In this document: positions 1-64,000 of the stretch, piece after piece | How the letters are laid out: each line of letters starts with the position of its first letter | Numbering within the stretch: the stretch's first letter is position 1 | DNA from: a virus | Lineage: Duplodnaviria; Heunggongvirae; Uroviricota; Caudoviricetes | Strand: one strand, 5' to 3' | Virus record (IMG/VR): IMGVR_UViG_3300029914_000004 | Length of the DNA: 64,000 nt | Position numbers and translations under genes: made by a program | Notes under the pieces: model-generated | Databases searched by the model: none | What the model was told of the DNA's origin: nothing | The model's input: only the letters and a program-made list of their open reading frames with translations

Positions 1-214
1 AATATCAGCATTCATAATGGGAACCCATTGAATGTTTTCTAAATAAGCAAATCTAGTCAACAGCAAAGGAGTTAGCCCATCTCCAAAATTTTCTACTTTC
101 TTCCACCAATATACTTTTGTTTTTTTGTGATTTCTCATCAAATCTCCCAACAATATTTAATCATTATATGATTATTTATGTGAATAATCAGATTTTAACT
201 TCATAAATATATGC

Positions 215-634
215 ATGATTGTGAAATTTTATACGTTAATTGATATAACTAAAACAAATGTAACAAGAAATTTTAAATCGCAGGGATCATTATTGTCTCA
301 GCGAGAATGGGATTTTTTGCGCAATAAGCAACGAAATTGGGAAGTAGTTATACAATTGTTAGGATTAAGATTTCAGCCAATGAAAATTTCTGATCCAATA
401 AAATTAATAAATCAAAATTATAATGATTATTCTTTTGGTAATGCTTTTTCTGAAGTAAAAAATTTATCTATATGGAAATTTTATTGTAACTATGACATAG
501 AAACATCTATAGATTTTTTAATATCTGATTTCAATGATATTCCAATTATAAGTGGATTGGATGAGACGATTACTTTAAATAATTCATGTTTCACTACAAT
601 CAATGAAAAAACAAATTTGTTAGTAAAAGTATAA
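215..634 (+). CDS. hypothetical protein (late-type)
   Basis: 139-aa ORF; TAAATA motif immediately upstream (about 204-209). Confidence 0.7.
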   Translation: MIVKFYTLIDITKTNVTRNFKSQGSLLSQREWDFLRNKQRNWEVVIQLLGLRFQPMKISDPIKLINQNYNDYSFGNAFSEVKNLSIWKFYCNYDIETSIDFLISDFNDIPIISGLDETITLNNSCFTTINEKTNLLVKV

Positions 635-665
635 ATATATATATAGATGTAGGACGAGGGCTATA

Positions 666-938
666 ATGTCACCAGAATTAGAAAAAACAAACTTAGAAGT
701 CCACATAGAACTAACAAAAATTCGGGATCAAGCAACATCAAAAGCTATTGAAGATATCAATGATAAAATAACAAATATTCTTGGAGAAATTATAAATTTA
801 AAAAAAGATATAAATATACTAAATGAAAAGAGAAATTCACAAATTATTCATGTTGGAGCAGCAATTATTACACTATTGTTGGGTATGTTAGGAGCATTAC
901 TAATAAAAGTATTAATTCCTTTGTTTTTGGGGAAATAG
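666..938 (+). CDS. small coiled-coil protein with C-terminal transmembrane helix
   Basis: heptad-like N-terminus, hydrophobic C-terminus IIHVGAAIITLLLGMLGALLIKVLIPLFL; AGGA RBS. Confidence 0.65.
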   Translation: MSPELEKTNLEVHIELTKIRDQATSKAIEDINDKITNILGEIINLKKDINILNEKRNSQIIHVGAAIITLLLGMLGALLIKVLIPLFLGK

Positions 939-946
939 GACAAAAT

Positions 947-2110
947 ATGTTATTAACTGATTTTAAAAATAACGTTACGATAAATGATTTGAATTCATTA
1001 TTGCAGGAATATTTTAACTATGATATTCCGTTAGAAAAACTGAATATATCAATAGCTATAAATTTATTAGAATCTTCTCGAAAAAAAATTAATGAAGTTA
1101 AAAATAGTGAATTATTTCATACGAGTGAAAATAGTCCCTCTTATCTTGGATTACTAACTACCGAAAAATTGTTGGAAGCTTGGATTGATGCATCTCAAAT
1201 ACACACAGAAGATATTATTAAATTACGAGGAAAGAGCTATTATTTTAGTGGCGGCGATGGCGGCGATTGGTATAGAGTTAATAAAACAAGTGATGGAAAA
1301 ATAGTTTCTAAAATAGTTACTAGCGGTGATATAATTTCTGATTTAAATAATGCTAAAGAAGATAAAGATGAACTAAAACCAGAATCAAAACCTGAAGTTG
1401 GAGATCAATCAGAACAAGAACCAGAGCAAACACAAGTAAATAATGTTGTGCCAAAACAAGTAGATTCAGTTCCAACAGAAAATAATCAAGATTGGAAAGA
1501 TCATGCAACAAATAATATTACTCCTGCTGCTTCTCACGTTGCAAATTTTCTAGGTGCAACAGTTGGAGCATTTAAAGCTGGTTTGAAGGGAGAAGGAATT
1601 CATAAAGATTGGGGGAAAATGCTACCGTCCGTTAATCCAAAAAATATGAAGGAATTGAAAGGTATTATTGATAAGGATTTTTTAAATCAAAACACATTTT
1701 CAAAATTAAAAGCACCACAAAAAAGTACACTTGAAAAATTTTTCGCATCAATGTATACTCCTGGAAAAATAATATCACATGATGATGTGATAAATACAAT
1801 CAAGAAAAATAAGTTATTCTCCAATATTCCACCTGATGTAAAAGCACAAATTGCTGCTATTTCTTCAGTGTTAAACAAATTTGCACAAAAAACTAATGAA
1901 AGCATCATAAAAGACAAAGCAATAAATATGTTGTATGAGAATTTTAATTCTAATATTTCTTATAATTCTTTTTCAAAACAGCAGGCCAAATTAATTTTAG
2001 AAGATGTATTTGATATTATTGAAGAACTTCATGAAAATAAGCAATATAATAATTCATTAGAAAAAATGATTAAAACTGCTAGATCAGTTATTGATTATAT
2101 TAGAGAATAA
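947..2110 (+). CDS. hypothetical, probably virion-associated protein
   Basis: 387-aa ORF in late-gene cluster with an acidic low-complexity linker. Confidence 0.6.
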   Translation: MLLTDFKNNVTINDLNSLLQEYFNYDIPLEKLNISIAINLLESSRKKINEVKNSELFHTSENSPSYLGLLTTEKLLEAWIDASQIHTEDIIKLRGKSYYFSGGDGGDWYRVNKTSDGKIVSKIVTSGDIISDLNNAKEDKDELKPESKPEVGDQSEQEPEQTQVNNVVPKQVDSVPTENNQDWKDHATNNITPAASHVANFLGATVGAFKAGLKGEGIHKDWGKMLPSVNPKNMKELKGIIDKDFLNQNTFSKLKAPQKSTLEKFFASMYTPGKIISHDDVINTIKKNKLFSNIPPDVKAQIAAISSVLNKFAQKTNESIIKDKAINMLYENFNSNISYNSFSKQQAKLILEDVFDIIEELHENKQYNNSLEKMIKTARSVIDYIRE

Positions 2111-2221
2111 TATATGATAATTTGTAACACAAAAATTTTATAAAGCGATCAATTATTGTTCATAACAATTTTAGATAAATACATTATGGAATTAAATATT
2201 TAACAGATTCAGGAAAAATAT

Positions 2222-3058
2222 ATGAAAAAATTGGTTGAAAATGTAATTAAAAGTAGAGCAAGACAGATGTTACGAGAAGGCGAAGTAGAGAATGCTGAGT
2301 CTGTATTGGCTGCTAAAGATTTGGTTGATCGCCTTCAAGATACTATTGAAGAACTTGGAAAAATGTCTAATGATGAATTGCCCCATCTTGTTGACGCCAT
2401 CAGAAGCAGTTTAGGAACTGACAAAGCTACAGCTTATCAGCAATCCGCTAGTTCTGTAATAAATTCTTTGCTTGATTCTGTTAAAGAAAAGAAGACTGAA
2501 TTAGAAAATGCAACGCTTGTTCTATCAGGTGATGCAACTGCTGATACTTCTTCTGATTTAACATTACCTGATGATGAATCTGGGGAAGATGTTCCAGAAA
2601 TGGATTCAGATGCATTAGATAATGATTTCGCTGAACCATCTAAGACAAAAAATCCACTTGGTCGTGAACAAAGAATGCCAGCAAAAGAAAGTCTTCGTAG
2701 AAAATTTAATAAAAAATTAAATGAAGGGTTGGCGGAATCAAAGAAAATGCTGAATGCAAAGATTATTGCAATTTCTGAAGCTTTGAAGAAGACAGATAAA
2801 AAGAAAAAGCCAATTGTTGCAAAAAGACTGGCTGAAGCATTGAGAAGTCTTGTAACTGAAGCGATTAAGAAAGAAGCTAAAGATATAAAAAAAGTAAAAA
2901 AATTAGATAAGAAGAAAAAAGTAACAGAAACACGAGTTGCAGCCACAGTTGCAGCAAAAAAGAAAGAACAACCAGAAAAATATTGCAAAAATAAGACCTG
3001 TTTATATAGAACTGATGCAGATTATTGTCCAAAACATAAACAAACAGAAAAGAAATAA
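2222..3058 (+). CDS. acidic/basic coiled-coil protein, possibly head scaffold-like
   Basis: several L/V-x-E motifs (LVEN, LREG, LNEG, VTET) like T4-type prohead protease sites; AGGA RBS; TAAATA upstream. Function is inference. Confidence 0.5.
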   Translation: MKKLVENVIKSRARQMLREGEVENAESVLAAKDLVDRLQDTIEELGKMSNDELPHLVDAIRSSLGTDKATAYQQSASSVINSLLDSVKEKKTELENATLVLSGDATADTSSDLTLPDDESGEDVPEMDSDALDNDFAEPSKTKNPLGREQRMPAKESLRRKFNKKLNEGLAESKKMLNAKIIAISEALKKTDKKKKPIVAKRLAEALRSLVTEAIKKEAKDIKKVKKLDKKKKVTETRVAATVAAKKKEQPEKYCKNKTCLYRTDADYCPKHKQTEKK

Positions 3059-3070
3059 TATAGAGGAAAA

Positions 3071-4066
3071 ATGAAATTTATTTATTTGAGTATTGTTGGC
3101 TTATTATTTTCGATTTCTATGTTATCTGCTCAAAATATTTCACCAAAGCAAATTAAATGGCCTCTTATTACCGGTAGTGGTTCTCCCAGTGTTGTTGGGG
3201 CCATATGTAACTCTTCTAATTATGCTCAATCATATCAAGATATATCTGAGACTCCAAATGTTCGTTATCATTGCTCAACTGATGGATGGGAATTGGAATT
3301 TAATATCACCCAATCAGGAATAGAGTATTTGCGCCCAACAGTCGATACTAATAACCCAACATTAGTTGGAAATATAACCGGTACTTGTAGTGGTATTGGA
3401 TTTAATGAAGTAGCAATAGGTCCATTAGATGCTGTATATACTGGAAAATCTGGCAACGGGCCAGTTGGACCATCAGCAACTCAAACCATAACAGGATTAA
3501 GTACATTGCCTACATATGGAGGATCTTACACTTCTATAATATTTTCAAATTGGCAACCAACAACCAATACTTACAACGGATTAGTACTGAATGTTGTTGC
3601 AGAAACATCAGGTGGGTTTGGAACAGGATCATGGTTAGCATATAGTACTGATGGTGGGGTTACTTGGAATTATGATCATATAAATGGAGGCGCTTTATTT
3701 CCAACATTAACAACTAGATCGTTTATCATTACTGGGGCTACACTTTCTAATCTTCAAGTATCTATTTGCGCTGAAGCTAATGGTACTTTGTCGTCTCATA
3801 ATACAACCAATACAATTGAAGATGTGTGGACTACTGGAACCTATGGTGGAAGTGTTGTTAAAGCATCGTTATTTCAATCTTCTATAATTTATAGTGCTGC
3901 ATTAACTCCATTGCCAGCATGTTCTTCTTCTTTGGTTGGATCACGAGCAGTGGTCAGTGATGCAACGATTCCTACATATATGGGAACTTATGCAAGCGGT
4001 GGAGCAATTACAGCAGAAGTGATATGTAGTTATGATGGAAGTTCATATGCGTGGAAAACAAATTAA
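3071..4066 (+). CDS. Thr/Gly/Ser-rich beta-structured protein with signal-peptide-like N-terminus (possible fibre/adhesin)
   Basis: MKFIYLSIVGLLFSISMLSAQ leader; C-terminal LPACSSSLVGSRAVVSDAT...VICSYDG module. Confidence 0.55.
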   Translation: MKFIYLSIVGLLFSISMLSAQNISPKQIKWPLITGSGSPSVVGAICNSSNYAQSYQDISETPNVRYHCSTDGWELEFNITQSGIEYLRPTVDTNNPTLVGNITGTCSGIGFNEVAIGPLDAVYTGKSGNGPVGPSATQTITGLSTLPTYGGSYTSIIFSNWQPTTNTYNGLVLNVVAETSGGFGTGSWLAYSTDGGVTWNYDHINGGALFPTLTTRSFIITGATLSNLQVSICAEANGTLSSHNTTNTIEDVWTTGTYGGSVVKASLFQSSIIYSAALTPLPACSSSLVGSRAVVSDATIPTYMGTYASGGAITAEVICSYDGSSYAWKTN

Positions 4067-4080
4067 ATCGGAGTTATTCA

Positions 4081-4551
4081 ATGCCTCAAAATAATAAAAA
4101 AATTGATCCAATTTTGAAAAATACTTTAATTTCAGTTCTTGCTTTTTTAAAACACAAAGCAGAGGATAAAGGATTATCTCCAGTTATTAGTGTAACCAAA
4201 CTAGTTGATTTGCTTAAATCTTCTGGAATGACAATTACTTATCAACAATTATTGGATATGACTCATGATCAATCTATTTCTAAATCTATTAAATCCATCA
4301 ATAAAAATCAAGTAACAATTTCTTTGGGAGGAGAGGAAAATGAGGAGCAACCATTGCAAGATTTTGGTGGAGAGCCAGAAAGCAGCGAAGATGAATTTAA
4401 TCCAGATGATTTTCAAGCTCCTGAAGAAGATGAAGAGGGAGAAAATCCAGAAGCTGCTCCTGTTGAAAATGAAGCTGAACCGAATCAATATGGAAGACAA
4501 AAGAGCATAGTTGGCTCAATGGCTCATAGAGCTATGTCTCGACCAGATTAA
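4081..4551 (+). CDS. hypothetical protein with acidic C-terminal tail
   Basis: ORF; start moved to ATG 4081 after GGAG. Confidence 0.6.
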   Translation: MPQNNKKIDPILKNTLISVLAFLKHKAEDKGLSPVISVTKLVDLLKSSGMTITYQQLLDMTHDQSISKSIKSINKNQVTISLGGEENEEQPLQDFGGEPESSEDEFNPDDFQAPEEDEEGENPEAAPVENEAEPNQYGRQKSIVGSMAHRAMSRPD

Positions 4552-4596
4552 TTAAATAACTCTTGACTTTTATGTATAACTTGTTATAATTAATTT

Positions 4597-5292
4597 ATGT
4601 TAGTAGAAAAATTCCCATATAAACAATTATCTCGTGATACTATCAATGGTAAGAGATTTTATTCTTGTCCTGATGGTAGAAAATTGCCCAGCGTAACAAC
4701 TATTTTATCTGCAACAAAAACCTCAGAAACACAAGAAGCATTAAATAATTGGAAAAATAGGATTGGTAAAGTCAAAGCTGCTGAAGTATTGGTAGAATCA
4801 TCTGGAAGAGGAACACGCCTTCACTCTTTTTTGGAAAAATATATTTTAACTGGAAATACTGGAATCCCTGGAACGAATCCTTATTCGATTCAAAGTCATA
4901 GTATGGCAAATCATATAATTAAAAATAGTTTATGTAATGCAACAGAATTTTATGGCTGCGAAATTGGATTATTTTATCCAACTATATATGCAGGATCAAC
5001 TGATTGTATTGCATTATATGAGGGAGAAATAGTAATCTTGGATTTTAAGCAAAGTAATAAATTAAAAAAAGAAAGTTATTTAGATGAGTATCGCGCACAA
5101 CTTTGTGCATATATGTTGGCGCATGATGAACTATATGGAACAAAAATAACTCGTGGAATTAATATGATTTGCACCCCAGATTTACAATATCAACAATTTG
5201 AAATTAATAAACATAATTATAATAAGTATGCCGACTTGTGGTGGGAAAAATTAGAACAATATTATGAACAGGAGATTCTCAATGGCGAATGA
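4597..5292 (+). CDS. PD-(D/E)XK (lambda-exonuclease/MGME1-like) exonuclease
   Basis: LPSVTTILS, RGTRLH, YAGSTDCI, ILDFKQS, QLCAY motifs; sigma70 promoter upstream. Confidence 0.85.
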   Translation: MLVEKFPYKQLSRDTINGKRFYSCPDGRKLPSVTTILSATKTSETQEALNNWKNRIGKVKAAEVLVESSGRGTRLHSFLEKYILTGNTGIPGTNPYSIQSHSMANHIIKNSLCNATEFYGCEIGLFYPTIYAGSTDCIALYEGEIVILDFKQSNKLKKESYLDEYRAQLCAYMLAHDELYGTKITRGINMICTPDLQYQQFEINKHNYNKYADLWWEKLEQYYEQEILNGE

Positions 5293-5710
5293 TAAAATTA
5301 AATGGCTGGGAAAACCTGAAGAAAGAATTTTAAGCATTAGGAAATTTAGAAAATATATCGATACAATACCATTCCATCAAGCAGTTAAATTTACGCAAGA
5401 AAATTGGATCAATTGCCCAAGAATAAATAATTTACAGTTTGATATTACTGAAGTGGACCAATGGCCAACTCCTTGGGAATTATTTGGCAACTCAGTATTT
5501 TGCCAAAATTCTCAAGTGCTAGGAGCATTTTATACATTAATTTTAAGTAAACACATTGACGTTCATACAATTGAATTGATCATTGTTGATGATATTATTA
5601 ATGGTGTCAAAGGAGCAATTGTTTTAGATAAAAGCCCATTGAAATTGATTCAAGGAACACCATTAAAAACAATATCAATATCTGACTTAACAAACAAATT
5701 AGGAGAATAA
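5282..5710 (+). CDS. conserved phage hypothetical protein
   Basis: ORF overlapping the exonuclease end; WPTPWEL motif. Confidence 0.6.
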   Translation: MANDKIKWLGKPEERILSIRKFRKYIDTIPFHQAVKFTQENWINCPRINNLQFDITEVDQWPTPWELFGNSVFCQNSQVLGAFYTLILSKHIDVHTIELIIVDDIINGVKGAIVLDKSPLKLIQGTPLKTISISDLTNKLGE

Positions 5711-5712
5711 AT

Positions 5713-6015
5713 ATGGAAGATGAAATTTATAGTTTTAAACTTACAACTGGAGAAGAAATTATTTCAAAATTAATAGGAGAACATTGGAACAATGATTATC
5801 TCATTTTGGATGAACCCAGAACATTAATGATGGGACAAAATGGAAATTTGAGTTTAGCTCCAGTATTATTTTCGGCTGACCCCACGCATCATATATTTTT
5901 ATCTAAATCTGCTATTGCTTGCTGGTCTAAATACATTAGAGAAGAATTAAAAACTGGATACTTGAGTTCAGTATCAAAATTGGTAATTCCAAATAAAAAT
6001 ATTATAATGGGGTAA
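5713..6015 (+). CDS. Sm-like fold phage protein
   Basis: FKLTTGEEII...LDEPRTL pattern; GGAG RBS. Confidence 0.55.
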   Translation: MEDEIYSFKLTTGEEIISKLIGEHWNNDYLILDEPRTLMMGQNGNLSLAPVLFSADPTHHIFLSKSAIACWSKYIREELKTGYLSSVSKLVIPNKNIIMG

Positions 6016-6016
6016 T

Positions 6017-6265
6017 ATGCCTTCTTTGGCTAGAATAACTGATAAAGATAGTAATGGGGATGCTATTACTAACGCATCGCTGTCTGTTATATGCGATAAT
6101 CTTTATGCAGCCAGAAAAGGAAGCATATTGTCTGGTGGAGATTCTATATTAAGTGGGAGTTCATCAGTTAATATAGAAAATCAACCAGCAGCTATTGTTG
6201 GATCGAAAACTAAAAAAGGTTATACTATAATTAAAGGAAGTCAAACAGTATTTGTGGGGAATTAA
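6017..6265 (+). CDS. PAAR-domain spike tip protein
   Basis: PSLAR..D, YAARKGS, QPAAIVGS and G...VFVG repeats typical of PAAR. Confidence 0.8.
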   Translation: MPSLARITDKDSNGDAITNASLSVICDNLYAARKGSILSGGDSILSGSSSVNIENQPAAIVGSKTKKGYTIIKGSQTVFVGN

Positions 6266-8053
6266 ATGAGTAATTCATTGTCAGGTTTTCAAATTATGGC
6301 CGCGCAAGGTTTATTAAATGGTAATGGATTGGCTCCTCCAAATATTTCAGCAAACCTTGCGTTATATAATTCGTTTGCTCCTGTAAATAATTTTATTACA
6401 ATTTATAATAATGCAAATGCAGCCAATGTAACTTTGCCAAATACATTATTATTGCAAAGTATTGGAGCTAATACATTTCCTCATATTTTTGGGCAAGTAC
6501 CGTTTGATTTTAGTTCTGCTTTGACTCCAGGACTTTTATTTAATAAAATACCACCTAGAATTTCTTATTGGTTCGGTAATGTTGCATCCAATAGTATTTT
6601 AATACAAGTTTTAAATCAAGCACAAGTTTATTCACAGCAATCTTCTGATTTAATTAATAGTGCAGCATCTACTCAATGGCCAAATGGTCCTTCTTCAACT
6701 GCTTCTGGAGGATTTTCATCAATTGCAGGAAATAATATAACTGCTGTATCATTAGCTTTTCAACAATTGGGTACATTGATGGATATGTCTGTTCCATTAA
6801 ATGGATTTAGTAATGCTGGATGTTTTAAACAAATTTTGGATTCAGGTAATGATAGTATAGGAAACTTGCATTTAAATTTTTTTGGAAAAACTTTCATTGA
6901 TCCAATAACAGGAAATTCATATATTATTAATGCTGATTTACTAAATTTAATAATTGATAATCCAATGGGAAGAAACGATGATGATTCATTTCAAGTTGTT
7001 GCTCTTAATCCATTGGATTTATTGCTGGGAACTATGGCAAATTCTGCTTTAACTGCAACTGGTGACTTGGATGCTGTTGTAACATTTTTTAAAATTAATG
7101 GTTCTGCTGCATCATTAATAAATCAGTGGACTGATTGCTTAAATATTCCGTTCATGCTTGGAACACAAGCAGCTACAGAAATTAGAACATCTTTAAATTT
7201 AAATTCCACTGATATTTTTGATGCATATGATTTTATAAAATTACTAATTTCTAATATTAAAGGTCTAAGTAATTTAATATCATTGGCTGATCTGGGAACA
7301 ATAATGAGTCATATTTCTTTATTGCCAAACTCAAATTTATCAGCAATGATTTCTCCATTATCAAATACAGATTATAGTAATTTGCAAGCGACTATGGGAA
7401 AAGGTTCAGGGGCCAATGGCAATCCAACTGTTGCTGATATATTGGGATCTACGAATCTAAATGATGCATTAGTTAATACAATGATTGGCTTTTCTCCATT
7501 ACTTATTACTTCTTTATGGGCTAATATAAGTTCAGACACTGGAAATATAGCAAATGCATTATTGCATGGAATATCTTCTCCAGTGTTTTTAAGTAATGGA
7601 AATTCTTATACTGATATAAACTCACTGAGTTCAAATGCTGTAATATTAATAAATCAAGAATCTTTAACATTAACTAACGAAGTGTCGAATCCAAATTTAT
7701 TTTCAGACTATAATGGAATAGCAGAAACTCATAATAATAGTATTTTACTATCCCCAATTGATGGCGTTGATACTTGGGATTTAACACCAGATAATATTTC
7801 ATTATCTGGATTTCCTCAGCAATTAGCTTCCATGGCAATAGAAAATGTAGAAATATCTGGATTAGATGTCATTATTCCTTTATTTGACTCAACTGTTGTT
7901 GGGCAAGCATTAAATGCAATTGTTATTGAAGCTATTAATAATAGAGCATTATCTAATGCTGGATTAATGGGAAGTAGTTTCGATGCAAATCCAACAACTT
8001 TGGCAACTTCTCCAACCGGCACAAATACTATAGGTGGCGGCAGAATAAAATAA
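6266..8053 (+). CDS. probable baseplate/tail-associated structural protein
   Basis: 595-aa Asn/Ser/Ala-rich ORF directly after PAAR; function inferred from context. Confidence 0.5.
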   Translation: MSNSLSGFQIMAAQGLLNGNGLAPPNISANLALYNSFAPVNNFITIYNNANAANVTLPNTLLLQSIGANTFPHIFGQVPFDFSSALTPGLLFNKIPPRISYWFGNVASNSILIQVLNQAQVYSQQSSDLINSAASTQWPNGPSSTASGGFSSIAGNNITAVSLAFQQLGTLMDMSVPLNGFSNAGCFKQILDSGNDSIGNLHLNFFGKTFIDPITGNSYIINADLLNLIIDNPMGRNDDDSFQVVALNPLDLLLGTMANSALTATGDLDAVVTFFKINGSAASLINQWTDCLNIPFMLGTQAATEIRTSLNLNSTDIFDAYDFIKLLISNIKGLSNLISLADLGTIMSHISLLPNSNLSAMISPLSNTDYSNLQATMGKGSGANGNPTVADILGSTNLNDALVNTMIGFSPLLITSLWANISSDTGNIANALLHGISSPVFLSNGNSYTDINSLSSNAVILINQESLTLTNEVSNPNLFSDYNGIAETHNNSILLSPIDGVDTWDLTPDNISLSGFPQQLASMAIENVEISGLDVIIPLFDSTVVGQALNAIVIEAINNRALSNAGLMGSSFDANPTTLATSPTGTNTIGGGRIK

Positions 8054-8091
8054 TTCTTGACTTGCTTAACTATTTGTGTTAAAATCATTAA

Positions 8092-8541
8092 ATGACTAGA
8101 AAATACATAAATCTCGCAATATTGGGAAGTTTTTTGCTTTTTGGGATGACTGTTAAAGCAGAAACTTATACCTCTAAAGACGTAACGTGTCTAGCCTCTG
8201 CCATTTATTATGAAAGCAATGGAGAACCATTAAAAGGGCAATATGCAATTGGTGAAGTTATTATGAATCGACTTCACGCAAGAATCTCAAACTCAATTTG
8301 TGGAATTGTTAATCAGCATGTTGGCAAGCATTGGCAATTTGGATTCAACTCTCAAAAAAATAAAAGAATTCCAAATAATCATCTTGATTATTTTTTAATG
8401 ATTGCTCAGCATGTAATAGATGGGTCAGACAATTTGATTTTGCCCAAATATGTTCTATATTTCAATAATCTTCCATTTCACTCTAAAAAATATCATTTAT
8501 ACTGCAAAATAGGACACCAATTATTTTTCGTAAAGCATTGA
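8092..8541 (+). CDS. SleB-like cell wall hydrolase (Hydrolase_2)
   Basis: CLASAIYYESNGEPLKGQYAIGEVIMNR, ICGIV..QF, CKIGHQLFF motifs. Confidence 0.85.
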   Translation: MTRKYINLAILGSFLLFGMTVKAETYTSKDVTCLASAIYYESNGEPLKGQYAIGEVIMNRLHARISNSICGIVNQHVGKHWQFGFNSQKNKRIPNNHLDYFLMIAQHVIDGSDNLILPKYVLYFNNLPFHSKKYHLYCKIGHQLFFVKH

Positions 8542-8598
8542 AAACAATAACTTTAAAAAATAGTTGACATTTTTAATTTTTTGTTGTAATATTTAGAT

Positions 8599-8808
8599 AT
8601 GAATGATACTGACTCAAATAAGAAAATCGTGAATGTCAATCAGATTGTCGAAGCAATCGAAAAAGCCAATATTGTACTCGAACGAGCGAAAGCCTCTGGA
8701 AATGTTGAAGCAATTTCCACTTGGACTCGAATCTTGGCTAGTCTTCAATGGCGCTGGCGTGATGCTAAAATTGAAATGGATACTCATGGTAGATATTCAT
8801 TTCAGTAA
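8599..8808 (+). CDS. small hypothetical protein
   Basis: ORF downstream of TTGACA promoter. Confidence 0.55.
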   Translation: MNDTDSNKKIVNVNQIVEAIEKANIVLERAKASGNVEAISTWTRILASLQWRWRDAKIEMDTHGRYSFQ

Positions 8809-8941
8809 AAGATAATATGACCAAAACGCTAACCTATATTGTGTTGGCATCAAAATGGCGTCAATTTAAGAATGAAGATAAACTTTGGGAACTGTCTTTG
8901 GAAAATATTGAAAAGTTTCTTGAAGAAAGATTGGCAAAATA

Positions 8942-9175
8942 ATGGAATATAAAGAATTAGTATTATCTGTATATTCTGATGCTAAAATAGTAAACATTAC
9001 AGGACAGCATCGCCATGATTTACGAGATGTAACTCAAGAAAATAGCAATTTTGTTGGAATAAAGACCGCAAGAAAATATCTTGCTTATGGATACGCCTGC
9101 GGAAGCGAAAATGAACTTTGGCATCGAGTATGGATTAGAATACAGCAAGAATTGGAAAGAAAGCTTTCAAAATGA
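8942..9175 (+). CDS. family A small protein
   Basis: VLSVYSDA...LW..VW.RIQQELERKLSK; tandem paralogue. Confidence 0.7.
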   Translation: MEYKELVLSVYSDAKIVNITGQHRHDLRDVTQENSNFVGIKTARKYLAYGYACGSENELWHRVWIRIQQELERKLSK

Positions 9176-9405
9176 AATCTTATAAAGCAAGAATTTTACA
9201 AATTTATCCAGGTGCTTTATTAATGGCTTCTATGGACGGCGAAGGACTTGTTTATATTGTTGATACTTATAAAGGCGCTTTTTCTATTTTAATATTTCGG
9301 AATGCTTTTTATGATCAGAAGCTATTTGAAGAATATAAAACATCAATATGGAAGAGTTTATGGTTAAGACTTCAAGAAGAGTTGGAAAACAAACTAGCAG
9401 AATGA
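9172..9405 (+). CDS. family A small protein
   Basis: ILQIYPGA...IWKSLWLRLQEELENKLAE; ATGA overlap. Confidence 0.7.
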   Translation: MKSYKARILQIYPGALLMASMDGEGLVYIVDTYKGAFSILIFRNAFYDQKLFEEYKTSIWKSLWLRLQEELENKLAE

Positions 9406-9581
9406 AAGTTTTGTCAGTTTATCCAACTGCTATTCGTGCAGAATTATCTGGCTGGATAACCATTTGGGATGGAAATGGTACTGGAATGTTGGCAAAATGT
9501 TATCCATATGAAAAGACTAAAGCTTGGGATTTTGCTTGGGAAGAAGTTAAAAAAAGATTGGTGAAAAAATTGGAAAAATGA
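9402..9581 (+). CDS. family A small protein
   Basis: VLSVYPTA...AWDFAWEEVKKRLVKKLEK; start at ATG 9402 in ATGA overlap. Confidence 0.7.
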   Translation: MKVLSVYPTAIRAELSGWITIWDGNGTGMLAKCYPYEKTKAWDFAWEEVKKRLVKKLEK

Positions 9582-9802
9582 AAACTGCTGAAGATCGCGT
9601 TATAAAAATGTTTCGTACTGCTTATATTTCCATTCACGAATGGGAAGTGTCCATATGGAGTGGATGTGGAAAGGGACGTTTTGCAACAGTAAAACGACAG
9701 CCAATTCTCGGAGAATTATCATTGGCAGATGACACCAAAAAAGCTTGGGAAATGGCTTGGGATAAGATTCAAGAGGATTTAATACAGAAATTGTCTGAAT
9801 AA
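9578..9802 (+). CDS. family A small protein
   Basis: AWEMAWDKIQEDLIQKLSE; ATGA overlap. Confidence 0.7.
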   Translation: MKTAEDRVIKMFRTAYISIHEWEVSIWSGCGKGRFATVKRQPILGELSLADDTKKAWEMAWDKIQEDLIQKLSE

Positions 9803-9841
9803 TGGCAGGCAAGATGCTGAAAACAAACGATTTGTTTACTA

Positions 9842-9870
9842 TTGACATTTAGTGCAAGATTTGATATACT
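9842..9870 (+). promoter_or_regulatory. sigma70-type promoter (TTGACA-N17-TATACT)
   Basis: consensus hexamers with 17-nt spacer upstream of ligase; similar promoters near 4564, 8058, 8563, 23310, 25852, 29839, 30712, 32018, 35649, 37230, 40925, 54157, 57156, 58689, 62005, 62706, 63328. Confidence 0.85.
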
Positions 9871-9896
9871 TTATATAGTGAAAGAGGATATAAACG

Positions 9897-11906
9897 ATGA
9901 ATATTCAAGGACTTGTGAGCCAATTGAATGAGCAACTTCAGACTGCGCAGAAAGATTATTATGTTGGCACTCCATCAATTTCTGATGCTGAATATGATGC
10001 ATTGGAAGTGCAGTTGATTGCTCTCGTTGAAACGAATCCTCAGTTTGCTTCGATTGCAACCGTGTTAAATTCTGTTGGCGATTCAAAAAACTCAGAAACT
10101 CGAATCCTTCACGACCGACCAATGCTTTCAATCGAAAATTATTATACTTCAGAAAGTTTTTGTGAAGCTGCCAAAAACTATGGTTATTTTCTTTTGGAAG
10201 AGCCAAAGCGAGATGGAATTTCTTGTGAATTGAAGTATGAAAATGGCAAGCTTTATCAAGCTGTCACTCGCGGCGATGGCGAAGCGGGCGAAGATATGAC
10301 TGCTCAAGTTAAGCATTGCAAAGCAATTCCTCAAACAATTTCAGTAAAATATAATGTTCGTGTTCGCGGAGAATTGGTTATGCGTAATTCAGAATTAGCG
10401 CGAATTAATTCTCTTGGTGGAAAAATTCATTCCAACACAAGGAATTTGACAGCCGGTACGATGAAACAAAAAGATTTGAGTGTTGTTGATTCTCGTGAAA
10501 TTATTTTGGTTCCATGGGATTTGTATTCTCCCACTGAAGATGCAAAACTTCCTGATAGTGCATATGATCGCATGAAGTTGACTGAATCTTTTGGATTCCC
10601 AAAGTATGAAGGTGTTCGCATTCCCAGCGCAGAGATTCATTCAACACTAGTATCTTTGCTGGCTACACTAAAGAATTCAGATATTACTGCTGATGGAGTT
10701 GTGATTAAAGTTGATAGTCACAAGCTTCGCAATAAGCTTGGTGTTGGAAACAAGTATACAAAGTATCAGCATTGCTTTAAGCCGCAGAATCTTGCTGCTG
10801 AAACAACATTGCTTTCAATCGAATATGGTCTTGGTCGCACTGGAAAGATTACGCCAGTTGCAATTCTCGCTCCTGTAAATCTTGGCGGAGCAATGATTTC
10901 CCGCGCTACTCTTTGCAACGAAACATATATGGAAAATTTGGGAATTATGATTGGAGCGACTGTAAAAGTATTGCGCTCTGGAGATGTGATTCCATTTATT
11001 TGTGGTGTTGTGAATTCAAAGAATGCAAAGCCATATGTTTTCCCAACCACTTGCTTGTCTTGTGGAACAAAGTTGAAGACTGATTTGACTGCGAAGATTG
11101 TTCAGCGTTTTTGTGAAAATAGTGCTTGTCCTGGAAAAGCTGCGGAGCAGTTTGCATACATTTCTCATCGTGATACTTTAGAAATCGATTGTCTTGGCGA
11201 CAGTATGGCAATTGAACTTGTTGAGCATAAAATTGTTGATATTGCAAATTTATTTGAATTTGGTAATGATATTATTTCTAGTCAAAATAGAAACCACGGC
11301 TATCCTACAACAAATGATTTGGCAAATACATATGGTTTTCGCTCTGGTGTAAACATTCTCAAGATGGTAAAGAGTTTGGAAACAGCCAAAAAAGCAACTT
11401 GGGATCGCTGGTTTGCTTCTCTTGGAATCGAAAATATTGGTCATTCTCTTGGAAAAGATATTGCAATTGCATTAAATCTTACTTCAGAAGATATGAAGTC
11501 ATTGCCAAAATTGCTTCTCAACTTGCCTGCATTAAATTTAAATAAGTTGGGGCCAGTTAAGACTGGCGCTATTATTGATTGGGCCAAGAATGCAAGCAAT
11601 ATCACTCTTTGCAATCGTCTGTATAATGCTGGAGTTCGCCCAAGTGTAAAAAATGTTCCTGTAGTTGCTTCTGGCGCTAAGTTGTCTGGTATCAAATTTG
11701 TAGTAACAGGCACTCTTTCAATTGGAACTAGAAAAGAAATTTCTGCTCAGTTGGTTGCATTGGGTGCTGAAGAATTGAGCGCAGTATCTTCGTCTTGTAA
11801 TTTGCTTGTAGTAGGAGAAGATGCAGGAAGTAAATTAGAAAAAGCACAAAAGAAAGGAATTAAAATTGTTGATGAAAAATGGGTCAAGGAAGTTTTGGGA
11901 CTTTAA
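9897..11906 (+). CDS. ligA: NAD-dependent DNA ligase
   Basis: domain Ia YY..P.ISDAEYD, motif I EPKRDG, TRGDGEAGED, OB-fold GRTGKITP, Cys4 Zn finger, C-terminal BRCT. Confidence 0.95.
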   Translation: MNIQGLVSQLNEQLQTAQKDYYVGTPSISDAEYDALEVQLIALVETNPQFASIATVLNSVGDSKNSETRILHDRPMLSIENYYTSESFCEAAKNYGYFLLEEPKRDGISCELKYENGKLYQAVTRGDGEAGEDMTAQVKHCKAIPQTISVKYNVRVRGELVMRNSELARINSLGGKIHSNTRNLTAGTMKQKDLSVVDSREIILVPWDLYSPTEDAKLPDSAYDRMKLTESFGFPKYEGVRIPSAEIHSTLVSLLATLKNSDITADGVVIKVDSHKLRNKLGVGNKYTKYQHCFKPQNLAAETTLLSIEYGLGRTGKITPVAILAPVNLGGAMISRATLCNETYMENLGIMIGATVKVLRSGDVIPFICGVVNSKNAKPYVFPTTCLSCGTKLKTDLTAKIVQRFCENSACPGKAAEQFAYISHRDTLEIDCLGDSMAIELVEHKIVDIANLFEFGNDIISSQNRNHGYPTTNDLANTYGFRSGVNILKMVKSLETAKKATWDRWFASLGIENIGHSLGKDIAIALNLTSEDMKSLPKLLLNLPALNLNKLGPVKTGAIIDWAKNASNITLCNRLYNAGVRPSVKNVPVVASGAKLSGIKFVVTGTLSIGTRKEISAQLVALGAEELSAVSSSCNLLVVGEDAGSKLEKAQKKGIKIVDEKWVKEVLGL

Positions 11907-11922
11907 TTTGAAAGGAAATATA

Positions 11923-12180
11923 ATGGCGTATTAAAAAGCTTCAAAAACTGGTCCTATTGCTGGCACAGTAGTTTGTGCAACTGGAACTTTTGAAAACTGA
12001 TTGTGTGCTGAAGATATTAAATGTTGAATAGAAGATGAGGGAGCAATTTTATGTAAGTGTCGTTACAGATAAATGTACTTTATTGATCGCTAGAAAGCTG
12101 GCCAAACAACTGCAAAAAGCGATTGATAAGGGAATGAAAAATGGTATTGTGATTATATGGATAAGAAATATTCAGAGGTA
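11923..12180 (+). pseudogene. decayed stand-alone BRCT-domain gene
   Basis: broken frames give GPIAGTVVCATGTFEN*, IEDEGAI, VTDKCTLLIA, KAG, LQKAIDKGMK with several stops and frameshifts. Confidence 0.6.
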
Positions 12181-12187
12181 ATATAAT

Positions 12188-12451
12188 ATGAAGAAATATA
12201 TTTTTTTAGGATTACTTTTATTTACAGGTTGCGGCCATAACAAATTAATGAAGATGTATGGATATTTTTATATTCAACCGAATTATGGGACTTATGTTGT
12301 AATGTTATCAACTAGTGATGGATATGATAGTGATGGAGATGTTACTGTAACCAAAAATCTTTCTTTTGAAGAAGCAACAAATGTATGCAATAATTTAAAT
12401 AAAGACTTGTCTCAGAATATAAATGTTGGCCTTAAATATAAAGATAAATAA
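12188..12451 (+). CDS. putative lipoprotein
   Basis: lipobox LFTG-C after a hydrophobic leader. Confidence 0.6.
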   Translation: MKKYIFLGLLLFTGCGHNKLMKMYGYFYIQPNYGTYVVMLSTSDGYDSDGDVTVTKNLSFEEATNVCNNLNKDLSQNINVGLKYKDK

Positions 12452-12487
12452 CATCGTTACAAGAGTTAATATGAATGGAGAAAATTT

Positions 12488-13180
12488 ATGAAGAGATATT
12501 TTTATATTATTTTTATTCTAATTTTTTCTACTCACTATGCTTACGGAAGACCTGTGCATCATTCGCGTGGTCATTCTATAAATCATTTATTATTGCGTTC
12601 ATTCATTCATTCATTCTGGAACCCAATGTTTCCTCCAAGTCATGCATCATTGATTCGACAGAACAAAGAAATAGACAGGATTGGCCTTCATCGTATCAAG
12701 AATGATAAAGAACTTACAGAACTTGTCAATTCTGGCGCGTTGGTTCCTCTTCCTCTTAATTCACATTTGACTGTAGATCCTCGTCTTCCAGTAAATAGAC
12801 GATATTGCAGACCATGGACAGCAGAATTTCTTACTAATTTAAGTGATGATTTTTATGCCAAATTTGGTTCTCCAATTAGAGTAAATTCTGCTGTCAGAAC
12901 AGTAGAAGTACAAAAGAAGCTTTTAAAATATAACCCAAATGCTGCCCCAATTTCTGGAGATTCAGCATCTTCTCATTTGGCAGGACTCACTGTAGATTTG
13001 GAGCGTAAGAATTTAACTATAGAGCAAGTTAGATTTATTGAAGTTAAATTATTGCCATTGCAAAATCAAGGACTTATTGAAATTGAAGAAGAACATCGTG
13101 AATTATGTTTTCATATTATGGTATCAGGCCGGTATGGAGATTTTTCAGAATCAAATGAAAATTTTTATAATTTAAACTAA
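12488..13180 (+). CDS. DUF5715-like (peptidase M15-fold) secreted protein
   Basis: signal peptide; VNSAVRT...Q, SSHLAGLTVDL, EEEH...CFHIMV motifs. Confidence 0.7.
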   Translation: MKRYFYIIFILIFSTHYAYGRPVHHSRGHSINHLLLRSFIHSFWNPMFPPSHASLIRQNKEIDRIGLHRIKNDKELTELVNSGALVPLPLNSHLTVDPRLPVNRRYCRPWTAEFLTNLSDDFYAKFGSPIRVNSAVRTVEVQKKLLKYNPNAAPISGDSASSHLAGLTVDLERKNLTIEQVRFIEVKLLPLQNQGLIEIEEEHRELCFHIMVSGRYGDFSESNENFYNLN

Positions 13181-13196
13181 ATATTTAGAGGATTCA

Positions 13197-13712
13197 ATGA
13201 AAAAATTATTTATTGCCATTGCCTTGCTCAATCCAATAATTGGATTGAGCCAAAATTTATCTTTTCCAACTGATGAAGAAATATTAAATGTAATTTCAAA
13301 TGAAGAAACAAGTATTAATAATTATGAAACTTTTTTAAATACACATTCTTTATTAATTGATGCCAATGTAATAGATGAAAATAAAAAAGAAATAAAAGCT
13401 ATTCGTTATGAAATTTCATATTATAAAACCCATGGTGATAGTGCAATTTTATTAGTTTCATTACTATCTTCTATAGATGATTTAACATTATCATCTTCAA
13501 TAACTCGATCAGACATTATTACCAATGGAATAGGATATTTGGGGAAAGATAAAAATAAAGTATCAGAATGTATTGAAGCTGCCAATTTAATTTTAAAAGA
13601 TCAAAAACTATTACTTGACTCCTCAGTTGATTTATTACAACTGACTTTAAAATATGTTGCAGTTGAAGAACTTATAATAAGTAGCAAATCATCCATTAAA
13701 AATAATAGTTAA
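13197..13712 (+). CDS. secreted hypothetical protein
   Basis: signal-peptide-like N-terminus; GAGG RBS. Confidence 0.55.
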   Translation: MKKLFIAIALLNPIIGLSQNLSFPTDEEILNVISNEETSINNYETFLNTHSLLIDANVIDENKKEIKAIRYEISYYKTHGDSAILLVSLLSSIDDLTLSSSITRSDIITNGIGYLGKDKNKVSECIEAANLILKDQKLLLDSSVDLLQLTLKYVAVEELIISSKSSIKNNS

Positions 13713-13721
13713 AAGGATTAT

Positions 13722-14084
13722 ATGAATTTTTTACAAACAAATGGTGATGAGTGCAGTGTTACTGCATTGGATATTTTATCTGCTGCATTCTTTTTTAAAG
13801 GAATGGTTTTCGGGCAAATTGAACGAGATATTCCAGAAACATTCATTATTATGGCTGACGATCAAAATAATACATTTGAATTAATTACTACTGATAATTA
13901 TATTGCTTGCGTTCTATCTGAATTGGAAGAATCAATAAATGAAAAAGGTTGGAGGCCAATTGCAATCGAATTTTGTGAAGATGACGAAGATTTCACTATG
14001 ATTGATTTGCATTATTTTGGTGATCCTTCAGAAAAAGATATTGCATTGATTAATTCAATGTTTACAGAAGATAAGGAAAAATAA
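13722..14084 (+). CDS. acidic hypothetical protein
   Basis: ORF with AGGA RBS. Confidence 0.55.
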   Translation: MNFLQTNGDECSVTALDILSAAFFFKGMVFGQIERDIPETFIIMADDQNNTFELITTDNYIACVLSELEESINEKGWRPIAIEFCEDDEDFTMIDLHYFGDPSEKDIALINSMFTEDKEK

Positions 14085-14647
14085 TGAAAATATTTTCTAT
14101 TGGTACTCGCAGTATGCTTTTTGGGGCACACTGCTTCTTTTTACACCCGTGGTTTGTAGCATTTTCTTGGTATAAACTTTATGGTTTTCCATTTGATCCC
14201 AGATTGTGGGTTGCATTTTTCTTTCATGATTTCGGATATTTTGGAAAAACCAATATGGATGGTCCAGAAGGCGAGACTCATCCTGAATTTGGTGCAAATA
14301 TAATGACATTTTTATTTGGAGAAGAATGGGGAGATTTTACGAGATATCATTCTCGTTATTATGCCAAAAAGAATGGTAAGCCAGTTTCAAAATTATGTTT
14401 TGCAGATAAACTTTCATTTGTTTACACTCCAAGATGGCTTTATTTACTTATGGTTACTTTAACAGGAGAAATTTATGAATATTTGGAAAATGGAAAATCT
14501 GCTGATAATGATCATTGGAAGCCAACAGGAGATGATGCGAAAGTGTGGCATTCTCAATTAAAATCTTATTTTATAAAATGGGTTAATGAACACCGAGATG
14601 GGGTAGAGGATACTTGGACTGCTAAAAGACATTTAGGAAAAGAATAA
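14084..14647 (+). CDS. HD-superfamily-like protein
   Basis: H...HP, HDFGY, HPEFGA, YHSR, ADKL spacing. Confidence 0.55.
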   Translation: MKIFSIGTRSMLFGAHCFFLHPWFVAFSWYKLYGFPFDPRLWVAFFFHDFGYFGKTNMDGPEGETHPEFGANIMTFLFGEEWGDFTRYHSRYYAKKNGKPVSKLCFADKLSFVYTPRWLYLLMVTLTGEIYEYLENGKSADNDHWKPTGDDAKVWHSQLKSYFIKWVNEHRDGVEDTWTAKRHLGKE

Positions 14648-14898
14648 CAATGGTGAAAAACAACAAGTACTATTATTTTAAATGATGTATTGGCTGATGA
14701 CGCTTTTAAATTTGAGTGGACATATAGCAAATAATAAATATAGGATAAAATATGAGAACAGATCGAACCGATTTTAATGAATCCTGGTTAATGGAAATGC
14801 CAGAAAGTATTGGAACTTTTGAATTATATGATATGATTGAATATAATTATTATAAGGTTGAAAAAATCAGAATTTGCAGAATTTAGATATGTTTTATT

Positions 14899-15171
14899 AT
14901 GATACAAAAAATGGATGCCACACAATTCGATTGGATTATTTGGAGAAATGGTAACGTTTGGGATGATTTTCATATTCCTTGTAGAACGCTTGCGTTAATT
15001 GCAAATCGTGATATACTAAGAACATATGCAATTGGATGGTGCTACGGAGAAAATTTAATTTGCCGCCCAAAAGAAAATCATGTCGCAATAATGTTTTGCA
15101 AAAATGAAAAGCAATTTTGGTTTCATTTGAGACTAAATGAATTTGAAAAAATATTTCAGGAAGAGAAATAA
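14899..15171 (+). CDS. hypothetical protein
   Basis: 90-aa ORF abutting radical SAM gene. Confidence 0.55.
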   Translation: MIQKMDATQFDWIIWRNGNVWDDFHIPCRTLALIANRDILRTYAIGWCYGENLICRPKENHVAIMFCKNEKQFWFHLRLNEFEKIFQEEK

Positions 15172-15172
15172 A

Positions 15173-16132
15173 ATGATTGATGATTTAATAAATATAGGAT
15201 TCTATACACTTTCAGATAATCGCTGCTTAAACTCATCTTCAACTTCAGATTTGCAGAGATGTGAATTATTAGTCTCTTCAAGATGCAATTTCAAATGTAG
15301 TTATTGCAGAAATATCGGTGGGCCAGATATGCCTTATTCGCAGGCAGAAAATGTTGTACGTTTATGGGCCTCGCAAAGATTAAAAAATATAAGATTTAGT
15401 GGCGGAGAACCCACGCTGTATCCTGGCATTGTAAAGCTTGTATTGCTGGCAAAAGAACTTGGATGTGAGCACGTTGCAATTTCAACCAATGGTTCTGCAT
15501 CGAAAGATATGTACGATTCTTTGTTGCAAGCAGGATGCAATGATTTCAGCGTAAGTCTTGATGCTTGCTGTGCTGCTGACGGCGATGTTATGTCAGGCAC
15601 AAAAGGGCAATGGGATAAAATTGTTAGCAATATTAAGTATCTTTCGTCCAAGACATATGTGACTGTTGGATGTGTATTAACAGATGCTAATGCAGATAAA
15701 GTTAACGATATTATTACTTTTGCTGATTCTCTTGGAGTGTCAGATATTCGTATAATTCCCGCTGCCCAAGATGGAGACAGGTTGAAGAATGTTTTTGTGG
15801 CAACAGAATTACTTGATAAGTATCCAATTCTAAAATACAGAATTGAAAATCTTCAAGAAGGGAAACCAGTTCGTGGGTTGGGAAATGATGACACAGACAA
15901 GTGCGGGTTAGTATTGGATGATATGGCTGTTTGTGAAAACAAACATTATCCTTGCATAATTTATTTGCGAGAAGGCGGGCAAGCTGTTGGCTTTGTGAGT
16001 CCAAACATTCGTAAAGAAAGATTGGAATGGTATAAGAATCATAACACCAAGACTGATCCAATTTGTTCTAAGAATTGTTTGGATGTTTGTGTTAGCTTCA
16101 ATAATAAATTTCAGAAATATCATTCTAAGTAA
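15173..16132 (+). CDS. radical SAM enzyme
   Basis: CNFKCSYC cluster motif, SGGEPTL, STNG, SVSLD; Cys-rich C-terminus. Confidence 0.9.
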   Translation: MIDDLINIGFYTLSDNRCLNSSSTSDLQRCELLVSSRCNFKCSYCRNIGGPDMPYSQAENVVRLWASQRLKNIRFSGGEPTLYPGIVKLVLLAKELGCEHVAISTNGSASKDMYDSLLQAGCNDFSVSLDACCAADGDVMSGTKGQWDKIVSNIKYLSSKTYVTVGCVLTDANADKVNDIITFADSLGVSDIRIIPAAQDGDRLKNVFVATELLDKYPILKYRIENLQEGKPVRGLGNDDTDKCGLVLDDMAVCENKHYPCIIYLREGGQAVGFVSPNIRKERLEWYKNHNTKTDPICSKNCLDVCVSFNNKFQKYHSK

Positions 16133-16164
16133 TAAATGGGAATTACTCCCGTAATGTCGATGCA

Positions 16165-16455
16165 GTGACTACAGTGCTTGAAAGGAAGCAGCAAATGAAC
16201 GATGAGAAGTTCCCACTGAGAATCAGTAAATCGGTGGCTCCATTCGGCTATTCGATGCACGCAGATAGAACAGTTAACACCGACAGCAATGTGACTTATA
16301 GATGCACTGGAATGATTGTTACTATTGCTGAAGATAGACAAAGAGCAAAACGGGAATACTGCCCATTTCAAGTGTCTATCGACCCGCGAGACATGGCTGT
16401 AGACACTGCTTGCACCTTGTTCTCTCAGCATTGGGATCAGCAGGAACACGAATGA
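16165..16455 (+). CDS. hypothetical protein in a higher-GC patch
   Basis: ORF in visibly GC-richer DNA; start uncertain. Confidence 0.4.
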   Translation: MTTVLERKQQMNDEKFPLRISKSVAPFGYSMHADRTVNTDSNVTYRCTGMIVTIAEDRQRAKREYCPFQVSIDPRDMAVDTACTLFSQHWDQQEHE

Positions 16456-16681
16456 CGATCAGGCGAAAATTATTAAAATGACAAATGAAAAATTTGTAAA
16501 TCAATTTATCTAGACTGTTGTGAAATATATGGAGGATTGGTGTTATATCTCTCTCTCATAGAGACAGTATTTTTATGAACGAATATTACTGTCAAATCTT
16601 TGTGATAGAATAATCTTGGAAACAAGCATAAACTTATCTAAAAGAAGTAATGATATTTGAATTATCATCATAAATAGTAAT

Positions 16682-17251
16682 ATGAAACTAAATGAAATAA
16701 TTTTAAACGAGCATGTAGTAAATTTATATTCAAGCGAAGATAAAAATAAATATGTGTCTAAAGTTTGGGATATGCTACAATCAAGTTACGAAAAATCAGG
16801 AGGATTCAAATCAGCTTCATCCCCAGAAGAACTTATTAAAAAATCAGGCTTATGGAAATTAGTTACTCGTAATGGAAATATAACTGCTCTTAGAATATAT
16901 AAAAATCAATTTGGAAAAAAAGCAATTGCGGCTGGAACAAATGGAACTACTCAAGGCAAAATAGATTACATGTTTATCAATAAAGAAGATATATCATTAG
17001 GAAGAGCATGGGCAGAAGTTAGTGGAGCACCAGAACATATAATGAAACGATCTGGAGCAATTCCAATTCCAGCCAAATTTGCAGAATTTTTAACAAAGAA
17101 GCTAATATTAAAAATTAGTGATGATGGCTTTCATTATATTAGATTAATAAAAGGTGAGCCATTTGAAAAAATTATTTACGGAACTGCTTCATTGACTGAT
17201 TCTGAAAAGAAAGAAGCTGAAAAATTGGATATAGATTTCAAATTAATTTGA
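16682..17251 (+). CDS. late protein with MKLNE N-terminus
   Basis: TAAATA upstream; LxE motifs at N-terminus. Confidence 0.6.
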   Translation: MKLNEIILNEHVVNLYSSEDKNKYVSKVWDMLQSSYEKSGGFKSASSPEELIKKSGLWKLVTRNGNITALRIYKNQFGKKAIAAGTNGTTQGKIDYMFINKEDISLGRAWAEVSGAPEHIMKRSGAIPIPAKFAEFLTKKLILKISDDGFHYIRLIKGEPFEKIIYGTASLTDSEKKEAEKLDIDFKLI

Positions 17252-17294
17252 CTTTTCTATATTGGTGTTATAAAATAAGAGTAGAGGAAAAATA

Positions 17295-17861
17295 ATGTTT
17301 GTGATATATTTGCATGGTTTCGCTGGAATTGGAATGGGAGATAAAAGTCAAGCATTTGTAAATGCTTTTGGAAAAGAGCATGTTTCTTCTCCAGATTTGC
17401 CAGTTAATCCCATTGAAGTTGAAAAAATTATTAATAATATAGTTAGAAAAAATGAAGATTATCCATTAATTTTTGTCGGAACAAGTCTGGGTGGATTTTG
17501 GGCAAATTACTTTTCTCAAAAATGGGACACTCTATGTGTAATTGTGAATCCAGCAACCAGACCAAGCAAATCTTTAAAAAAATATTTAGGAAAAACTATT
17601 AGCAAATATACCAAAAAAGAAATTATTGTAACTGAAGAAGATTTATTGGAATATGCAAAAATAGAAAAATATTTGTCAGAAAATACAAACGAAAATAATA
17701 TTAGTATGTTCATTGCCAATGATGATAGTATAATTTCGCCAGAAGAAACATTAAAAAATTTGCCAAACACATCATATGTCGAATTAAAGAATGACGGCGG
17801 CCATAGATTTGAAAAATATTGGAATGAAGTAACTGCAAGAATTCAAGAATTACTTAAATAA
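17295..17861 (+). CDS. YqiA/YcfP-family alpha/beta hydrolase (esterase)
   Basis: YLHGF, GTSLGG nucleophile elbow, NPA, DGGHRF. Confidence 0.85.
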   Translation: MFVIYLHGFAGIGMGDKSQAFVNAFGKEHVSSPDLPVNPIEVEKIINNIVRKNEDYPLIFVGTSLGGFWANYFSQKWDTLCVIVNPATRPSKSLKKYLGKTISKYTKKEIIVTEEDLLEYAKIEKYLSENTNENNISMFIANDDSIISPEETLKNLPNTSYVELKNDGGHRFEKYWNEVTARIQELLK

Positions 17862-17933
17862 GTTTTAGGAGAAGCAAATGAGTGTTTTTAAAAATATAAG
17901 TGCTAAATTAGAATCTAATGAACAATTTTTTCG

Positions 17934-18419
17934 TTGTATGTTAAGGAAAATTTGGATTTAAATAGGATAGAGATTCGATTATTAAAATATCCATTTACTG
18001 ATACAACTAATAATATTTGGGATTATTTAAATTTAATTAACATTGAAACTATTATACCAAATTCAGATGAATTAGAAAAATCTGGAAATTTTATAACTGT
18101 TTACCAAATAGAACGAATTTTGTTCAAAGCCATAAATCAAATTTTTACTAATACGCATCGTGGTTTTGGTAATATTATTTTATGTGGGAAAGAATTTAAA
18201 GAAGCAATCAATAATGTAAATATTAATAATTTTAGAAAAAATTTAGATATTAAAATCATTGAATCTTCAGAAATTCCATCTAAAGAAGCAATTATAACTC
18301 GTGTTGGTTGCAGCAATAGTGATTTTCCATTTTTCTATTATGAAAATGGTGATGGTAATATTGAATATAAAAACCATCCATATTTTCAGAAATATGTTGT
18401 TCGTTTGAAACTGTTGTAA
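17934..18419 (+). CDS. hypothetical protein
   Basis: 161-aa ORF. Confidence 0.5.
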   Translation: MYVKENLDLNRIEIRLLKYPFTDTTNNIWDYLNLINIETIIPNSDELEKSGNFITVYQIERILFKAINQIFTNTHRGFGNIILCGKEFKEAINNVNINNFRKNLDIKIIESSEIPSKEAIITRVGCSNSDFPFFYYENGDGNIEYKNHPYFQKYVVRLKLL

Positions 18420-18475
18420 TATACTAAATACATACCTGCACCATAATAAAAATTAAAATATAGAGGAAATATAAA

Positions 18476-21400
18476 TTGAACGATTTTTTAGTTAACCCAC
18501 ACCCATCCCAAGTTACAGTATTTGAAGACAGCTTTTCTGAAGAAGTATGGTCAAATACATATAAAAATTATAAAGACAAAGATATTAATGATACTTTTAA
18601 TCGTGTTGCACAAGCAATTGCAAGCGTAGAAAAAACAGAAGATTTAAGAAAAGAATGGGCAGAAAAATTTTATGATATGATGTGTAATTTTTCTGTCGTT
18701 CCTGGTGGAAGAATTTTAGCAAATGCAGGTACAGAATTTCGTGGAACAAGTTTAATTAATTGTTTTGTTGGTCCAACTCCAAAATATGATTGCGATAGTT
18801 TATCTGGAATTTTAGAAGTTTTAAGAAGCCAATCAATTACTTTAAAGAGCGAAGGTGGGTGGGGAAAGAATTTTTCTTTTATCCGACCAAGAGGAACTTT
18901 TATTAAAGGAATTGGTGTTGAAACTCCTGGAGCAGTAAAGTTTATGGAACTATTTGACAAGAGTTCTGAAATTATTACAGCAGGTTCTGGAAAGAAAGCT
19001 TCAAATAAAAAAGCAAAAGGAAAAATAAGAAAAGGGGCGATGATGGGAATTTTGGATATTTCCCATCCTGACATTATTGAATTTATTACTATAAAGCAAA
19101 CTTCCAATAGATTATCTAAATTTAATCTTAGTATAAACTGCTCTGATAAATTTATGGATAAAGTATTGTTAGTTAGTAAATTAAAAAAAGAAAGTGGTAG
19201 CCAGGAACAAATCGATGAAATAACATGGGATCTAATTTTTCCAGATACAACTTATGAAAAATATAAAGAAGAATGGTGCGGCGATATTCAAGATTGGCAA
19301 GAAAAAAATTATCCAGTAATTGTTTATCAAACAGTAAAAGTAGATTGGTTATGGAACCTTATTACTCAATCAACTTATTCAAGAAATGAACCTGGAATTT
19401 TATTTTTAGATCGTGCAAATAAATTTAATGAATTAAATTATGCTGAAAAAATATTTGCAAGTAACCCATGTGTTACTTTGGATTCATGGGTAACAACAAG
19501 TCGCGGAGCAAAACAAGTTAAAGAATTATTGGGAATTCCATTTACTGCTATTGTTGATGGTATTTGTTGGAATAGTTCTGAAAAGGGATTTTTTGTATCA
19601 GGAAATAAGCCTATTTTAAAAATAAGTACAATAAATGGCTATACCTTAAAAGTTACAGAAAATCATAAAATAAAAATTTTAAGAAATAATAAAATTGATT
19701 GGATTGCTGCTGGAAAATTATCTATTGGTGATCAAATTTTTATTAATAATCATTCGTCAGTAGATGTTAAAATATCTGAAAAAAATGATGCTATTGGATA
19801 TGCGTTAGGATTGCTGGTTGGGGACGGAAATATTAGTGGAAAAAATGCTCATTTATGTTCTTGGGGAAATACAGAAGGAGTTAAAAATGTTCGTAATAAA
19901 GTTATGCAAGAATTGCTTCAATATGCTTCTCCAGCAAAAACTTTTAAAGGATGGCATGAAGTAAAAGGAAGAAATGAATATCGAATTCAATTTAAGGATT
20001 TGCATTCTTATGCAATATCATATGGACTTACTTCATCAAATAAACATGTAAATAAAACAATTGAAGAAGATATTTATATCAGCAAAGGATTTATTCGTGG
20101 GATGTTTGATGCTTATGGGTCTGTTCAAGGAAATAGAGATACAGGTTTGAGTATTCGTCTAAGTCAAAGCAATTTAGAAGATTTGCAAGCAATTCAACGA
20201 ATGTTAGTTAGATGGGGAATTGTTTCTACCATATATGAAAACAAGAGAGATGAATGTTTGAAGGATATGCCTGATGGAAAAGGTGGAAAAAAAGAATATC
20301 TATGTAAAGCAAATCATGAATTGGTATTATCTAAAAGTAATATAGAAAAATATTTAAATATTATTGGATTTTATGATTCAGATAAAAAAGAAAAATGTGA
20401 AAGACTTTTAACTGAATATGTTTATGGATTACATAAAGAAACATATTTAGCAGAAATATCCTCAATTGAAAATTTTCCAAATGAAATTGTAGCGGATTGC
20501 GAAATCCCTGGAATTAATGCATTTGATTGTAATGGATTGGTAATTTCAAATTGCGGAGAGCAATTACTTTCAAATGAAAATATTTGTTGTTTGGGATCTT
20601 TAAATCTAACTCAATTTATTAATAAAAATAGAACTGGATTTGATTTACATAAATTAGCGAAATATACAAAATATTTAATAAGATTTTTGGATAATGTAAA
20701 TGATTATTCAGATGCTCCTCTTCCAGAATACATTAATTCAATGAGAAATAAACGAAGAATTGGCGCAGGATTAATGGGATGGGGAAGCGCATTATTTATT
20801 CTCAAAGTCAAATATGGTTCCAAAGAATCAACAAAGCTAAGAACTGAAATTTTAAAAACTTATACATTGGCTGGTGTTGAAGCGTCATTGGATTTAGCTG
20901 ATGAAAAAGGAATGTTTAATTTATGTGAGCCAGAAAAACATGCCTTTAGTCCATATTGGGATAATATTGATTTGCCAGAAAATCTTCGTAAAAGAATTCT
21001 CAAGAATGGTATTAGAAATTCTTCACTATTTAGTTGCCAACCAACAGGAAATGCTGGTGTAACAGCTCAGATTGTATCGGGTGGAATTGAGCCCGTATTT
21101 ATGTCTGAATATATTAGAACAGTTATCGTATCTTCAACGCCGGATCATATTAAAGATGTAACTCCAAATTGGAATCAAGGAGAATGGGCTGAGACTAATA
21201 TGTTTAAATTCTCCCAAGAAGGAGATGAGCAAATTTTACGCGGTGTGGATAGTAATGGAGTTGTATATAAAATCGATAAAAATAGAGGATTAACAAAAGA
21301 AGTTCTATGTCAGGATTATGGAGTTAGATATTTAACTAAATTTGGAGAGTGGAATCCTTCTGCTGATTGGGCAGCAACAACTACTTCTTTATCAGTCAAA

Positions 21401-22147
21401 GATCATTTGGTTGAATTAGAGGGATTTGCAAAATATTTAGATAGCAGTGTATCAAAAACGATTAATATTCCCAATGATTATCTATTTGAAGATTTTCAAA
21501 ATATATATTTAGATGCATACAATACTGGGTATATCAAAGGATGTACCACATATCGTTCTGGATCAATGACTTCTGTTCTTTCAGCAGTTGATCAAAAAAA
21601 TGATGATATAGATGAAGAAGTTATTTTAGAAGATGTAAAATTGCCTGATAATATGTCTGCTGAAATGAAAGTTCTGCATGATCATGAAGGTGATAGTAGT
21701 CGTAAATGGTATGTAACGATTAGTTTGAATGAAAATAAAGCACCAGTGGCAATATTTGTTCAAACCAATGCAATGGAAAAATCAGTAACAACGAATGATG
21801 CTATTGAAAAATTATTTGCGTTGGCTAAAGTAAAAGGTATTCCAGAACAATATATAGAATCAACATTTAAAAAATGCAATAATGATTCTAATAGTGTTAA
21901 AATTGCTAGAGCAATCGGATTATTATTACGTCATGGAGTAAGAATCAAATATATTGTTGCTGAAATAGATAAAGTTGATGGCGTTACTTTTTCAAGTTTT
22001 CTATTTCATATTAAAAAGATGCTGGGAAGTTTTGTGAAAGATGGCGAAAAAATTGATGGGGCCAAATGCACAGAATGTAATGGTCAACTTGTTTATGAAT
22101 CAGGGTGCCAGAAATGCCTGCAATGTGGAAATTCAAAATGCGGATGA
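18476..22147 (+). CDS. nrdJ: class II (B12-dependent) ribonucleotide reductase with intein
   Basis: PGGRILANAG, NP|C-G-E split by intein, QPTGN, VSKTIN, GCTTYR; C-terminal TSCPD-like and CxxC..CxxC Zn ribbon; no nrdB-like gene in the window. Confidence 0.85.
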   Translation: MNDFLVNPHPSQVTVFEDSFSEEVWSNTYKNYKDKDINDTFNRVAQAIASVEKTEDLRKEWAEKFYDMMCNFSVVPGGRILANAGTEFRGTSLINCFVGPTPKYDCDSLSGILEVLRSQSITLKSEGGWGKNFSFIRPRGTFIKGIGVETPGAVKFMELFDKSSEIITAGSGKKASNKKAKGKIRKGAMMGILDISHPDIIEFITIKQTSNRLSKFNLSINCSDKFMDKVLLVSKLKKESGSQEQIDEITWDLIFPDTTYEKYKEEWCGDIQDWQEKNYPVIVYQTVKVDWLWNLITQSTYSRNEPGILFLDRANKFNELNYAEKIFASNPCVTLDSWVTTSRGAKQVKELLGIPFTAIVDGICWNSSEKGFFVSGNKPILKISTINGYTLKVTENHKIKILRNNKIDWIAAGKLSIGDQIFINNHSSVDVKISEKNDAIGYALGLLVGDGNISGKNAHLCSWGNTEGVKNVRNKVMQELLQYASPAKTFKGWHEVKGRNEYRIQFKDLHSYAISYGLTSSNKHVNKTIEEDIYISKGFIRGMFDAYGSVQGNRDTGLSIRLSQSNLEDLQAIQRMLVRWGIVSTIYENKRDECLKDMPDGKGGKKEYLCKANHELVLSKSNIEKYLNIIGFYDSDKKEKCERLLTEYVYGLHKETYLAEISSIENFPNEIVADCEIPGINAFDCNGLVISNCGEQLLSNENICCLGSLNLTQFINKNRTGFDLHKLAKYTKYLIRFLDNVNDYSDAPLPEYINSMRNKRRIGAGLMGWGSALFILKVKYGSKESTKLRTEILKTYTLAGVEASLDLADEKGMFNLCEPEKHAFSPYWDNIDLPENLRKRILKNGIRNSSLFSCQPTGNAGVTAQIVSGGIEPVFMSEYIRTVIVSSTPDHIKDVTPNWNQGEWAETNMFKFSQEGDEQILRGVDSNGVVYKIDKNRGLTKEVLCQDYGVRYLTKFGEWNPSADWAATTTSLSVKDHLVELEGFAKYLDSSVSKTINIPNDYLFEDFQNIYLDAYNTGYIKGCTTYRSGSMTSVLSAVDQKNDDIDEEVILEDVKLPDNMSAEMKVLHDHEGDSSRKWYVTISLNENKAPVAIFVQTNAMEKSVTTNDAIEKLFALAKVKGIPEQYIESTFKKCNNDSNSVKIARAIGLLLRHGVRIKYIVAEIDKVDGVTFSSFLFHIKKMLGSFVKDGEKIDGAKCTECNGQLVYESGCQKCLQCGNSKCG
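19469..20551 (+). mobile_element. 361-aa intein with LAGLIDADG endonuclease domain
   Basis: starts CVTLDSWV, ends GLVISN followed by Cys+1; blocks LGLLVGDG and RGMFDAYG. Confidence 0.9.
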
Positions 22148-22157
22148 AGGGGGAATT

Positions 22158-23030
22158 ATGGGTTGGACTCAAACTATGGATGGGGACTTTGTGTGGAATA
22201 CTATGAGAAAACCAAGAAAGAAATCTACAAAAAATCTGTGGGAGTTCATTTTTAATGAAAATCCCACAGAACAGGAAAAGTTAGAGGCTGTTAAACAAAA
22301 TGGTTTGCTGCTCGAATTTATTGAAAATCCTTCATATGAAATAATGACAGAAGCTGTACGACAAAATGGAATGGCGATTAGATTAATTGACAATCCAGAT
22401 GATGATTTAAAAATTGTAGCAGTTAAACAAAATGGTTATGTTTTAAAATTTATTGATATTCCAAATGATAAAATTATAAAAGAAGCAATAAAAAAGGATT
22501 ATATTCTAATTAAAACACAAAAAAATCCAAGTGAAGAAATTCAATTAATTGCTGTTAAAAAGAGCAAATCGGCATTTAAGTTGATTGGGAACCCAACAGA
22601 ATTGGTTCAAATTTATTGTGTTGAGAAAGAATCAAAGCTAGTTGAATATATAAGCAATCCGTCTATGGCAGTTCAACTAGCTTTGGTTAATAAAAATCCA
22701 TATGGTATTAGATATATTAAAAATCCACCAGAAGAAATTCAATTAGCTGCGCTGGCAAAAAACAAAAATGTATTAAAATTAATAAATAATCCCAGCGAAA
22801 ATATACAAATTATTATGGTTAAAAAATGTGGAAGTTCGCTTTCATTATTTCCAAATGCAAGTAAAGAAGTTCAAATGGCAGCGATCAACAAAGCTGCAAC
22901 AGCCATTAAATATGTTAAATTTCCAGATGAAGAATTACAAATGACTGCTGTGCAAAAAAAGAAAAGTGCATTGAATTTCATTAAACATCCAACTGCTGCT
23001 GTGAGAATGATGGCAAAAATAGGCTACTAA
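22158..23030 (+). CDS. 22-aa repeat (DUF4116-like) protein, diverged copy
   Basis: about 11 repeats AV.QNG..I.FI.NP.EE.Q; start set at ATG 22158. Confidence 0.75.
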   Translation: MGWTQTMDGDFVWNTMRKPRKKSTKNLWEFIFNENPTEQEKLEAVKQNGLLLEFIENPSYEIMTEAVRQNGMAIRLIDNPDDDLKIVAVKQNGYVLKFIDIPNDKIIKEAIKKDYILIKTQKNPSEEIQLIAVKKSKSAFKLIGNPTELVQIYCVEKESKLVEYISNPSMAVQLALVNKNPYGIRYIKNPPEEIQLAALAKNKNVLKLINNPSENIQIIMVKKCGSSLSLFPNASKEVQMAAINKAATAIKYVKFPDEELQMTAVQKKKSALNFIKHPTAAVRMMAKIGY

Positions 23031-23038
23031 TATTTGGG

Positions 23039-23067
23039 TTGACAATTGCAAATTTATTTGATATACT
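23039..23067 (+). promoter_or_regulatory. sigma70-type promoter
   Basis: TTGACA-N17-TATACT. Confidence 0.85.
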
Positions 23068-23073
23068 CTTAAT

Positions 23074-23280
23074 ATGTTCAAGAAAAAGAGTCTACCACTG
23101 ACGGATTTCTTCAGCGATACAGAGAACGCTCCAAAATTTAAAGTCAAGCGCGAATATTGCTCTGGCCCATCGCGCGGGATGATAACCACTGAGATTACTA
23201 CTAAATCCTTTAAAATCAACAAGTTGGTTAAGAACAAAAAGAGCGGAAATTATCGTGTTCTTTCTGTTGAAAAACTCTAA
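23074..23280 (+). CDS. small basic protein
   Basis: ORF after promoter; its 3' part lies within an inverted repeat. Confidence 0.5.
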   Translation: MFKKKSLPLTDFFSDTENAPKFKVKREYCSGPSRGMITTEITTKSFKINKLVKNKKSGNYRVLSVEKL

Positions 23281-23301
23281 GTTGTTGATTTTAAAGGATT
23301 T
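23203..23301. repeat. perfect 20-bp inverted repeat
   Basis: AAATCCTTTAAAATCAACAA (23203-23222) / TTGTTGATTTTAAAGGATTT (23282-23301). Confidence 0.9.
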
Positions 23302-23368
23302 CTTTTTTGTTGACTTCCATCCCAAACTTTGATATACTATATTTGTTAGTGAGAAAGAAGAGAACAAA

Positions 23369-23713
23369 ATGGCAAAAGTTCATCGTGGTTACATTTTTAA
23401 GACTGACGGGACAATTGTAAAAGTCCGTCCTGCAAATGGCAAGAAATTTGACTACAAAGAATTGAATCTGGCAGTCGGCGGATACATTGAATCATTGGTC
23501 AGCGGCATCAAGAATTGTAGACAGATGTACGCAAACGAAGAGGGTATGCTGAAAAATTTGCCTCCCAATCCACATACGCAAAATATTTGCAATATGAAAG
23601 TTTACGCTATGAATGGATACACGCCGTATTGGCGCGTTTCTGGAAATATAATTTCCATTCTTTCTGAAGAGTCAACTACTGATATTCTTCCAACTGTTTC
23701 TGAAGTTCTGTAA
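23369..23713 (+). CDS. DUF3846-like protein
   Basis: V.P.NG..F...EL...VGGYIE, MYANEEG.LKNLP.N. Confidence 0.75.
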   Translation: MAKVHRGYIFKTDGTIVKVRPANGKKFDYKELNLAVGGYIESLVSGIKNCRQMYANEEGMLKNLPPNPHTQNICNMKVYAMNGYTPYWRVSGNIISILSEESTTDILPTVSEVL

Positions 23714-23919
23714 ACCAGAAAGGAATCAATGAAAGATACACAGAAGTATAAAGTCGAAGGAAATGTGAATACCATCGCTGTTTTGTCGAGTGCTACAAAA
23801 GCTGAAAAGCTTGCGAGAGATCATTCTGATGAACACCAATATGCTGCGGTGTATTCGCGTGAATATCCAGGAGCTGAATATATGCTTTATAGTTCCTTTA
23901 GAAGTGGAAGGAGAAATTA

Positions 23920-24360
23920 ATGACAAGCGTATTTCCAACAACAGGAATGGTGATAATTAACTCGAATTGGCGTAAGAGAAATGTTTCTGTTCATCCTCTT
24001 GAGCAAGCTGCTGTTGACGTTATACAAGCTATCAATGATCTTCCTGTTACAGATTATGGAAAGAGGCAAAATGAAGGAAATGGGATGGCTCGGTCTGAAT
24101 ATTGCTTGCAGAGAGCATTAATATTGATCAATAATCAAATTAACAAAGACAAGTTGCCAGTTCATCCTCTTAGCATGGCTTGTAATGATATTCTCACTGT
24201 TTTGACAGAATATGCAACAGTCGATTATGCAAAGATTCAGTATGATGAAACTGTATTGAAGTCTACTGATACTATTCTTCACAGTACACTTGATTTGGTT
24301 ATTGATCAAATCGCAAAAGACAATGGAAACCAACTACCGCAGCATATCATTGTTACTTGA
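23920..24360 (+). CDS. hypothetical protein with internal duplication
   Basis: two copies of VHPL..A..D.....V.DY.K.Q; GGAG RBS. Confidence 0.6.
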   Translation: MTSVFPTTGMVIINSNWRKRNVSVHPLEQAAVDVIQAINDLPVTDYGKRQNEGNGMARSEYCLQRALILINNQINKDKLPVHPLSMACNDILTVLTEYATVDYAKIQYDETVLKSTDTILHSTLDLVIDQIAKDNGNQLPQHIIVT

Positions 24361-24370
24361 GGAGTTAATT

Positions 24371-24679
24371 ATGAACAAATCAAAAATTACAAAAGAAATT
24401 CTCCCAATCAATGATGCAATTGATCATCCTCTTGTAGTTGGAGATTTTGTGACTGCTGTTTGGGATAGTGGCAATCTTTGCTTATTCAAAGTAATGGGAT
24501 TCGCAAAAAGAAAACGCTGGCTGTTATCTGGGGAAACTTATATTAAGCTAGATCGTGTAAAAAATACTGCTGCTTGGACCAGATATGAAAATGTAAAAAG
24601 GAAGCCTGTGCTCAAAAGAGGAGAGCAAGTGACTTGGGTTGATCCAAACTATGTTTTAATTCACTTTTTGAGCCAGTAA
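24371..24679 (+). CDS. family B-like (SH3/KOW-like) small protein
   Basis: DAIDHPLVVGDFV...YVLIHFLSQ. Confidence 0.6.
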   Translation: MNKSKITKEILPINDAIDHPLVVGDFVTAVWDSGNLCLFKVMGFAKRKRWLLSGETYIKLDRVKNTAAWTRYENVKRKPVLKRGEQVTWVDPNYVLIHFLSQ

Positions 24680-24825
24680 AACATGGAAATATAATATTGA
24701 GATATATTACTAGAAGAAAAAGACAATATACTGCTTTTTATAAAAAATGACAGTGATGAATTTCTTTAGATGAAAGCATGAGAATCAATTCAAAAAGATA
24801 TTGAAGAAAAATTGATGAGGCAATT

Positions 24826-25137
24826 ATGACAGAAAAAGATTTTTCAAAATTCACAGGATATGATGCTTTCGGTCAATCAGTTGTCGCTGGAGATTATGTT
24901 TCTGCTCCTTTTGGAGACAATAGCGATGCTACTTTATTTGTAGTTGATCGCATACTTCCTAATTGGAAAGGAAAATATGGCTCTGGTGGAGGAATATTAC
25001 TATCTATTCATAACAGAGAATCAAAATATTTGTCTGAATGGCAGCGAAGAAACACCAAATTTACCACTGTTCGTGTCTATAAGCAAGTTGTAAAATTGCT
25101 TCCGAGCCAAGTGATGCCGTATTTGCTTAGTAAGTAA
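24826..25137 (+). CDS. family B-like small protein
   Basis: DAFGQSVVAGDYV...VMPYLLSK. Confidence 0.6.
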   Translation: MTEKDFSKFTGYDAFGQSVVAGDYVSAPFGDNSDATLFVVDRILPNWKGKYGSGGGILLSIHNRESKYLSEWQRRNTKFTTVRVYKQVVKLLPSQVMPYLLSK

Positions 25138-25317
25138 AGGAGAAAATTTGGAACTAAATGATAAAACATTAGCTGAATTAGCAGAATATTTGCAAATGAG
25201 ATATGCTCGTTGCAATAAAAATATAGAGTTATTAGGGGACGTGCAAACTACATTGAGTTGGTTTACCCTTATATGGGAAAGAGATTTTTTCCGTGATAAA
25301 TTTTTGGAAAAATAATT

Positions 25318-25821
25318 ATGAATGAAAAAGAACAAATGGCTGCTGTTCGACAAGATGGTCGTGCAATTGAATACATCGACAATCCAAGCGAAGCTGTGCA
25401 ACTGGCTGCTGTTCAACAAAATTATCGTGCAATTCAATACATCGACAAGCCAAGCGAAGCTGTGCAAATGGCTGCTGTTCAAGAAACTAGTCGGGCAATT
25501 TGCTACATCGACAAGCCAAGCGAAGCTGTGCAACTGGCTGCTATTCAACAAAATGGTTGTGCAATTTACCACATCAGCAAGCCAAGCGAAGCTGTGCAAC
25601 TGGCTGCTGTTCAACAATATGGTCGTGCAATTCAATACATCAGGAATCCAAGCGAAGCTGTGCAAATGGCTGCTGTTCGACAAGATGGTCGTGCAATTGT
25701 ATTCATCGACAATCCAACTGAAGCCATGCAAATGGCTGCTATTCAACAAAATGGTAAGGCAATTGAATATATCAAGAAGCCAACAATTAATGTCAAATTA
25801 GTGGCTAAATTGGTGTCTTAA
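25318..25821 (+). CDS. 22-aa tandem-repeat protein (7 units of 66 nt)
   Basis: Q[ML]AA[VI]QQxGxAIxxIxxPSEAV repeats with near-identical nucleotide scaffold. Confidence 0.85.
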   Translation: MNEKEQMAAVRQDGRAIEYIDNPSEAVQLAAVQQNYRAIQYIDKPSEAVQMAAVQETSRAICYIDKPSEAVQLAAIQQNGCAIYHISKPSEAVQLAAVQQYGRAIQYIRNPSEAVQMAAVRQDGRAIVFIDNPTEAMQMAAIQQNGKAIEYIKKPTINVKLVAKLVS

Positions 25822-25898
25822 AATATTCAAAACAAAGCACTTATTTTATTGTTGACAAACAACCCAAACTTTGGTACTATTTAATAGTGAGGGGAAAT

Positions 25899-26228
25899 AT
25901 GACCATTGAATTGACTCGTGAAGGGATCAATGAACAGCTCAGAACGAATGATAGAGCAGTTGCTCGTGCTCTCATTGTAATCAACAACAATCAGACTTTT
26001 GATGAGCAAGCGTGTGAGCAAACCACGCATCACAATGGAACTGGATTTACCAGTTTTGACGCGAAAATGGGAACTTCAATGGCTAATTTCTATGTAAAGT
26101 ATTGCTATCTTTCGCCTAGGCAGTTGGCGTATTGGCGCAAACTTGACAAGAATGGAAACATTCGCATTGGCAAATATTGGCGGCAACTAGTTGACGCTGC
26201 AAATGCCAAGAAAAAGGTGGCTGTTTAA
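25899..26228 (+). CDS. conserved phage hypothetical protein
   Basis: RAL......QT.DEQ...HNG.GFT..DA...TS motif; promoter and RBS upstream. Confidence 0.65.
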   Translation: MTIELTREGINEQLRTNDRAVARALIVINNNQTFDEQACEQTTHHNGTGFTSFDAKMGTSMANFYVKYCYLSPRQLAYWRKLDKNGNIRIGKYWRQLVDAANAKKKVAV

Positions 26229-26938
26229 TGAAAATTAGTTTTCCGTCAATCGCCAATGAAAACTCGTATGTTTATACGTTTGACAGTTATAGCTATAACA
26301 ATTCTTCAGCAATTTGTTCTGATTTTTTATATAAGAAAATAAATGACGAAAAATGGTCCCTCGACCATTCAGTAACAGTTGATTTGTTGGGAGATTATTT
26401 GGCATCATTATCTCTCGCCATGCTATCAAATGATGATTTGAGTCGAGAAATTTCTTGGAAACTTCCTTCCGAAGTTAACAAAAATGAAATTGAATTTGCA
26501 TCGTCTATAACTTATAAAAGTGGAAGCAAGACGCGCTATTATTCAATGGAATTGAGAAAAATTTCTTCAGTTCAATCAAAGAAATATGATCGCAGATTTG
26601 AACAAATAAACAGTGATATGGATGGCTCCCCAAGATCAATTTTTGAATTAATAACTGGCAATAATGGCTGGTCTAATTTATATAAATACGGTCTTGCCGC
26701 TGAAATTCGTGACTGGTTATTTAACAATGGAAACAAACGCACAAAGCGCAAGAGTTCTTATATGCAGCCACCGGCTGAATTTTTGAATTGGACTTCTGAT
26801 GATACCAAAGTTCATGAAATTAGAAATGGTTGGGAAGCTTGTAAATTTGCTATCGCTTCTTATCAAGCAAAACAAAATGTAGCGTCATCCATTTCTTGTT
26901 TTAAGAATTATGCACTTCAATCAAAGTTGGAGAAATAA
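26228..26938 (+). CDS. hypothetical protein
   Basis: 236-aa ORF, translationally coupled. Confidence 0.6.
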   Translation: MKISFPSIANENSYVYTFDSYSYNNSSAICSDFLYKKINDEKWSLDHSVTVDLLGDYLASLSLAMLSNDDLSREISWKLPSEVNKNEIEFASSITYKSGSKTRYYSMELRKISSVQSKKYDRRFEQINSDMDGSPRSIFELITGNNGWSNLYKYGLAAEIRDWLFNNGNKRTKRKSSYMQPPAEFLNWTSDDTKVHEIRNGWEACKFAIASYQAKQNVASSISCFKNYALQSKLEK

Positions 26939-27258
26939 TGAAAAGATCAGAACGCCGTAAATTTATTTCCAAACTGTTTGCAGATTTGAATTGGTTAAAA
27001 TCAAAAGAAAATGCTGATCGAATGGAGTATAAAGGAATCATAGCAACTGGAATTGCGCAAGACGCAGCCGCTATGATTTTTGATTTTGCTGAAAAAGAAA
27101 ATATATCTTTAATTCAATTATTGGATTGGTTAGTACTTGGTATTGCCATGCAGCGTGATCCAGATAGCCAACTTAGAAAAGATTTTATGAAAATATGGCA
27201 AGCGATTGAACCACTGGCAGTAGAAGATTTCAGAAAAAGAATTAAAAGAGGAGAATAA
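26938..27258 (+). CDS. hypothetical protein
   Basis: coupled ORF with GGAG RBS. Confidence 0.6.
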   Translation: MKRSERRKFISKLFADLNWLKSKENADRMEYKGIIATGIAQDAAAMIFDFAEKENISLIQLLDWLVLGIAMQRDPDSQLRKDFMKIWQAIEPLAVEDFRKRIKRGE

Positions 27259-27498
27259 TGAATGATATTACTAATTTATGTCTTGTGTGGTTGCATTTAC
27301 TATGGATTTAGTTATGCTTCTGGCTCTACTTTTCACTTAATGTCAACTAATTCTCAAAGTGAAAAGTTACGCGAATATTCTGAATCAGATAATAAGATAA
27401 AGCAATCATTTGCAAAATTTATGGTGATTCTAACAGTTGTTCTCAAATGGCCAGAAATTTTATTTAAAGAATTAACACGATAAGAAAGGAAAATCATT

Positions 27499-27696
27499 AT
27501 GATGGGATTACTCTATAAGTCCAAAAAGTTATTGAAAGAATCAGTTGGTAAGCCTCTGCGTTATGAAGAGACTTCGATGTTTGGCGAAGAATATAAATCA
27601 AACGGAAAGTTTTGTGGCGTTGGCCCAAGTCCATATGAGCGCAAGTGGTATGCAGAAGTGACTATGGAAAATGGTTTAATAAAGAAAGTCTCTTGA
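27499..27696 (+). CDS. small conserved phage protein
   Basis: L.Y.ETSMFG.EY...G....VGPSPY.RKW.A.VTM.NG.I.KV. Confidence 0.65.
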   Translation: MMGLLYKSKKLLKESVGKPLRYEETSMFGEEYKSNGKFCGVGPSPYERKWYAEVTMENGLIKKVS

Positions 27697-27978
27697 AAGG
27701 AGAATTTATGTTACCGCCAAAAGGTTTTAGAGTTATAAAGATTAGACAATCTCCCACTCTTACCACTCTTCTTAAAACAGTTTTCTGTATTTGTGGAATG
27801 GCGACACTTGGAATTATTGCTTATCTTTTCATCATTTTGAGTTAAAACCATGACAAATAAAATTTGGTCATGAAAGGTAATCGACATATCTATTTAATTT
27901 TTTATTCAGATAGAATTGAACAGATTACTCCAGAATAAGCATTTATTTACAAATTATCAGAATAGAGGGAAATTTTAA

Positions 27979-29064
27979 ATGATTAATTTTTTGATTTTGT
28001 TTTTTGTTCCATTGACTGTGGCAATTATTATTCATTTGCTGTTGCACAAAAATGTGTCGTGGATTGATGTTGCTATTCAATCTGGAATTGTTGCTGCATT
28101 CATAGGAATTTCTTTGACTGTTTGCTATTATTCTACTATTACAGACACAGAAATTTGGAATGGACAGATCACTGCTAGATCAACATATCATGTGAGTTGT
28201 TCTCACAGTTATAGGTGTAATTGCTATATAACAAGTGATAGTAAAGGAAATACTACTGAGCATTGCTCGACTTGTTATGAACATAATTATGACGTGGATT
28301 GGGAATTGGATTCTAATACTGGAGAAAAAGTTTTAATTGATCGAATTGATCGTCAAGGACTTAATATGCCTGATCGATGGGCCAAAGCATATATTGGCGA
28401 ACCATTTTCAAGTTCTCATAGTTTTCAAAATTATATTAAGGCTAATCCTGATTCTGTTTTGTTTGGATCAACTGGTGATGTAGAAAAGTACAAGCAATGG
28501 ATTCCAAAATATCCTGACACTATTTATGATTATTACCGTCATGATTCAGTAATTAATATGGGAGTTCCAAATCTTGATTTAAATGTTTGGAATTGGTTGA
28601 TTCAAAATGACAATAAAATTGTGGGACCATTAAAACAAGCAAATATCATTTTGATTTTTGTCCCATTGTCAAATCGTGACTATGTTGCTGCATTAAAAGA
28701 TGCATGGTTTGGTGGAAAAAAGAATGACATTGATATTATCATTGGCTCTAAAAATGGGCATACTATTGATTTTGTGGATGTAATGAGTTGGACAACTAAT
28801 CCAGCATTTAAAGTTCAATTGAAGAATGAAATATCAACGATTGGCACACTGGATCAACGAGATCAAATTAACTCAGCAATTTTTAATACGACTAAAGATA
28901 AATTCGTTCGTTTGCATATGAAAGATATGAAATATTTAATGCGTTCATATCAACCGTCACGAAAGTCAATGATTATTATTTTTGTGATTAGTTTGATTTT
29001 TAGTATTGCGTATCCAGTAGTGAAATGGTTCGCGCTCAACAACAGTGATCCAAATGACTATTAA
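27979..29064 (+). CDS. membrane protein with Cys-rich extracytoplasmic domain
   Basis: two N-terminal and one C-terminal TM segments; CSHSYRCNC...CSTCYEH. Confidence 0.75.
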   Translation: MINFLILFFVPLTVAIIIHLLLHKNVSWIDVAIQSGIVAAFIGISLTVCYYSTITDTEIWNGQITARSTYHVSCSHSYRCNCYITSDSKGNTTEHCSTCYEHNYDVDWELDSNTGEKVLIDRIDRQGLNMPDRWAKAYIGEPFSSSHSFQNYIKANPDSVLFGSTGDVEKYKQWIPKYPDTIYDYYRHDSVINMGVPNLDLNVWNWLIQNDNKIVGPLKQANIILIFVPLSNRDYVAALKDAWFGGKKNDIDIIIGSKNGHTIDFVDVMSWTTNPAFKVQLKNEISTIGTLDQRDQINSAIFNTTKDKFVRLHMKDMKYLMRSYQPSRKSMIIIFVISLIFSIAYPVVKWFALNNSDPNDY

Positions 29065-29209
29065 TTGGATAAATCATGAATGATTTTGACATTTTATGAA
29101 GCTGTAGAAATTCATGTTATTGTAATATTTTTGATTCTTATTGGCGGAATTAGAATTGGACAAGGTTCTGTAAAGTAATTTAACTTTTAACTTTGAAAAG
29201 GAGAAGAAT

Positions 29210-29800
29210 ATGAAGTATGCTTTGATTGCAGTTGGTTTAGTAGTAGTTTTGGCTGTTCTAGTTTTTGGATCATTGGGAATTGGTTATGTTGGATTCAGTA
29301 ATGATGCGAATCGTTTTGAAGCTGACATTCCTGCGCAGTATGTTCAAATGCAGAATGTATATGATAATGGATGGAAGGAAGTGATGGAAACATCGCAAGT
29401 TCCTGAAAATTATACTGAGGATATGAAGAATGTTTGGCAAGCTTCTTTAACTGGTCGATATGGGGCGAACGGAAGTCAAGCAGTACTTCAATTTATCAAA
29501 GAAAGCAATCCCAACATGGATGCAAGTTTATATAAGCAAGTCCAGGAGAAGATCGAAGAGTTCCATAGTACATTTTCAACTTCGCAGACTCGTATTATTA
29601 GTTTGAAGCAATCATACAATCAATATTTGACAGCCACAACTTCTGGTCGATTTTATAATATGGTTGGGCATTATCCTCATCTTCGTGTTGGTATCCCATA
29701 TGGTTCTGTTGATGATTTTGCAATTTTGACCTCTGGAAAGACTACACAAGACTTCAAAAATCACTCTGCTGAGGTATTGCAGCTTAGACCAAAGAAGTAA
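29210..29800 (+). CDS. membrane-anchored LemA-like protein
   Basis: single N-terminal TM then helical domain; adjacent to the previous membrane gene. Confidence 0.55.
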   Translation: MKYALIAVGLVVVLAVLVFGSLGIGYVGFSNDANRFEADIPAQYVQMQNVYDNGWKEVMETSQVPENYTEDMKNVWQASLTGRYGANGSQAVLQFIKESNPNMDASLYKQVQEKIEEFHSTFSTSQTRIISLKQSYNQYLTATTSGRFYNMVGHYPHLRVGIPYGSVDDFAILTSGKTTQDFKNHSAEVLQLRPKK

Positions 29801-29884
29801 CTTGTTGAAACTAAATAACTTAAAAGCCAATATTTTTATTGACATTGGCTTTTTAATTTGATATACTTGTATTTAGGTGAGCAT

Positions 29885-30100
29885 ATGAGAGATTGCACTG
29901 GTGAACAGCTAAAAGCAGGAGATTATATTTTATATAATGCTATTTTCAATGATAATAATTATTTTTTCTGCGTTACTTCAACAAATAATTTTGTGACTAA
30001 AGTGAAAAATATGGAAGGAGGACGATATACAGTATCGATTCCAGAAAGAATCAAATTGCTTTCTAAAGAGGAAGCATTGATTTATAAGCTGGGACAATGA
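29885..30100 (+). CDS. family B small protein
   Basis: MRDCTGEQLKAGDY...EEALIYKLGQ. Confidence 0.7.
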   Translation: MRDCTGEQLKAGDYILYNAIFNDNNYFFCVTSTNNFVTKVKNMEGGRYTVSIPERIKLLSKEEALIYKLGQ

Positions 30101-30244
30101 CAGATAAAAATGGAACAGAGTTAAAAGTTTTTATTTGAAAATCAACAAAAATAAGAAGGAGGAGAATAAAATGATATTTGTGTTTCTTGTTATATTTTTT
30201 ATTTGCATCGCAATTTTTGGTGAAGTTGAAAAAGGGGATAAATA

Positions 30245-30688
30245 ATGGAAAATGAGAAGAGATTTTATATTTTGGTTCCTAAAACAGTTCAAGTGAAGAC
30301 TGTAGTAAATACGCAGCATATGGTATCAAGTACAATCGAGACATATCCAGTTGAAACAATAACGTCTTTTAGAATGGTTCCTGGTCGTTTGCTGGCGCAG
30401 ACTTTTCATATTGGTAGAAAGATCGAGTCGTGGCGGCGATCCTTGGGAATTCAATATGAAGATATTACAGCAATTTCTCTCAGCGTCCGTAATACTCGTG
30501 AATTGCAAAAAGTTAGCAAGGAATTGATGAGTTTCAAGCTTCGTGAACCTGCTTTTTACGATGAATTTTACGACACAAATCTTGATTTTTATGGTACGAC
30601 TGATAGCGTTCAAACTGCGACAGTTATTGGGCCAGTTTTTAAGGAAGAGTTGGACAGTATTATTGGCCATTTAGAACTGTATGAATAA
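30245..30688 (+). CDS. PTH2-like peptidyl-tRNA hydrolase fold protein
   Basis: MVPGRLLAQTFH, ISLSVRNTREL, FYD, QTATVIGP resemble the PTH2 motifs GK.AAQ.AH, V.L.V...EL, D, T...IGP. Confidence 0.55.
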   Translation: MENEKRFYILVPKTVQVKTVVNTQHMVSSTIETYPVETITSFRMVPGRLLAQTFHIGRKIESWRRSLGIQYEDITAISLSVRNTRELQKVSKELMSFKLREPAFYDEFYDTNLDFYGTTDSVQTATVIGPVFKEELDSIIGHLELYE

Positions 30689-30744
30689 GAAACAAAGAAC
30701 TTATTTTCTTATTGACAAATAAATTTATTTAGGATATTCTTTAT

Positions 30745-31182
30745 ATGAATGAAAAAGCACAACTGGCTGCTGTTCAACAATATGGTCGTGCAATTGAATA
30801 CATCAGCAAGCCAAGCGAAGCTATGCAAATGGCTGCTGTTCAACAAAATGGTCGTGCAATTTACCACATCAGCAATCCAAGCGAAGCTGTGCAACTGGCT
30901 GCTGTTCAACAATATGGTCGTGCAATTGAATACATCAGCAAGCCAAGCGAAGCTGTGCAAATGGCTGCTGTTCAACAATATGGTTGGGCAATTCAATTCA
31001 TCAGCAATCCAAGCGAAGCTGTGCAACTGGTTGCTGTTCAAGAAGATGGTTGTGCAATTCAATTCATCAGCAATCCAAGCGAAGCCATGCAAATGGCTGC
31101 TATTCAACAAAATGGTTGTGCAATTAAATTCATAAAAAATCCAACAATTAATGTCAAATTAGTGGCTAAATTGCTGTCTTAA
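30745..31182 (+). CDS. 22-aa tandem-repeat protein (6 units of 66 nt), paralogue of 25318
   Basis: same repeat; near-identical C-terminus and about 40 nt of 3' flank. Confidence 0.85.
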   Translation: MNEKAQLAAVQQYGRAIEYISKPSEAMQMAAVQQNGRAIYHISNPSEAVQLAAVQQYGRAIEYISKPSEAVQMAAVQQYGWAIQFISNPSEAVQLVAVQEDGCAIQFISNPSEAMQMAAIQQNGCAIKFIKNPTINVKLVAKLLS

Positions 31183-31212
31183 AATATTCAAAACAAAGCA
31201 CTTATTTTATTA

Positions 31213-31241
31213 TTGACATTTAAACTTTAGGATGATATACT
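31213..31241 (+). promoter_or_regulatory. sigma70-type promoter
   Basis: TTGACA-N17-TATACT; preceded by AAAGCACTTATTTT also seen near 25836 and 40906. Confidence 0.85.
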
Positions 31242-31441
31242 GTATTTGCAGTCAAATTTTAGGAGGCGTTATGGAATATGAATTAGTGGAAGATATGGAT
31301 TTTGAAAATGATGTTGTTCTGTTATTTGATGAAAACAGAACTGTTGATTTCGATGAATATGACGTAAATCTTGAATATGGAGATGAACTGGCAAAGCGCG
31401 GCGTTATTTTTTTCTTAAACTACTAAACGAAAGGAAATGAA

Positions 31442-31849
31442 ATGCTGAGCGGAAGTTGGAAGCGTGGTATGGATGCTGCATCTGCTGCGGCCCTGAGTAG
31501 CAACGGGCCGCAGAAGGGATTTCGCCTTGGCGCAGCACTTTATGCTGGTTCAAATTTGCTGGCTGCTGGGCATAATTTTTGGGGAAAGACTACTCCGATT
31601 TCCTCTTTTGATTCTTACAACGGCAATGTTCACGCGGAAATCAGTACGCTTGTGAAACGTAGATATTACGATAAGTCGAACAATCTTATTCTCTATGTTT
31701 CGCGTACTACTACAAATTCGCGCCAAACAGTTGAGCAATATGGATGTTCCCGTCCGTGTAATCGTTGCATGTCTGCTATAAAAGTTGCTGGCGTTCGACG
31801 TGTTCGATTCTTTGACGAGAATGGCGAACCTGCTGAAATCAAACTTTAA
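31442..31849 (+). CDS. Zn-dependent CMP/dCMP/tRNA deaminase-superfamily protein
   Basis: GAAL...AAGHN, VHAE, SRPCNRC, AGVRRV motifs. Confidence 0.85.
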   Translation: MLSGSWKRGMDAASAAALSSNGPQKGFRLGAALYAGSNLLAAGHNFWGKTTPISSFDSYNGNVHAEISTLVKRRYYDKSNNLILYVSRTTTNSRQTVEQYGCSRPCNRCMSAIKVAGVRRVRFFDENGEPAEIKL

Positions 31850-31954
31850 CTTGTTCATTCTAAAGGTCCAAAAATGGCTAAATTGCCCCATAAACCGCTC
31901 TAAGCCTTTGGTAATGTCTAAGTACCAGAAAGCAAAAAGAATCGCTACAAAGTC

Positions 31955-32014
31955 CAAAATAAGTATAGTGTTTTCAACGAGATACAAATCATTGAAAACA
32001 CTATACTTATTTTG
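31955..32014. repeat. perfect 23-bp inverted repeat directly upstream of a TTGACA box
   Basis: CAAAATAAGTATAGTGTTTTCAA / TTGAAAACACTATACTTATTTTG with 14-nt loop. Confidence 0.9.
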
Positions 32015-32837
32015 TGCTTGACAAATAACCTAAAGTTTGGTATTCTATATTTGTTGGTGGAGAGAATATGCCAGAAGCAATAGATTGGTCGAGTCGAAGG
32101 GCGATTGCGTGACGTAAGAATGACTGATAATCTGTCACTGCAAGATGGCAACACAGATTACGCTTGGGGAAAAACTTGAATCTTTTGGCTGGTCAATTCA
32201 GATTGTAATTGCATGTAAGAATATCGTGATTGCTGAAGAACGGTTGGAAGCCCTGAAGATTGACAAGTATGGACGGAGAAAATAATGGACGAATTTTACA
32301 ATTCGCTGAAACAGTTTGTTGATGGCTGGTGTCAGAACGAAAACAATAAACGGCGAATCAGTGACAATATTAGTCGTTCCAATTATGAAATTTTTTGGCT
32401 GAAAAATGAAATTAGCAAATTGGAATTGAATCTTTCTAAAAAACCATCTACCATTCGCCAGATCAATCAATACGAGCATCAAATTTTGGAGTTGAAAGTT
32501 AAGCTGGCGTTTGATCCTTGGTATGGTGCAAAGATTCAAGAGATGGAGAATGAAAATGACTGACAAAATGTTGAAAATTCTTTTGAAAAAACTCACGCCA
32601 TTTTCTGACACTAAATAATGGTATTGTTTTGCCAATAGAAATGGATTGGCTTATTAAGAATGGAGCAAAGAATCCTTATCCAAATCAAGATAACAATTTT
32701 GGTTATTGGATTAAAGGTGTAAAGACTGGTGAAGGCAGAAGTAGCTGTTTTTATTTTATTCCGTCTGGAGAAATTTTGAAACTTCTAATCAAGTGGCATC
32801 CGAACGAACCATCATTGCTTTAAGAAAGAGAGAAAAT

Positions 32838-33221
32838 ATGTCAAATAAGATTTTTACCGCAGAGATGTTCACAGCGACGAAATGGGACACAGCACAGGAT
32901 AAAGCTGATTTTGCTAACAAGTTTGTTAGTTTTGTTGAGTCAGGGTTCAAGGAAACACTCTTCACGAAGAAATTTTATACTCGTCTTTCAAATTGTTTTG
33001 GACACATCGCGTCCTATAACAAGCTTGGATTTTATGATAAATGGTTTTCAGATTTTGATTCGCAAGTGCGATTTTTAAATAACGCATTGACTCATCCAAG
33101 CTTTGGTGATGCGTCATACACTTATTCAGATGTTGAAAGAGCATTGAAGATGATAATTACCAATCGCCAGATGATTTCAGGAATTACCACCAGAATGATT
33201 ATGGAAAAATTGATGCGATAA
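32838..33221 (+). CDS. hypothetical protein
   Basis: ORF; ends MEKLMR. Confidence 0.6.
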   Translation: MSNKIFTAEMFTATKWDTAQDKADFANKFVSFVESGFKETLFTKKFYTRLSNCFGHIASYNKLGFYDKWFSDFDSQVRFLNNALTHPSFGDASYTYSDVERALKMIITNRQMISGITTRMIMEKLMR

Positions 33222-33436
33222 TGCGCGATAAAAATTGCAAAATATTAAAAGCAAATGACTATATTTTAATACATTTTTCATCCCAAGATGTATTGGCTCA
33301 AGTTATTGAGCCACAATCTAACAAGTTTAATCAAGCATGGTGCAGAATTCATAATGGCAATCAAACAATTATTGCTTTGAGTGCGTGTAGTTTAATTACA
33401 GAAAACGATGCACTAATTTGGAAGCTGGCGCAATGA
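33221..33436 (+). CDS. family B small protein
   Basis: MRDKNCKILKAND...DALIWKLAQ. Confidence 0.7.
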   Translation: MRDKNCKILKANDYILIHFSSQDVLAQVIEPQSNKFNQAWCRIHNGNQTIIALSACSLITENDALIWKLAQ

Positions 33437-33657
33437 CAGATAAAAATGGAACAAAGTTAAAAAATGGAGATTGGGTTAAAACATCACGTTGGCAAGAAGG
33501 TTGCTATGTTACAATAATGGGAAAAATTATAAAAATTATATACTTTGACAATCTTGCTATTATACAAGACGATAAAGGTTTTATGATTCGTAGAGTCAGT
33601 AATGAAATTGAATTGGCCACAATGGACGAAATGTTAATCTATAAGTTGGAGAGATAA
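33433..33657 (+). CDS. family B small protein
   Basis: MTDKNGTKLKNGDW...EMLIYKLER. Confidence 0.7.
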   Translation: MTDKNGTKLKNGDWVKTSRWQEGCYVTIMGKIIKIIYFDNLAIIQDDKGFMIRRVSNEIELATMDEMLIYKLER

Positions 33658-33888
33658 ATGTTAGATCGCTGCGGAAAAGAATTAAAAGTTGGAGATTGTA
33701 TACGATTTTCTCCTAATCCTGCACACGATACTTTTGATGAAATTTCTTTTATATATAAAATATATACGCAGCGTTCAATGAAAGACGCGGCTATATTTAA
33801 ATATAAAGATGTATTATATGCCAGAAATTCATGCGAAATAGAAAAAATTACCAATGAGGAGGCATTAATTTGGAAATTAGAAAGATAG
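33658..33888 (+). CDS. family B small protein
   Basis: MLDRCGKELKVGD...EALIWKLER. Confidence 0.7.
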   Translation: MLDRCGKELKVGDCIRFSPNPAHDTFDEISFIYKIYTQRSMKDAAIFKYKDVLYARNSCEIEKITNEEALIWKLER

Positions 33889-34103
33889 ATTGCTATAAAA
33901 AGCCAATAAGAATTGGAGATTATGTTTTATATTTTGGATTTAACGCAGTGGGAATAGTTATAGATTCAATTTCTTGCTACAACGATGAATCGTGTGTTTC
34001 ATTCTTTGGAGAAAATTACAACAACAAACTTTATTGGTTGGCATCATCGCAATTAAAAATAATTACCAAAAATGAAGCTTTAATTTGTATATTGGAAAAT
34101 TAA
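33870..34103 (+). CDS. family B small protein
   Basis: IDCYKKPIRIGDY...EALICILEN; start uncertain (ATA 33885?). Confidence 0.6.
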   Translation: MEIRKIDCYKKPIRIGDYVLYFGFNAVGIVIDSISCYNDESCVSFFGENYNNKLYWLASSQLKIITKNEALICILEN

Positions 34104-34112
34104 GAAAATTAT

Positions 34113-34343
34113 ATGACAGACAAAAACGGAAAAGAATTAAAAGTTGGAGATTATGCTTGGTTTTCAATAGAAAAAATTGAAACCAAATATGATAAAATTT
34201 TAATTAAACTTACCAAAGACAACTCAACTAATTATGACTGTTTATATAGTCTTGGCGAAACTCTAAGAAAAGGTGTAGCACGACCAGAATATTGCACGTT
34301 GGCAACATTAGACGAAGTGCTGATTTATAAGTTGGAAAGATAA
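34113..34343 (+). CDS. family B small protein
   Basis: MTDKNGKELKVGDY...EVLIYKLER. Confidence 0.7.
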   Translation: MTDKNGKELKVGDYAWFSIEKIETKYDKILIKLTKDNSTNYDCLYSLGETLRKGVARPEYCTLATLDEVLIYKLER

Positions 34344-34545
34344 TGAAAGACAAAAACGGAAAAGAATTAAAAGTAGGTGATTGGATTATTTTTCTGGAGG
34401 AATAGAACAGATCAGAGGTTTCTCTAGTATTGATTACAACTTAATAGCAATAATTAATATTGGGATATATACTACATGGAGATTTGGAGAGGAAATTTGG
34501 CTTGCTGAGAATGATGAAATATTAATACACAAATTGGAGGCATGA
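34343..34545 (+). pseudogene. family B gene frameshifted in a T5 run
   Basis: MKDKNGKELKVGDWIIF then continues in another frame to EILIHKLEA*; adding one T at 34389-34393 restores the frame. Confidence 0.65.
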
Positions 34546-34642
34546 TGAAATATAGAACTGATGAGCGTATTAAATAATGATGATTATGGTTGGCACTTAT
34601 TTTTCACTTGACTTTACTCTTAAAGTTTGATATCATTTTTAT

Positions 34643-35652
34643 ATGAAGAAATTATTTCAAACATTATATGGGTCATCTTTGTATGGAACAGCCACAGCTA
34701 ATTCTGACATAGACATCAAGGTTATTATTCTTCCTTCTTTAGATGATTTATTGCTAGGAATTTCTCCCAAGAATAAAGTCAAAAACAATAATAAAAAGTT
34801 TGGAGAAAAAAACACTGCTGAAAACATTGATATTGAGGAAATTCCATTACATATGTTTGCTAAAGATTTTATGGAAGGACAATCTTATGCAATTGAGTTA
34901 GCTTTCGCAGTTGAATGTGTTGATGCTGAACAAGCAATTTACGATGGAAGATTTCCAAAATTTGTTTCAGAATTAAGAAGTAAATTTTTGACTTCAAATA
35001 TTTTTGCTATTTGTGGTTATAGTTTGCATCAGGCGAATCTATATTCTGATAAAGGCGATAGATTGTGCGCTGCTTTTGAAGCTGAAAAATTGTATTCTGA
35101 ATTTCCACTATTGGATAAAATTTCAGATCATTCTGAAAACTTCAATAAAGAGGCAAATATTGTTCAGAATAAATTTCCTAAATATTTTCAAGTGACTGAA
35201 TATGCAGTTGACGCAACCAAAACTGTAATGCGCCCATGCGTTAAACTTCTTGAAAAGACTCTTCCATATTCAAATACTTTTGAAACAAACCTTGCAACTA
35301 TCAAAAAGCAGATTGGAAAGTTTGGTACAAGAGCCAAAGCCGCTTCTCTATCTGGCGCAGACTGGAAGGCAATTTCTCATAGTTTGAGAATTGTAAATGA
35401 AGGAATTGAGTTGCTTTCTGGAAAAAATTGATATATCCATATCCTAAAGAATATTGTGAATATCTGCTTAGTATTAAGCGCGGAGAACATTCAATTGAAG
35501 AAATTTCTGCCTTAATTAGTGATGGAGTTGATAAATTGAAAACTTTGTCTTTGAGTTCTAAATTGCCTGAATGCAATGCAGAACTTACAGAAAAATTCAA
35601 TATTTGGTTTTTGGAATGGTTGAAGAAATTTTACAGTTTGAAGGATTGTTGA
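34643..35652 (+). CDS. Pol-beta-superfamily nucleotidyltransferase (RlaP/PF10127-like), split by a -1 frameshift
   Basis: YGSSLYGT....SDID motif; ORFs 34643-35431 and 35428-35652 join at the A6 run 35422-35427. Confidence 0.7.
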
Positions 35653-35846
35653 CATTTCTTCTAGATTGTGGTATACTAATTATGAAAGGATTATATGACT
35701 AGTGCAACAGATTTCTATTTCAAGATTGACAAAGGCACTTTTTATTTTCCAATTATAAGCGAAGAAATTTCTTTTGATTTGGAAGATATAATGGCTTTCG
35801 CAGAAGCATATGCAAAATATGTAATTGAAGAGAAAGAAGGAAAATA

Positions 35847-36833
35847 ATGACTCCTGATTATGGAATAATTTGCGGCAGATTTCAGATACCAGAGTTGCAT
35901 GATGGCCACAGAGCATTGCTCAATGCTGTTGGGCAGTTGCATCCTAGAGTAATTGTATTCATTGGATGTGTTCCTGCTGGTGTGGCACCGACAAAAAATG
36001 ATCCTCTTGATTTTGATACCCGCCGACGGATGGTTCAACAGTTGTATCCAAGTTATGAAGTGTATCCAATTCATAATCGCAAGAGTGATGAACTATGGAG
36101 CGCAGATTTGGATCGACTAATTACTGAAAGAGTTCCATATGGAAAAGCAACATTGTATGGAAGTCGAGACAGTTTTGCTAAGAGTTACACTGGAAAGCGT
36201 AAAGTTGTTGAATTGACACTGGCTGTTTCCAGAAATATTTCTGGAACTGATTTGAGAAATGAAATTGCGAATGTGGTGCAGGACAGTCCAGCATTCCGAG
36301 CAGGAATTATTTATGGACAGTTGAACACGTTTGATCGCGTTATACCCACAGTTGATATTGCGATTATTCATCGAGGACTTCCAAAAATTGATGGAGTATC
36401 CAAAAATGATAACGGCGATACATACGTTGTAAATCCAACATGCGGGATTGAACTTCTGTTGGCAAAACGAGCAGATGAAGCTGGCTGGAGATTTCCTGGT
36501 GGTCACGCTATGGGGAAAAATCGCCCGCAGAATCAGAGCTATGAACACGATGCAAATATGGAAAGTTACGAGGAAACAGCAAGCTATCCTGAAAATTTGA
36601 AGTATATTGGAAGCACCCAGATTGATGATTGGCGTTATAAGGACACCCCTGAATCTATTAAAACTGTTTTCTTTCTTGGCGAAGTTATGACATTGGCAAG
36701 TGTTGGAGGAGATGATATTGCTACAACACGATTCTTCCCAATTGAAAAAGTAAGTGAAGAAATGTTTGAGCCAGAACATAAAATATTATTCAATATGTTA
36801 ATGAATTATTTAAAGAAGGAAAAGTATTTATAG
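35847..36833 (+). CDS. bifunctional NMN adenylyltransferase / Nudix hydrolase (NadM-Nudix type)
   Basis: GRFQ..ELHDGH, NDPLDFDTR, YGSRDSF, ISGT.LR; C-terminal Nudix box WRFPGG...ESYEET and GGDDI. Confidence 0.9.
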   Translation: MTPDYGIICGRFQIPELHDGHRALLNAVGQLHPRVIVFIGCVPAGVAPTKNDPLDFDTRRRMVQQLYPSYEVYPIHNRKSDELWSADLDRLITERVPYGKATLYGSRDSFAKSYTGKRKVVELTLAVSRNISGTDLRNEIANVVQDSPAFRAGIIYGQLNTFDRVIPTVDIAIIHRGLPKIDGVSKNDNGDTYVVNPTCGIELLLAKRADEAGWRFPGGHAMGKNRPQNQSYEHDANMESYEETASYPENLKYIGSTQIDDWRYKDTPESIKTVFFLGEVMTLASVGGDDIATTRFFPIEKVSEEMFEPEHKILFNMLMNYLKKEKYL

Positions 36834-36868
36834 TGCAGCAGTAAGTGAAATTATTGAAAGTCTAGAAG

Positions 36869-37054
36869 ATGAAAGAAATCTCTGATAAAGAAAAGAAAAT
36901 TTATTTAAAATTCTGTGATTGGGATATTGGACCAAAAAATTATTATTCTGGCCCTGCATATTATATTCATCCTGATACAACCAAATTTATGTTTATTGAT
37001 AATGCTTTCAATTATCAAATGCAATTGGATGGGCACGATGAAATATCCAAGTAA
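36869..37054 (+). CDS. small protein, tandem paralogue 1
   Basis: KIYLKFCDW...AFNYQMQLDG. Confidence 0.55.
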   Translation: MKEISDKEKKIYLKFCDWDIGPKNYYSGPAYYIHPDTTKFMFIDNAFNYQMQLDGHDEISK

Positions 37055-37241
37055 AGAAGAAATGAAAATTTACTTAAAATTTTGTGGATGGTGGGAATTA
37101 AATAATGATGAGTGGTTTCCTATTCCTTTATTGTTTCCGCCAAATCCAGAGCCAAGCGAAGCTACTGGATTTTACACAATTTTAGAAGCATTTAAATGGC
37201 AAATGAAAAAAGATGGGCAACTTGACAATTTAGACCAATAA
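37038..37241 (+). CDS. small protein, tandem paralogue 2
   Basis: KIYLKFCGW...AFKWQMKKDG. Confidence 0.55.
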   Translation: MKYPSKEEMKIYLKFCGWWELNNDEWFPIPLLFPPNPEPSEATGFYTILEAFKWQMKKDGQLDNLDQ

Positions 37242-37276
37242 TGATATACTAAGAACATAGAAAAAGGAGATTCAAA

Positions 37277-38695
37277 ATGCCGAGGCCGCTCGTAATTAAC
37301 CCACTTTTAGACGATGATAGTTATAAAAAAACTCACCCAAAAATGCTTCCAGATAATTTAACTGAGGCAATGAATTATTATTGTAATCGCGGAGGAATTT
37401 ATAGCGAAGCTGTGTTTTTTGGTCTTCAGTATCAGTTAATCTCTGAATTTGAAGGGAAGTTTTTCACTCAGGAAAATCTTGATGAAGCATATGCAGATAG
37501 CCAGATTCATTTTTATGATGGATTTCCTTATCCTAAAGAACAGTGGCAGTATATATTAGACAAATATGATGGAAGATTGCCTATTGAAATTAAAGCCATC
37601 AAAGAAGGACAGCCATTTAATATCTCCAATGATGGAGTAAATACTGTTGTATTTACAGTAGAAAGTACTGATGAAAAATGTGCATGGCTCCCAGGATGGT
37701 GCGAAACTCGTTTAATGCGTAATTGGTATGGTAGTATTGTTGCTACTCAGAGTCGAGAAGTTAAAAAATTGGCCAAGGAATATTTGACATTAACGGCTGA
37801 TTCTTATAATTCTCTTCCATTTATGTTGCATGATTTTGGAGGTAGAGCAGTATCTTGTACTCATCAGGCTGCACTCGGAGGCGCGGCTCATCTTATTAAT
37901 TTTAAAGGAACTGATACTGGAATTGCTATGAGTCTTTTGCATCAGTATTATGATGCACCACGAGTTTCTGCTTATAGCGTTCCTGCTTCTGAACATTTTG
38001 TTATGACTATGGAAGGACCAGAAGGAGAAAGAAGTGTAACTGGAAGAATTCTTGGAGTATATAAAGATGCTCCAATCGTAAGTATTGTTATTGATAGTTA
38101 TGATGATGAATATTTTGTTCGTGAAATTCTTGGTGGGACATTTCGTGACCAGATTTTACATGGAAAGAGCAAAATTGTTGCAAGACCTGATTCTGGCGAT
38201 CCAGAAATTAAAGTTCCAATTCTTTTGAATATCCTTGGTGATAGATTTGGTTATACCATCAATAACAAAGGATTCAAAGTTTTGAGCCCTTGTGTTGGCA
38301 TTCTTTGGGGAGATGGAATGGATATTTTTAGTATTCGCAAATTATATGAAGCTTTGCGTCTTGCTGGGTGGAGTGTTGAAAATACTGTAGTTGGAATGGG
38401 TGGCGGTTTATTACAGAAAATTAATCGAGATACGAGTCGAGCCGCGATGAAATTTTGTAATATTGTTTTAAATGGAGTAGATACACCAGTGTATAAAAAA
38501 CCAAAAGATGATCCATTCAAAGCCAGCTTTGCTGGAAGGCCAGCATTGGTTTATAGTGAAGCAACTGGTTTATATAGAACGGTTAAAGATAATGGAAATG
38601 GAGTATATGGAAATTGTCTTGAATTGGTTTTTAGAAACGGAAAAGTTCTTCGTCATCAGACATTGGAAGAAATTCGTCAGTTGGCTGATGTATAA
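37277..38695 (+). CDS. nadV: nicotinamide phosphoribosyltransferase (NAMPT)
   Basis: DSYKKTH, FFGLQY, LHDFGGR, GGAAHL.NFKGTD, SVPASEH, SIVIDSYD, RPDSGDP, GDG, GMGGGLLQK..RDT. Confidence 0.95.
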   Translation: MPRPLVINPLLDDDSYKKTHPKMLPDNLTEAMNYYCNRGGIYSEAVFFGLQYQLISEFEGKFFTQENLDEAYADSQIHFYDGFPYPKEQWQYILDKYDGRLPIEIKAIKEGQPFNISNDGVNTVVFTVESTDEKCAWLPGWCETRLMRNWYGSIVATQSREVKKLAKEYLTLTADSYNSLPFMLHDFGGRAVSCTHQAALGGAAHLINFKGTDTGIAMSLLHQYYDAPRVSAYSVPASEHFVMTMEGPEGERSVTGRILGVYKDAPIVSIVIDSYDDEYFVREILGGTFRDQILHGKSKIVARPDSGDPEIKVPILLNILGDRFGYTINNKGFKVLSPCVGILWGDGMDIFSIRKLYEALRLAGWSVENTVVGMGGGLLQKINRDTSRAAMKFCNIVLNGVDTPVYKKPKDDPFKASFAGRPALVYSEATGLYRTVKDNGNGVYGNCLELVFRNGKVLRHQTLEEIRQLADV

Positions 38696-38770
38696 TTGCC
38701 AGAATAAAGTGGTAACGCTATTGGTGTTAAGATTGACAGCGGATTCTTAGGAAACTTGGAGGAAAAATAA

Positions 38771-38950
38771 ATGCACCCTTATGACCAGCTAGTAAAGGAT
38801 ATGCTTGCTTGGGTGCATGAGCAAAGCACACCTAAATGTTCGTGGTGCGAAAGACAATTCGCTGTTAGTCAAGGTTTTTGCTCTCAGAACTGCTGCAACG
38901 AACAAAGAGAATACGAACGTAAGCACGGTATTGCAGCCGATACTCTGTAA
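38771..38950 (+). CDS. 59-aa Zn-finger-like protein (CxxC...FCS..C)
   Basis: below ORF-track cutoff; GGAGG RBS; CSWC, FCSQNC. Confidence 0.55.
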   Translation: MHPYDQLVKDMLAWVHEQSTPKCSWCERQFAVSQGFCSQNCCNEQREYERKHGIAADTL

Positions 38951-38979
38951 GGTATCACTGAATGTATTAAAATAATTTT

Positions 38980-39129
38980 GGCTAGGCCAGTCTTCAGAGA
39001 TTGGCTCTCTGATCGCAGTTGCTGACGGCAGAGTGACATAATATAGAGGGGTTCATACATAAAATCCTTGCAACAGGAAAAGATATGGATGAGTATATAA
39101 AGATGGTTAAACTCCATCCCTAGCCACCA
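38980..39129 (+). ncRNA. 150-nt tRNA-like RNA candidate with 7-bp acceptor and ACCA end
   Basis: GGCTAGG/CCTAGCC-ACCA enclosing several hairpins. Confidence 0.5.
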
Positions 39130-39147
39130 AATTTATAAAGGAAAAAT

Positions 39148-39345
39148 ATGAAATTTATACCAAACTATTCAAAGGCCCCAGACATTGGCGAAGAAAAGAT
39201 TAAGAGAAAATTTATAATTTTTCCTCGCCAATGCCCAATGACTGGGACATATTATTTTCTGCAAACTTGCACATTTCACTATAAATATGGCTCATTTTGT
39301 AGCGATACCAATGATTATTGGTATCTAGTAAAAATTACTGATTAA
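39148..39345 (+). CDS. small protein, paralogue of 39791
   Basis: F..FP..CPM.GT.Y.L. Confidence 0.55.
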   Translation: MKFIPNYSKAPDIGEEKIKRKFIIFPRQCPMTGTYYFLQTCTFHYKYGSFCSDTNDYWYLVKITD

Positions 39346-39358
39346 GAAAGGCAAAATT

Positions 39359-39577
39359 ATGATGTGTAATTCATGTGGAAGCATAAGAATATTGGAAGTA
39401 TCTGGAAAAGTTTCAGATGCGTGTTTTATTACTTTTGCAAATGAGGAGCATGATGGATATGTTCCTTATAATTTAAGAATTGGAGGCGGGGATTATTTAG
39501 AATTTAATCTCTGTATGGAGTGTGGGAAAGTGCAAGGAAAATTTCCAGTTGCTGAAGTGAATCTTGAAGGAAGATAA
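39359..39577 (+). CDS. small Zn-ribbon protein
   Basis: CNSCGS...CMECGKVQG. Confidence 0.6.
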   Translation: MMCNSCGSIRILEVSGKVSDACFITFANEEHDGYVPYNLRIGGGDYLEFNLCMECGKVQGKFPVAEVNLEGR

Positions 39578-39790
39578 GAAATTAACTATGATTTCGCTGA
39601 GCCCTCAATTGTGGCTGCCGTTTTATAGAAGAAATAAAGATGGAACTATTGTATTTAATGGTTCTATTGGTTGTTTAACAGATGATTGTAAATACTGGAA
39701 TGATAAAAGTTGTAATCCAGGAGTTAAAGACAATAATCCAGATTTATGTAAATTGCCACAAGATCCTTGGTGGCCAGATTGGAGTAAATT

Positions 39791-40006
39791 ATGAGATGGA
39801 AAGCACAAAAGAATATAAAAATTGGAACAGTTAGAATATTTCATCATTTTGCACTTTTTCCTATAACTTGCCCAATGAGTGGCACTACTTATTGGTTGGA
39901 ATGGGTTAATGTTTCTCAACAAATGGATTGCCCTCTTAAATGGGATTCTATAGGATTTAAGAATGATAATAGCAAAAAATATTGGAAAGTAGTTAAAATA
40001 AATTAG
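39791..40006 (+). CDS. small protein, paralogue of 39148
   Basis: FALFPITCPMSGTTYWL. Confidence 0.55.
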   Translation: MRWKAQKNIKIGTVRIFHHFALFPITCPMSGTTYWLEWVNVSQQMDCPLKWDSIGFKNDNSKKYWKVVKIN

Positions 40007-40335
40007 GAGAATTATGAATTATTGGATAATTATTATTCCAACAGTTGAAACATTTGTTTTCTATGGATGGGAAAGAGAAGCATTTTTTGAAACTGAGAAT
40101 AAATCAAAATGGTATAATGTTAAAGGAAAATATAAACTTGCAGATAAAAAAGATCCCAAAGATTTTGAAATGGTTCAATTGGAAATCATAGGATCGCAGC
40201 AAGATAGAAAAGCGCAATCTGATATTCCTTATATGCCAAGAGAGGGATGGTTTTAAATGATTAAGTGGGAGATAAATATTTTAAAATAATTTTGCATTTA
40301 TTAAAAATTTACAAATTCTCAGGATAAATAAATAT

Positions 40336-40509
40336 ATGAAGAGCATGATTACAACTGATACAATTTCTAAAAATATTTTACGAGAAGTGAAATATGATGC
40401 TACAGGAAATGTTATTACTAATGGAGAATTTATTACAGTGAAAGACGGCGGGCAAATATTAAATCAAAATAAATTTGCAGCCGCTGATAAATTCGGAGTA
40501 TATTTGTAA
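40336..40509 (+). CDS. 57-aa late-type ORF
   Basis: TAAATA just upstream; followed by terminator-like hairpin. Confidence 0.4.
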   Translation: MKSMITTDTISKNILREVKYDATGNVITNGEFITVKDGGQILNQNKFAAADKFGVYL

Positions 40510-40669
40510 ACGCCAGGATTCAAAAAGATTTAAAAGATCCTGGCGAAAGTCAGGATCTTTCATTTGCAGTAAAGAATAGTTATCCGTTCCGCTTCACGTT
40601 AACCGAGCACTCTTTATAAAGAGAATGGAAAATATCAAAGATAACTATAATGTAGTAAAAATGTTTTAT

Positions 40670-40744
40670 GGGGCAGTAGCTCAGAGGGAGAGCGCTGCGT
40701 TAGCATCGCAGAGGTCGAGATTTCAAAATTCTCCTGCTCCACCA
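40670..40744 (+). tRNA. tRNA-Ala(AGC)
   Basis: acceptor GGGGCAG/CTGCTCC with G3:U70, ACCA; stem CTGCG/CGCAG, loop TT-AGC-AT. Confidence 0.85.
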
Positions 40745-40818
40745 TAAAGTTTTTGCTTGGGGTGGTTACTTATTTGACAGATTTATATAAACGAATTAAA
40801 GATTGGAATGAAAAATAT

Positions 40819-40893
40819 GGGGAATAAGTGTTGATAGGAGCACGATAGATTCGCAATTTATAAGGGTGAGGGCAGTTCTCACATTCTCCACAA
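40819..40893 (+). tRNA. tRNA-Ala(CGC), non-canonical T-loop
   Basis: GGGGAAT/ATTCTCC with G3:U70; loop TT-CGC-AA; T-loop GGCAGTT. Confidence 0.7.
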
Positions 40894-40971
40894 GTTATTG
40901 AAAATAAAGCACTTATTTTTTACTTGACAAATGATCTAGAATTTAGTATTATTAAAGAGTAGCAAGAATAT

Positions 40972-41064
40972 GGGCTATGGGGCTGCTAGGGTGGCCACTG
41001 GTTTTGCACTCCAGAATCATCGAGAAATCGATACAGCGGGATTCAAATTCCCGATAGTCCACCA
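40972..41064 (+). tRNA. tRNA-Ala(TGC) with long variable arm
   Basis: GGGCTAT/ATAGTCC with G3:U70, ACCA; loop TT-TGC-AC; 22-nt variable arm. Confidence 0.8.
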
Positions 41065-41075
41065 AAAAATTTAGG

Positions 41076-41104
41076 TTGACAAACAAAGTAAAGTTTGATA
41101 GTAT
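41076..41104 (+). promoter_or_regulatory. sigma70-type promoter driving the ncRNA/tRNA run
   Basis: TTGACA-N17-TAGTAT. Confidence 0.7.
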
Positions 41105-41119
41105 AAAAGAGTAGCAAGA

Positions 41120-41522
41120 AATTGGTGCAACACAGCACGAAGTAGCACTCCAAATGCAGCGAATGAGAATTCGTTCAACAGATGGACAGACACATAATGT
41201 TTACTTGTAAAAGTGTTCTGACCTTAACGTGCCTGCGATAGTGAGTTGAATGGTGAAATGCCAGAAGAAAGTTCACCAGCCAATGAAGTTTAAAAATCGC
41301 TTTAGTAGCGATCTGATAGTAAATCAGTTCAGGAAGTATTTGACAATTGAAGAGAATATTGCAGAGCAACAGTGCTCTGTTTGAATATGAAAGTTACACC
41401 CGCCTACGTGGCAGTCCTAACTGAGACAGCATCACGACTTCAGGTGGCACGATGGTTGTAACGGGGCAAGCTTTCAGACTAATTAACAATTAGCGGCTGC
41501 GTACTGCCCGTAAAGTACGCAT
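41120..41522 (+). ncRNA. about 400-nt structured ncRNA candidate
   Basis: no credible ORF; many hairpins (GCGAAT/ATTCGT, GGTGAA/TTCACC, ATCGCT/AGCGAT, CAGAGCA/TGCTCTG, TGAAAG/CTTTCA, TGCGTACT/AGTACGCA). Confidence 0.65.
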
Positions 41523-41541
41523 AAAGTTTTGAAGTAAATAT

Positions 41542-41627
41542 GCCGTAATGGTGGAACGGAATACACTTTGGACTTAAAATCCAACGCTCTTATGAGATTG
41601 AGGGTTCAAATCCCTCTTACGGCACCA
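41542..41627 (+). tRNA. tRNA-Leu(TAA), class II
   Basis: TTGGA-CTTAAAA-TCCAA; long variable arm; ACCA. Confidence 0.9.
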
Positions 41628-41638
41628 AAAAGTTTAGT

Positions 41639-41756
41639 AGATCAATAGCTCAATTGGTTAGAGCAACGAGATTAACAGATCAAGTCGTAAAGCCACAAGC
41701 CTAAGATACTTGAAGTCACTCGTCGGTTGAAGGTTCGAGTCCTTCTTGATTTACTA
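41639..41756 (+). tRNA. tRNA, probably Leu(TAA), with 41-nt anticodon-loop insert
   Basis: intact D and T arms, stem ACGAG/CTCGT, 48-nt loop 41671-41718. Confidence 0.65.
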
Positions 41757-41767
41757 GAAAAGTTTAA

Positions 41768-41880
41768 CTCTGAGTCGCAAGACTATCGAAGTGACTAGGA
41801 AACTAGCTGGCATAACGAAATATTATGTTGGACCTTGAGAGTGACCACAGATGAATCTCAGTGAAAGCTAGAGATTTCAG
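41768..41880 (+). ncRNA. multi-hairpin spacer RNA candidate
   Basis: GTC-GCAA-GAC, CTAG-GAAA-CTAG, CATAAC/TTATG hairpins; CTGAG/CTCAG long-range pairing. Confidence 0.35.
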
Positions 41881-41894
41881 AGTTATAAAGTTTT

Positions 41895-41971
41895 GCCGCG
41901 TTCGTATAACGGATTATTATGCTCCGCCTTTAACGGAATCGATATGGGTTCAAATCCCATGCGCGGCACCA
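41895..41971 (+). tRNA. tRNA-Lys(TTT), C33
   Basis: loop CC-TTT-AA; GCCGCGT/GCGCGGC, ACCA. Confidence 0.75.
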
Positions 41972-41985
41972 AAGTTTAGATGTAT

Positions 41986-42062
41986 GCGTTCGTCGTATAG
42001 CGGCTTATTATACTTGTCTCTTAAACAAGCTGACGTGAGTTCAAATCTCACCGAACGCACCA
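41986..42062 (+). tRNA. tRNA-Lys(CTT)
   Basis: CTTGT-CTCTTAA-ACAAG; ACCA. Confidence 0.9.
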
Positions 42063-42078
42063 AAAGTTTTATAGTTAT

Positions 42079-42198
42079 GAGATTGTAGCTCAATTGGTAG
42101 AGCAACGCCCTTTTTTCGGGATGCTTCTTTGAGAGAGCATTCGATGGATGCTTTCAAAAAGGCGCAGGTTGTGGGTTCGATTCCCACCAGTCTCACAA
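42079..42198 (+). tRNA. tRNA-Lys(TTT) with 44-nt anticodon-loop insert
   Basis: GAGATTG/CAGTCTC; CT-TTT[insert about 42115-42158]AA. Confidence 0.7.
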
Positions 42199-42250
42199 AG
42201 ATTTGAAATTAAAACCATCTTCGCATAAATAAAGATGGAGGATCAATTAA

Positions 42251-42865
42251 ATGCCATTAGTAAATTGTCCAAAATGTAATACTGAATTTGAGAATAAAGG
42301 AAAATGGGGAACCAAAAAATTTTGTAGTAGAAAATGTGCCAATTCAAAAGATCGGCCACAAGAGTTAAGAGATAGAGTTTCTAAAAAATTAAAAGGAAGA
42401 ATTGGAAAAAGTATTTTTCTTTCTCCAGAGAAACTCATAAGTCGTAATCTTAAACTTAGAAAAACTTGGGATTTAAAATATGAGAATATTCCATTTGAAG
42501 AACTTTCTTGGGATTTACAAAGATTGCGAGTAATAAAAGAACAAAATAATTCTTGCGGAAAATGTGAAATTACTGAATGGTTTGAAAATCCAATAACTTT
42601 AGAAGTTGATCATATAGATGGAAACCGAAAGAATAATTGTAGAGAAAATTTAATTGCTATTTGTCCAAATTGTCATAGTATTACTACAACATGGCGCGGA
42701 AGAAATAGAAAAACTGTGGATTATAAAACTGATGAAGAAATTTTAAATGTTATTTTACAAACTGAAAATATTCATCAAGCATTAAAATTTCTAAATATGG
42801 CATGTCGAGGAGCCAATTATAAAAGATTACAACAGTTAATGGAAAAAAATAATATCTCTTACTAA
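42251..42865 (+). CDS. HNH homing endonuclease with N-terminal FCS..C Zn finger
   Basis: CPKC, FCSRKCAN, CGKC, LEVDHIDGN..NN.RENL..ICPNCHS; TAAATA upstream. Confidence 0.9.
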   Translation: MPLVNCPKCNTEFENKGKWGTKKFCSRKCANSKDRPQELRDRVSKKLKGRIGKSIFLSPEKLISRNLKLRKTWDLKYENIPFEELSWDLQRLRVIKEQNNSCGKCEITEWFENPITLEVDHIDGNRKNNCRENLIAICPNCHSITTTWRGRNRKTVDYKTDEEILNVILQTENIHQALKFLNMACRGANYKRLQQLMEKNNISY

Positions 42866-42871
42866 ATTTAT

Positions 42872-42976
42872 AGCCGTATAGCTCAATTGGTTCAGAGCAT
42901 TCCCCTTATTTAGGGCCTGTGCATCAGACCTTAAATAAGGGAAAGGTTGATGGTTCGATCCCATCTACGGCTACCA
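42872..42976 (+). tRNA. tRNA-Ile(TAT) with 27-nt anticodon-loop insert
   Basis: AGCCGTA/TACGGCT-ACCA; stem TTCCC/GGGAA; 34-nt loop 42905-42938. Confidence 0.75.
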
Positions 42977-42990
42977 CAAAGTTTAAATGT

Positions 42991-43051
42991 TGGCTTGTAG
43001 CATAATTGGCAATGTGTGACCCTGTTAAGGTCAAAGATGATGGTCCAGCCA
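42991..43051 (+). pseudogene. T-arm-deleted duplicate of tRNA-Asn(GTT)
   Basis: identical to 47275-47351 except GTTCGAGTCCCTCTGAG is replaced by T. Confidence 0.85.
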
Positions 43052-43062
43052 AAATTTAAAGT

Positions 43063-43181
43063 TTCGCTGTAGGGAAAATATACCCCGCTGCATGAGGCAG
43101 AAAGATATTGAGGGGCTGGTCAACGGCTATAGACGCCCAGTGAGTAAATATTTGATGGTGCAAATCCATCCGGCGATACCA
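43063..43181 (+). tRNA. tRNA-like element with shrunken anticodon loop and very large variable insert
   Basis: acceptor TCGCTG/CGGCGA + ACCA, T arm GATGG-TGCAAAT-CCATC, CTGC-ATGAG-GCAG arm. Confidence 0.5.
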
Positions 43182-43188
43182 ATTTTAT

Positions 43189-43323
43189 GGGATGGTAGCT
43201 CAGTAGAAGAGCAATGGCTATGAGGGGTAGTCTAGCGACGGTTAGATGAGACTCAAGTGCAAAAGTCATACGTCGAGAAGTCTGAAGGCCAAGGACATTG
43301 TGCAAATCCCTCTCATCCCATCA
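43189..43323 (+). tRNA. degenerate tRNA-like element with about 60-nt anticodon-loop insert
   Basis: GGGATGG/TCATCCC, D arm GCTC..GAGC, TGGC/GCCA stem; T stem poorly paired. Confidence 0.4.
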
Positions 43324-43395
43324 ATTTTAAAGAAAAGATGTTGGGTTCAATGGTCCGACTTCAAACTAACGTTAAGTCAAGTTTGAATAGTTTAA

Positions 43396-43469
43396 GCGGG
43401 GATAGTTTAAATAGTAGAATATCTGAGTTTCCGCTCAGAAGATGGGTTGCAAGTACCCTAACCGCTCCA
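43396..43469 (+). tRNA. degenerate tRNA-Gly(TCC)
   Basis: CTGAG-TTTCCG-CTCAG (6-nt loop); two acceptor mismatches; TCCA. Confidence 0.5.
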
Positions 43470-43480
43470 ATTTTATATAT

Positions 43481-43565
43481 GCGGGAGAAGCCTACTTGGT
43501 ATGGCACTGGTCTTCCAAACCAGAGATGAAAATCGCTGCGAGTTCAAATCTCGTCTCCCGCTCCA
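43481..43565 (+). tRNA. tRNA-Gly(TCC) with long variable arm
   Basis: GCGGGAG/CTCCCGC-TCCA; CT-TCC-AA; 14-nt variable arm. Confidence 0.9.
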
Positions 43566-43845
43566 TATTTATACATATGGAATAAAGGAAGAAAATTAAA
43601 ATGAAATATTGGTGTAAAAATTGTGAACATCTTCTGCCATTGAAGAACAATGAAAGAACAGAAAATTTCAAAGAATGGTGGATAGAAAATCGAGAACAAT
43701 TCAGAGAACTGCATCTCAATGGAGAGTGTGAAATAAAAACAACTCAGATACAGAAGGTGAATTTATATGCATAAACTTTTGTTTTTCTTAGCATTTGTTA
43801 TAATTGTATTTGTGGTGCATATGTTGAAGTGTAAATAAAGTTTGT

Positions 43846-43916
43846 CGCGGGGTGCAGGTTGCCGTTTCAGGCTCATAACCTTGAAATGTACGTGAGTTTC
43901 GATACTCCCTCCGCAT
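43846..43916 (+). tRNA. degenerate initiator-like tRNA-Met(CAT)
   Basis: CGCGGGG/CTCCGCA with C1:A72 mismatch, CT-CAT-AA; shortened D arm; no CCA. Confidence 0.45.
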
Positions 43917-43967
43917 CTTTTGAGCAGACACGCCGCCATGTTAATAACAAAAGATGCGTGTGAAAGT

Positions 43968-44190
43968 TTAAAATAATAATTTTTTAATTTCCTCAAATGC
44001 AGTATCAGGAGAATAAACACCATCATTAAATGATAAAACTTCCCAACCCGAATTTGTCAATTCTTTGATTTTTATTTTATCTCTGTTTTGAACTTGTTTT
44101 AAAGAAAAATTTTTAATTTTTAGTTGTTTGTAATGCCATGGTCCATTCCAAAGAATAGCAACTTTATAATCATCAAGAATAATTGTTTTG
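43968..44190 (-). pseudogene. inverted remnant of a Vsr/DUF559-like endonuclease C-terminus
   Basis: IILDDYKVAILWNGPWHY...QNRDKIK...GW.V; no credible N-terminus. Confidence 0.5.
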
Positions 44191-44304
44191 CATTGAAACC
44201 TCATATAAATAAAGATATGGCAGGACAAACTTGCAAAACCTCACAAGTGAACAAATATTCACAAGATATTTGTTCTTGCTGCCAATAGTATTTATCTTTA
44301 TTAA

Positions 44305-44375
44305 GGCACAGACAAGGATTTGCGCTCACCCTCATAAAGTGGTGCGAGTGGGATTATTCCCCACCTGTGCCACCA
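44305..44375 (+). tRNA. tRNA(CAT) Met/Ile2 with truncated D arm
   Basis: GGCACAG/CTGTGCC-ACCA; CT-CAT-AA; T-loop ATTATTC. Confidence 0.55.
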
Positions 44376-44757
44376 AAAATAACTAGGAGTTATCAAATGG
44401 CTTATTTACTTAAAAAAGGATATAAAATAGACAAAGGGATCAGAATATATGATAATGAAGAATCATTATTGCCTTGGTGTGATTTTAAAAATTGTAATAC
44501 ATTGGCGTCTCATAATGCTGATCAATATGTTGAGTTAAAATGCAATAAATGGTAGAATTGGTTATCATATCCAAAATTTTTATGCAAAGAACAGGAATTA
44601 ATGGGATGTGATCATCATCCAGTATCTTCAGAAATTGTTTATTTGGATGGACATTCAGAATTTTTTATTAAAATTCCACAAACAAGATGGCATAAACATA
44701 AATATGAGTTTATATTAGCTTTGATTTTTGCGGTACTTTGTGCGATAATTATTTAAG

Positions 44758-44786
44758 TTGACAAAAGATTTTAAAAGTTGTATAGT
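44758..44786 (+). promoter_or_regulatory. sigma70-type promoter
   Basis: TTGACA-N17-TATAGT. Confidence 0.8.
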
Positions 44787-44798
44787 AAAAGAATAGAG

Positions 44799-44869
44799 AT
44801 TTGCAGCACGCCGTAAATGTCTTATGACCTACCTCCAATTTGTTATAGACAACGATTCGTGTTGCAAAT
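44799..44869 (+). ncRNA. small three-way-junction RNA candidate
   Basis: ATTTGCAGCACG/CGTGTTGCAAAT closing stem with two inner hairpins. Confidence 0.45.
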
Positions 44870-44892
44870 AAAAGATATTGGTATAATGAGTA

Positions 44893-44963
44893 GTGCTTGT
44901 AGCTCAGTGGTAGAGCAGCCCCATTAAGAGGGCTGGTCGTTGGTTCGATTCCAACCAAGTATC
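44893..44963 (+). tRNA. tRNA, probably Leu(TAA) short-arm; anticodon uncertain
   Basis: canonical D and T arms; GCCCC-ATTAAGA-GGGCT with one mismatch; no CCA. Confidence 0.55.
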
Positions 44964-45058
44964 AAAGTTATACTAGGCGCAGATAGACCATAATTGGTTC
45001 GCGGCCATGTTGGGAACGTCTCGTGAAATCCATCGCGCCCGCGATCTGAAGTAAAGTT

Positions 45059-45213
45059 TGTGTTAGTTGCTGTATTATTAGCCGAAGGAGCAAGAGCACC
45101 AGATGGAAAACTGGAGATTTGGCATTACGCCAACCAATTGCGTAATGTGTCTGTGATCTAGCTAGGCGAGATGGGATTATCACTATTGGTAGATAACTCC
45201 ACTGACTAACACA
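45059..45213 (+). ncRNA. 155-nt multibranch RNA candidate
   Basis: TGTGTTAGT/ACTAACACA closing stem; CATTACGC/GCGTAATG, CCAG/CTGG, GTGAT/ATCAC helices. Confidence 0.5.
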
Positions 45214-45245
45214 ATTAGATATTAAAAAAAGTAGTGTCGCTGTAA

Positions 45246-45311
45246 GTATAATGTCGTCTAATGGAAGGATAGCGTGAACGCAAGATGCGAGTTCGACTCT
45301 CGCCTTATACT
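45246..45311 (+). ncRNA. tRNA-like RNA lacking an anticodon loop
   Basis: acceptor GTATAA/TTATAC, D-loop TAATGG, perfect T arm GCGAG-TTCGACT-CTCGC, anticodon arm only GCG-TGAA-CGC. Confidence 0.6.
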
Positions 45312-45368
45312 GAAGACACTTGAGAGTTTTCTTTAAACGAAAACTCTCCGCGATTAGTAATACAAGTA

Positions 45369-45478
45369 TGAAATGTCTGACTTGAAGCGCTCTCTGGCAA
45401 GGGCGTAAAGGCCAGATCGATGCAATATCCAAAGGCCAGAGTGCTGATGGAAGTGCAAAGTTCAAGTCAGACATTTCA
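45369..45478 (+). ncRNA. 110-nt rod-like RNA closed by a perfect 18-bp stem
   Basis: TGAAATGTCTGACTTGAA/TTCAAGTCAGACATTTCA; inner CTCTGGC/GCCAGAG. Confidence 0.55.
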
Positions 45479-45489
45479 GTAATTTTATC

Positions 45490-45615
45490 GGGGAGAAACT
45501 ATAGAGTTAGCTATAATGGGGAGAACTAAAGCGATGGCTGGCGATGGCCCAGAAGGAGCTACTTTAGTTTTATGATCTAGAAATAGTTGCTGGTTTCAAC
45601 ACTAGCGCCCCGCCA
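45490..45615 (+). ncRNA. CCA-ended tRNA-mimic candidate
   Basis: GGGG/CCCC-G-CCA; T-like arm GCTGGT-TTCAAC-ACTAGC; AACTAAAG/CTTTAGTT helix. Confidence 0.45.
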
Positions 45616-45698
45616 ATTTAGTAGTGACATTTGTTAGGCAGAGGTTAACGGTTTAGGGCACTCTGCCTGATGATGGAAAGAAATATACTAAAAAGACT

Positions 45699-45911
45699 GT
45701 GCCGAACGAAATATATGAAGCACTACTTGAATATATTGAAGAGTACAACCTTGATTGTGCTGACAATTTTCGATATTCTCCAAAAAATGATCCAGAAGGA
45801 ATGGATGAATATTTAACTATTTCTCAACGTGGGTGTTGTGGTCGTGCTGACTTTTTAGCATGGGAAAATAATGGGCAAGAGTGGGTTATTGGTTGTAATT
45901 ATGGACATTAA
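45699..45911 (+). CDS. small hypothetical protein
   Basis: GCCG..D...G..W.IGCNYGH. Confidence 0.55.
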   Translation: MPNEIYEALLEYIEEYNLDCADNFRYSPKNDPEGMDEYLTISQRGCCGRADFLAWENNGQEWVIGCNYGH

Positions 45912-45931
45912 ATTTAACAAAAAAGGAAAAT

Positions 45932-46450
45932 ATGATCACATTAGAACAATGGTTAAAAGCAATTAAGTATAGAATCACTGAGGGATCAGATTATAATTGG
46001 GAAAGCTATGGACCAAATGCATATAGTTTGGATTATTGGGATCAACTCCACAATGGAGTTGACACTTCAATAATTATCGATAAATTAACTGGAATTGTTT
46101 ATCAATGCGAAGTTTGTGATTATGAAAAGAATGTTGCATATCGCATTATCAATCCAGCCTTTAAAGACAGTCATATTGGAGAAGCTGAGCAGAAAAATCT
46201 TGATCATGGTTATGTTGATGAAGCTTGGGAAAATGTTCCATATTGTGACTCAGAAGTTGATGATTTCCTAGAGAAACTACATGCCATTGTCAATCATGAA
46301 TCATACGATACTCGTTCAAGTGTTTCACTAGATTTAGATGAAAAAACAACATTTACATTGATGAAGATGGCGCATGAAAAAGATATAACTTTTAATCAAT
46401 TAATTTGTAATATTTTAAACGAGGTGTTTTTGAATCCAAATACAACATAA
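45932..46450 (+). CDS. conserved phage protein
   Basis: MITLEQW..AI.YRITEGS.Y.W; C-terminal L..L.KMAHE.DITFNQ. Confidence 0.7.
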   Translation: MITLEQWLKAIKYRITEGSDYNWESYGPNAYSLDYWDQLHNGVDTSIIIDKLTGIVYQCEVCDYEKNVAYRIINPAFKDSHIGEAEQKNLDHGYVDEAWENVPYCDSEVDDFLEKLHAIVNHESYDTRSSVSLDLDEKTTFTLMKMAHEKDITFNQLICNILNEVFLNPNTT

Positions 46451-46462
46451 CTAGATTTATAT

Positions 46463-46540
46463 GGCTCTATAGCTTAATTAGATTAAAGCACTTCACCGTC
46501 AATGAAGGAGATGGGGATGCAACTTCCCTTGGAGCCGCCA
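46463..46540 (+). tRNA. tRNA-Asp(GTC), C33
   Basis: CTTCA-CCGTCAA-TGAAG; G73, CCA. Confidence 0.85.
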
Positions 46541-46679
46541 ATTTTTAAATAGTCTGGTTAAGTCCAGCAAGCGCAGGATACGCGAGAGTTAATGACTCTT
46601 CCACCAGCGCCTTAAATTTAGGAGCAAACTGCCAGAAAATTAGGAATTAGTTCTACTGCTATTAGAAAAAGATTAAAAC

Positions 46680-46755
46680 GGCAACTTAACACTGATGGTC
46701 AGTGTGCTAGACTGAAAATCTAGAAAACTCAGATCGTTACTGAGAGTTGCCACCA
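46680..46755 (+). tRNA. tRNA-Phe(GAA)
   Basis: CTAGA-CTGAAAA-TCTAG; T-loop ATCGTTA; ACCA. Confidence 0.85.
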
Positions 46756-47158
46756 TAAGTTTAGGAGTATTATGACAACAATAACAATTAAGGAAGCAGC
46801 GATTCTTTCTTATCTGTCAAAACAGCCAATTGAATCTGAAAGAATTGAATTAACAAAACGCTTGGGTGTAGAAGCTAAAGAACTTGCTATTTCTTTGATA
46901 AATAAAAAATAATATGAAAATTGAATTAGATTTGACTGAAGATGAAATAAAAATGCTCAAAAAGCTTACAACTACTGGTGGAAATAGAGCCGCAGTTTGC
47001 AGACCAGTTCATGATTCAGTATATTCAAAAATTTGCAAGGCAATAAAGTTAGAAAAAGAAAATCAAGAACCAGTTAAATTTCTTGGATTTTCTGGACCAT
47101 TGATGATTTTTCTGATTATCCATTATTAGCAGAAAATCATAAGAAATAAAATTAAGTT

Positions 47159-47261
47159 CATTCAGTAATTCATTTATCATAGTAGCGAAGTAACGCATGA
47201 GTAAAATCGGAAAAGGTTGTTAGCCAATCCATGATAAAATTCTAGATGGAATTACTGAATG
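47159..47261 (+). ncRNA. about 100-nt rod-like RNA candidate
   Basis: CATTCAGTAATTC/GAATTACTGAATG and TTATCAT/ATGATAA stems. Confidence 0.45.
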
Positions 47262-47274
47262 TTAGTTTAAATGT

Positions 47275-47351
47275 TGGCTTGTAGCATAATTGGCAATGTG
47301 TGACCCTGTTAAGGTCAAAGATGATGGGTTCGAGTCCCTCTGAGCCAGCCA
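47275..47351 (+). tRNA. tRNA-Asn(GTT)
   Basis: TGACC-CTGTTAA-GGTCA; G73, CCA. Confidence 0.85.
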
Positions 47352-47379
47352 AAAATTTAGTTGTTGAAGGGTGTGCCGA

Positions 47380-47769
47380 ATGGCAAGTATGACAAAAGAT
47401 CAAATTAGATATAATGATCCTACAACTGGAAGAAAAAAATATCTTATTAAAAAGGTAACAGATCGCAGAATTACAATTCGCAAAAAAGTAGTAGAAATTT
47501 TGGGAGGAAAGTGTTTGCTATGCGGTTATGATAAGTGTGGAAATGCATTATGCGCACATCATCTTGATCCAAAAGAAAAAGAGTTTGGTTTAAGTTATAA
47601 AGGTTTGTGTAGGAGTTGGATTAAAGTTCTTTCTGAATTAAAGAAATGCGTTTTGCTTTGCGCTAATTGTCATGCAGAAGTGCATGATGGATTGATTATT
47701 CCTAATGAATTAATAATACAAACTAGAAAACGTGTAGAGTGTGAAGAAAGTTTAGTTGTTCCTTCGTAG
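47380..47769 (+). CDS. HNH endonuclease
   Basis: GGKCLLCGY.KC..AL..HHLDP..K.F...ELKKCVLLCANCHAEVH; stop overlaps the next tRNA; flanked by TTTAGTTGTT direct repeats (47356, 47751). Confidence 0.9.
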   Translation: MASMTKDQIRYNDPTTGRKKYLIKKVTDRRITIRKKVVEILGGKCLLCGYDKCGNALCAHHLDPKEKEFGLSYKGLCRSWIKVLSELKKCVLLCANCHAEVHDGLIIPNELIIQTRKRVECEESLVVPS

Positions 47770-47885
47770 CTCAATTGGTAGAGCGGGCGGCTGTGCGAGA
47801 TAGATAATGGAATTTAACCAGTTCAAATCTGGAATCTCGAAAAGTAACCGTCAGGTTGGGGGATCGTGGCCCTCCGAAGGAGCCA
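47760..47885 (+). tRNA. tRNA-Asn(GTT) with 50-nt insert inside the anticodon
   Basis: TCCTTCG/CGAAGGA-GCCA; GGCGG/CCGTC; CTGT[47795-47844]TAA. Confidence 0.75.
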
Positions 47886-47890
47886 AAAAT

Positions 47891-48028
47891 TATAGTGGTG
47901 TGTTTTGAACGGATAACAAGTCAGACTCTATGTGTATACAACGGTGATATGACACTGATTGGGATGGCCGACTGTTGCGAACGGGAATATGACCGTGAAG
48001 TGCCCCAAAGTCTGTGTCTGCCACTATA
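47891..48028 (+). ncRNA. 138-nt structured RNA candidate
   Basis: TATAGTGG/CCACTATA closing stem; CAGAC/GTCTG pairing; GC-richer than flanks. Confidence 0.45.
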
Positions 48029-48381
48029 AATAATTTTATACAATTGTCAGTCAATGATTAGGAAAATATTTCAACAAGGAGAAAATATGGTATATATAAA
48101 TAATAACGGAGTTGTTTTAACAGGAACGGATGCGTGGCCTGTGAATCCATACAAGTCCGAGTCTACAACAAAAATTTTTGAAAATAATGGAGTATCAGAT
48201 TTTACGACGGTACATTTTATAGCAGATGATCCTGGTATTCCGAGAAAATCAGCACGATATAATAATAAACAGAAATTAATTTCAATTTGTGAAAATAATA
48301 ACATATTATATGAAGTCGTTCCTGACGAGTAAAATTATATTTTCTGAAGTTAACATACTATAATTAATCATAAATAATAGT

Positions 48382-48612
48382 ATGAATTATAGTAAACTAT
48401 ATAAAAATATCATTAATAATGCGAAGAATAGAAACAATAATTTATGTTATATTGAATCTCATCATATAATTCCGCGATCTTTGGGTGGAGAGAATGGCAG
48501 TAATAATTTAATAAATCTTACTGCGATAGAACATTTTATATGTCATTTCTTATTGACAAAAATGTATAAAATAATACCGAATTGGTCTAATGGCAATGAC
48601 GCTTCGCTTTGA
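48382..48612 (+). pseudogene. truncated HNH endonuclease running into tRNA-Gln
   Basis: Y.E.HHIIPRSLGG.N...NL..LTA.EHFICH.LL.K, then tRNA sequence. Confidence 0.75.
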
Positions 48613-48650
48613 ACGAAGAAGCACAGATTCGATTTCTGTATTCGGTGCCA
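48576..48650 (+). tRNA. tRNA-Gln(TTG)
   Basis: CTTCG-CTTTGAA-CGAAG; ACCGAAT/ATTCGGT-GCCA. Confidence 0.85.
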
Positions 48651-48895
48651 AAATATTATGAAAAATAAACCAAAAGTTGGACAAAAAATTAGATTAAATA
48701 AATTTGGAGTTAGGCAAATTTATAATAGTTCTATAGCTCCGTCTGGTTTACTGAGGCAAGTGTTTACAATTACTGAAGTAGACGAAGAATCAATGACAGA
48801 GCCAGAAAAACTTGGATGATTGAAGTTGATGATCCAGAGTTAAATCAATTTATGCTTGACAACTGGTGTTTTGATTTAGTGTCATAAATATTAGT

Positions 48896-49384
48896 ATGAG
48901 ATTAAATGAATTTCAAAATAACACAACTTCTACTGAAGTGACCAATTTTGTTAAAGATATAATGCAAATATTGGGTTTATCATCATTTAAATCTCCAGTA
49001 ATTATATATGACGATAATTTTCCTGAAAAAACATTGGGCAATTGTTCATGGTATATTGGAGAAAAAGAAGTTGAAATTCACATTAATATAAAAGTTTTAG
49101 ATTTCAATGACGAAATGATTTTATTTAGGATTTTGGCACATGAATTGTGTCATATGGCAGAATATTTATTGTATTGGATTCCTACTTTAGAAAAACAATT
49201 AAAAATTGTTCATGGAAAAGTTGGATATGAAAAAGAAAAATTTAGAGATTGGTGTAATAACGAAATACAAAAAGCAAGTCATGGACCTCAATGGCAACAT
49301 TTTGCTGATTTATTAAATAGTGAAGTTCCAAATTTTGTTACAAAAACATCAGACAAAAGTTATGATTTAACCAGCAAACAGTAG
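48896..49384 (+). CDS. SprT-like zinc metalloprotease
   Basis: ILAHELCH...HGPQW; MRLNE N-terminus; TAAATA upstream. Confidence 0.75.
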   Translation: MRLNEFQNNTTSTEVTNFVKDIMQILGLSSFKSPVIIYDDNFPEKTLGNCSWYIGEKEVEIHINIKVLDFNDEMILFRILAHELCHMAEYLLYWIPTLEKQLKIVHGKVGYEKEKFRDWCNNEIQKASHGPQWQHFADLLNSEVPNFVTKTSDKSYDLTSKQ

Positions 49385-49521
49385 TAAGCAGAATAACAGA
49401 TAACAAAACTGTAATATGTAAAAAGTAGTTTGCTAAATTTGGAGAACGACTGTAGCCTGATAAAAAGTCGTGGCAGCTTGGAGAGACAGCGAAAATAATT
49501 TAATATAAATGAAGATTTATC

Positions 49522-49550
49522 TTGACAAAGGATAAATAAAGATGTATACT
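49522..49550 (+). promoter_or_regulatory. sigma70-type promoter
   Basis: TTGACA-N17-TATACT. Confidence 0.85.
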
Positions 49551-49580
49551 ACAAGAGTAGTCAGAAATTTGGAGAATAAA

Positions 49581-49655
49581 ATGACATTCAGACATACACA
49601 TATCGAGCCAAGTGACCCACGCATTACAGTCATGGAACCCCGTTTCTGTGTCTGA
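49581..49655 (+). CDS. 24-aa peptide MTFRHTHIEPSDPRITVMEPRFCV
   Basis: GGAG RBS 6 nt upstream, own promoter and terminator. Confidence 0.45.
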   Translation: MTFRHTHIEPSDPRITVMEPRFCV

Positions 49656-49676
49656 AGCTAGATAGTTTGTATTATC

Positions 49677-49708
49677 AAACCTTCTGGCAAATGTCAGAAG
49701 GTTTTTTG
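49677..49708 (+). terminator. intrinsic terminator
   Basis: AAACCTTCTG/CAGAAGGTTT followed by T run. Confidence 0.75.
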
Positions 49709-49925
49709 ATGTTGGAGTGAACATGAAAGAATATAGAATTACAACTCAGAATATAGATTACGGCCAAGAAAATGATTGCGTTATTGATGAGAATGATCCA
49801 ATAAACGAGATTAAGAAATCACTCTTGCTTGGTGGGTTAGGGATGAATAAACCAAAATTGAATACTGAGTTAATTGATAAATTTTGGCCCAAGAAAGATT
49901 AGCAGTGAATTTACCTGCAACAAGT

Positions 49926-50014
49926 GTGCTAGAGGCAACTATCGGTTTGTTGCGCCAGATTGTGACCCTGGACTCGAAAGAGTATTACGGATTCGACTTC
50001 CGCCTAGCACCCCA
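49926..50014 (+). tRNA. tRNA-His(GTG) with long variable arm
   Basis: TT-GTG-AC; C73; 15-nt variable arm ACTC-GAAA-GAGT. Confidence 0.85.
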
Positions 50015-50038
50015 TGTTTAGTAGTAAAGTTTAAATGT

Positions 50039-50126
50039 CGGAATGGCGGCAGGCCTGGTTTGCCTCCACGTTTGGGGCGTGGCGTTCGTAAGAACATCGT
50101 AGGTTCAAATCCTATCATTCCGACCA
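50039..50126 (+). tRNA. tRNA-Pro(TGG) with long variable arm
   Basis: CGGAATG/CATTCCG-ACCA; TT-TGG-GG; 16-nt variable arm. Confidence 0.85.
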
Positions 50127-50167
50127 TAATATTAATAGTAATGTTTCATGTTTATATAAAGTTTAAT

Positions 50168-50246
50168 CAGAGTGAGGGCCATTTGGAAGGCCACTTGGTC
50201 CGGAGCCAAGAAAATCGTGAGAGTTCAAATCTCTCCACTCTGACCA
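50168..50246 (+). tRNA. tRNA-Pro(CGG), C33
   Basis: CTTGG-TCCGGAG-CCAAG; ACCA. Confidence 0.85.
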
Positions 50247-50277
50247 TTTTAAACTAAATACATCTGGAGGGTTTACT

Positions 50278-50574
50278 ATGTATTCAGATGAATTTAGAAA
50301 ATATATGAAAGTAGTTGATGATAATTCTGAAGAAGATTTAGATCAATGGGGTAGACTTGTTAAGAAAATGTTTGGAGAAGATTCTTATGTTGTTAAAGAA
50401 AAAACATCATATGGTCCCAAATATAGAGTTTATGCTAGATTTTATCCACAAGCAATATTGGGGCTCAAAGGAGAAGATGCTGAAATTGAAAAAGCTGTAG
50501 AGAAAGCAAAAGATACTATAGAACATTACAAAACTCCCAAAAAAGCAGTCATAAAATATGAAGGTGGGTGGTAA
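50278..50574 (+). CDS. late-type hypothetical protein
   Basis: TAAATA and GGAGG upstream. Confidence 0.55.
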   Translation: MYSDEFRKYMKVVDDNSEEDLDQWGRLVKKMFGEDSYVVKEKTSYGPKYRVYARFYPQAILGLKGEDAEIEKAVEKAKDTIEHYKTPKKAVIKYEGGW

Positions 50575-50943
50575 ATGAAACTTTGGTTAGATGATATTCG
50601 TGATCCAAAGAGATATGGTTATCATGATATGTATTGGGCTAAAAATTATAATGAAGCGATTGCTGCTTTGAAACTTGGTAAAGTAACATTTGCTTCATTA
50701 GATCATGATATTGGTGCTTGTGAAGATTGTGTAAAATCGTTGTCACACATTGGAGACATGCGCTCGCCTGAGACAACATTTTTTAATCATTGCTCACATG
50801 AAAAATCTGGTTACGATGTAATTTGTTTTATGGAAGATAATGATATATGGCCAACAGACGGTGTAAAAGTTCATAGTATGAATCCAGTTGGCAAAGAAAG
50901 AATGAATCAAGTGATTAGAAAGCAGTATGGAAGAACTTGGTAG
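50575..50943 (+). CDS. cyclic-phosphate-processing receiver-domain (cREC-like) protein
   Basis: MKLWLDDIR, W.KNY.EAI, SLDHD.G, GYD, VHS.NPVG. Confidence 0.75.
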   Translation: MKLWLDDIRDPKRYGYHDMYWAKNYNEAIAALKLGKVTFASLDHDIGACEDCVKSLSHIGDMRSPETTFFNHCSHEKSGYDVICFMEDNDIWPTDGVKVHSMNPVGKERMNQVIRKQYGRTW

Positions 50944-50955
50944 GTATTAATTTGT

Positions 50956-51029
50956 GGAGTATTAGATTAACAGTGGATCGTATCCCTTTCAAGGATAAGG
51001 AGTGGGGGCAGCACCCACATACTCTACCA
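50956..51029 (+). tRNA. tRNA-Glu(TTC)
   Basis: TATCC-CTTTCAA-GGATA; T-loop GGCAGCA; ACCA. Confidence 0.8.
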
Positions 51030-51169
51030 TAAGTTCAAATGCATTTTGCGCTACCTTGCACCTGAATATGAATATACTTGTTGTACTTGTAATAAATTAT
51101 TTAGAACTGATAGAAAGAGAAAAACACAAAATGTTTGTTGTAGCAGAGAATGTAGTTGGCATCAAAAAT

Positions 51170-51245
51170 GATCTATTAGAATAGTTGGTTAGTTCGCAAC
51201 TCCCTCAAAGTTGAAACGAGAGTTCAAATCTCTCATAGATTACCA
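51170..51245 (+). tRNA. tRNA-Glu(CTC), C33
   Basis: CAACT-CCCTCAA-AGTTG; ACCA. Confidence 0.85.
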
Positions 51246-51263
51246 TAAAGTTTGATGATTTAT

Positions 51264-51339
51264 AGGCCTATAGCTCAAGCGGCAGAGCACACGATTGATA
51301 ATCGTGAGGTTGAATCTTCGATTGATTCTAGGCCTACCA
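51264..51339 (+). tRNA. tRNA-Ile(GAT)
   Basis: CACGA-TTGATAA-TCGTG; ACCA. Confidence 0.9.
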
Positions 51340-51350
51340 AAAATTAATAT

Positions 51351-51428
51351 GCGCTCGTATGCCGCTTCGCTTCGAACGAAGAGAAAGCTAATGGATACAT
51401 ACAGGTTCGAGTCCTGCCGAGCGTTCCA
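51351..51428 (+). tRNA. rearranged tRNA-Arg(TCG) with no D arm 5' of the anticodon arm
   Basis: GCGCTCG/CGAGCGT-TCCA; CTTCG-CTTCGAA-CGAAG only 7 nt after the acceptor; 19-nt segment containing GCTAATGGATA 3' of it. Confidence 0.65.
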
Positions 51429-51441
51429 CATTGGAGTTAGA

Positions 51442-52070
51442 ATGAATTGTACTTTATGTAATAAAGAAACAAAAATCCAAAATTTTGTTCGCAATCTTGC
51501 TCAGCAAAATTTTCAAATAAAAATAGAGAACGATCTTTTGATTCACGAGTAAAAATAAGTTCGTCTTTAAGAAATTGTAAATCTCTTTCAACAAGTATTG
51601 AATGTTCAATTTGTGCTAGGAAATTTTATAAATTTGAGTCTAAAGGTAGAAAATATTGTAGTCTTAAATGTTGTGGAATTGCAAAGAAAAATAAATTCAC
51701 TGCTGATTTTTCTCTGAATGGAAAGGGAAATCATAAAAGAGTGTTAATACATGAGCGTGGTTATAAATGCGAACGATGTAAAAATAGTGAATGGATGGGA
51801 ATAGAAATTAATTTGCAATTAGAACATAAGGATGGAAATCATTTTAATAATGAAAAAACAAATTTAGAGCTTTTATGCCTCAATTGCCATAGTCAAACAT
51901 TAACATTTAATCGTAAGAAAACAGCAAAACTTATTTCTGACGATGAATTTTTAAAAGTATTAAATTCATCTAAAAATATTCGTCAATGTTTATTAAAATT
52001 AGGTTTGCAGCAAGGTAGCACAAATTATGATAGAGCCAAAAGATTATTAAGAAGAAATATGCAGCCGTAG
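51442..52070 (+). CDS. HNH endonuclease with Zn fingers, frameshifted at an A5 run
   Basis: MNCTLC; one extra A at 51471-51475 gives NPKFCSQSC ... LEHKDGNHFNN..NLELLCLNCHS. Confidence 0.75.
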
Positions 52071-52147
52071 CCTAGTGGATTCAGGCACCAGTCTACGAAA
52101 CTGGAGAGGAAACTCTAACGCAAGTTCGAATCTTGTCGGCTGCACCA
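52061..52147 (+). tRNA. tRNA-Arg(ACG) with long variable arm
   Basis: CCAGT-CTACGAA-ACTGG; AGAG-GAAA-CTCT arm; overlaps the HNH stop. Confidence 0.9.
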
Positions 52148-52158
52148 AAAGTTTAAAT

Positions 52159-52234
52159 GCAATTATAGATTAGCGGCTAAATCGGATGGTCTACACCCAT
52201 TTCATCACAGGTTCGAGTCCTGTTAATTGCACCA
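52159..52234 (+). tRNA. tRNA-Val(TAC), C33
   Basis: GATGG-TCTACAC-CCATT; ACCA. Confidence 0.85.
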
Positions 52235-52236
52235 AG

Positions 52237-52401
52237 TTTTCTCTGCATCGTGGAATGGACACGAGGCGTTTACCAGGTGATTTGACGCTAAGTTTACTGA
52301 TTTGCATTGCGATCACGGCAATGCAATGGTTGGTCTAAGAGACTAGTAAAATAGTGGTAATATATCAGTTTAGCGATTGATAAGTAACCCACCAGAGAAA
52401 A
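52237..52401 (+). ncRNA. 165-nt multibranch RNA candidate
   Basis: TTTTCTCTG/CAGAGAAAA closing stem; TTGCATTGC/GCAATGCAA, CGTG/CACG, TATCA/TGATA helices. Confidence 0.5.
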
Positions 52402-52466
52402 ATAACTTGTAGCATTATTCTATATTGTGCTATAATAAAGAAGTAAATCAAAGGAGAAATATATTC

Positions 52467-53441
52467 GTGAGTACTTTAAGTACTAAATATTTACCACTCC
52501 CATCAAAAGTTAATCCGGATAAATTAGAAACTCTTTTAAAGAAGCAAGGAAACAAAAATAATATTATTCAAGATGTATATTCTGAGGTTATAGATTTCAT
52601 CACTCAAAATAATCTCATATCAAATGAATTATTAATACCAGAAAAACCTCCAATCCGCATGTTAGAAATAGGCAAAGTTCTATTGTGTGTCATTGAAGAT
52701 TATTCCAAATTTAATACTGAAATGCTCCCCAAAAAATATGTGGAGAATTTTCATTTTTCTTGGGTTAAAAAAGGGTATCGAGTAATTTGGATTAAAAGAT
52801 TTGAGTGGGAAGATTTGAGAAAGCGTAATGTATTACAATCTTTAATTCTTCATGCTTGCGGTAAAACAAAAAATAGATTTTTCGCAAGGAAAACATACGC
52901 TGAAATTATTCCTAGTAAAGATTTAAGAGAATTTTTTAACAATTCTTCTTTTTATGGTTATCGCAATGCTTCGTTTGCTGTTTGTTTAAAAGATAAAAAG
53001 ACTAATGAAATTTTAATGGCTATGAATTTTGGACACCCATATTATGGAAAAAACAAGTATGGAGAAGGCGCTGTAGAATGTATCAGAGCAGCTTCTAAAC
53101 CTCACACAGTTATTGTTGGCGGAATGTCAAAATTAATGAAATTTATGATTGAGCAGTTCGGAAATACTTTTAAATCTTGCGTGTATTATATTGACAGTTC
53201 CCATTATGGGAGTGGATCGATGGGGGCGGCTGGATTTACTTATTCTCATTTTGCTGGAGGAGCGTCACATAATGTTTGGAAAAAAACAGGAAGTATGTTT
53301 ATGAGAACACCAGCATTACATCAGGAAATAATGTTTATGATTAAACAAAACGAAATAGTTGCAGTTCCAGATGTGGGAAATGAAACTTTTATATTTAATA
53401 CCAGCAACGAAATTGGTAATGCAAGTTCAACAGATACATAA
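52467..53441 (+). CDS. Hef-like putative homing endonuclease
   Basis: GYRVIWI..FEW, R.FARK, GGMSKL.KF, YID motifs; free-standing inside the tRNA array. Confidence 0.55.
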   Translation: MSTLSTKYLPLPSKVNPDKLETLLKKQGNKNNIIQDVYSEVIDFITQNNLISNELLIPEKPPIRMLEIGKVLLCVIEDYSKFNTEMLPKKYVENFHFSWVKKGYRVIWIKRFEWEDLRKRNVLQSLILHACGKTKNRFFARKTYAEIIPSKDLREFFNNSSFYGYRNASFAVCLKDKKTNEILMAMNFGHPYYGKNKYGEGAVECIRAASKPHTVIVGGMSKLMKFMIEQFGNTFKSCVYYIDSSHYGSGSMGAAGFTYSHFAGGASHNVWKKTGSMFMRTPALHQEIMFMIKQNEIVAVPDVGNETFIFNTSNEIGNASSTDT

Positions 53442-53510
53442 AGATTGTGTAAGTATGTATTTTCTTGGATCAAAACCAAAGGATACAAATTTCATGATAA
53501 ATAATAATGT

Positions 53511-53585
53511 GCCGAAATGGTGAAAGTGGCATCACGAGACTCTCGTAAAGTTTAATTACGTCCTCAATTGACGTTTTCGGCTCCA
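53511..53585 (+). tRNA. tRNA-Thr(CGT)
   Basis: AGACT-CTCGTAA-AGTTT; T-loop CTCAATT; TCCA. Confidence 0.75.
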
Positions 53586-53598
53586 AAGTTTAATATGT

Positions 53599-53675
53599 GG
53601 CCCTATAGTCTAGTTGGATCAGGCAACTGCCTTCTAAGCAGTATCACGGGAGTTCGAGTCTCTCTAGGGTCACCA
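53599..53675 (+). tRNA. tRNA-Arg(TCT)
   Basis: ACTGC-CTTCTAA-GCAGT; ACCA. Confidence 0.9.
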
Positions 53676-53687
53676 AAAGTTTACTAT

Positions 53688-53762
53688 GCCTCTTAATAAT
53701 AGGTAGCGATTTACTTCACTTGTAATGAAGATAGCTCGGCGCAAGTCCGGGAAGAGGCTCCA
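53688..53762 (+). tRNA. tRNA-Thr(TGT)
   Basis: CTTCA-CTTGTAA-TGAAG; T-loop CGCAAGT; TCCA. Confidence 0.8.
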
Positions 53763-53771
53763 AAATATTAT

Positions 53772-53848
53772 GCTCTCGTGGTCTAAATGGAGAAGGCGCT
53801 TCTTTCCTAAAGAAGAAGATGGGGATTCAAATTCCTCCGAGAGTACCA
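53772..53848 (+). tRNA. tRNA-Arg(CCT)
   Basis: CTTCT-TTCCTAA-AGAAG; ACCA. Confidence 0.85.
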
Positions 53849-53861
53849 AATTTAAATATAC

Positions 53862-53936
53862 GCCCTTTAATAATAGGTAGCGATTTGCAACTCCAGTAAA
53901 GTTGATAGCTCGGCGCAAATCCGGGAAAGGGCTCCA
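53862..53936 (+). tRNA. tRNA-Thr(AGT), paralogue of Thr(TGT)
   Basis: CAACT-CCAGTAA-AGTTG; D and T arms nearly identical to 53688; TCCA. Confidence 0.8.
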
Positions 53937-53943
53937 TTCTATT

Positions 53944-54153
53944 ATGACGAACAAAGAATTTGTTCAATCACTATATCCGCAAGCATATTGTATTCATGCA
54001 ACGTGGCTTCCTTTTAAATCGTATGTAATATGGTGTGTTAATTTTAATAATTATCTCCATAATATGACAAATTATTGCTCAACTGAAAATGATGCATGGA
54101 AACAAGCGGCAATAAAAATTCATGAAAAATTAATTCAAAAATTAGAAAAATAA
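53944..54153 (+). CDS. family A small protein
   Basis: FVQSLYPQA...DAWKQAA..IHEKLIQKLEK. Confidence 0.7.
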   Translation: MTNKEFVQSLYPQAYCIHATWLPFKSYVIWCVNFNNYLHNMTNYCSTENDAWKQAAIKIHEKLIQKLEK

Positions 54154-54860
54154 TCCTTGACATAAATGAATAAATGATATATCATTAATAGTGAAAGAGA
54201 TAAAATATAATTTTATCATTGGTAATTCTTCCATTTGTGATACTTATATGTTTCTGAATTATTATTTGGCAAAAACATGACTCATAGTGAATTTAAAATC
54301 AGTGAAAAATTTACTTGCGGCGATCATATTTGGATGACTACTGATGTTGGCTCTCGCGTTATTGTGGCAATTCAAATTGATGAAGTTAATAAATTAAATT
54401 ATGAGGATGCAAAATCAGAAGGATGGTTTGTTGGTCCTCCTTATGCTGTAAATGAAACTGTATTTGATGAGTACGATATAGTTTTTTGCAAGAAATATTA
54501 ATACGGAGAAATTTTGATTATAATTTGTATATTAGTATTGGGATTAATAGCGATAATTCTTTATTATTCAATAAAATTGCGAAAAGCAAATAATTGTATA
54601 AAGAAAAAACAATTTATTATAGATAACCAATCAAAAGAATTGAGCAGATTTCATTTGTCATGGTCTGTCAATCCGCATGTATATAAAAAGAATAAAACTT
54701 CAGGGATTGGATTTTGTGATGTTTGCTTTAGTGATGACGAAAATGATGGAAACCACATTAAATAATAAAGAGAAATGCACTTGCAATTATATATCAAAAA
54801 CGAGAATGAGTGCAAATTCTTAATAACGAAAAATATTAACTATAAATTTAGAGGATAATT

Positions 54861-55808
54861 ATGAAAAATCTGTATTCAATTGTATTACTATTTTCTGCAT
54901 CTCTTGCTTTGGCTTGCCCTACCCCGCCTCCCACACCAAAGCCAACTCCTACACCAAAACCAGCCCCAATTTTAACAGTTAATTCAGCATCCAATTCTTC
55001 ATCAAAATCCAATTCAACTTCAAAATCTAATTCTTCATCAAAATCCAACTCAACTGCAACAACAGGAGCAAGCACATCAAATGCAACAACAGGTCCAAGC
55101 AGCGCAAATTCAGTAACTGGGCCTAGCACATCATCTGCTACAACTGGAGATCAGTCTGCGACAACTGGAGATCAAAGTGTTACTTCTGATTCAGGCAACC
55201 GAGATGCTATGCTATTCATTCCTTCAGTAGTTCCAGTAACACCACCAAGCACATTGGCAGTAGGAAATATTGTTCAAGTCACATCTGCTTGTGGTCCATT
55301 ACAAAGAATTGTTCAAAATCCAATTAGTGGAACATTTTTTGGAGTAGTTAAAAAATCACAAATTATTCAAGGAAATACTGATACATTAGCTCCTTACTTA
55401 GACGAAAAAGGATTGCCACAATATTATAATGATGTTCCATTGAATGATGGCAGAAAAGGATATACTCGTTTCGGCCATCAAGTAACTCAATATACTACAA
55501 TAGTTGGATTGAGTGGAGTTCGTAATGTTGCGGCTGGCGCCGGCGGAGGAAGTTCTTGGGGACAAGTTGGTGGAGGATCAAGTGCTTCAATTCAGCAAAT
55601 TGTAACAACAATTCAATTGCAAATATGCGAAGTTGGTACTTTTGTTCAGCCTGCTCCAGTTGTAACTCATACTCTTACACAAGGTCCAATTACTGTCCCA
55701 GATGTAACTATTATGGTTGTGGATGAAAACTATACTAAAAAATTAACTCACAAAAAAGTATCGCCGCAATCTTCAACAGTTAAGAAACCAACCAATTGTG
55801 TTAAATAA
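54861..55808 (+). CDS. secreted Pro/Thr- and Ser-rich protein
   Basis: signal peptide; PTPPPTPKPTP; SNSSSK and ATTG repeats. Confidence 0.7.
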   Translation: MKNLYSIVLLFSASLALACPTPPPTPKPTPTPKPAPILTVNSASNSSSKSNSTSKSNSSSKSNSTATTGASTSNATTGPSSANSVTGPSTSSATTGDQSATTGDQSVTSDSGNRDAMLFIPSVVPVTPPSTLAVGNIVQVTSACGPLQRIVQNPISGTFFGVVKKSQIIQGNTDTLAPYLDEKGLPQYYNDVPLNDGRKGYTRFGHQVTQYTTIVGLSGVRNVAAGAGGGSSWGQVGGGSSASIQQIVTTIQLQICEVGTFVQPAPVVTHTLTQGPITVPDVTIMVVDENYTKKLTHKKVSPQSSTVKKPTNCVK

Positions 55809-55823
55809 ATTTTAAGGATAAAT

Positions 55824-56141
55824 ATGTTTTTTAGAAAAATTCCAGTGGTTATAGAAGCAGTTCAAATCAAAGCATCAGATTTTAATGGATCGACATTTGA
55901 TGGTTGCCCGTTTTCAGACACGCCAAAATGGTTATTGAAAGCATTAAAAGATGGAACAGTATCAATATACAAAGATGATCGAGATTATGCAAGATGGCAA
56001 ATTAAAACTTTAGAAGATGGCCCAAATGGAGAAGCAAAACATATTGCAGATCCTGGAGACTGGATCATTAAAGGAGTTAACGATGAATTATATTTCTGTA
56101 AACCTGATATATTTAAAAAGACATATGTAACTCTTGAATAA
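55824..56141 (+). CDS. conserved phage protein (PGDYG-like)
   Basis: K.PVVIEAVQ, TLE.G, PGDWIIKGV..E.Y.CKPDIF.KTY. Confidence 0.75.
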   Translation: MFFRKIPVVIEAVQIKASDFNGSTFDGCPFSDTPKWLLKALKDGTVSIYKDDRDYARWQIKTLEDGPNGEAKHIADPGDWIIKGVNDELYFCKPDIFKKTYVTLE

Positions 56142-56400
56142 AGGATTTCTATGATTAGAATGAATAACAACGATGCAGTTATCATCGCTTGTATTGCTCA
56201 ATTTTCAAAAATTCCTAAAAAGAATCAAGATGAATTATTATCAGAATTGAATGATAAACAATTAAAATCTCTTTGTAAATTTATAATGCATCCTGCTTTA
56301 ATTGATGGAAAACCAGACTCTGAAGAAGCAAAAGTTGCAAAATATTTTATAAAATGGGTTGAAAATAATAAAGCCAATAAAGAAAAAAGAAGGAGAATCA

Positions 56401-56742
56401 ATGAATCAAGAATTAAAAAATAAATTATTTGAACGATTCCCCAAAGAATGGTTTCCAGCAGATATATCAATTGGTGACGGTTGGTTTCAAATTCTTTATG
56501 ACTTATTAGCACAATGGGAATTATTTGTAAAGAACTTTGGCGAACCAAAATTTAAAATTCTTCAAATAAAACAAAAATTTGGCGGATTAAGAATTTATAC
56601 AAATCATGGAGCAGAAGAAATTATTCGTCTAACTACCAATATGGCAGAAAAAAAATCAAGTATCACTTGTGAAGTTTGTGGCTCTCCTGGAATATTTAGA
56701 GAAGATGGTTGGCTTTCTGTTAAATGTGAACAACATAAATAA
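56401..56742 (+). CDS. conserved phage protein with Zn ribbon
   Basis: GDGWF, QIKQKFGGLR.Y, CEVCG.PG, WL...CE.H. Confidence 0.75.
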   Translation: MNQELKNKLFERFPKEWFPADISIGDGWFQILYDLLAQWELFVKNFGEPKFKILQIKQKFGGLRIYTNHGAEEIIRLTTNMAEKKSSITCEVCGSPGIFREDGWLSVKCEQHK

Positions 56743-56744
56743 AA

Positions 56745-57130
56745 GATTCTTTAGGGAAGTTGCCCTGAAAAGGCATCTTTTAAAGAGTAACAAGTGGAGG
56801 AAAGTAAGCCTAGCGCGGCAGAAATCAAGAGTCTAGACAATGTTTTGAAGATGCACTACAGTCTAGCGTATAACCACAGGGATGTGAAAAAGTACCTAAA
56901 TTAATCGACAGATGGCTTTATCTCCATAGCAATATGGCTAGTATCCTCCATCATCGTTAATTCAGCAAATTAGTAGCAAATTATGGTTTTGCCCACCCAG
57001 TACGAGAGGAACTGTGGGTTTGATCGAGAACAGGGATTGAAGACATCTTTACCTTTGTATCGAGACGACCATAATAGCCCTTAGAGTTTTTGGCTGAGAA
57101 GCACACCTTTAGATAAATTTAAATAACTGC
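56745..57130 (+). ncRNA. about 385-nt structured ncRNA candidate
   Basis: ORF-free and GC-richer; CTAGAC/GTCTAG, GATGG/CCATC, CCCAC/GTGGG, ATTATGGT/ACCATAAT helices. Confidence 0.55.
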
Positions 57131-57190
57131 TTTAATGTCAATGACTTAAAAATCATTGACATTTTGCTTTGGATTTGATATAATGAAAAT

Positions 57191-57790
57191 ATGGAACAAT
57201 ATCCGACAATACTTGGTAGTTCAAAAGCGCCATTAGGAAAGCCGTGTATTGCTTTCTACAAATATGATGGCAGCAATTTACGTTGGGAATGGAACCCAAA
57301 GAAAGGTTGGCATAAATTTGGGACTCGTCACCAATTATTTGACTCTTCTAACCCATTGTTTGGCCAAGCAATTCCAATCTTTTTAAACACGATGGGAGAT
57401 GAAATAGTTGAACGAGTAAAGAAGATCAATAAGAAAATACATAGAATCACTGCGTTCACAGAATTTTTTGGACCATCCAGTTTTGCTGGAAAGCATGAAA
57501 TTGACGAGCTGAAAGAATTGAGATTGTTTGATGTTTATTTGTTTCATCAGGGAATGATGCTGCCAAAAGAATTCGTTAAAACTTTTGGAGATTTGCCTTA
57601 TACAGCACAAATTGTTTATCAAGGAAATTTAAATAAACAATTTATTGATGATGTTCGTACTGGAAAATATCCTGTGATTGAAGGAGTTGTAGCAAAAGGA
57701 AATGATTTTAGTGTAAAAATTAAAACAAATTCATATTTTCAAAAACTAAATGAAGTGTATGGAACTGCATATCGTCAGTATTGGGAATAA
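57191..57790 (+). CDS. compact ATP-dependent RNA-ligase-like nucleotidyltransferase
   Basis: motif I KYDGSN, FTEFFG, LFD, EGVV, VKIK. Confidence 0.7.
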   Translation: MEQYPTILGSSKAPLGKPCIAFYKYDGSNLRWEWNPKKGWHKFGTRHQLFDSSNPLFGQAIPIFLNTMGDEIVERVKKINKKIHRITAFTEFFGPSSFAGKHEIDELKELRLFDVYLFHQGMMLPKEFVKTFGDLPYTAQIVYQGNLNKQFIDDVRTGKYPVIEGVVAKGNDFSVKIKTNSYFQKLNEVYGTAYRQYWE

Positions 57791-58371
57791 ATAATAGTAA
57801 TGTGTTCGCAAATAATATGAAAATTTTTGAAAGGAGAAATCATATGCAATAGTAAATCAATAAAGGAGAAAATTGCAAATGAGTAAATCTTATCGCAAAC
57901 CATATTCGTCGCCAACTGGAAGTCTCAGTGCAAAAAAAGATAAACAAATGGCCAACCGATCAATTAGAAGAACACAAAATAATTATTTAAAATTAAATTG
58001 GGATGAAGAGGATTTTTTAATTCCAAATAAGTATGAATGCGCAAACAATGAAATTTATGGTTGGAGTAGAGATGGAAATAATCGATATCAAGAACTAAAT
58101 ACATCTTGGAATCGATACTGTTTATTTCTCATTGGAAATTATTATTACAAAAACTATAATATTTTTCCTCCAATATGGTACGCTAGATTAGTAAGAAAAT
58201 AGGAGTATTATATGAAAAAAGAATTAATTAATATAGAAGAAGCAGTAATTACTTATTATATAAGTGAAGGAAGAGAAAGAGATTTAATAAATGGGTGTAT
58301 TTGTTGGTATGACAACGGCGAGTTTGAATTTGATACAACTTGCCCAGTTCATTTTGCAAAGGAAATAGAAT

Positions 58372-58554
58372 ATGGCATTGTATGAATATAAATGTAGCAA
58401 ATGTGGAAATAGATATGAAAAAGTGCAAAGCATGAACTCAAAATCAGATACTATTTGTTCTAAATGTTATGGAAAAGTTGAAAAAGTGTTATTTCCATCT
58501 GCATTGCAATTTAAAGGTTCTGGTTGGTATGTAACAGATTACGCTGGCAAATAG
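58372..58554 (+). CDS. FmdB-family zinc ribbon protein
   Basis: LYEYKCSKCG...CSKC...FKGSGWYVTDY. Confidence 0.85.
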   Translation: MALYEYKCSKCGNRYEKVQSMNSKSDTICSKCYGKVEKVLFPSALQFKGSGWYVTDYAGK

Positions 58555-58566
58555 CAAGGAATAAAT

Positions 58567-58643
58567 TGAGGCATAGTTTAATTGGCCAAAACATTCGGCT
58601 CTGACCCGAAAGATTCTAGGTTCGACGCCTAGTGCCTCAGCCA
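58567..58643 (+). tRNA. tRNA-Gln(CTG)
   Basis: TTCGG-CTCTGAC-CCGAA; TGAGGCA/TGCCTCA-GCCA. Confidence 0.9.
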
Positions 58644-59076
58644 AAAATTAGAAAGGAAATATTAAATAGGTTTGGGTTGCATTCTTTCTTGACATTTAAT
58701 TTAAAAGTTGATATAATCATTATATGAAAAGCTATCAATGGGCAAATACTCCAAAAATAGCATGAAAACTCATGGTTAGAGATTGAAATTGAATTATTAA
58801 GAAAGTTAGAGAAATGACTAAAATAGATAATGAAATTTTACAATCAATTATTTATTCTCCATCTTTAGAAGAATTTCATGGAGATTGGGATCCTCAATGT
58901 AGGTGGGTTAGTAGAATAACATTAATCCAACTTAAATATATGATAAAACAAAATTGGATTATATCCAAGTTTGGGATGTACAAAGCAAGTAATAGTTTTG
59001 CCTATTTTAATGGATACACAGAAGGAATTGCGTTTACTCCAGATAAAAACACTGAGCTTTTAATAAAATTAATGAG

Positions 59077-59847
59077 ATGAATTGGATTATTCAAGATTCG
59101 ATGACTTGGGCGGCATTGCAAAATAATTGCAATCCTCTCATTACTGCTCTTCAAAAATTGAATAAGAAATTCCATACTTGCGGAGTGATTCCATTTGATA
59201 ATGTAATTACTGGTATAGAAAATATTGATTTATCAAAATCTACTATGTTTTATGGCGGAACATTGCTTCCAATATTGGCCAAAAAATTGAATACTAATTT
59301 GGAAATCTTTTGGGAAGATGAATGGTTCTATCCTGCAATATGGGCAGCAAATAGAAATGATATGCTTAATCAAGAAATTACAGAAAGAACTATTGGTGAT
59401 TTAAAAACTAATTGGATTTTCGAGCCCACATTTATTAAATCAAAAGAAGTAAAAGAATTAACTGGAATGGTATTAGAAGGTGAAGATAAAGATTGGTGGC
59501 TAAAAGAATATTCTGATTTAACGTCTGATGTAGAAATATGTTGCTCTCCTGCACAAAATATAGAAAAAGAATGGAGATTCTGGATCATTGACGGAAATAT
59601 AGTTACTGGATCACAATATAAAAGGAATGGATGTTTAGCAATAAAATCTCCAATTGAAAACAGTGTTTTCAATAAAGCAATAGAATTATCCAATAGCTGG
59701 CTGCCAAACCCAAATATTGTAATGGATATTGCTGAAATGCGGAATGGAACTTTCAAAGTTGTTGAATTTAATTCAATTCATTCAAGTGGATTTTACAATG
59801 CTAATGTTGAGAATTTCATCAATGCAATGGAAAATAAATATGACTGA
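59077..59847 (+). CDS. ATP-grasp protein (DUF4343/R2K-like)
   Basis: FIKS, K..TGMV, EWRFWI.DG.IVTGSQY, VMDIA, VVEFN..HSSGFY. Confidence 0.8.
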   Translation: MNWIIQDSMTWAALQNNCNPLITALQKLNKKFHTCGVIPFDNVITGIENIDLSKSTMFYGGTLLPILAKKLNTNLEIFWEDEWFYPAIWAANRNDMLNQEITERTIGDLKTNWIFEPTFIKSKEVKELTGMVLEGEDKDWWLKEYSDLTSDVEICCSPAQNIEKEWRFWIIDGNIVTGSQYKRNGCLAIKSPIENSVFNKAIELSNSWLPNPNIVMDIAEMRNGTFKVVEFNSIHSSGFYNANVENFINAMENKYD

Positions 59848-60064
59848 CAAGCAATTTGTAAAATCATTTTATCCAAACGTAAAATTATGTAAAGCAACAA
59901 AATTTTATAGAATGAATTTTCCAAAAGATTTAAATATTTATTGTATCTATCACTATGATTATACAATATTTTTTGATTTACCGTGGGAAAAAACTTCAAA
60001 ATTAACATGGAAGCACGCTAGAGAAAAAGTTGAAAATAAATTAATTAAAAAATTATCTTATTAA
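59840..60064 (+). CDS. family A small protein
   Basis: FVKSFYPNV...TWKHA.EKVENKLIKKLSY. Confidence 0.7.
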   Translation: MTDKQFVKSFYPNVKLCKATKFYRMNFPKDLNIYCIYHYDYTIFFDLPWEKTSKLTWKHAREKVENKLIKKLSY

Positions 60065-60076
60065 CCAGGAAAAAAC

Positions 60077-60367
60077 ATGAATATACAAGAGCAGATTCGT
60101 AATATATATCCAAATGCAGTCTTAATTAAAGATTGTCATAATTATGGAAAATTGGAGATAAATTTAAATTACATTGTATTACACGATGTAATTCCATCAG
60201 AAAATATTAGTAGCAAAATTAATGATGAAATAATTTTAGATTTCATGCAAATTAGAAATAAAACAGAAATACATCCTTTATCAACATGGCAATCAACATC
60301 TGAAGAAGCATGGCAAGAAGCATGGAGATTAATTCAATCTAAAATGGAATCAAAATTAGCATCATGA
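60077..60367 (+). CDS. family A small protein
   Basis: IRNIYPNA...EAWQEAW..IQSKMESKLAS. Confidence 0.7.
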   Translation: MNIQEQIRNIYPNAVLIKDCHNYGKLEINLNYIVLHDVIPSENISSKINDEIILDFMQIRNKTEIHPLSTWQSTSEEAWQEAWRLIQSKMESKLAS

Positions 60368-60612
60368 CTTTAGAAGAAAATATACAATTTGTACGAGCAA
60401 TGTATCCAGATGCAATTGCTATTAAAGGAATCAGTAGGTATGCAATTATAACTATTTCTCAAAGAACACTAGAAGAAATTGAAAATTATAAACATACTGA
60501 ATTAACCTCACAAACCTATGAAATTAGCAGATGGGTTAAAACCATTGATGAAGCTTGGAATGACTCTGCGTATTGCTTAAATAAGAGATTAGAAGATAAA
60601 CTTGCATATTAA
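60364..60612 (+). CDS. family A small protein
   Basis: FVRAMYPDA...EAWNDSA..LNKRLEDKLAY. Confidence 0.7.
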   Translation: MTLEENIQFVRAMYPDAIAIKGISRYAIITISQRTLEEIENYKHTELTSQTYEISRWVKTIDEAWNDSAYCLNKRLEDKLAY

Positions 60613-60632
60613 ATACAGAAAAGAGAAAAACT

Positions 60633-61250
60633 ATGATAGATTTATCAAAAAAACCAGTATTGGTTCTTAACACTGCATTTGAACCTTTGAATGTATGCAG
60701 CGCAAAACGCGCCCTTAAACTTATTGTTAAAGGCAGAGCGAAAATAGAAGAATCACATTTACAAAAAGTTCATACTACAAAAATGTGGGATGAGCTAACT
60801 GGAGAATTTGTTTTAATTGATCTATTTTTGCCAAGTGTCATTAGATTACTATCCTACAGATTTATTCCTGTACGCACACAACTTCTAACTAGGAAAAATA
60901 TATTTAGCAGGGATAAAAATACTTGTCAATATTGTAATCATGTATTTTCTCCAAAAAATTTAACTCTCGATCACATTTTACCAAGATCAAAAGGCGGAAA
61001 ATCAACATGGGAAAATCTTGTTGCGTGTTGCCATGAATGTAACACGTACAAAGGTGACACATTGCTATGTGATCTTAGAGATATGAAATTAATTAAAAAC
61101 CCCAAATCAATTAATTCTCATACTTCTAAGCATTTGCTTAGAAATCAAGGAGCTGATGACCCTTTTTGGCGCAAATATTTATTCTTCGATAATGATAGTG
61201 AGGAAAATCAATGGACAGAGGAAATAGGAGATACAAAACTCAAAAAATAG
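60633..61250 (+). CDS. McrA-like HNH endonuclease
   Basis: VLVLN..FEPL, PSVIRL, RKNIF.RD..TCQYC, TLDHILPRSKGG..TWENLVACC..CN..KG. Confidence 0.9.
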   Translation: MIDLSKKPVLVLNTAFEPLNVCSAKRALKLIVKGRAKIEESHLQKVHTTKMWDELTGEFVLIDLFLPSVIRLLSYRFIPVRTQLLTRKNIFSRDKNTCQYCNHVFSPKNLTLDHILPRSKGGKSTWENLVACCHECNTYKGDTLLCDLRDMKLIKNPKSINSHTSKHLLRNQGADDPFWRKYLFFDNDSEENQWTEEIGDTKLKK

Positions 61251-61489
61251 CAGAACGTAGAGCCAAACAACTGAAAGATTATCATAATAAATTTGGAGTA
61301 TTTAATATATTACCAGAATCAGAACTAGAAACTGGTTATTTTAAAAAAAATAATGGATTTACCATTAAAAAAGAATCTTCCAGATTGTGGAATAAAATAC
61401 TTAAAAATAAAAAAGCTAAAAGAAAATACGAAAAGAGAAACCCACTTATTGAAAAATAGGTGGGTTTCTCTTTTCGTATAAATAGTAAT

Positions 61490-61972
61490 ATGAATAATAC
61501 ATTCAATAATTCTATTGGTGGCTCATCAATTACTATAAGTGGCACGACTGCTACTTCTTTCGTCAATGCTGTTAATTCAGCTAACATATATGGCATAACT
61601 GCAAATGTGACTGCAAATAAGATCAATATAATTTATGCAAATCCTGGGCCATTTTATATAAATGAAACTGATACTAAAAATACTCCTCTGGCTAATGCTG
61701 GAATAAAAACAGGAGAATATGGAATTTCTTCAAATTTGACAGTAATTTCAGGAAATGTAGCAAGTCCATCTTTTAATGCCAATAGTTATTTTAGCTTAGG
61801 TGTAAATTGGAATTCCATTATAAATGCCATGCCCAAATCTGCTAGAAGAGCATTTAAATGTAGCAACATTGCTACTCCAGAACGAAAAGCAGTTGGCACA
61901 ATAGGATTTCGATCATTAAATAATTTTGCTAACACCCACAGTCCAACAGCAGGCCATCCTTGGAGTACTTAA
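61490..61972 (+). CDS. late-type Asn/Ser-rich structural-protein fragment
   Basis: TATAAATA upstream; SFVNAVNSANI.GITA beta-rich motif. Confidence 0.45.
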   Translation: MNNTFNNSIGGSSITISGTTATSFVNAVNSANIYGITANVTANKINIIYANPGPFYINETDTKNTPLANAGIKTGEYGISSNLTVISGNVASPSFNANSYFSLGVNWNSIINAMPKSARRAFKCSNIATPERKAVGTIGFRSLNNFANTHSPTAGHPWST

Positions 61973-62049
61973 CTTCTTTAGTATCAAACATATAAATCAT
62001 ACTTGACAAATCTATTTAAGTTTGCTATACTATATTCATAGTGTGAATT

Positions 62050-62709
62050 ATGAATAATATTCAGCAAACTCGATATAAATACCCAAGAACTTTCCATTTC
62101 CCAGAAAGCCCTGGTGCCATGAATGACGATAGGATTCTTGATCCAATAGAGTCTTATGCAAAATGGGATCATGAAGTCGTGATTACTGAAAAGAGAGATG
62201 GCGAAAATTTTTCAGGATATAATGACGGCTAGCATGTGAGAAGTTTGGACTATGAAGCGCATCCAAGCAGAAATCGAATCGCTGCACTTCACGCTCGTTT
62301 CTCTTATCTTATTCCTGATGGTTGGAGAATTTGCGCAGAAAATCTTACAGTGAAACACAGCATCAAGTATAAAGATTTGCAAGAAATTTGTGAAGTATTT
62401 GGAATTTGGAATGGAGAAACTTGTTTAAGTTGGGACGATACTGTGATATTTTCTGCATTATTGGAATTACCAACAGTTCCTATTTTATGGAGAGGAATTT
62501 GGAATCCTGAATATTCTAGCGTGTTTGTAGATCAAATTTCAAGAATGATAAATCCAGAAACTCAAGAAGGATTTGTTGTTCGCCCAACAGCATCATTTCA
62601 AATGAAAGATTTTAATCATTTGGTTGGAAAATGGGTTAGAAAAGGTCACGTTACTTCTGGAGAACATTGGATGCGTTCTCAAATTGAATATAATGAAATC
62701 AGTGGTTGA
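62050..62709 (+). pseudogene. Rnl2-type RNA ligase interrupted by an in-frame TAG (62230-62232)
   Basis: KYPRT.H.P.SPG...DD, TEKRDGEN, *HVRSLD..HPSR, ENL..KHSI, EGFVVR, KWVR..HV; both parts in the same frame. Confidence 0.8.
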
Positions 62710-62808
62710 CAAAATTTAAGAAAAAGGATAATATGAAATATATAGCTTGTATACTTTTACTATTAATTTTGGGATGCACTACTAGCTGAGGCTGGTGAAG
62801 GAGCAGAG

Positions 62809-63168
62809 ATGATTCAGCAATACGGGTTTGTTGCAGACTTCGATAACGAGACAGAGAATCTAGTTCCTCAAGAATCTGGCGAATGGGTTACTCACGCGGA
62901 TCACGTTGCGAAGTTGCAGCGGTGGAAGGATGCGCCGAGCGATCTGGTGGAACAGATGTGCCACGCATACGCTGGGGCTACAGGAGATCACCGCGCAAAG
63001 ATGACCGCTGCACTCTCTGTAGAACAGTCGCATCCTCCTTCTGGATGGGTATCAGTGGAGGCAGTGCAAGAGGCTATTGTGAAGTGCTACAAAACATATT
63101 GCGGTGAAAGCGAGATCGTATTTGCTGAATATATGTGTAAGTATCTCTCCTCTGCCAAACCGAAGTAG
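62809..63168 (+). CDS. hypothetical protein in a GC-rich patch
   Basis: GGAG RBS; visibly higher GC than flanks. Confidence 0.55.
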   Translation: MIQQYGFVADFDNETENLVPQESGEWVTHADHVAKLQRWKDAPSDLVEQMCHAYAGATGDHRAKMTAALSVEQSHPPSGWVSVEAVQEAIVKCYKTYCGESEIVFAEYMCKYLSSAKPK

Positions 63169-63386
63169 CGTGTGACAGTGGAAGCAGAGACAGAGGAGTG
63201 CCTTCCATTTGATATTGTTTTGAAATGGAGAAAGATTAACCGCAAGTAACCGCTCCCAACGATAAATATTTTAATTTTCATGATGTTTTTATATGAAAAG
63301 TTTTCAAAAAATAACAAAATAATGAGTTGACAAGGATAAATAACTATGATACTATAAATACAGTAAAGAAACACACAAATAATATG

Positions 63387-63466
63387 ATAAACATCAATCA
63401 GTAGTGTAAATTTAAAATAAGAAAAATAACTAGTATAATAAATATCAATCAGTAGTGTAAAATTAA
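63387..63466. repeat. two 29-nt direct repeats, period 51 nt
   Basis: ATAAA[C/T]ATCAATCAGTAGTGTAAA[T/A]TTAA at 63387 and 63438. Confidence 0.85.
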
Positions 63467-63476
63467 GGATAAAGAA

Positions 63477-63575
63477 ATGAAAAACAAAATGCGTAATCTC
63501 TACAATAGTTTCTGTGTATGGTATTTGAGTTCACCGCTCTATTGGCTAGTTATGCGTATCGGGATGGGGATGTAA
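63477..63575 (+). CDS. 32-aa hydrophobic peptide
   Basis: AAGGA RBS; followed by terminator. Confidence 0.4.
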   Translation: MKNKMRNLYNSFCVWYLSSPLYWLVMRIGMGM

Positions 63576-63592
63576 AAGTTCATTAGAACTTT

Positions 63593-63622
63593 AAAAAAGC
63601 CCCAATAATATTGGGGCTTTTT
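63593..63622 (+). terminator. intrinsic terminator (bidirectional type)
   Basis: AAAAAGCCCCAAT/ATTGGGGCTTTTT. Confidence 0.85.
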
Positions 63623-63630
63623 AATTTTGT

Positions 63631-63708
63631 AGCTGAATAGCGCAATTGGCAGGAGGCAACAGACTCAAAATCTGTACAGTGTGGGTTCGAGTCCCACTTC
63701 AGCTACCA
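63631..63708 (+). tRNA. tRNA-Leu(CAA) with short variable loop
   Basis: ACAGA-CTCAAAA-TCTGT; variable ACAGT; ACCA. Confidence 0.85.
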
Positions 63709-63728
63709 AAAGTTTAAATGTAAAATGT

Positions 63729-63806
63729 GCCGTTGTAGACCAATTGGAAGGAGTCACTTGACTTAGAATCAAGACAGTATGGGTTCGAATCCCTTGGACG
63801 GCACCA
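63729..63806 (+). tRNA. tRNA-Leu(TAG) with short variable loop
   Basis: CTTGA-CTTAGAA-TCAAG; variable ACAGT; ACCA. Confidence 0.85.
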
Positions 63807-63820
63807 AAAGTTTTAAATGT

Positions 63821-63914
63821 ATGAGTGAAGGGCAATCCGGTTTGGCTCAGCAGTCTCCAAAACTGCCGTCTCTGAGAAGAGCAAATGTAGGTTCAAATCC
63901 TACCACTCATGCCA
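63821..63914 (+). tRNA. tRNA-Trp(CCA) with long variable arm
   Basis: GCAGT-CTCCAAA-ACTGC; 20-nt variable region; GCCA. Confidence 0.85.
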
Positions 63915-63927
63915 AAGTTTTAAATGT

Positions 63928-64000
63928 GCGTTAGCTAGTGAGACGATGGACACTGACTGGCCGTAACCCAGTTCTCTCTTTGAGAGCGATGGAGGTTTGA
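63928..64000 (+). tRNA. tRNA-Tyr(GTA), cut by the window end
   Basis: ACTGG-CCGTAAC-CCAGT; long variable arm. Confidence 0.7.

Follow-up and report, generated by a model that had tools for sequence, protein, structure and literature searches.

The tRNA gene cluster of phage T4 also encodes two stable RNAs, species 1 and species 2, of about 120-140 nt and with tRNA-like ends, which are co-transcribed with the tRNAs and cut from the same precursor. The locus described here, which lies in the tRNA array of a peat phage, can be compared to these RNAs and to two other kinds of RNA encoded by phages. GOLLD and ROOL are phage non-coding RNAs that are often found near tRNA islands; GOLLD is conserved in its 3' region and variable in its 5' region (PMC12286853). 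Theta ribozymes, which are HDV-like, adjoin phage tRNAs, with a cleavage site within +/-5 nt of the tRNA end. They fold as a nested double pseudoknot and have a proposed role in the processing of tRNA precursors (PMC10879173).

We analyzed a window (the whole stretch of DNA under study, 64,000 nucleotides) that was taken from a 127-kb virus record in IMG/VR, where it spans bases 19536-83535. Since this record is estimated to be only ~49% complete in spite of its size, we regard the virus as a jumbo phage. Its sequence is present in many peat metagenome DNA runs. At least 24 tRNA genes were found on its plus strand between 40670 and 63914 (Rfam tRNA model, ARAGORN), several of them with inserts, and HNH genes and odd non-tRNA units lie in between. 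The largest non-tRNA gap of this array separates tRNA-Ala(UGC) (40972-41064) from tRNA-Leu(UAA) (41542-41627). An earlier note had described this gap as a highly structured RNA of about 400 nt with its own promoter, belonging to a class such as GOLLD and ROOL or to a new one. Our results favor a narrower reading, to which we give a probability of roughly 55%: positions 41111-41522 are the composite, non-coding first unit of a peat-phage tRNA operon, and a module of 93 nt within the unit is a rare and undescribed RNA motif. Judging by sequence comparison, this module is the only part of the 400-nt unit that counts as a selected RNA fold.

The array has several other unusual traits. A block of NAD-salvage type (34643-38695), located directly upstream, holds a nucleotidyltransferase-like ORF, an NMNAT-like plus NUDIX protein, and NAMPT. 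The tRNA-Ala(UGC) gene is 93 nt long, and its G3:U70 pair and long hairpin variable arm are unusual for tRNA-Ala; it has its own promoter, a twin of the one that precedes the unit. Three tRNA genes located further downstream (41639-41753, 42079-42195, and 42872-42973) are 102-117 nt long and have inserts of 27-47 nt in or near the anticodon loop, and the Rfam tRNA model spans each of them with a large insertion. The model that we made of the new motif (model R1) finds no similarity between the tRNA inserts of the array and the module. Unlike these inserts, the module sits outside tRNAs and its flanking stem, of 8 bp, is not an anticodon stem. A second non-tRNA unit of ~120 nt (41766-41886), with AAAGTTT at both edges, is found between one of the insert-bearing tRNAs and tRNA-Lys, and has no match in Rfam.

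The heptamer AAAGTTT is present in 41 copies on the plus strand versus 17 on the minus strand. It is found 0-3 nt after 13 of the tRNA 3' ends of the array, usually as CCA-AAAGTTT (examples at 41629, 41971, 42063, 52148, 53676, 63709, 63807, and 63914, in a span of 40746-63914). It also closes non-tRNA units, at 41523, 41887, 43058, 45053, 50026, and 50158. The closest phage to ours, G001, whose NAMPT has 85% amino-acid identity and whose tRNA array is partly syntenic and reshuffled, has the heptamer as well (L003 17523). AAAGTTT has the appearance of a signal for processing or punctuation in the array. As it occurs at 41523 just as it does at the tRNA ends, the stretch is laid out like a unit of the array (Table 1).

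In function, the closest likeness of the unit would be to the species 1 and species 2 RNAs of T4, as a small non-tRNA RNA within a phage tRNA cluster. This analogy is one of description and not of sequence and, unlike these RNAs, the unit has no CCA or acceptor-like end. With GOLLD and ROOL, the unit shares the location in a phage tRNA island, the encoding of a non-coding RNA by a phage, and the presence of a conserved and a variable part. With the theta ribozymes, the module shares the small structured RNA, the invariant core, and the phage tRNA locus.

Table 1. Features of the unit between tRNA-Ala(UGC) and tRNA-Leu(UAA), in positions of the window.
Feature	Position	Strand	Remark
Sigma70-type promoter, TTGACA-17-TAGTAT, TG before the -10	41076-41104	+	10 of 12 consensus matches; predicted by sequence
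Leader 14-mer AAGAGTAGCAAGAA	41107-41120	+	identical to the tRNA-Ala(UGC) leader, 40955-40968
5' part, lineage-specific string of hairpins, ~270 nt	41121-41385	+	no homologue found
Hairpins of the 5' part	41158-75 (GAGA loop), 41251-78, 41296-312, 41313-27, 41362-79	+	computed
15-mer TATTTGACAATTGAA	41337-41351	+	identical to two -35-like sites in the G001 tRNA array
93-nt irregular-hairpin module	41386-41478	+	sole part of the unit with comparative support
P1, 5' strand TGAAAGTT	41388-41395	+	pairs with 41469-41476
73-nt core	41396-41468	+	90.4% identical to L127
P1a	41399-402 with 41462-65	+	core helix
Core middle, model A	41407-10 with 41448-51	+	alternative pairing
Core middle, model B (RNAalifold structure)	41405-08 with 41457-60 and 41414-18 with 41446-50	+	alternative pairing
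P3	41421-25 with 41439-43	+	closes a 13-nt apical loop, 41426-38
P1, 3' strand AGCTTTCA	41469-41476	+	pairs with 41388-41395
Terminal hairpin	41479-93	+	pair probability 0.87
Terminal hairpin, 8-bp stem, then UAAAGUUUUG	41498-521	+	pair probability 0.93
AAAGTTT punctuation	41523-41529	+	19 nt before tRNA-Leu(UAA) at 41542

The module was discovered in a 162-nt Logan contig of the peat run X8, which matches the window, at about 90%, only in the 73 nt of the core. The flanks of this contig are unrelated to the window and yet pair with each other (TAGGAGAC before the core, GTCTCCTA after it). A full homologue was found on contigs L127 and L084 (metagenome pattern scan; nhmmer E 3.5e-16), and cmsearch with model R1 gave 119-120 bits. 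Nine further contigs, gathered from JGI, ENA, and Logan by exact-protein look-ups around the L127 module, have an identical module and add no variation. The L127 phage, an unrelated phage that also comes from peat, has a GC content of 50%, versus 33% here. The 90.4% identity of the core (over 73 nt) compares with 63-67% for the tRNA-Leu genes of the same anticodon in the L127 phage and in the window, and with 45-47% for the 60 nt on either side of the module. In L127 the module (1739-1831) follows a 70-aa ORF; after a further 82 nt, on the same strand, come a tRNA-like gene that has no anticodon and a Tyr/Leu tRNA array. In the window, the module is found 65 nt before tRNA-Leu(UAA). The comparative set thus consists of two independent sequences, one partial read-out (X8), and one truncated copy, in L133, a relative of the L127 phage in which the upstream flank and 37 nt from the start of the core are all that is left, at another position.

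Two observations concern these relatives. The tRNA-shaped gene directly downstream of the L127 module (1914-1983), called tRNA-??? by ARAGORN, has a 6-bp anticodon-arm stem capped by a UUAC tetraloop, and hence has no anticodon. The segment common to L133 (2151-2236) and L127 (1690-1775) is 86 nt long, 97.7% identical, and non-syntenic. It extends from the end of an ORF, across the upstream flank, through the first half of the module, and the L133 copy ends inside the module.

There is one copy of the module per genome according to model R1, which found no other copy in this phage, in the relatives G001 and G002, in 22 NAMPT-linked loci, or in the relatives of the L127 phage, five whole records included. 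A blastn search with the unit found no match among 50,697 phage records. In the closest relatives, G001 and G002, nhmmer and BLAST detected only the 15-mer TATTTGACAATTGAA, and no counterpart of the unit was found in G001. Scans with exact and degenerate patterns of viral contigs, metagenome contigs, and 185,579 species genomes returned chance matches or only L127, L084, and L133. In the same 185,579 genomes, 18-mers of the core occur only by chance, so a host origin of the motif was not detected. The NAMPT relatives taken from a large protein collection are on contigs that end short of any tRNA array. A literature search for sequence strings of the core retrieved no paper. The motif is missing in G001 and in relatives of the L127 phage, and is truncated in L133. 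Being so patchy in its distribution, it is dispensable.

The substitutions between the homologues are distributed in a way that fits an RNA fold. Of the eight pairs of P1, four changed on both sides between the window and L127, and the one pair lost in L127 is restored in the X8 version, in which TAGGAGAC and GTCTCCTA pair 8 out of 8. A U-A pair of P3 is replaced by C-G. For the middle of the module, models A and B provide equally good pairings: the change from C to U at 41450 is compensated by a change from G to A at 41408 in model A, or at 41414 in model B. In model B the G-U pair of 41408 also becomes A-U, and five of the seven core substitutions keep the pairing. The fraction of paired cells is 97.6-98%, versus 30-50% when the partners are slid by 1-3 columns. 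There are six compensatory pairs (four in P1, two inside the core), versus 0-1 in the slid controls, a level that ~10 of 500 column shuffles also attain. Since there are only two independent sequences, the covariation statistics are thin, and we regard the evidence for compensatory pairing as thin but coherent.

RNAalifold independently recovers P1, P1a, and P3. On the opposite strand, the G-U pairs 41425/41439 and 41394/41470 would turn into A-C mismatches, which fixes the RNA as plus-strand, like the tRNAs. In both independent sequences, P1, P1a, and P3 are thus kept by compensation, the loops are invariant, and the G-U pairs fit the plus strand. On thermodynamic grounds alone, this fold does not stand out: the z-score of the module on its own is -0.54, the comparative structure has energies of -16.9 and -20.9 kcal/mol versus minimum free energies (MFEs) of -25.3 and -27.8, and the helices of the module have a probability of 0.01-0.09 in the full-length ensemble. 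The long-range TGAAAG/CTTTCA helix proposed in the earlier note corresponds to P1, and it covaries. The proposed GTTAC/GTAAC helix has to be abandoned, as it overlaps and competes with P1, has a pair probability of 0.00, and cannot form in L127.

Judging by these comparisons, the closing stem of the module only has to pair, and the internal loops and the apical loop of 13 nt have hardly changed in sequence. A stem that can be rewritten provided that it still pairs, near-invariant loops, a core conserved above the level of the tRNAs, and the same setting in two unrelated phages make up a pattern that is typical of RNAs that act through their unpaired nucleotides, such as ribozymes, aptamers, and protein-binding sites. 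For this reason we read the stretch as a composite leader unit and the module as a new small structured motif. The proposal of a new class is thus supported, on limited but consistent comparative evidence, for the 93 nt of the module, which have a homologue with compensatory changes, and fails for the other 300 nt, for which our searches found no homologue, even in the closest relative.

The sequences upstream of the module suggest how the unit came about. The proposed sigma70 promoter is among the top three consensus matches in 38500-46500. As the total number of promoter-like sites in this region is not above that of shuffles, the call rests on the quality of the match and on its position. 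Transcription would start near 41111. Promoter and leader together (41076-41120) are a copy, 78% identical, of 40924-40968, located ahead of tRNA-Ala(UGC), where the twin promoter is at 40924-40952. The leader 14-mer is found in exactly two copies in the window. The 65 nt after the leader weakly resemble tRNA-Ala(UGC), from the anticodon loop through the long variable arm, a resemblance that is suggestive only (13 of 300 shuffles score equally). Within the 5' part, the 15-mer TATTTGACAATTGAA is found in G001 at L003 16324-16338 and 17459-17473, and one of these copies has TATTTA at a spacing of 17 nt. This suggests an array promoter box common to both phages that has apparently decayed in the window. 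As the site at 41337-51 has no usable -10, it is a possible promoter relic and, as such, a hint that the unit is composite and was assembled from cassettes.

The same observations are what one would expect if the region were a decayed duplicate of a promoter-tRNA cassette, with incidental hairpins and an RNA that is a mere 5' leader, degraded after cleavage by RNase P. The duplicated promoter and leader, the weakly tRNA-like sequence that follows, the promoter relic, the 270 nt at the 5' end with no homologue found, and the ordinary global z-score given below all fit this explanation. However, it accounts neither for the 90% conservation and the compensatory pairs of the module, nor for a GC content of 0.40-0.43 and perfect hairpins well above the level of the spacers. 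We regard it as rather unlikely for the region as a whole, and it could still be true for 41121-41385 alone. In our preferred reading of a composite unit, the ~300 nt outside the module may be lineage-specific accessory hairpins or cassette debris, and the 5' ~270 nt are perhaps in part the remains of a duplicated tRNA-Ala cassette and of an old promoter.

The conservation of the core might also result from transfer. The 73 nt could be a small mobile or recently exchanged element that landed in pre-existing hairpins or palindromes, so that the flanks are target sites and the element perhaps has no role for the phage. This would fit the presence of the core in two very different phages of the same habitat at an identity of 90%, when their tRNAs are at ~65%, as well as its patchy distribution, with one copy truncated and relocated. 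Contigs of the L127 lineage differ in their 3' flank right after P1, and the array of the phage is full of tRNA inserts and HNH genes, which also agrees with mobility. On the other hand, the two compensatory changes inside the core argue for a selected RNA fold and not only for transfer. We saw no transposase, target duplication, or terminal repeat, each genome has a single copy, and in both phages the module occupies the head of a tRNA array, in the same orientation. For P1, the chief competing explanation is that the core alone was recently transferred into palindromes, and this leaves the internal compensations unexplained. On balance, we find a mobile core unlikely.

The raised GC content of the unit (0.43, versus 0.33 in the window and 0.22-0.26 in the adjoining spacers) and its hairpins could instead point to a single ornate non-coding RNA of ~400 nt, a new class functionally like GOLLD and ROOL, of which the module would be the conserved core. 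The earlier note had listed clean helices, and clean local hairpins are indeed in excess: the unit has five perfect stems of at least 6 bp (6-8 bp) versus 0.95 +/- 0.95 in dinucleotide shuffles, of which only 2 in 500 have as many. In the full-length ensemble, four of the perfect hairpins pair with a probability of 0.87-0.96, as does the 7-bp hairpin with the GAGA loop. Among the hairpins of the 5' part, the values are 0.92-0.96 for four and 0.11 for 41313-27, and the sub-windows 41120-41200 and 41290-41385 have z-scores of about -2.2. At the 3' end, the hairpin 41498-521 with UAAAGUUUUG makes a weak terminator-like end, which was not called by the terminator scan. The promoter match, the end punctuation common to the array, and the location of GOLLD and ROOL near phage tRNA islands, together with the conserved 3' and variable 5' regions of GOLLD (PMC12286853), add to the case for a large RNA.

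The fold of the whole stretch speaks against it. The MFE z-score of 41110-41535 is -0.73, with 16 of 100 shuffles folding equally well or better, so that the description as highly structured does not hold for the unit as a whole. P1 is the sole supported long-range helix, the module is the only part common to the L127 phage (the flanks, at 45%, are unrelated), and a promoter-like 15-mer relic lies in the middle of the unit. Given the ordinary folding energy and the lack of the whole unit in the closest relative, G001, one large ornate RNA of 400 nt is unsupported. The differences from GOLLD and ROOL are also substantial. Their conserved part is of about 400-800 nt, versus 93 nt here, and the module is a single irregular hairpin with no supported pseudoknots or multi-way junctions. 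Instead of a large fold of several domains whose conservation extends over hundreds of nt, the unit has 93 conserved nt and no sign of a global fold. Membership in these families found no backing either: at E<=10, neither GOLLD (RF02032, gathering score 150 bits) nor ROOL (RF03087, 574 positions, gathering score 99 bits) had a match in the whole 127-kb record. For ROOL, the control genomes were also silent, so that the sensitivity of this search is unproven, but cmscan agrees with it. A large RNA of this kind is, in our view, quite unlikely.

The invariant core, the freely varying closing stem, the size of ~90 nt, and the tRNA-array context in two phages would also suit a catalytic RNA, self-cleaving or other, that takes part in cutting the tRNA precursor, for which the theta ribozymes provide a precedent in phage tRNA loci (PMC10879173). 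The position of the module is at odds with this analogy, since it lies 65 nt before tRNA-Leu in the window and 82 nt before the tRNA-like gene of L127, versus +/-5 nt for theta cleavage sites. Unlike the double pseudoknot of HDV-type ribozymes, the supported pairs of the module are all nested. Searches of 116 nt around the module, on both strands and at E<=10, gave 0 matches in Rfam, ribozyme families included (hammerhead, twister, twister-sister, pistol, hatchet, hairpin, and HDV-like models). A catalytic module therefore seems improbable.

The other searches for known families agree with the lack of tRNA-like ends and of RNase P and group I signatures reported previously. At the gathering thresholds of Rfam 15, only tRNAs were found in the window, and at E<=10 a search of 1.7 kb found nothing in 41120-41540. 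In the latter search and with ARAGORN, there was no match to bacterial RNase P RNA, tmRNA, or group I/II introns, only to tRNAs, and ARAGORN found no tmRNA. The comparison with Rfam by cmscan thus reveals no known family, and the novelty of the motif stands. We also considered and rejected, by eye and on the negative results of ARAGORN and Rfam, a degenerate tRNA, a permuted tRNA, tmRNA, RNase P, and SRP. A riboswitch with a terminator was rejected as well, as the hairpin and U-run after the module have no counterpart in L127. No complementary site of at least 9 nt to the invariant loops is common to both phages, which leaves the search for antisense targets negative. The repeated octamers GUCCUAAC (41414-21) and GUUGUAAC (41455-62) led us to consider the double T-loop dock of the tRNA elbow, which consists of two T-loops with invariant AG..A and UG..A cores (PMC3664808). 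Both octamers read U..UA, so that position 2 is not the G that such a loop requires, and the defining cores are not evident. There are further AGNNA/UGNNA triples, as expected by chance for patterns so short.

As the earlier note had concluded, the unit has no credible ORF. All six frames are interrupted by stops, and because each frame has stops of several kinds, an alternative genetic code that opens an ORF is ruled out. It is very improbable that the longest ORF (44 aa, 41250-41384), in spite of its ATG start and the weak GTGAG upstream, encodes a small protein: it has no homologue among 5.8 billion proteins, it is crossed by three perfect hairpins, it leaves the conserved module outside, and an ORF this long is expected by chance. 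Taken together, the promoter match, the non-coding character, the hairpins, and the TGAAAG/CTTTCA helix of the earlier description hold, and the global structure and the GTTAC/GTAAC helix do not.

Within the composite unit that we favor, a duplicated promoter and leader would be followed by ~270 nt of local hairpins, the 93-nt module, two end hairpins, and AAAGUUU. The unit would be transcribed together with the downstream tRNAs, and cleavage by RNase P at 41542, along with an unspecified activity at the AAAGUUU sites, would free it from the precursor. The module may then bind a specific partner through its invariant loops, and this partner might be a protein or an RNA of tRNA processing, of tRNA use, or of tRNA-directed host defence. 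We infer transcription, processing, and partner binding from the layout of the array and the pattern of conservation, and a processed partner-binding RNA is our best guess for the module. In the single peat RNA run that we examined, only tRNA-like contigs of other organisms were found, at 90-95% identity, and none covered the unit, which argues neither for nor against its expression; gaps in cover in DNA runs that share only part of the unit are equally neutral.

A more specific version of this idea is that the module represents a new functional RNA class of tRNA-rich phages, either a processing or self-cleaving ribozyme, or a binder or decoy for a tRNA or for a protein that handles tRNAs or targets them in defence. 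We consider it possible and put it forward tentatively. If it were true, selection would keep the loops of the module more conserved than the phages' own tRNAs. An identity of 90%, when tRNAs of the same anticodon drifted to ~65%, with a rewritten stem that still pairs, is the signature of a sequence-specific functional RNA. The tRNA islands of phages already hide unexplained RNAs, such as the stable RNAs of T4, GOLLD, ROOL, and the theta ribozymes. Our results temper the original claim, since the 400-nt unit is unsupported as one structured RNA, and they leave a module that, at 93 nt, is small enough for direct testing by synthesis, probing, cleavage, and pull-down. If this module binds a factor of tRNA processing or of anti-tRNA defence, it would be a new player in the contest between phages and their hosts over tRNAs.

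Follow-up and report, generated by a model that had tools for sequence, protein, structure and literature searches.

Interrupted tRNA genes and free-standing HNH genes in the tRNA array of a giant peat-bog phage: a possible case of facultative collaborative homing

HNH genes and interrupted tRNA genes of the array

The window, a 64,000-nt stretch of DNA, is part of a 127 kb IMG/VR virus record (33% GC; estimated 49% complete) from an uncultivated giant peat-bog phage, and covers the phage's tRNA gene cluster. tRNAs were called using ARAGORN with introns allowed and Rfam; the former found four tRNA genes with 27-50 nt inserts in the anticodon loop. Four HNH ORFs were also present: one is intact, one is short, one has a frameshift, and of the last only a 76-aa piece is left. 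The features considered here are as follows.

41639..41754, + strand: tRNA with an anticodon-loop insert of ~41 nt (~41675-41715), anticodon UAA or UAU (ARAGORN with introns; Rfam tRNA 52.2 bits; cloverleaf fold)
42079..42196, + strand: tRNA-Lys(UUU) with a 44-nt insert 3' of the anticodon (~42115-42158) (Rfam 58.1 bits; sequence; fold)
42251..42865, + strand: intact HNH gene, family f1, 204 aa (E 3.9e-79 against the family profile)
42872..42976, + strand: tRNA-Ile(UAU) with a 27-nt insert (~42910-42936) (Rfam 58.3 bits; ARAGORN with introns)
42991..43052, + strand: truncated copy of tRNA-Asn 47275, lacking the T arm (Rfam 31.5 bits; identity to 47275)
47275..47351, + strand: phage-type, uninterrupted tRNA-Asn(GUU); HNH 47371 follows after 20 nt (tRNA calls including Rfam)
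47356..47365, + strand: direct repeat TTTAGTTGTT, first copy (sequence)
47371..47769, + strand: HNH gene, family f2, 132 aa (E 2.8e-48 against the family profile; weak Pfam match)
47751..47760, + strand: direct repeat TTTAGTTGTT, second copy (sequence)
47760..47885, + strand: tRNA-Asn(GUU) whose anticodon is split at 35/36 (ARAGORN with introns)
47795..47844, + strand: putative tRNA-shaped mini-intron of that tRNA-Asn(GUU), 50 nt (geometry common to loci L018, L080, L105 and L032, with compensatory changes)
48382..48612, + strand: Mob-type HNH homing endonuclease, of which a 76-aa N-terminal fragment is present (Pfam; sequence comparison)
50575..50943, + strand: cREC_REC protein (cyclic-phosphate-processing receiver domain) within the tRNA array (Pfam PF20274, E 3.4e-21)
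51351..51427, + strand: odd Arg(UCG)-like tRNA (sequence; fold)
51442..52070, + strand: family f1 HNH pseudogene, paralogous to 42251 and with a single frameshift (E 5.8e-36 against the family profile)
52061..52147, + strand: tRNA-Arg(ACG) carrying an extra variable arm of 15 nt; the HNH pseudogene ends inside this gene (tRNA calls including Rfam; sequence)

A preliminary description of this DNA had drawn attention to the proximity of HNH genes and unusual tRNAs, which was confirmed. HNH 42251 indeed lies between the insert-bearing tRNA-Lys and tRNA-Ile, beginning 55 nt downstream of the former and ending 7 nt before the latter. The HNH gene reported at 47380 as overlapping the insert-bearing tRNA-Asn and flanked by repeats starts at 47371 and overlaps the tRNA by 10 nt, its final codons consisting of the spacer and the tRNA 5' end. 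HNH 51442 follows the rearranged Arg(UCG) and overlaps Arg(ACG) as described, and is also frameshifted; HNH 48382 is truncated at tRNA-Gln, stopping within that gene (48576-48650); and the insert-bearing tRNA at 41639 has no HNH neighbour. Odd tRNAs made up five of the seven that flank HNH genes in the window (hypergeometric p 0.027, taking ~13 odd tRNAs among ~40, a rough by-eye count).

The 42251 protein is full length relative to 129 homologues and retains the HNH motif's invariant Cys, His and Asn, with a layout of zinc ribbon, HNH motif and C-terminal helical module; its Pfam HNH_3 match (23.3 bits) falls just below the cut-off. HNH 47371 is a clear member of its HNH family despite its weak Pfam match, and has neither the zinc ribbon nor the helix-turn-helix that its Asn-associated relatives carry at the C terminus. 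The homing endonuclease matching the 48382 fragment is ~390 aa long in the one cultured-phage relative checked, and the frameshift in 51442 lies in an A-run near 51470, with the frame open from 51465 to 52070. Judged from sequence, three of the four HNH genes look inactive or already damaged. The TTTAGTTGTT repeat that brackets the 47371 cassette occurs a third time at 44119 and is the usual inter-tRNA spacer motif. The truncated tRNA-Asn at 42991 is probably a recombination scar linking both HNH modules.

Structure of the tRNA inserts

The inserts are real, precise insertions. Metagenome contigs were found in which position 47794 is joined directly to 47845, i.e., without the Asn insert, and the anticodon arm of this tRNA after splicing in silico was identical to that of cellular tRNA-Asn genes. 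Uninterrupted isoacceptor copies of the insert-bearing tRNA-Lys and tRNA-Asn lie nearby in the window. The Asn gene at 47760 was absent from the Rfam listing, whereas the other three insert-bearing tRNAs scored 52-58 bits. The ends of the Lys(UUU) insert can slide within T and A runs, and the Ile(UAU) insert makes the anticodon arm a longer, perfectly paired helix of 13 bp (arm fold z-score -5.15). In the Arg(UCG)-like tRNA, called by neither ARAGORN nor Rfam, the acceptor strand leads directly into the anticodon arm and a D-arm-like sequence follows it.

In the Asn insert, an acceptor-like strand of 7 nt is followed by 15 nt and by a T stem of 5 nt (paired at 4/5 positions) with a TTCAAAT loop; a return strand of 7 nt and a tail of 4 nt complete it. 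An exact 7 + 5 + 7 + 5 + 7 + 4 geometry was shared by five members, three in tRNA-Asn and two in tRNA-Leu, from different phages. Five acceptor-like positions were paired in every member, and four of these showed 2-3 pair types. The Asn insert is a conserved tRNA-shaped element whose ends match a tRNA 5' end and a CCA-equivalent 3' end. Taken as a whole, the window inserts comprise at least three structural kinds of mini-intron.

Group I introns occur in tRNA-Leu(UAA) of bacteria and plastids, in some cases together with a homing endonuclease directed against the anticodon region (PMC3984707), and Leu mini-introns in relatives occupy the same site; however, the window inserts had no group I core in Rfam and no conserved terminal G, and cannot undergo group I-type self-splicing. 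Protein-spliced archaeal and eukaryal tRNA introns (bulge-helix-bulge, EndA) are likewise short anticodon-loop inserts that need protein removal and re-ligation, but they lie at 37/38 whereas the Asn insert lies at 35/36, no bulge-helix-bulge motif was seen in the window inserts by inspection, and neither an EndA nor an RtcB gene was found within the 127-kb fragment. Lak megaphages carry short, conserved "enigmatic" tRNA introns, which vary in presence among related genomes and include one that "may itself encode a tRNA" (Devoto et al., 2019; PMC6784885). Those too are short conserved introns in huge phages, but of another phage group and habitat, and neither a link to HNH genes nor the exact tRNA-end geometry is known to be described for them.

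HNH families and their tRNA neighbors

The window HNH genes belong to families f1 (42251 and the pseudogene 51442) and f2 (47371), plus the Mob-type fragment. Both families are nearly confined to phage tRNA arrays; the 129 homologues of f1 included 80 viral loci, nearly all within such arrays, and f1 HNH genes were also found inside long phage tRNA-Leu introns that resemble group I (shared core motif, terminal G). tRNA-Lys(UUU) adjoined the HNH gene in 8/8 contexts of the 42251 clade and was uninterrupted in 4/8; in L018, a second, uninterrupted canonical Lys(UUU) is kept 87 nt from the HNH gene. tRNA-Asn(GUU) adjoins several relatives of 47371, and f2 genes touch an insert-bearing tRNA-Asn in six loci, this window included, of which L005, L006 and L009 have one gene order in common and may be one lineage. 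On the HNH tree the nearest-tRNA label changed 53 times, a value reached in 0/300 shuffles, as against 68.7 expected.

One HNH clade (SH-aLRT 96) was associated with tRNA-Leu. In five of its six members the HNH gene adjoins a tRNA(UAA) interrupted at a CTT|AAAA site, three of these five tRNAs being labelled Arg or Phe by ARAGORN. Two of the interruptions, in L035 and L037, are true group I introns without ORFs (Rfam 71 and 64 bits), with the free-standing HNH gene adjoining, and two others, in three members, are tRNA-shaped mini-introns. The Leu(UAA) mini-introns are 50-71 nt long and lie at U34/A35 (U33/U34 if the junction is slid by 1 nt). The intronless Leu(UAA) allele of a syntenic relative (L123) equals the joined exons of L105-L110 exactly. 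In a relative, the HNH cassette is present or absent as a clean block of 723 bp, placed immediately 3' of the CCA of the tRNA-Leu that bears the intron. An HNH gene lay directly downstream of 2/5 intron-bearing and 0/69 intronless tRNA-Leu copies (p 0.004). The arrangement of this clade matches the classical layout of collaborative homing. The array-bound families, the clades tracking tRNA species and the clean 723-bp presence/absence together mark the HNH genes as homing-type selfish genes.

Proposed facultative collaborative homing and its alternatives

We propose, at about even odds, that the array has been colonized by two separable selfish elements, HNH genes and mini-introns, in facultative collaborative homing. 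Free-standing HNH homing-endonuclease genes would enter inter-tRNA spacers and then decay, each clade being bound to one tRNA species. The two elements would meet because both target the same few bases, those coding for the anticodon arm. An interruption or extra variable arm may make the site of the adjoining HNH enzyme uncleavable, so that the HNH gene would persist beside the interrupted tRNA and carry it along by co-conversion. The inserts would be removed from the RNA by proteins, in the case of the tRNA-shaped insert possibly by tRNA end-processing nucleases, and the halves sealed by the phage's own Pnkp and Rnl1. Against this explanation, the complete 170-kb genome of L080 has a tRNA-shaped intron and no Rnl1 or RtcB was found in it.

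Such a partnership would parallel the cases in which a group I intron without an ORF is paired with a free-standing endonuclease, as with F-CphI and the psbA intron of cyanophage S-PM2 or mobE and the I-TevIII intron of T4, where the intron is thought to break the endonuclease's site (PMC6083498, PMC2790892; reviewed in PMC2988022). Here too, as in L035 and L037, the endonuclease gene is free-standing and its neighbor is interrupted by an ORF-less insert; but the targets are tRNA genes rather than protein genes, the window inserts are 27-50 nt without a group I core, the partnership is loose, and both cleavage and immunity are putative. T4 SegB, a free-standing homing endonuclease within the T4 tRNA cluster, drives preferred inheritance of the tRNA region (PMC2330249) and is likewise a selfish gene in a phage tRNA array, but is of the GIY-YIG type rather than HNH and does not involve interrupted tRNAs.

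The earlier suggestion that nuclease and mini-insert spread as one unit was upheld in part: the HNH genes are of homing type and the Leu(UAA) layout fits, but the unit is not obligate, as each element also occurs alone. Inserts without an HNH neighbor include 41639, the Asn insert of L018, those of L107-109, and those arranged in tandem in L071 and L080. Since inserts and HNH genes also occur apart, a role of the inserts in protecting the phage against its own HNH enzymes is plausible only; and since insert positions vary (35/36, 36/37, variable loop), one shared recognition site has to be assumed. Facultative collaborative homing or immunity, rather than an obligate unit, is the best reading.

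The predicted co-occurrence of inserts and HNH genes across relatives was also borne out only at some levels, and these counts bear on the principal alternative, that the two accumulate without functional link in junk-tolerant jumbo-phage arrays, HNH genes landing in spacers and inserts arising and spreading independently. Where tRNA genes are densely packed, any HNH gene will adjoin some of them, and a share of these neighbors will be interrupted. Insertions of all types pooled were enriched beside HNH genes (odds ratio 2.5, p 0.0015; 2.4, p 0.004 with this window left out), as were extra variable arms alone (odds ratio 3.5, p 0.0008); these statistics, like the others given here, ignore relatedness among loci. 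Short anticodon-loop inserts, in contrast, were not enriched beside HNH genes within arrays when this window was left out (odds ratio 1.26, p 0.61). At the array level, they occurred in 29/507 tRNAs of HNH-selected loci versus 1/666 elsewhere (p 3e-10), a comparison of different phage lineages in which the 666 tRNAs come from arrays not chosen for HNH and holding few. Many inserts have no HNH neighbor and many HNH genes have plain ones, and as the 47371 cassette is bracketed by an ordinary spacer motif, spacer recombination could have placed it. Against unlinked accumulation stand the variable-arm enrichment, the Leu(UAA) clade with five of six members beside one interrupted site holding two unrelated intron kinds, the Leu series in which HNH genes are found beside intron-bearing copies only, and the six f2 loci touching an insert-bearing tRNA-Asn. 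We consider it rather unlikely, while giving it some weight.

Sloppy mending of HNH breaks, with capture of tRNA pieces, might instead have produced interrupted, truncated and rearranged redundant pseudogenes. The truncated Asn 42991, the rearranged Arg 51351, the 5' tRNA stubs in L111 and L116 and the odd Lys in L114, all beside HNH genes, fit such an origin, as do the resemblance of the Asn and Leu inserts to tRNA pieces and the uninterrupted isoacceptors near the interrupted Lys and Asn. Against it, one exact geometry with compensatory changes is shared across three tRNA-Asn and two tRNA-Leu; the Leu intron differed by one base among the five copies read, whereas its flanks were 80-86% identical, and the interrupted genes had Rfam scores as good as those of normal tRNAs. 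This origin is improbable.

Least probable of all is a role at the RNA level unrelated to HNH, the inserts delaying or gating maturation or acting as decoys for, or resistant substrates of, host anticodon nucleases, with phage enzymes healing and sealing the tRNAs afterwards; this leaves the tie of HNH clades to tRNA species, the Leu clade and the variable-arm enrichment unexplained and is again at odds with L080, even though Lys(UUU) and Asn(GUU), classical anticodon-nuclease targets, are among the interrupted species, the phage encodes T4-type Pnkp and Rnl1 plus Rnl2-like and cREC_REC proteins, and Rnl1 was present in 4/6 records with interrupted tRNAs versus 0/5 controls (p 0.06).

Inserts in the tRNA array

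The record holding the window comprises 127,373 bases at 33% GC and is judged ~49% complete, and the public runs that contain window DNA are peat metagenomes. A dense tRNA array spans ~40.6 to 64 kb of the window, where ARAGORN counted 24 tRNAs (33 in the record with introns allowed) and Rfam added several weak or odd ones. The preliminary description had noted inserts in four of these genes, and with introns allowed ARAGORN called all four, with the insert in the anticodon loop:

41639-41754: insert-bearing tRNA, anticodon ambiguous between UAA and UAU; insert of ~41 nt
42079-42196: tRNA-Lys(UUU); insert of 44 nt at ~42115-42158
42872-42976: tRNA-Ile(UAU); insert of 27 nt at ~42910-42936
47760-47885: tRNA-Asn(GUU); insert of 50 nt at 47795-47844

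Three of them scored 52-58 bits against Rfam, on par with ordinary tRNAs, and the Asn gene at 47760 was absent from the Rfam list. Folding predicted a cloverleaf with a lengthened anticodon arm for all four, and each insert is single-copy in the genome. The Asn junction is independently fixed, because contigs of two other peat runs join 47794 straight to 47845 and the spliced anticodon arm is letter-for-letter that of ordinary cellular tRNA-Asn genes. This was the sole useful joint when contigs from four peat DNA runs were compared with the region. The remaining joints were short-sided or spanned unknown letters, and their likely source is the tRNAs of other organisms; one X5 contig joins 42071 to 43610. 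The inserts are precise insertions, and assembly noise is ruled out.

The Ile insert lengthens the anticodon arm to an unbroken 13-bp helix (z-score -5.15), the Lys insert forms alternative hairpins of 7-10 bp, and the insert at 41639 has weak structure. None of these three matched an Rfam family, and inserts folded alone had z-scores of -1.2 to -2.0, not clearly stabler than shuffles. The 41639 insert begins with TTAACAGATCAAG, which resembles the TAACAGCAAG motif of a second insert family found in two other phages (L071:4137-4523 and L080:4142-4501). Each of those phages carries three tandem interrupted tRNAs whose inserts, 16-64 nt long and located 5' of the anticodon, consist of a hairpin and then a common motif similar to TAACAGCAAG; no HNH gene neighbors these tRNAs.

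Other irregular tRNAs occur in the array. Five class I tRNAs (Ala, Gly, Pro, Arg and Trp; genes of 85-94 nt at 40972-41064, 43481-43565, 50039-50126, 52061-52147 and 63821-63914) have long hairpin variable arms, and among these only Arg(ACG) contacts an HNH gene. A 71-nt class I tRNA body at 44893-44963 has the anticodon UAA (Leu by anticodon) and possibly an 8-nt anticodon loop. Just past the Ile gene, 42991-43052 is an exact copy of the tRNA-Asn at 47275 minus its T arm, which ties the HNH modules at 42251 and 47371 to each other via a past duplication or recombination.

Megablast of the region against cultured phages returned zero matches, a search of viral contigs with a 338-aa neighbor gene returned no related loci, and one metagenome scan yielded a single distant locus (L111). 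No close relative with which to compare the window's own HNH copies was found by megablast of cultured phages, in viral contigs or in the metagenome scan, and exact-pattern scans for the Ile and Lys genes detected neither insert-bearing nor insert-free alleles.

HNH genes and their probable tRNA targets

All four HNH reading frames of the preliminary description are real, but a whole gene is present only at 42251; the other three are decaying:

42251-42865: HNH gene of family f1, 204 aa, full length against 129 homologs, with all invariant residues kept
47371-47769: HNH gene of a second family, f2, missing the C-terminal zinc ribbon and helix-turn-helix that Asn-associated relatives have
48382-48612: initial 76 residues of a Mob-type homing endonuclease (~390 aa in the single cultured-phage relative checked)
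51442-52070: paralog of 42251 broken by a single frameshift within an A-run

The closest HNH homolog, P0001, has 91% identity. The HNH motif is present in both families, with C102, C105, H121, N133, C138, N140, C141 and H142 invariant in the alignment of the 42251 family and CxxC..HH..NCHxxxH in that of f2. Pfam HNH scores were slightly below curated cut-offs, and the f1 profile gave only weak HNH matches to solved structures (McrA, GVE2 HNH and I-HmuI; E 0.2-0.5). The direct repeats noted around 47371 do exist, in that TTTAGTTGTT flanks the cassette, but the same sequence is the array's normal pre-tRNA spacer motif, with a third copy at 44119.

The f1 profile retrieved 80 viral loci, and in nearly all of them the HNH gene lies within a tRNA array. 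The closest relatives (41-52% identity) touch tRNA-Lys(UUU) in 8 of 8 distinct contexts (the window, L018, L019-24, L111, L112/113, L114, L115 and L116/117). Members of f2 touch tRNA-Asn(GUU) in six loci: the window, L013, L116 and L005, L006 and L009, the last three of which share one gene order and may be a single lineage. Mapped onto a tree of 94 f1 proteins, the nearest tRNA changed identity 53 times versus 68.7 expected, a value reached in 0 of 300 shuffles, with clades following Lys(UUU), Leu(UAA) and Thr(UGU). This tie between clade and tRNA arises partly from the shared synteny of related phages, and it is supportive of site specificity, short of proof. Relatives give a direct view of mobility: in L105 and L110 a 723-bp HNH cassette follows right after the tRNA CCA, and it is absent from L109, where both flanks are homologous.

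In five further loci (L053, L058, L089, L096 and L100), f1 HNH genes lie inside long tRNA-Leu(UAA) introns. To judge from a common core motif and a terminal G, these introns look like group I introns and not like the tRNA-shaped inserts described below. In two others (L035:2964-3161 and L037:2918-3103), Rfam-confirmed, ORF-less group I introns in tRNA(UAA) lie beside a free-standing HNH gene. According to a 2014 review, all phage introns then known were in protein-coding genes (PMC3984707). In f1 loci (L019:5942-6003, L111, L112, L114, L115 and L116) an inverted repeat of 12-13 bp holds the ribosome binding site and start codon in its 3' arm, an arrangement that probably silences translation. 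A start codon buried in an inverted repeat is also a trait of T4 homing-endonuclease genes. From sequence comparisons, we conclude that the f1 and f2 genes are selfish genes of the homing type that target tRNA genes, with site-specific cleavage of the allele lacking the HNH gene as their predicted activity. The window HNH genes are like T4 SegB in being free-standing homing endonuclease genes in a phage tRNA cluster (PMC2330249).

Pairing of inserts and HNH genes

As the preliminary description had stated, interrupted tRNAs sit directly beside HNH genes: the ORF-less inserts of the Lys and Ile genes flank 42251, and the interrupted Asn gene follows 47371. Five of the seven HNH-touching tRNAs in the window are odd (hypergeometric p ~0.03, against a rough by-eye background of ~13 odd among ~40 window tRNAs).

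Across all loci, with each distinct tRNA sequence counted once and kinship ignored in all co-occurrence tests, insertion-bearing tRNAs were enriched close to HNH genes (distance up to 100 nt; 26/87 versus 42/352, odds ratio 2.5, p 0.0015; without the window, 2.4, p 0.004). Tests of the proposed co-occurrence gave mixed results, with enrichment for all insertions pooled and for variable arms and none for short inserts within arrays outside the window. Class I tRNAs bearing an additional variable arm accounted for the enrichment (odds ratio 3.5, p 0.0008), and all five f2-adjacent Asn genes outside the window are of this type. For short anticodon-loop inserts within arrays the odds ratio was 1.8 (p 0.16) with the window included, and there was no enrichment with the window excluded (1.26, p 0.61). 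At the level of whole arrays, short inserts occurred in 29 of 507 tRNAs from HNH-selected loci versus 1 of 666 from comparison arrays (p 3e-10), the latter being one megabase with 8 HNH genes, chosen only for an uninterrupted tRNA-Leu.

An insert is not always accompanied by an HNH neighbor. The tRNA at 41639, the orthologous Asn intron of L018, the Leu genes of L107-109 and the tandem triplets of L071 and L080 have none. Conversely, four of the eight HNH genes in the Lys clade adjoin a tRNA-Lys without an insert, and L018 has, 87 nt from its HNH gene, another Lys(UUU) that is canonical and uninterrupted. Together with the null result for short inserts, these HNH-free inserts and plain HNH-side tRNAs refute an obligate unit of nuclease and mini-insert. 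A facultative partnership remains the best reading. The original observation is confirmed and its interpretation supported in part.

One tRNA-Leu(UAA) gene of relatives occurs in three states with identical exons: uninterrupted (L123, whose upstream flank is 86% identical, and no fewer than 120 other viral contigs that share its anticodon arm), a 50-nt insert without an HNH gene (L107-109), and insert plus HNH cassette (L105 and L110). An HNH gene lies directly downstream of two of five intron-bearing Leu copies, all five being close kin, versus 0 of 69 intronless copies (p 0.004). In one HNH clade (SH-aLRT 96), five of six members adjoin a tRNA(UAA) gene interrupted between CTT and AAAA, although ARAGORN labels three of the five Arg or Phe. 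Rfam identified two of these interruptions as genuine group I introns (71 and 64 bits); the other two, across three members, are tRNA-shaped mini-introns. An ORF-less group I intron with a neighboring free-standing endonuclease is the classical layout of collaborative homing (PMC6083498, PMC2790892), and the group I introns of L035 and L037 beside HNH genes have the same layout. The pairing of a free-standing HNH gene with an interrupted tRNA gene would be a new variant of collaborative homing, in which the enzyme is predicted to cut the uninterrupted allele where the insert would sit and to spare the interrupted allele.

tRNA-shaped inserts and a possible route of removal

Two known intron classes were considered for the window inserts. 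An archaeal-type bulge-helix-bulge intron was rejected on the absence of EndA (PF01974) and RtcB genes from the record (about half a genome), the unbroken Ile helix and the Asn junction at 35/36. Group I identity was rejected on the size of the inserts (27-50 nt), the absence from the window of RF00028 hits at E ≤ 1 and a terminal G that is unconserved among relatives.

A tRNA-shaped intron was defined by an acceptor-like stem formed from the intron ends, a T-arm-like hairpin running into the 3' strand, a 4-nt tail and splice sites at the tRNA-like ends. This form was found in the Asn insert at 47795-47844 and in inserts of L018, L080, L105 and L032, and was not found at 41639, 42079 or 42872. 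The window Asn insert and the Leu insert of relatives are members of one structural family of five, which has the shape of a tRNA acceptor/T minihelix. A 7-nt strand directly after the 5' splice site is followed by 11-36 variable bases, a 5-nt stem with 3-5 positions paired and a T-loop T[T/G]C[A/G]AAT. The T-like stem continues directly into the 7-nt return strand, and exactly four bases (TCCA in L080) separate that strand from the 3' splice site. Acceptor-like positions 2-6 are paired in all five members, four positions showing two or three pair types, as are T-stem positions 3-5; pairs were counted by script instead of a covariance model because MAFFT misaligned the 5' strand. Hairpins resembling those of the D and anticodon arms are also present in the L032 insert. 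When nested tRNA-shaped inserts were sought with loose geometric criteria, 96 matches were obtained versus 12 in shuffles; on inspection of the list, apparently only four of the five known members were matches nested in a tRNA (L032 was missed). The account of Lak megaphages describes short tRNA introns of huge phages as "enigmatic", adds that one of them "may encode a tRNA" and gives no mechanism (PMC6784885). The window Asn insert, with its tRNA shape, is an intron of this kind. The tRNA-shaped mini-intron is the least charted component of the system.

At the DNA level, we infer that each HNH clade recognizes the anticodon-arm and variable-region DNA of one tRNA, and that a genome would host the HNH gene only if its own tRNA copy is unrecognizable. 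Since tRNA sequence is hard to change, tolerated insertions may offer an easy way out, either as an additional variable arm that can stay in place or as an anticodon-loop insert that would be spliced out. Co-conversion could then transfer the interrupted tRNA along with the HNH gene. The order of insert first and HNH gene later, seen twice (L018 versus the window; L107 versus L105), fits this proposal, as does the later decay of HNH genes. At the RNA level, the tRNA-shaped ends of the insert would be the exact cut points of RNase P and a 3'-end tRNA nuclease.

It is a tentative and rather unlikely reading that the mini-intron is both a new class of intervening sequence, removed by RNase P, a 3' nuclease and Rnl1, and a portable DNA-level immunity cassette for HNH genes. 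RNase P would cut exactly at the 5' end of the mini-intron and the 3'-end nuclease exactly after the 4-nt CCA-like tail, whereupon the phage Rnl1, assisted by Pnkp where the ends require healing, would close the anticodon loop again. Inserts that are this small and cheap to remove, and variable arms that can stay in place, might then act as portable cassettes that let tRNA-targeting HNH genes both settle in and co-convert tRNA genes that could not otherwise change.

Few targets open to a homing endonuclease are as constrained as tRNA genes, and mutating the site to evade the resident enzyme is difficult for the host genome. Should short removable inserts or additional variable arms provide such an escape, this one explanation would cover the "enigmatic" introns of huge-phage tRNAs, the frequent long variable arms on phage class I tRNAs and the crowding of HNH genes in tRNA arrays. 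The tRNA-shaped intron is also a concrete, bench-testable proposal for protein-dependent tRNA splicing in bacteria, needing only tRNA-processing enzymes and a phage ligase known for anticodon-loop repair.

RNA-repair genes are present in the phage, including a T4-type Pnkp (HAD_PNKP 4.9e-25 plus a kinase domain), an Rnl1-type ligase (2.5e-14) and Rnl2-like genes. Rnl1 was found in four of six records with interrupted tRNAs versus none of five control records (p 0.06), and is absent from the complete genome of L080. Past the window end (G000:C1:103585-108298), an HNH_5 gene, the T4-type Pnkp, an Rnl2-like ligase and an Rnl1-like ligase are grouped. Within the window, 62173-62637 matches Rnl2-type RNA ligase (PF09414, E 1.3e-22), contains a single in-frame TAG and lies just upstream of another tRNA block, and 50575-50943, in the tRNA array, encodes a cREC_REC protein (cyclic-phosphate-processing receiver domain, E 3.4e-21).

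Follow-up and report, generated by a model that had tools for sequence, protein, structure and literature searches.

Short introns in the tRNA genes of Lak megaphages have been called "enigmatic" (Devoto et al. 2019, PMC6784885). They were the only case that we found in the literature on short phage tRNA introns, and such short inserts went unmentioned in reviews that cover jumbo phages or bacterial group I introns. The locus described here, a phage tRNA-Ile(UAU) gene interrupted by 27 nt, resembles the Lak genes in that a short, non-group-I insert sits in the anticodon loop of a tRNA from a very large phage, in that alleles with and without the insert exist, and in that the route of removal is unexplained in both. 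It differs from them in form. A tRNA shape is predicted for one or more of the Lak inserts, and a tRNA-Asn insert of the present phage has it too, whereas the Ile insert was found once and consists of nothing but a 27-nt hairpin, paired with the anticodon. The tRNA-Ile(UAU) insert is a variant of a known but poorly understood kind, the short phage tRNA inserts.

In yeast, the intron of tRNA-Ile(UAU) pairs with the anticodon, and Pus1 depends on it to form pseudouridines 34 and 36; the intron thereby gates U34/U36 modification and guards against the misreading of AUG (PMC9602550). The phage gene likewise specifies an AUA reader with a UAU anticodon, and its intervening sequence is predicted to pair with that anticodon in the precursor. 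However, eukaryotic introns lie at 37/38, with splice sites in bulges that are cut by TSEN, while the phage junction falls between 34|35 and 36|37 in an uninterrupted duplex. Also unlike the eukaryotic case, no splicing endonuclease is known for the bacterial host, and a search of the phage contig for a pseudouridine synthase of family PF00849 found none. By analogy with yeast, it is plausible that the phage insert serves to gate modification against AUG misreading.

Three bacterial or phage systems are also related. Group I introns interrupt the anticodon loops of bacterial and phage tRNAs, with tRNA-Leu(UAA) and Azoarcus tRNA-Ile among the examples (PMC3984707, PMC13168695). The site in a bacterial-type tRNA is the same, and such introns often go with homing endonucleases, but they are ribozymes built around a conserved core and measure roughly 200 nt or more, whereas the Ile insert has 27 nt and no catalytic fold. 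Phage T4 uses Pnkp and Rnl1 to repair tRNA anticodon loops damaged by host anticodon nucleases (background in PMC7824862). The present contig has Pnkp, Rnl1-type and Rnl2-type ligases, which could seal a break between U36 and A37, and T4 Pnkp plus Rnl1 are reported to be able to stand in for the yeast tRNA splicing ligase (Schwer et al. 2004). The T4 repair pathway, however, is not known to remove encoded inserts, and no candidate gene for a cutting enzyme was found on the contig. Finally, tRNA-Ile2 of Mycoplasma mobile functions with an unmodified UAU anticodon in the company of a co-adapted IleRS and ribosome, while on E. coli ribosomes an unmodified UAU anticodon misreads AUG (PMC3575796). 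The phage tRNA is similarly a bacterial-type AUA reader with UAU instead of a lysidine-modified CAU, but the M. mobile gene is uninterrupted, whereas the phage gene is interrupted. Because E. coli IleRS charges UAU tRNAs poorly (PMC3575796), the usefulness of the phage tRNA depends on the host.

As a test object the locus is of the simplest kind: a 105-nt gene, a hairpin, one predicted 78-nt product, and candidate sealing enzymes on the same contig. We know of no protein-dependent tRNA splicing shown in bacteria or their viruses. If the insert is spliced, tRNA splicing would have a third known route, the phage enzymes Rnl1, Rnl2 and Pnkp would gain a constructive role besides repair, and the convergence with the eukaryotic tRNA-Ile(UAU) intron would be striking. 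If it is not, the gene would be a commonplace tRNA gene, put out of action not long ago, in an array that changes fast and has many homing endonucleases.

An interrupted tRNA-Ile(UAU) gene in a phage tRNA array

The stretch of DNA analysed (the window, 64,000 nt) is part of a 127-kb IMG/VR virus record (G000:19536-83535) with a CheckV completeness of about 49%, and DNA of this contig is contained in many peat metagenome runs. Its genes mark it as a large tailed phage and include those for ribonucleotide reductase, NAD-dependent DNA ligase, NAMPT and several HNH endonucleases; the genes of the window lie almost all on one strand, at a GC content of about 33%. Between 40.6 and 65.7 kb runs an array of more than 33 tRNA genes, and CCA is encoded in 30 of 33 array tRNAs. 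In most of them the CCA is followed by an A-rich AAAGTT or AAAATT, a common spacer motif that may be a processing signal.

We confirmed that the interrupted gene (Table 1) is a real gene of the tRNA-Ile(UAU) type. Rfam RF00005 matched 42872-42973 with 58.3 bits (E 2e-10, gathering score 29), covering model positions 1-71 in full and placing about 30 extra bases into the anticodon loop, and ARAGORN, with introns allowed, returned a tRNA-Ile(tat) with a 27-nt intron and a 78-nt product. All stem pairs are intact (seven acceptor, four D, five anticodon and five T), the T-loop reads UUCGAUC, G18 and G19 are present, the discriminator is A73 and the CCA is encoded. The 3' flank, CCA-CAAAGT, has the AAAGT context of the working tRNAs of the array. 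The identity elements recognised by E. coli IleRS are A73, C4-G69, U12-A23, C29-G41, A35, U36, A37 and A38, and the 78-nt product carries all eight. A sequence-only reading of this DNA had proposed a tRNA-Ile(UAU) with a 27-nt insert, and these calls, like the homologues described below, bear it out.

That reading had also claimed that three alternative junctions all give CT-TAT-AA. This is the case: the AT at 42908-42909 recurs at 42935-42936, so three different 27-nt deletions all yield the loop CUUAUAA. The predicted spliced junction is CCCCUUAU|AAGGGAA. Its description of the genome as rich in ATA was equally correct, since ATA accounts for 17.8 per 1000 codons and 22% of Ile codons in this phage. 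A second AUA-reading tRNA was not found on the 127-kb contig.

Among cultured phages, blastn gave half-tRNA matches only and no full-length match. The 5' half is most like CAU-type tRNAs of T4-like Klebsiella phages, which are annotated mostly as tRNA-Met and once as tRNA-Ile; by identity they would be minor Ile tRNAs. A pattern scan of the prokaryote genome collection did not find the tRNA-Ile(UAU).

Table 1. Coordinates of the interrupted gene and of the features discussed with it
Feature	Position	Strand	Evidence or remark
Interrupted tRNA-Ile(UAU) gene, 105 nt, CCA encoded	42872..42976	+	Rfam RF00005, ARAGORN -i
5' exon: acceptor 5' strand, D arm, anticodon-stem 5' strand, C32 U33 U34 A35 U36	42872..42909	+	Collinear with L033, L035, L037
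27-nt insert	42910..42936	+	27-column gap in alignment A3; equivalent placements 42908-42934, 42909-42935
3' exon: A37 A38, anticodon-stem 3' strand, variable loop, T arm, acceptor 3' strand, A73, CCA	42937..42976	+	
Predicted extended helix burying U33-A38	42903..42941	+	13 bp, C-A mismatch, 3 bp, UGCAU loop; folds and shuffles
Free-standing HNH endonuclease gene	42251..42865	+	PHROGs HNH families, best E 1e-23; ends 7 nt before tRNA-Ile
Sister tRNA, ~44-nt anticodon-loop insert, no CCA	42079..42196	+	Rfam 58.1 bits, fold
Defective tRNA-Asn copy, T arm missing	42980..43052	+	Rfam 31.5 bits; starts 4 nt after the Ile gene
Sister tRNA-Asn(GUU), 50-nt structured insert	47760..47885	+	Insert kept in G001
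HNH ORF overlapping the 5' end of the interrupted tRNA-Asn (47760)	47371-47769		PHROGs E 9e-21
HNH ORF overlapping the 5' end of the 87-nt tRNA-Arg(ACG) (52061)	51741-52070		PHROGs E 6e-22
cREC (cyclic-phosphate processing receiver) protein gene, inside the tRNA array	50575..50943	+	PF20274, E 3e-21
Rnl2-family RNA ligase gene, motif I KRDGEN, one in-frame TAG	62050..62709	+	PF09414, 77 bits
Long tRNAs (85-94 nt)	40972-41064, 43481-43565, 50039-50126, 52061-52147, 63821-63914		
Eneladusvirus tRNA-like genes	L031 394-509, 2043-2164; L032 170-283, 993-1118, 2003-2123		

Relatives carry the gene without the insert

Using a gapped pattern anchored on the anticodon stem, we found an uninterrupted tRNA-Ile(UAU) in three contigs, one from IMG/VR (L033) and two from the metagenome collection (L035 and L037). 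When these were aligned with the window (alignment A3), the D-stem and anticodon-arm sequences were identical and a single clean gap of 27 columns remained. The uninterrupted homologues therefore identify the 27 nt as an insertion independently of any fold, and its removal restores exactly the loop and arm that they have. Compared with L033 and with L037, the spliced tRNA of the window keeps 21 of 21 stem pairs, with four double compensatory changes in each comparison and no broken pair; the other differences are in loops. Three further candidates from the search (L034, L036 and L038) were chance matches and not tRNAs.

The phage behind L033 (G003) is a more distant relative of the window phage, with collinear proteins at 45-71% identity. 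Its tRNA-Ile(UAU) (L033 5702-5778, G003 41186-41259) scores 74.3 bits and has no HNH neighbour (n = 1). This gene lies far from the small tRNA cluster of that phage and adjoins a homologue of the NAD-dependent DNA ligase. There are hints that an AUA reader is specially retained in this phage group. A second relative, G001, recognised by its NAMPT locus (NAMPT 85% identical), has its own uninterrupted Ile(tat) with a different body.

The insert itself appears to be a lineage-specific singleton, and we saw no conservation of the 27-nt hairpin among the sequences searched. No second copy was found in the 127-kb contig with up to five mismatches. Patterns for the 5' exon, for the 3' exon, and for both anchored around a gap of 20-50 nt returned no insert-bearing relative from IMG/VR or the metagenome collection, and a search for related loci through the cREC and HNH proteins gave nothing useful. 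Among the contigs of four peat runs, none spans the insert and no insert-free allele was present. No RNA run was among the datasets listed as containing 41540-43100 or 41500-48000. Skips of 50 or 51 nt at other tRNAs in peat contigs had short sides and probably belong to tRNAs of other organisms.

The insert is a hairpin that buries the anticodon

The insert is a near-palindrome placed at the centre of the self-complementary UUA|UAA loop; its arms, TTTAGGGCCTG and TTTAAGGTCTG, match at 9 of 11 positions. In the RNA, CTTATTTAGGG (42905-42915) pairs with CCTTAAATAAG (42929-42939), one G-U pair included. The minimum-energy fold of the whole gene (-41.2 kcal/mol) keeps the normal cloverleaf acceptor, D and T arms and joins 42903-42915 to 42929-42941 in 13 continuous pairs, which contain these 11. 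Its z-scores are -5.0 for the gene and -5.4 for the arm alone. The register of this 13-pair helix is one base off the normal 5-bp anticodon stem. A tRNA-compatible alternative, with the normal 5-bp stem, a bulged C32 and a 10-bp extension, reaches -39.5 kcal/mol, 1.7 above the minimum, and pairs U33 with A38, U34 with A37, A35 with U and U36 with A. The predicted helix then has about 19 stacked layers (5 bp, bulge, 10 bp, mismatch, 3 bp). Both low-energy folds bury the anticodon; a fold in which the anticodon loop is open reaches only -22.4 kcal/mol.

How much of this exceeds chance can be judged from shuffled inserts. None of 1000 shuffles reached -41.2 kcal/mol (mean -29.5, sd 2.5), and very few random 27-mers from the window attained the stability of the insert. 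All three anticodon bases, on the other hand, were also paired in 30% of the shuffled inserts. Because UUAUAA is self-complementary, a hairpin at its centre prolongs the stem automatically, and the paired anticodon is weaker evidence than it sounds. The insert is a real hairpin, and what lies above chance is its stability, not anticodon pairing as such. The claim in the sequence-only reading that the insert base-pairs the anticodon thus stands for the fold, with two reservations, the 30% of shuffles that do the same and the register shift of one base. The asymmetry of the arm mismatches between strands is uninformative, as each strand has one wobble pair and one mismatch. Complementarity of the insert (CATCAGACCTT) to the variable/T-stem region was not significant (p = 0.16).

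The folds support a primary transcript in which the anticodon would be sequestered, so that decoding would be impossible, and exact removal of the 27 nt is supported as the only way to a decoder. To this extent the earlier picture of a caged AUA reader holds; that the tRNA is then activated is something we infer.

Other shapes proposed for such inserts did not fit. A tRNA-shaped insert would contain an acceptor-like stem and a T-arm-like hairpin with a 7-nt loop of the GTTCRANYC type; the Ile insert is a single hairpin with a UGCAU loop and has neither. Excision by RNase P plus RNase Z, at 12 layers from the loop, would remove 30 nt instead of 27 and leave a 4-nt loop. The hairpin top was also ruled out as a second anticodon loop (GUGCAUC), as position 37 would be U.

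Healing and sealing enzymes on the contig

Downstream of the window, at G000 103585-108298, lies a T4-like repair cluster. Its Pnkp (103585-104550) combines a P-loop kinase (AAA_33) with a HAD_PNKP domain, and its two ligase genes (105128-106228 and 107201-108298) encode a PF09414 enzyme with an OB fold and a PF09511 enzyme of the Rnl1 type. Just upstream of the cluster is an HNH gene. The window adds the cREC protein and an Rnl2-family ligase (Table 1), as well as an R2K ATP-grasp protein and a weak RlaP-like nucleotidyltransferase. The in-frame TAG of the Rnl2-family gene lies at about 62230, and no tRNA with a CUA anticodon was seen in the array; this gene could be a pseudogene or be read through.

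By these domain assignments, the contig encodes the healing and sealing half of a splicing pathway, while the cutting half has no candidate gene there. We found no match to tRNA_int_endo (PF01974), which was detected in archaeal control genomes, and no RtcB or RNase III gene on the 127-kb contig. These searches covered about 49% of the phage genome, and a splicing endonuclease of phage or host may be encoded elsewhere.

Other interrupted and defective tRNAs, and their HNH neighbours

Four array tRNAs have anticodon-loop inserts, at 41639 (41 nt), 42079 (about 44 nt), 42872 (27 nt) and 47760 (50 nt). The insert at 42079 joins a run of U to a run of A in the U33-A38 register that the Ile insert also uses. 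The genes at 41639-41754 and 42079-42196 are two of only three array tRNAs, out of 33, that do not encode CCA. Their anticodons vary with the junction chosen: UAU, UAA, UGU or AGU for 41639, and UUU or UUA for 42079.

The insert of the tRNA-Asn(GUU) is tRNA-shaped and contains CCAG-TTCAAAT-CTGG. Its counterpart in G001 has equal length; 23 of 50 bases are identical and 12 of 15 pairs are kept, with six double compensatory changes. Because the structure of this insert is conserved, the lineage keeps at least one structured anticodon-loop insert under selection.

The region downstream of the Ile gene tells of recent change. The 64 nt at 42980-43043 are 100% identical to 47264-47327, which comprise a spacer and the first 53 nt of the tRNA-Asn(GUU) at 47275, and relative to this source (47264-47351) the copy has lost the T arm through a 16-nt deletion. 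From this identical, T-armless copy it follows that the array was rearranged very recently and tolerates defective tRNAs.

Three unusual tRNAs, namely the tRNA-Ile, the interrupted tRNA-Asn and the long tRNA-Arg, each have an HNH ORF that stops at their 5' end or runs past it (Table 1). In the relative G001, no HNH gene lies directly upstream of the interrupted tRNA-Asn.

A possible protein-processed intron

The explanation that we favour, with a probability of roughly 0.4, is that the insert is a protein-processed intron, excised by an endonuclease, after which the exons are rejoined by a phage ligase. In this view a lineage-specific hairpin of 27 nt entered the phage tRNA-Ile(UAU) gene in the middle of the palindromic anticodon loop (UUA|UAA). 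The resulting precursor would be inert, with a normal tRNA body and a prolonged anticodon arm in which U33, U34-A35-U36, A37 and A38 are all paired. An endonuclease would then cut both strands of this prolonged helix, and a phage RNA ligase would join U36 to A37 to give a 78-nt tRNA that reads AUA. We infer that excision takes place, by which nuclease and at which junction, as well as any role in regulation or in the gating of modification. Overall, the interpretation offered in the sequence-only reading is partly supported: a caged tRNA activated by processing is plausible, while its regulated activation over the infection time course would be pure conjecture.

Several observations argue for processing. 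The body is undecayed, with 21 of 21 stem pairs, the Ile identity set and the CCA plus AAAGT context kept, and taking out the 27 nt gives exactly the loop and arm of the uninterrupted homologues. The gene is the only AUA decoder found on a contig in which ATA makes up 22% of Ile codons. The lineage maintains the tRNA-Asn anticodon-loop insert under structural selection, and the contig encodes Pnkp, an Rnl1-type, an OB-fold PF09414 and a third, Rnl2-type ligase, and cREC. Against processing stand the apparent singleton status of the insert and its three uninterrupted homologues, the absence of a splicing endonuclease, RtcB or RNase III gene from the contig, and the neighbourhood, in which a defective tRNA copy is adjacent and two other insert-bearing tRNAs have no CCA.

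One of the three junctions, near the middle of the helix, has the 2-nt 3' overhang of an RNase III-type cut. RNase III substrates are coaxial double helices of about two turns, of which both strands are cut to leave such an overhang, and among the well-known bacterial enzymes RNase III is, to our knowledge, alone in making staggered cuts at defined positions in the two strands of a regular duplex. Cuts of this type in the 19-layer helix, after 42909 (42909|42910) and after 42936 (42936|42937), would free the hairpin with a 2-nt 3' overhang and leave exon ends with 3'-OH and 5'-P that Rnl1/Rnl2-type ligases could seal directly; Pnkp and cREC could heal other end types. The geometry is weak evidence, however, because any hairpin in the U33-A38 register gives a 2-nt overhang by symmetry. 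With nothing beyond this symmetry-given geometry behind the assignment, RNase III is unlikely to be the enzyme. A wider proposal, that bacterial viruses own a protein-only form of tRNA splicing in which a dsRNase (host RNase III or a phage enzyme) cuts and Pnkp, Rnl1 or Rnl2 seal, so as to gate U34 modification or to hold the AUA reader inactive until the phage enzymes appear, is in our judgement similarly unlikely.

Alternative explanations

A dead or dying gene is the main rival; it fits almost equally well and is only a little less probable. Here a quasi-palindrome would have been inserted recently at TTA|TAA at the DNA level; the gene would be inactivated and its transcript never spliced, the host would decode AUA, and the body would not yet have decayed. 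Such an event requires no new biochemistry, and no known bacterial route removes an insert of this kind. It would account for an insert that is a singleton while relatives carry the uninterrupted gene, and for a DNA palindrome (9 of 11 arm matches) exactly centred on a 6-bp palindrome. The surroundings also fit, with the T-armless tRNA-Asn copy, identical to its source, 4 nt downstream and the adjacent insert-bearing tRNAs at 41639 and 42079 lacking CCA. In a variant of this explanation the insertion may be linked to the adjacent HNH gene, for instance by disrupting a target site and so shielding the phage against the HNH enzyme that it encodes; this gene stops 7 nt before the tRNA, and the uninterrupted G003 allele has no HNH neighbour, although this is a single case. 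What a dead gene leads one to expect less is a body in which no pair is broken and no conserved base lost across 78 nt, with CCA and spacer context kept. The force of this point depends on timing, for the very recent rearrangement of the array makes an intact body uninformative if the insertion was recent. That the palindrome arms differ at 2 of 11 positions while the body is undamaged also speaks against it, weakly, as the insert need not have started perfect. Two further facts point away from disuse: the gene is the only AUA decoder found in an ATA-rich genome, and a different anticodon-loop insert (Asn) is kept under selection in the lineage.

If the RNA is never spliced, it might instead be the product itself, a non-decoding, tRNA-shaped RNA with a long closed anticodon arm that acts, for example, as a decoy or sponge for host anticodon nucleases or tRNA-binding enzymes, or as a chargeable non-decoding tRNA-like molecule. 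The intact body and CCA and the very stable helix suit this role. Host defences that cut tRNA anticodon loops or arms are widespread and phage tRNAs evolve evasion (PMC10264068, PMC12445682, PMC12409363), and in cultured Eneladusvirus phages tRNA-like genes of 114-126 nt have the anticodon region replaced by other structures. Yet the closed-arm form shows no conservation, the exons keep a perfect Ile anticodon loop and identity set for which a decoy has no need, and the insert bears no resemblance to a known protein-binding motif, Rfam giving tRNA only. We consider an unspliced product quite improbable.

A conventional intron, either a self-splicing group I intron or an archaeal/eukaryal bulge-helix-bulge intron, is extremely improbable, even though both classes occur at this position of the anticodon loop. 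Group I introns have a P3-P9 core of about 200 nt or more, with U preceding the 5' splice site and a final G, and in bulge-helix-bulge introns each splice site lies in a 3-nt bulge, with 4 bp of helix between the two bulges. With 27 nt the insert is too small for a group I core; it ends in A or T instead of G, and no Rfam intron or ribozyme matched up to E 5. There is no bulge-helix-bulge motif, because every candidate junction lies inside a continuous duplex: all three junction pairs fall in the 13-bp helix, without 3-nt bulges, and the irregularities (C32 and the C-A mismatch) lie elsewhere. The contig also has no tRNA_int_endo homologue. An assembly artefact, in which the hairpin would be a mis-join absent from the phage DNA, has next to no chance of being right: palindromes can break or confuse short-read graphs, and contig pieces among those listed from the peat runs do end near the hairpin, but 99% of sampled 31-letter words of the 6.5 kb at 41500-48000 are present in several independent peat runs, a contig of one run (X9) has its start within the insert (42916) and agrees at every position up to 43234, and the insert is not a copy of flanking sequence.

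Further features of the array and of related phages

Homologues of the HNH protein encoded upstream of the tRNA-Ile gene are found in cultured Eneladusvirus phages, where they follow tRNA-like genes of 119-122 nt. Such genes, of 114-126 nt, were seen in Erwinia phage pEa_SNUABM_50 and Yersinia phage fHe-Yen9-04, one of them just upstream of the HNH homologue. They are annotated as Phe(aaa), Lys(ttt), Pseudo or Undet, and a conserved GATTC...GAATC hairpin with an ACAGCA-type tail takes the place of the anticodon region.

Within the array of the window phage, several tRNAs for Ala, Gly, Pro, Arg and Trp, which usually have a short variable loop, reach 85-94 nt through long variable arms or extra hairpins. 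A 50-nt element (family D4) is repeated at 40924-40973, 41076-41125 and 44758-44807. It begins with TTGACAAA, holds a TATTAT/TATAGT-like box and AAAGAGTAGCAAGAA, and probably represents a family of phage promoters within the tRNA array.
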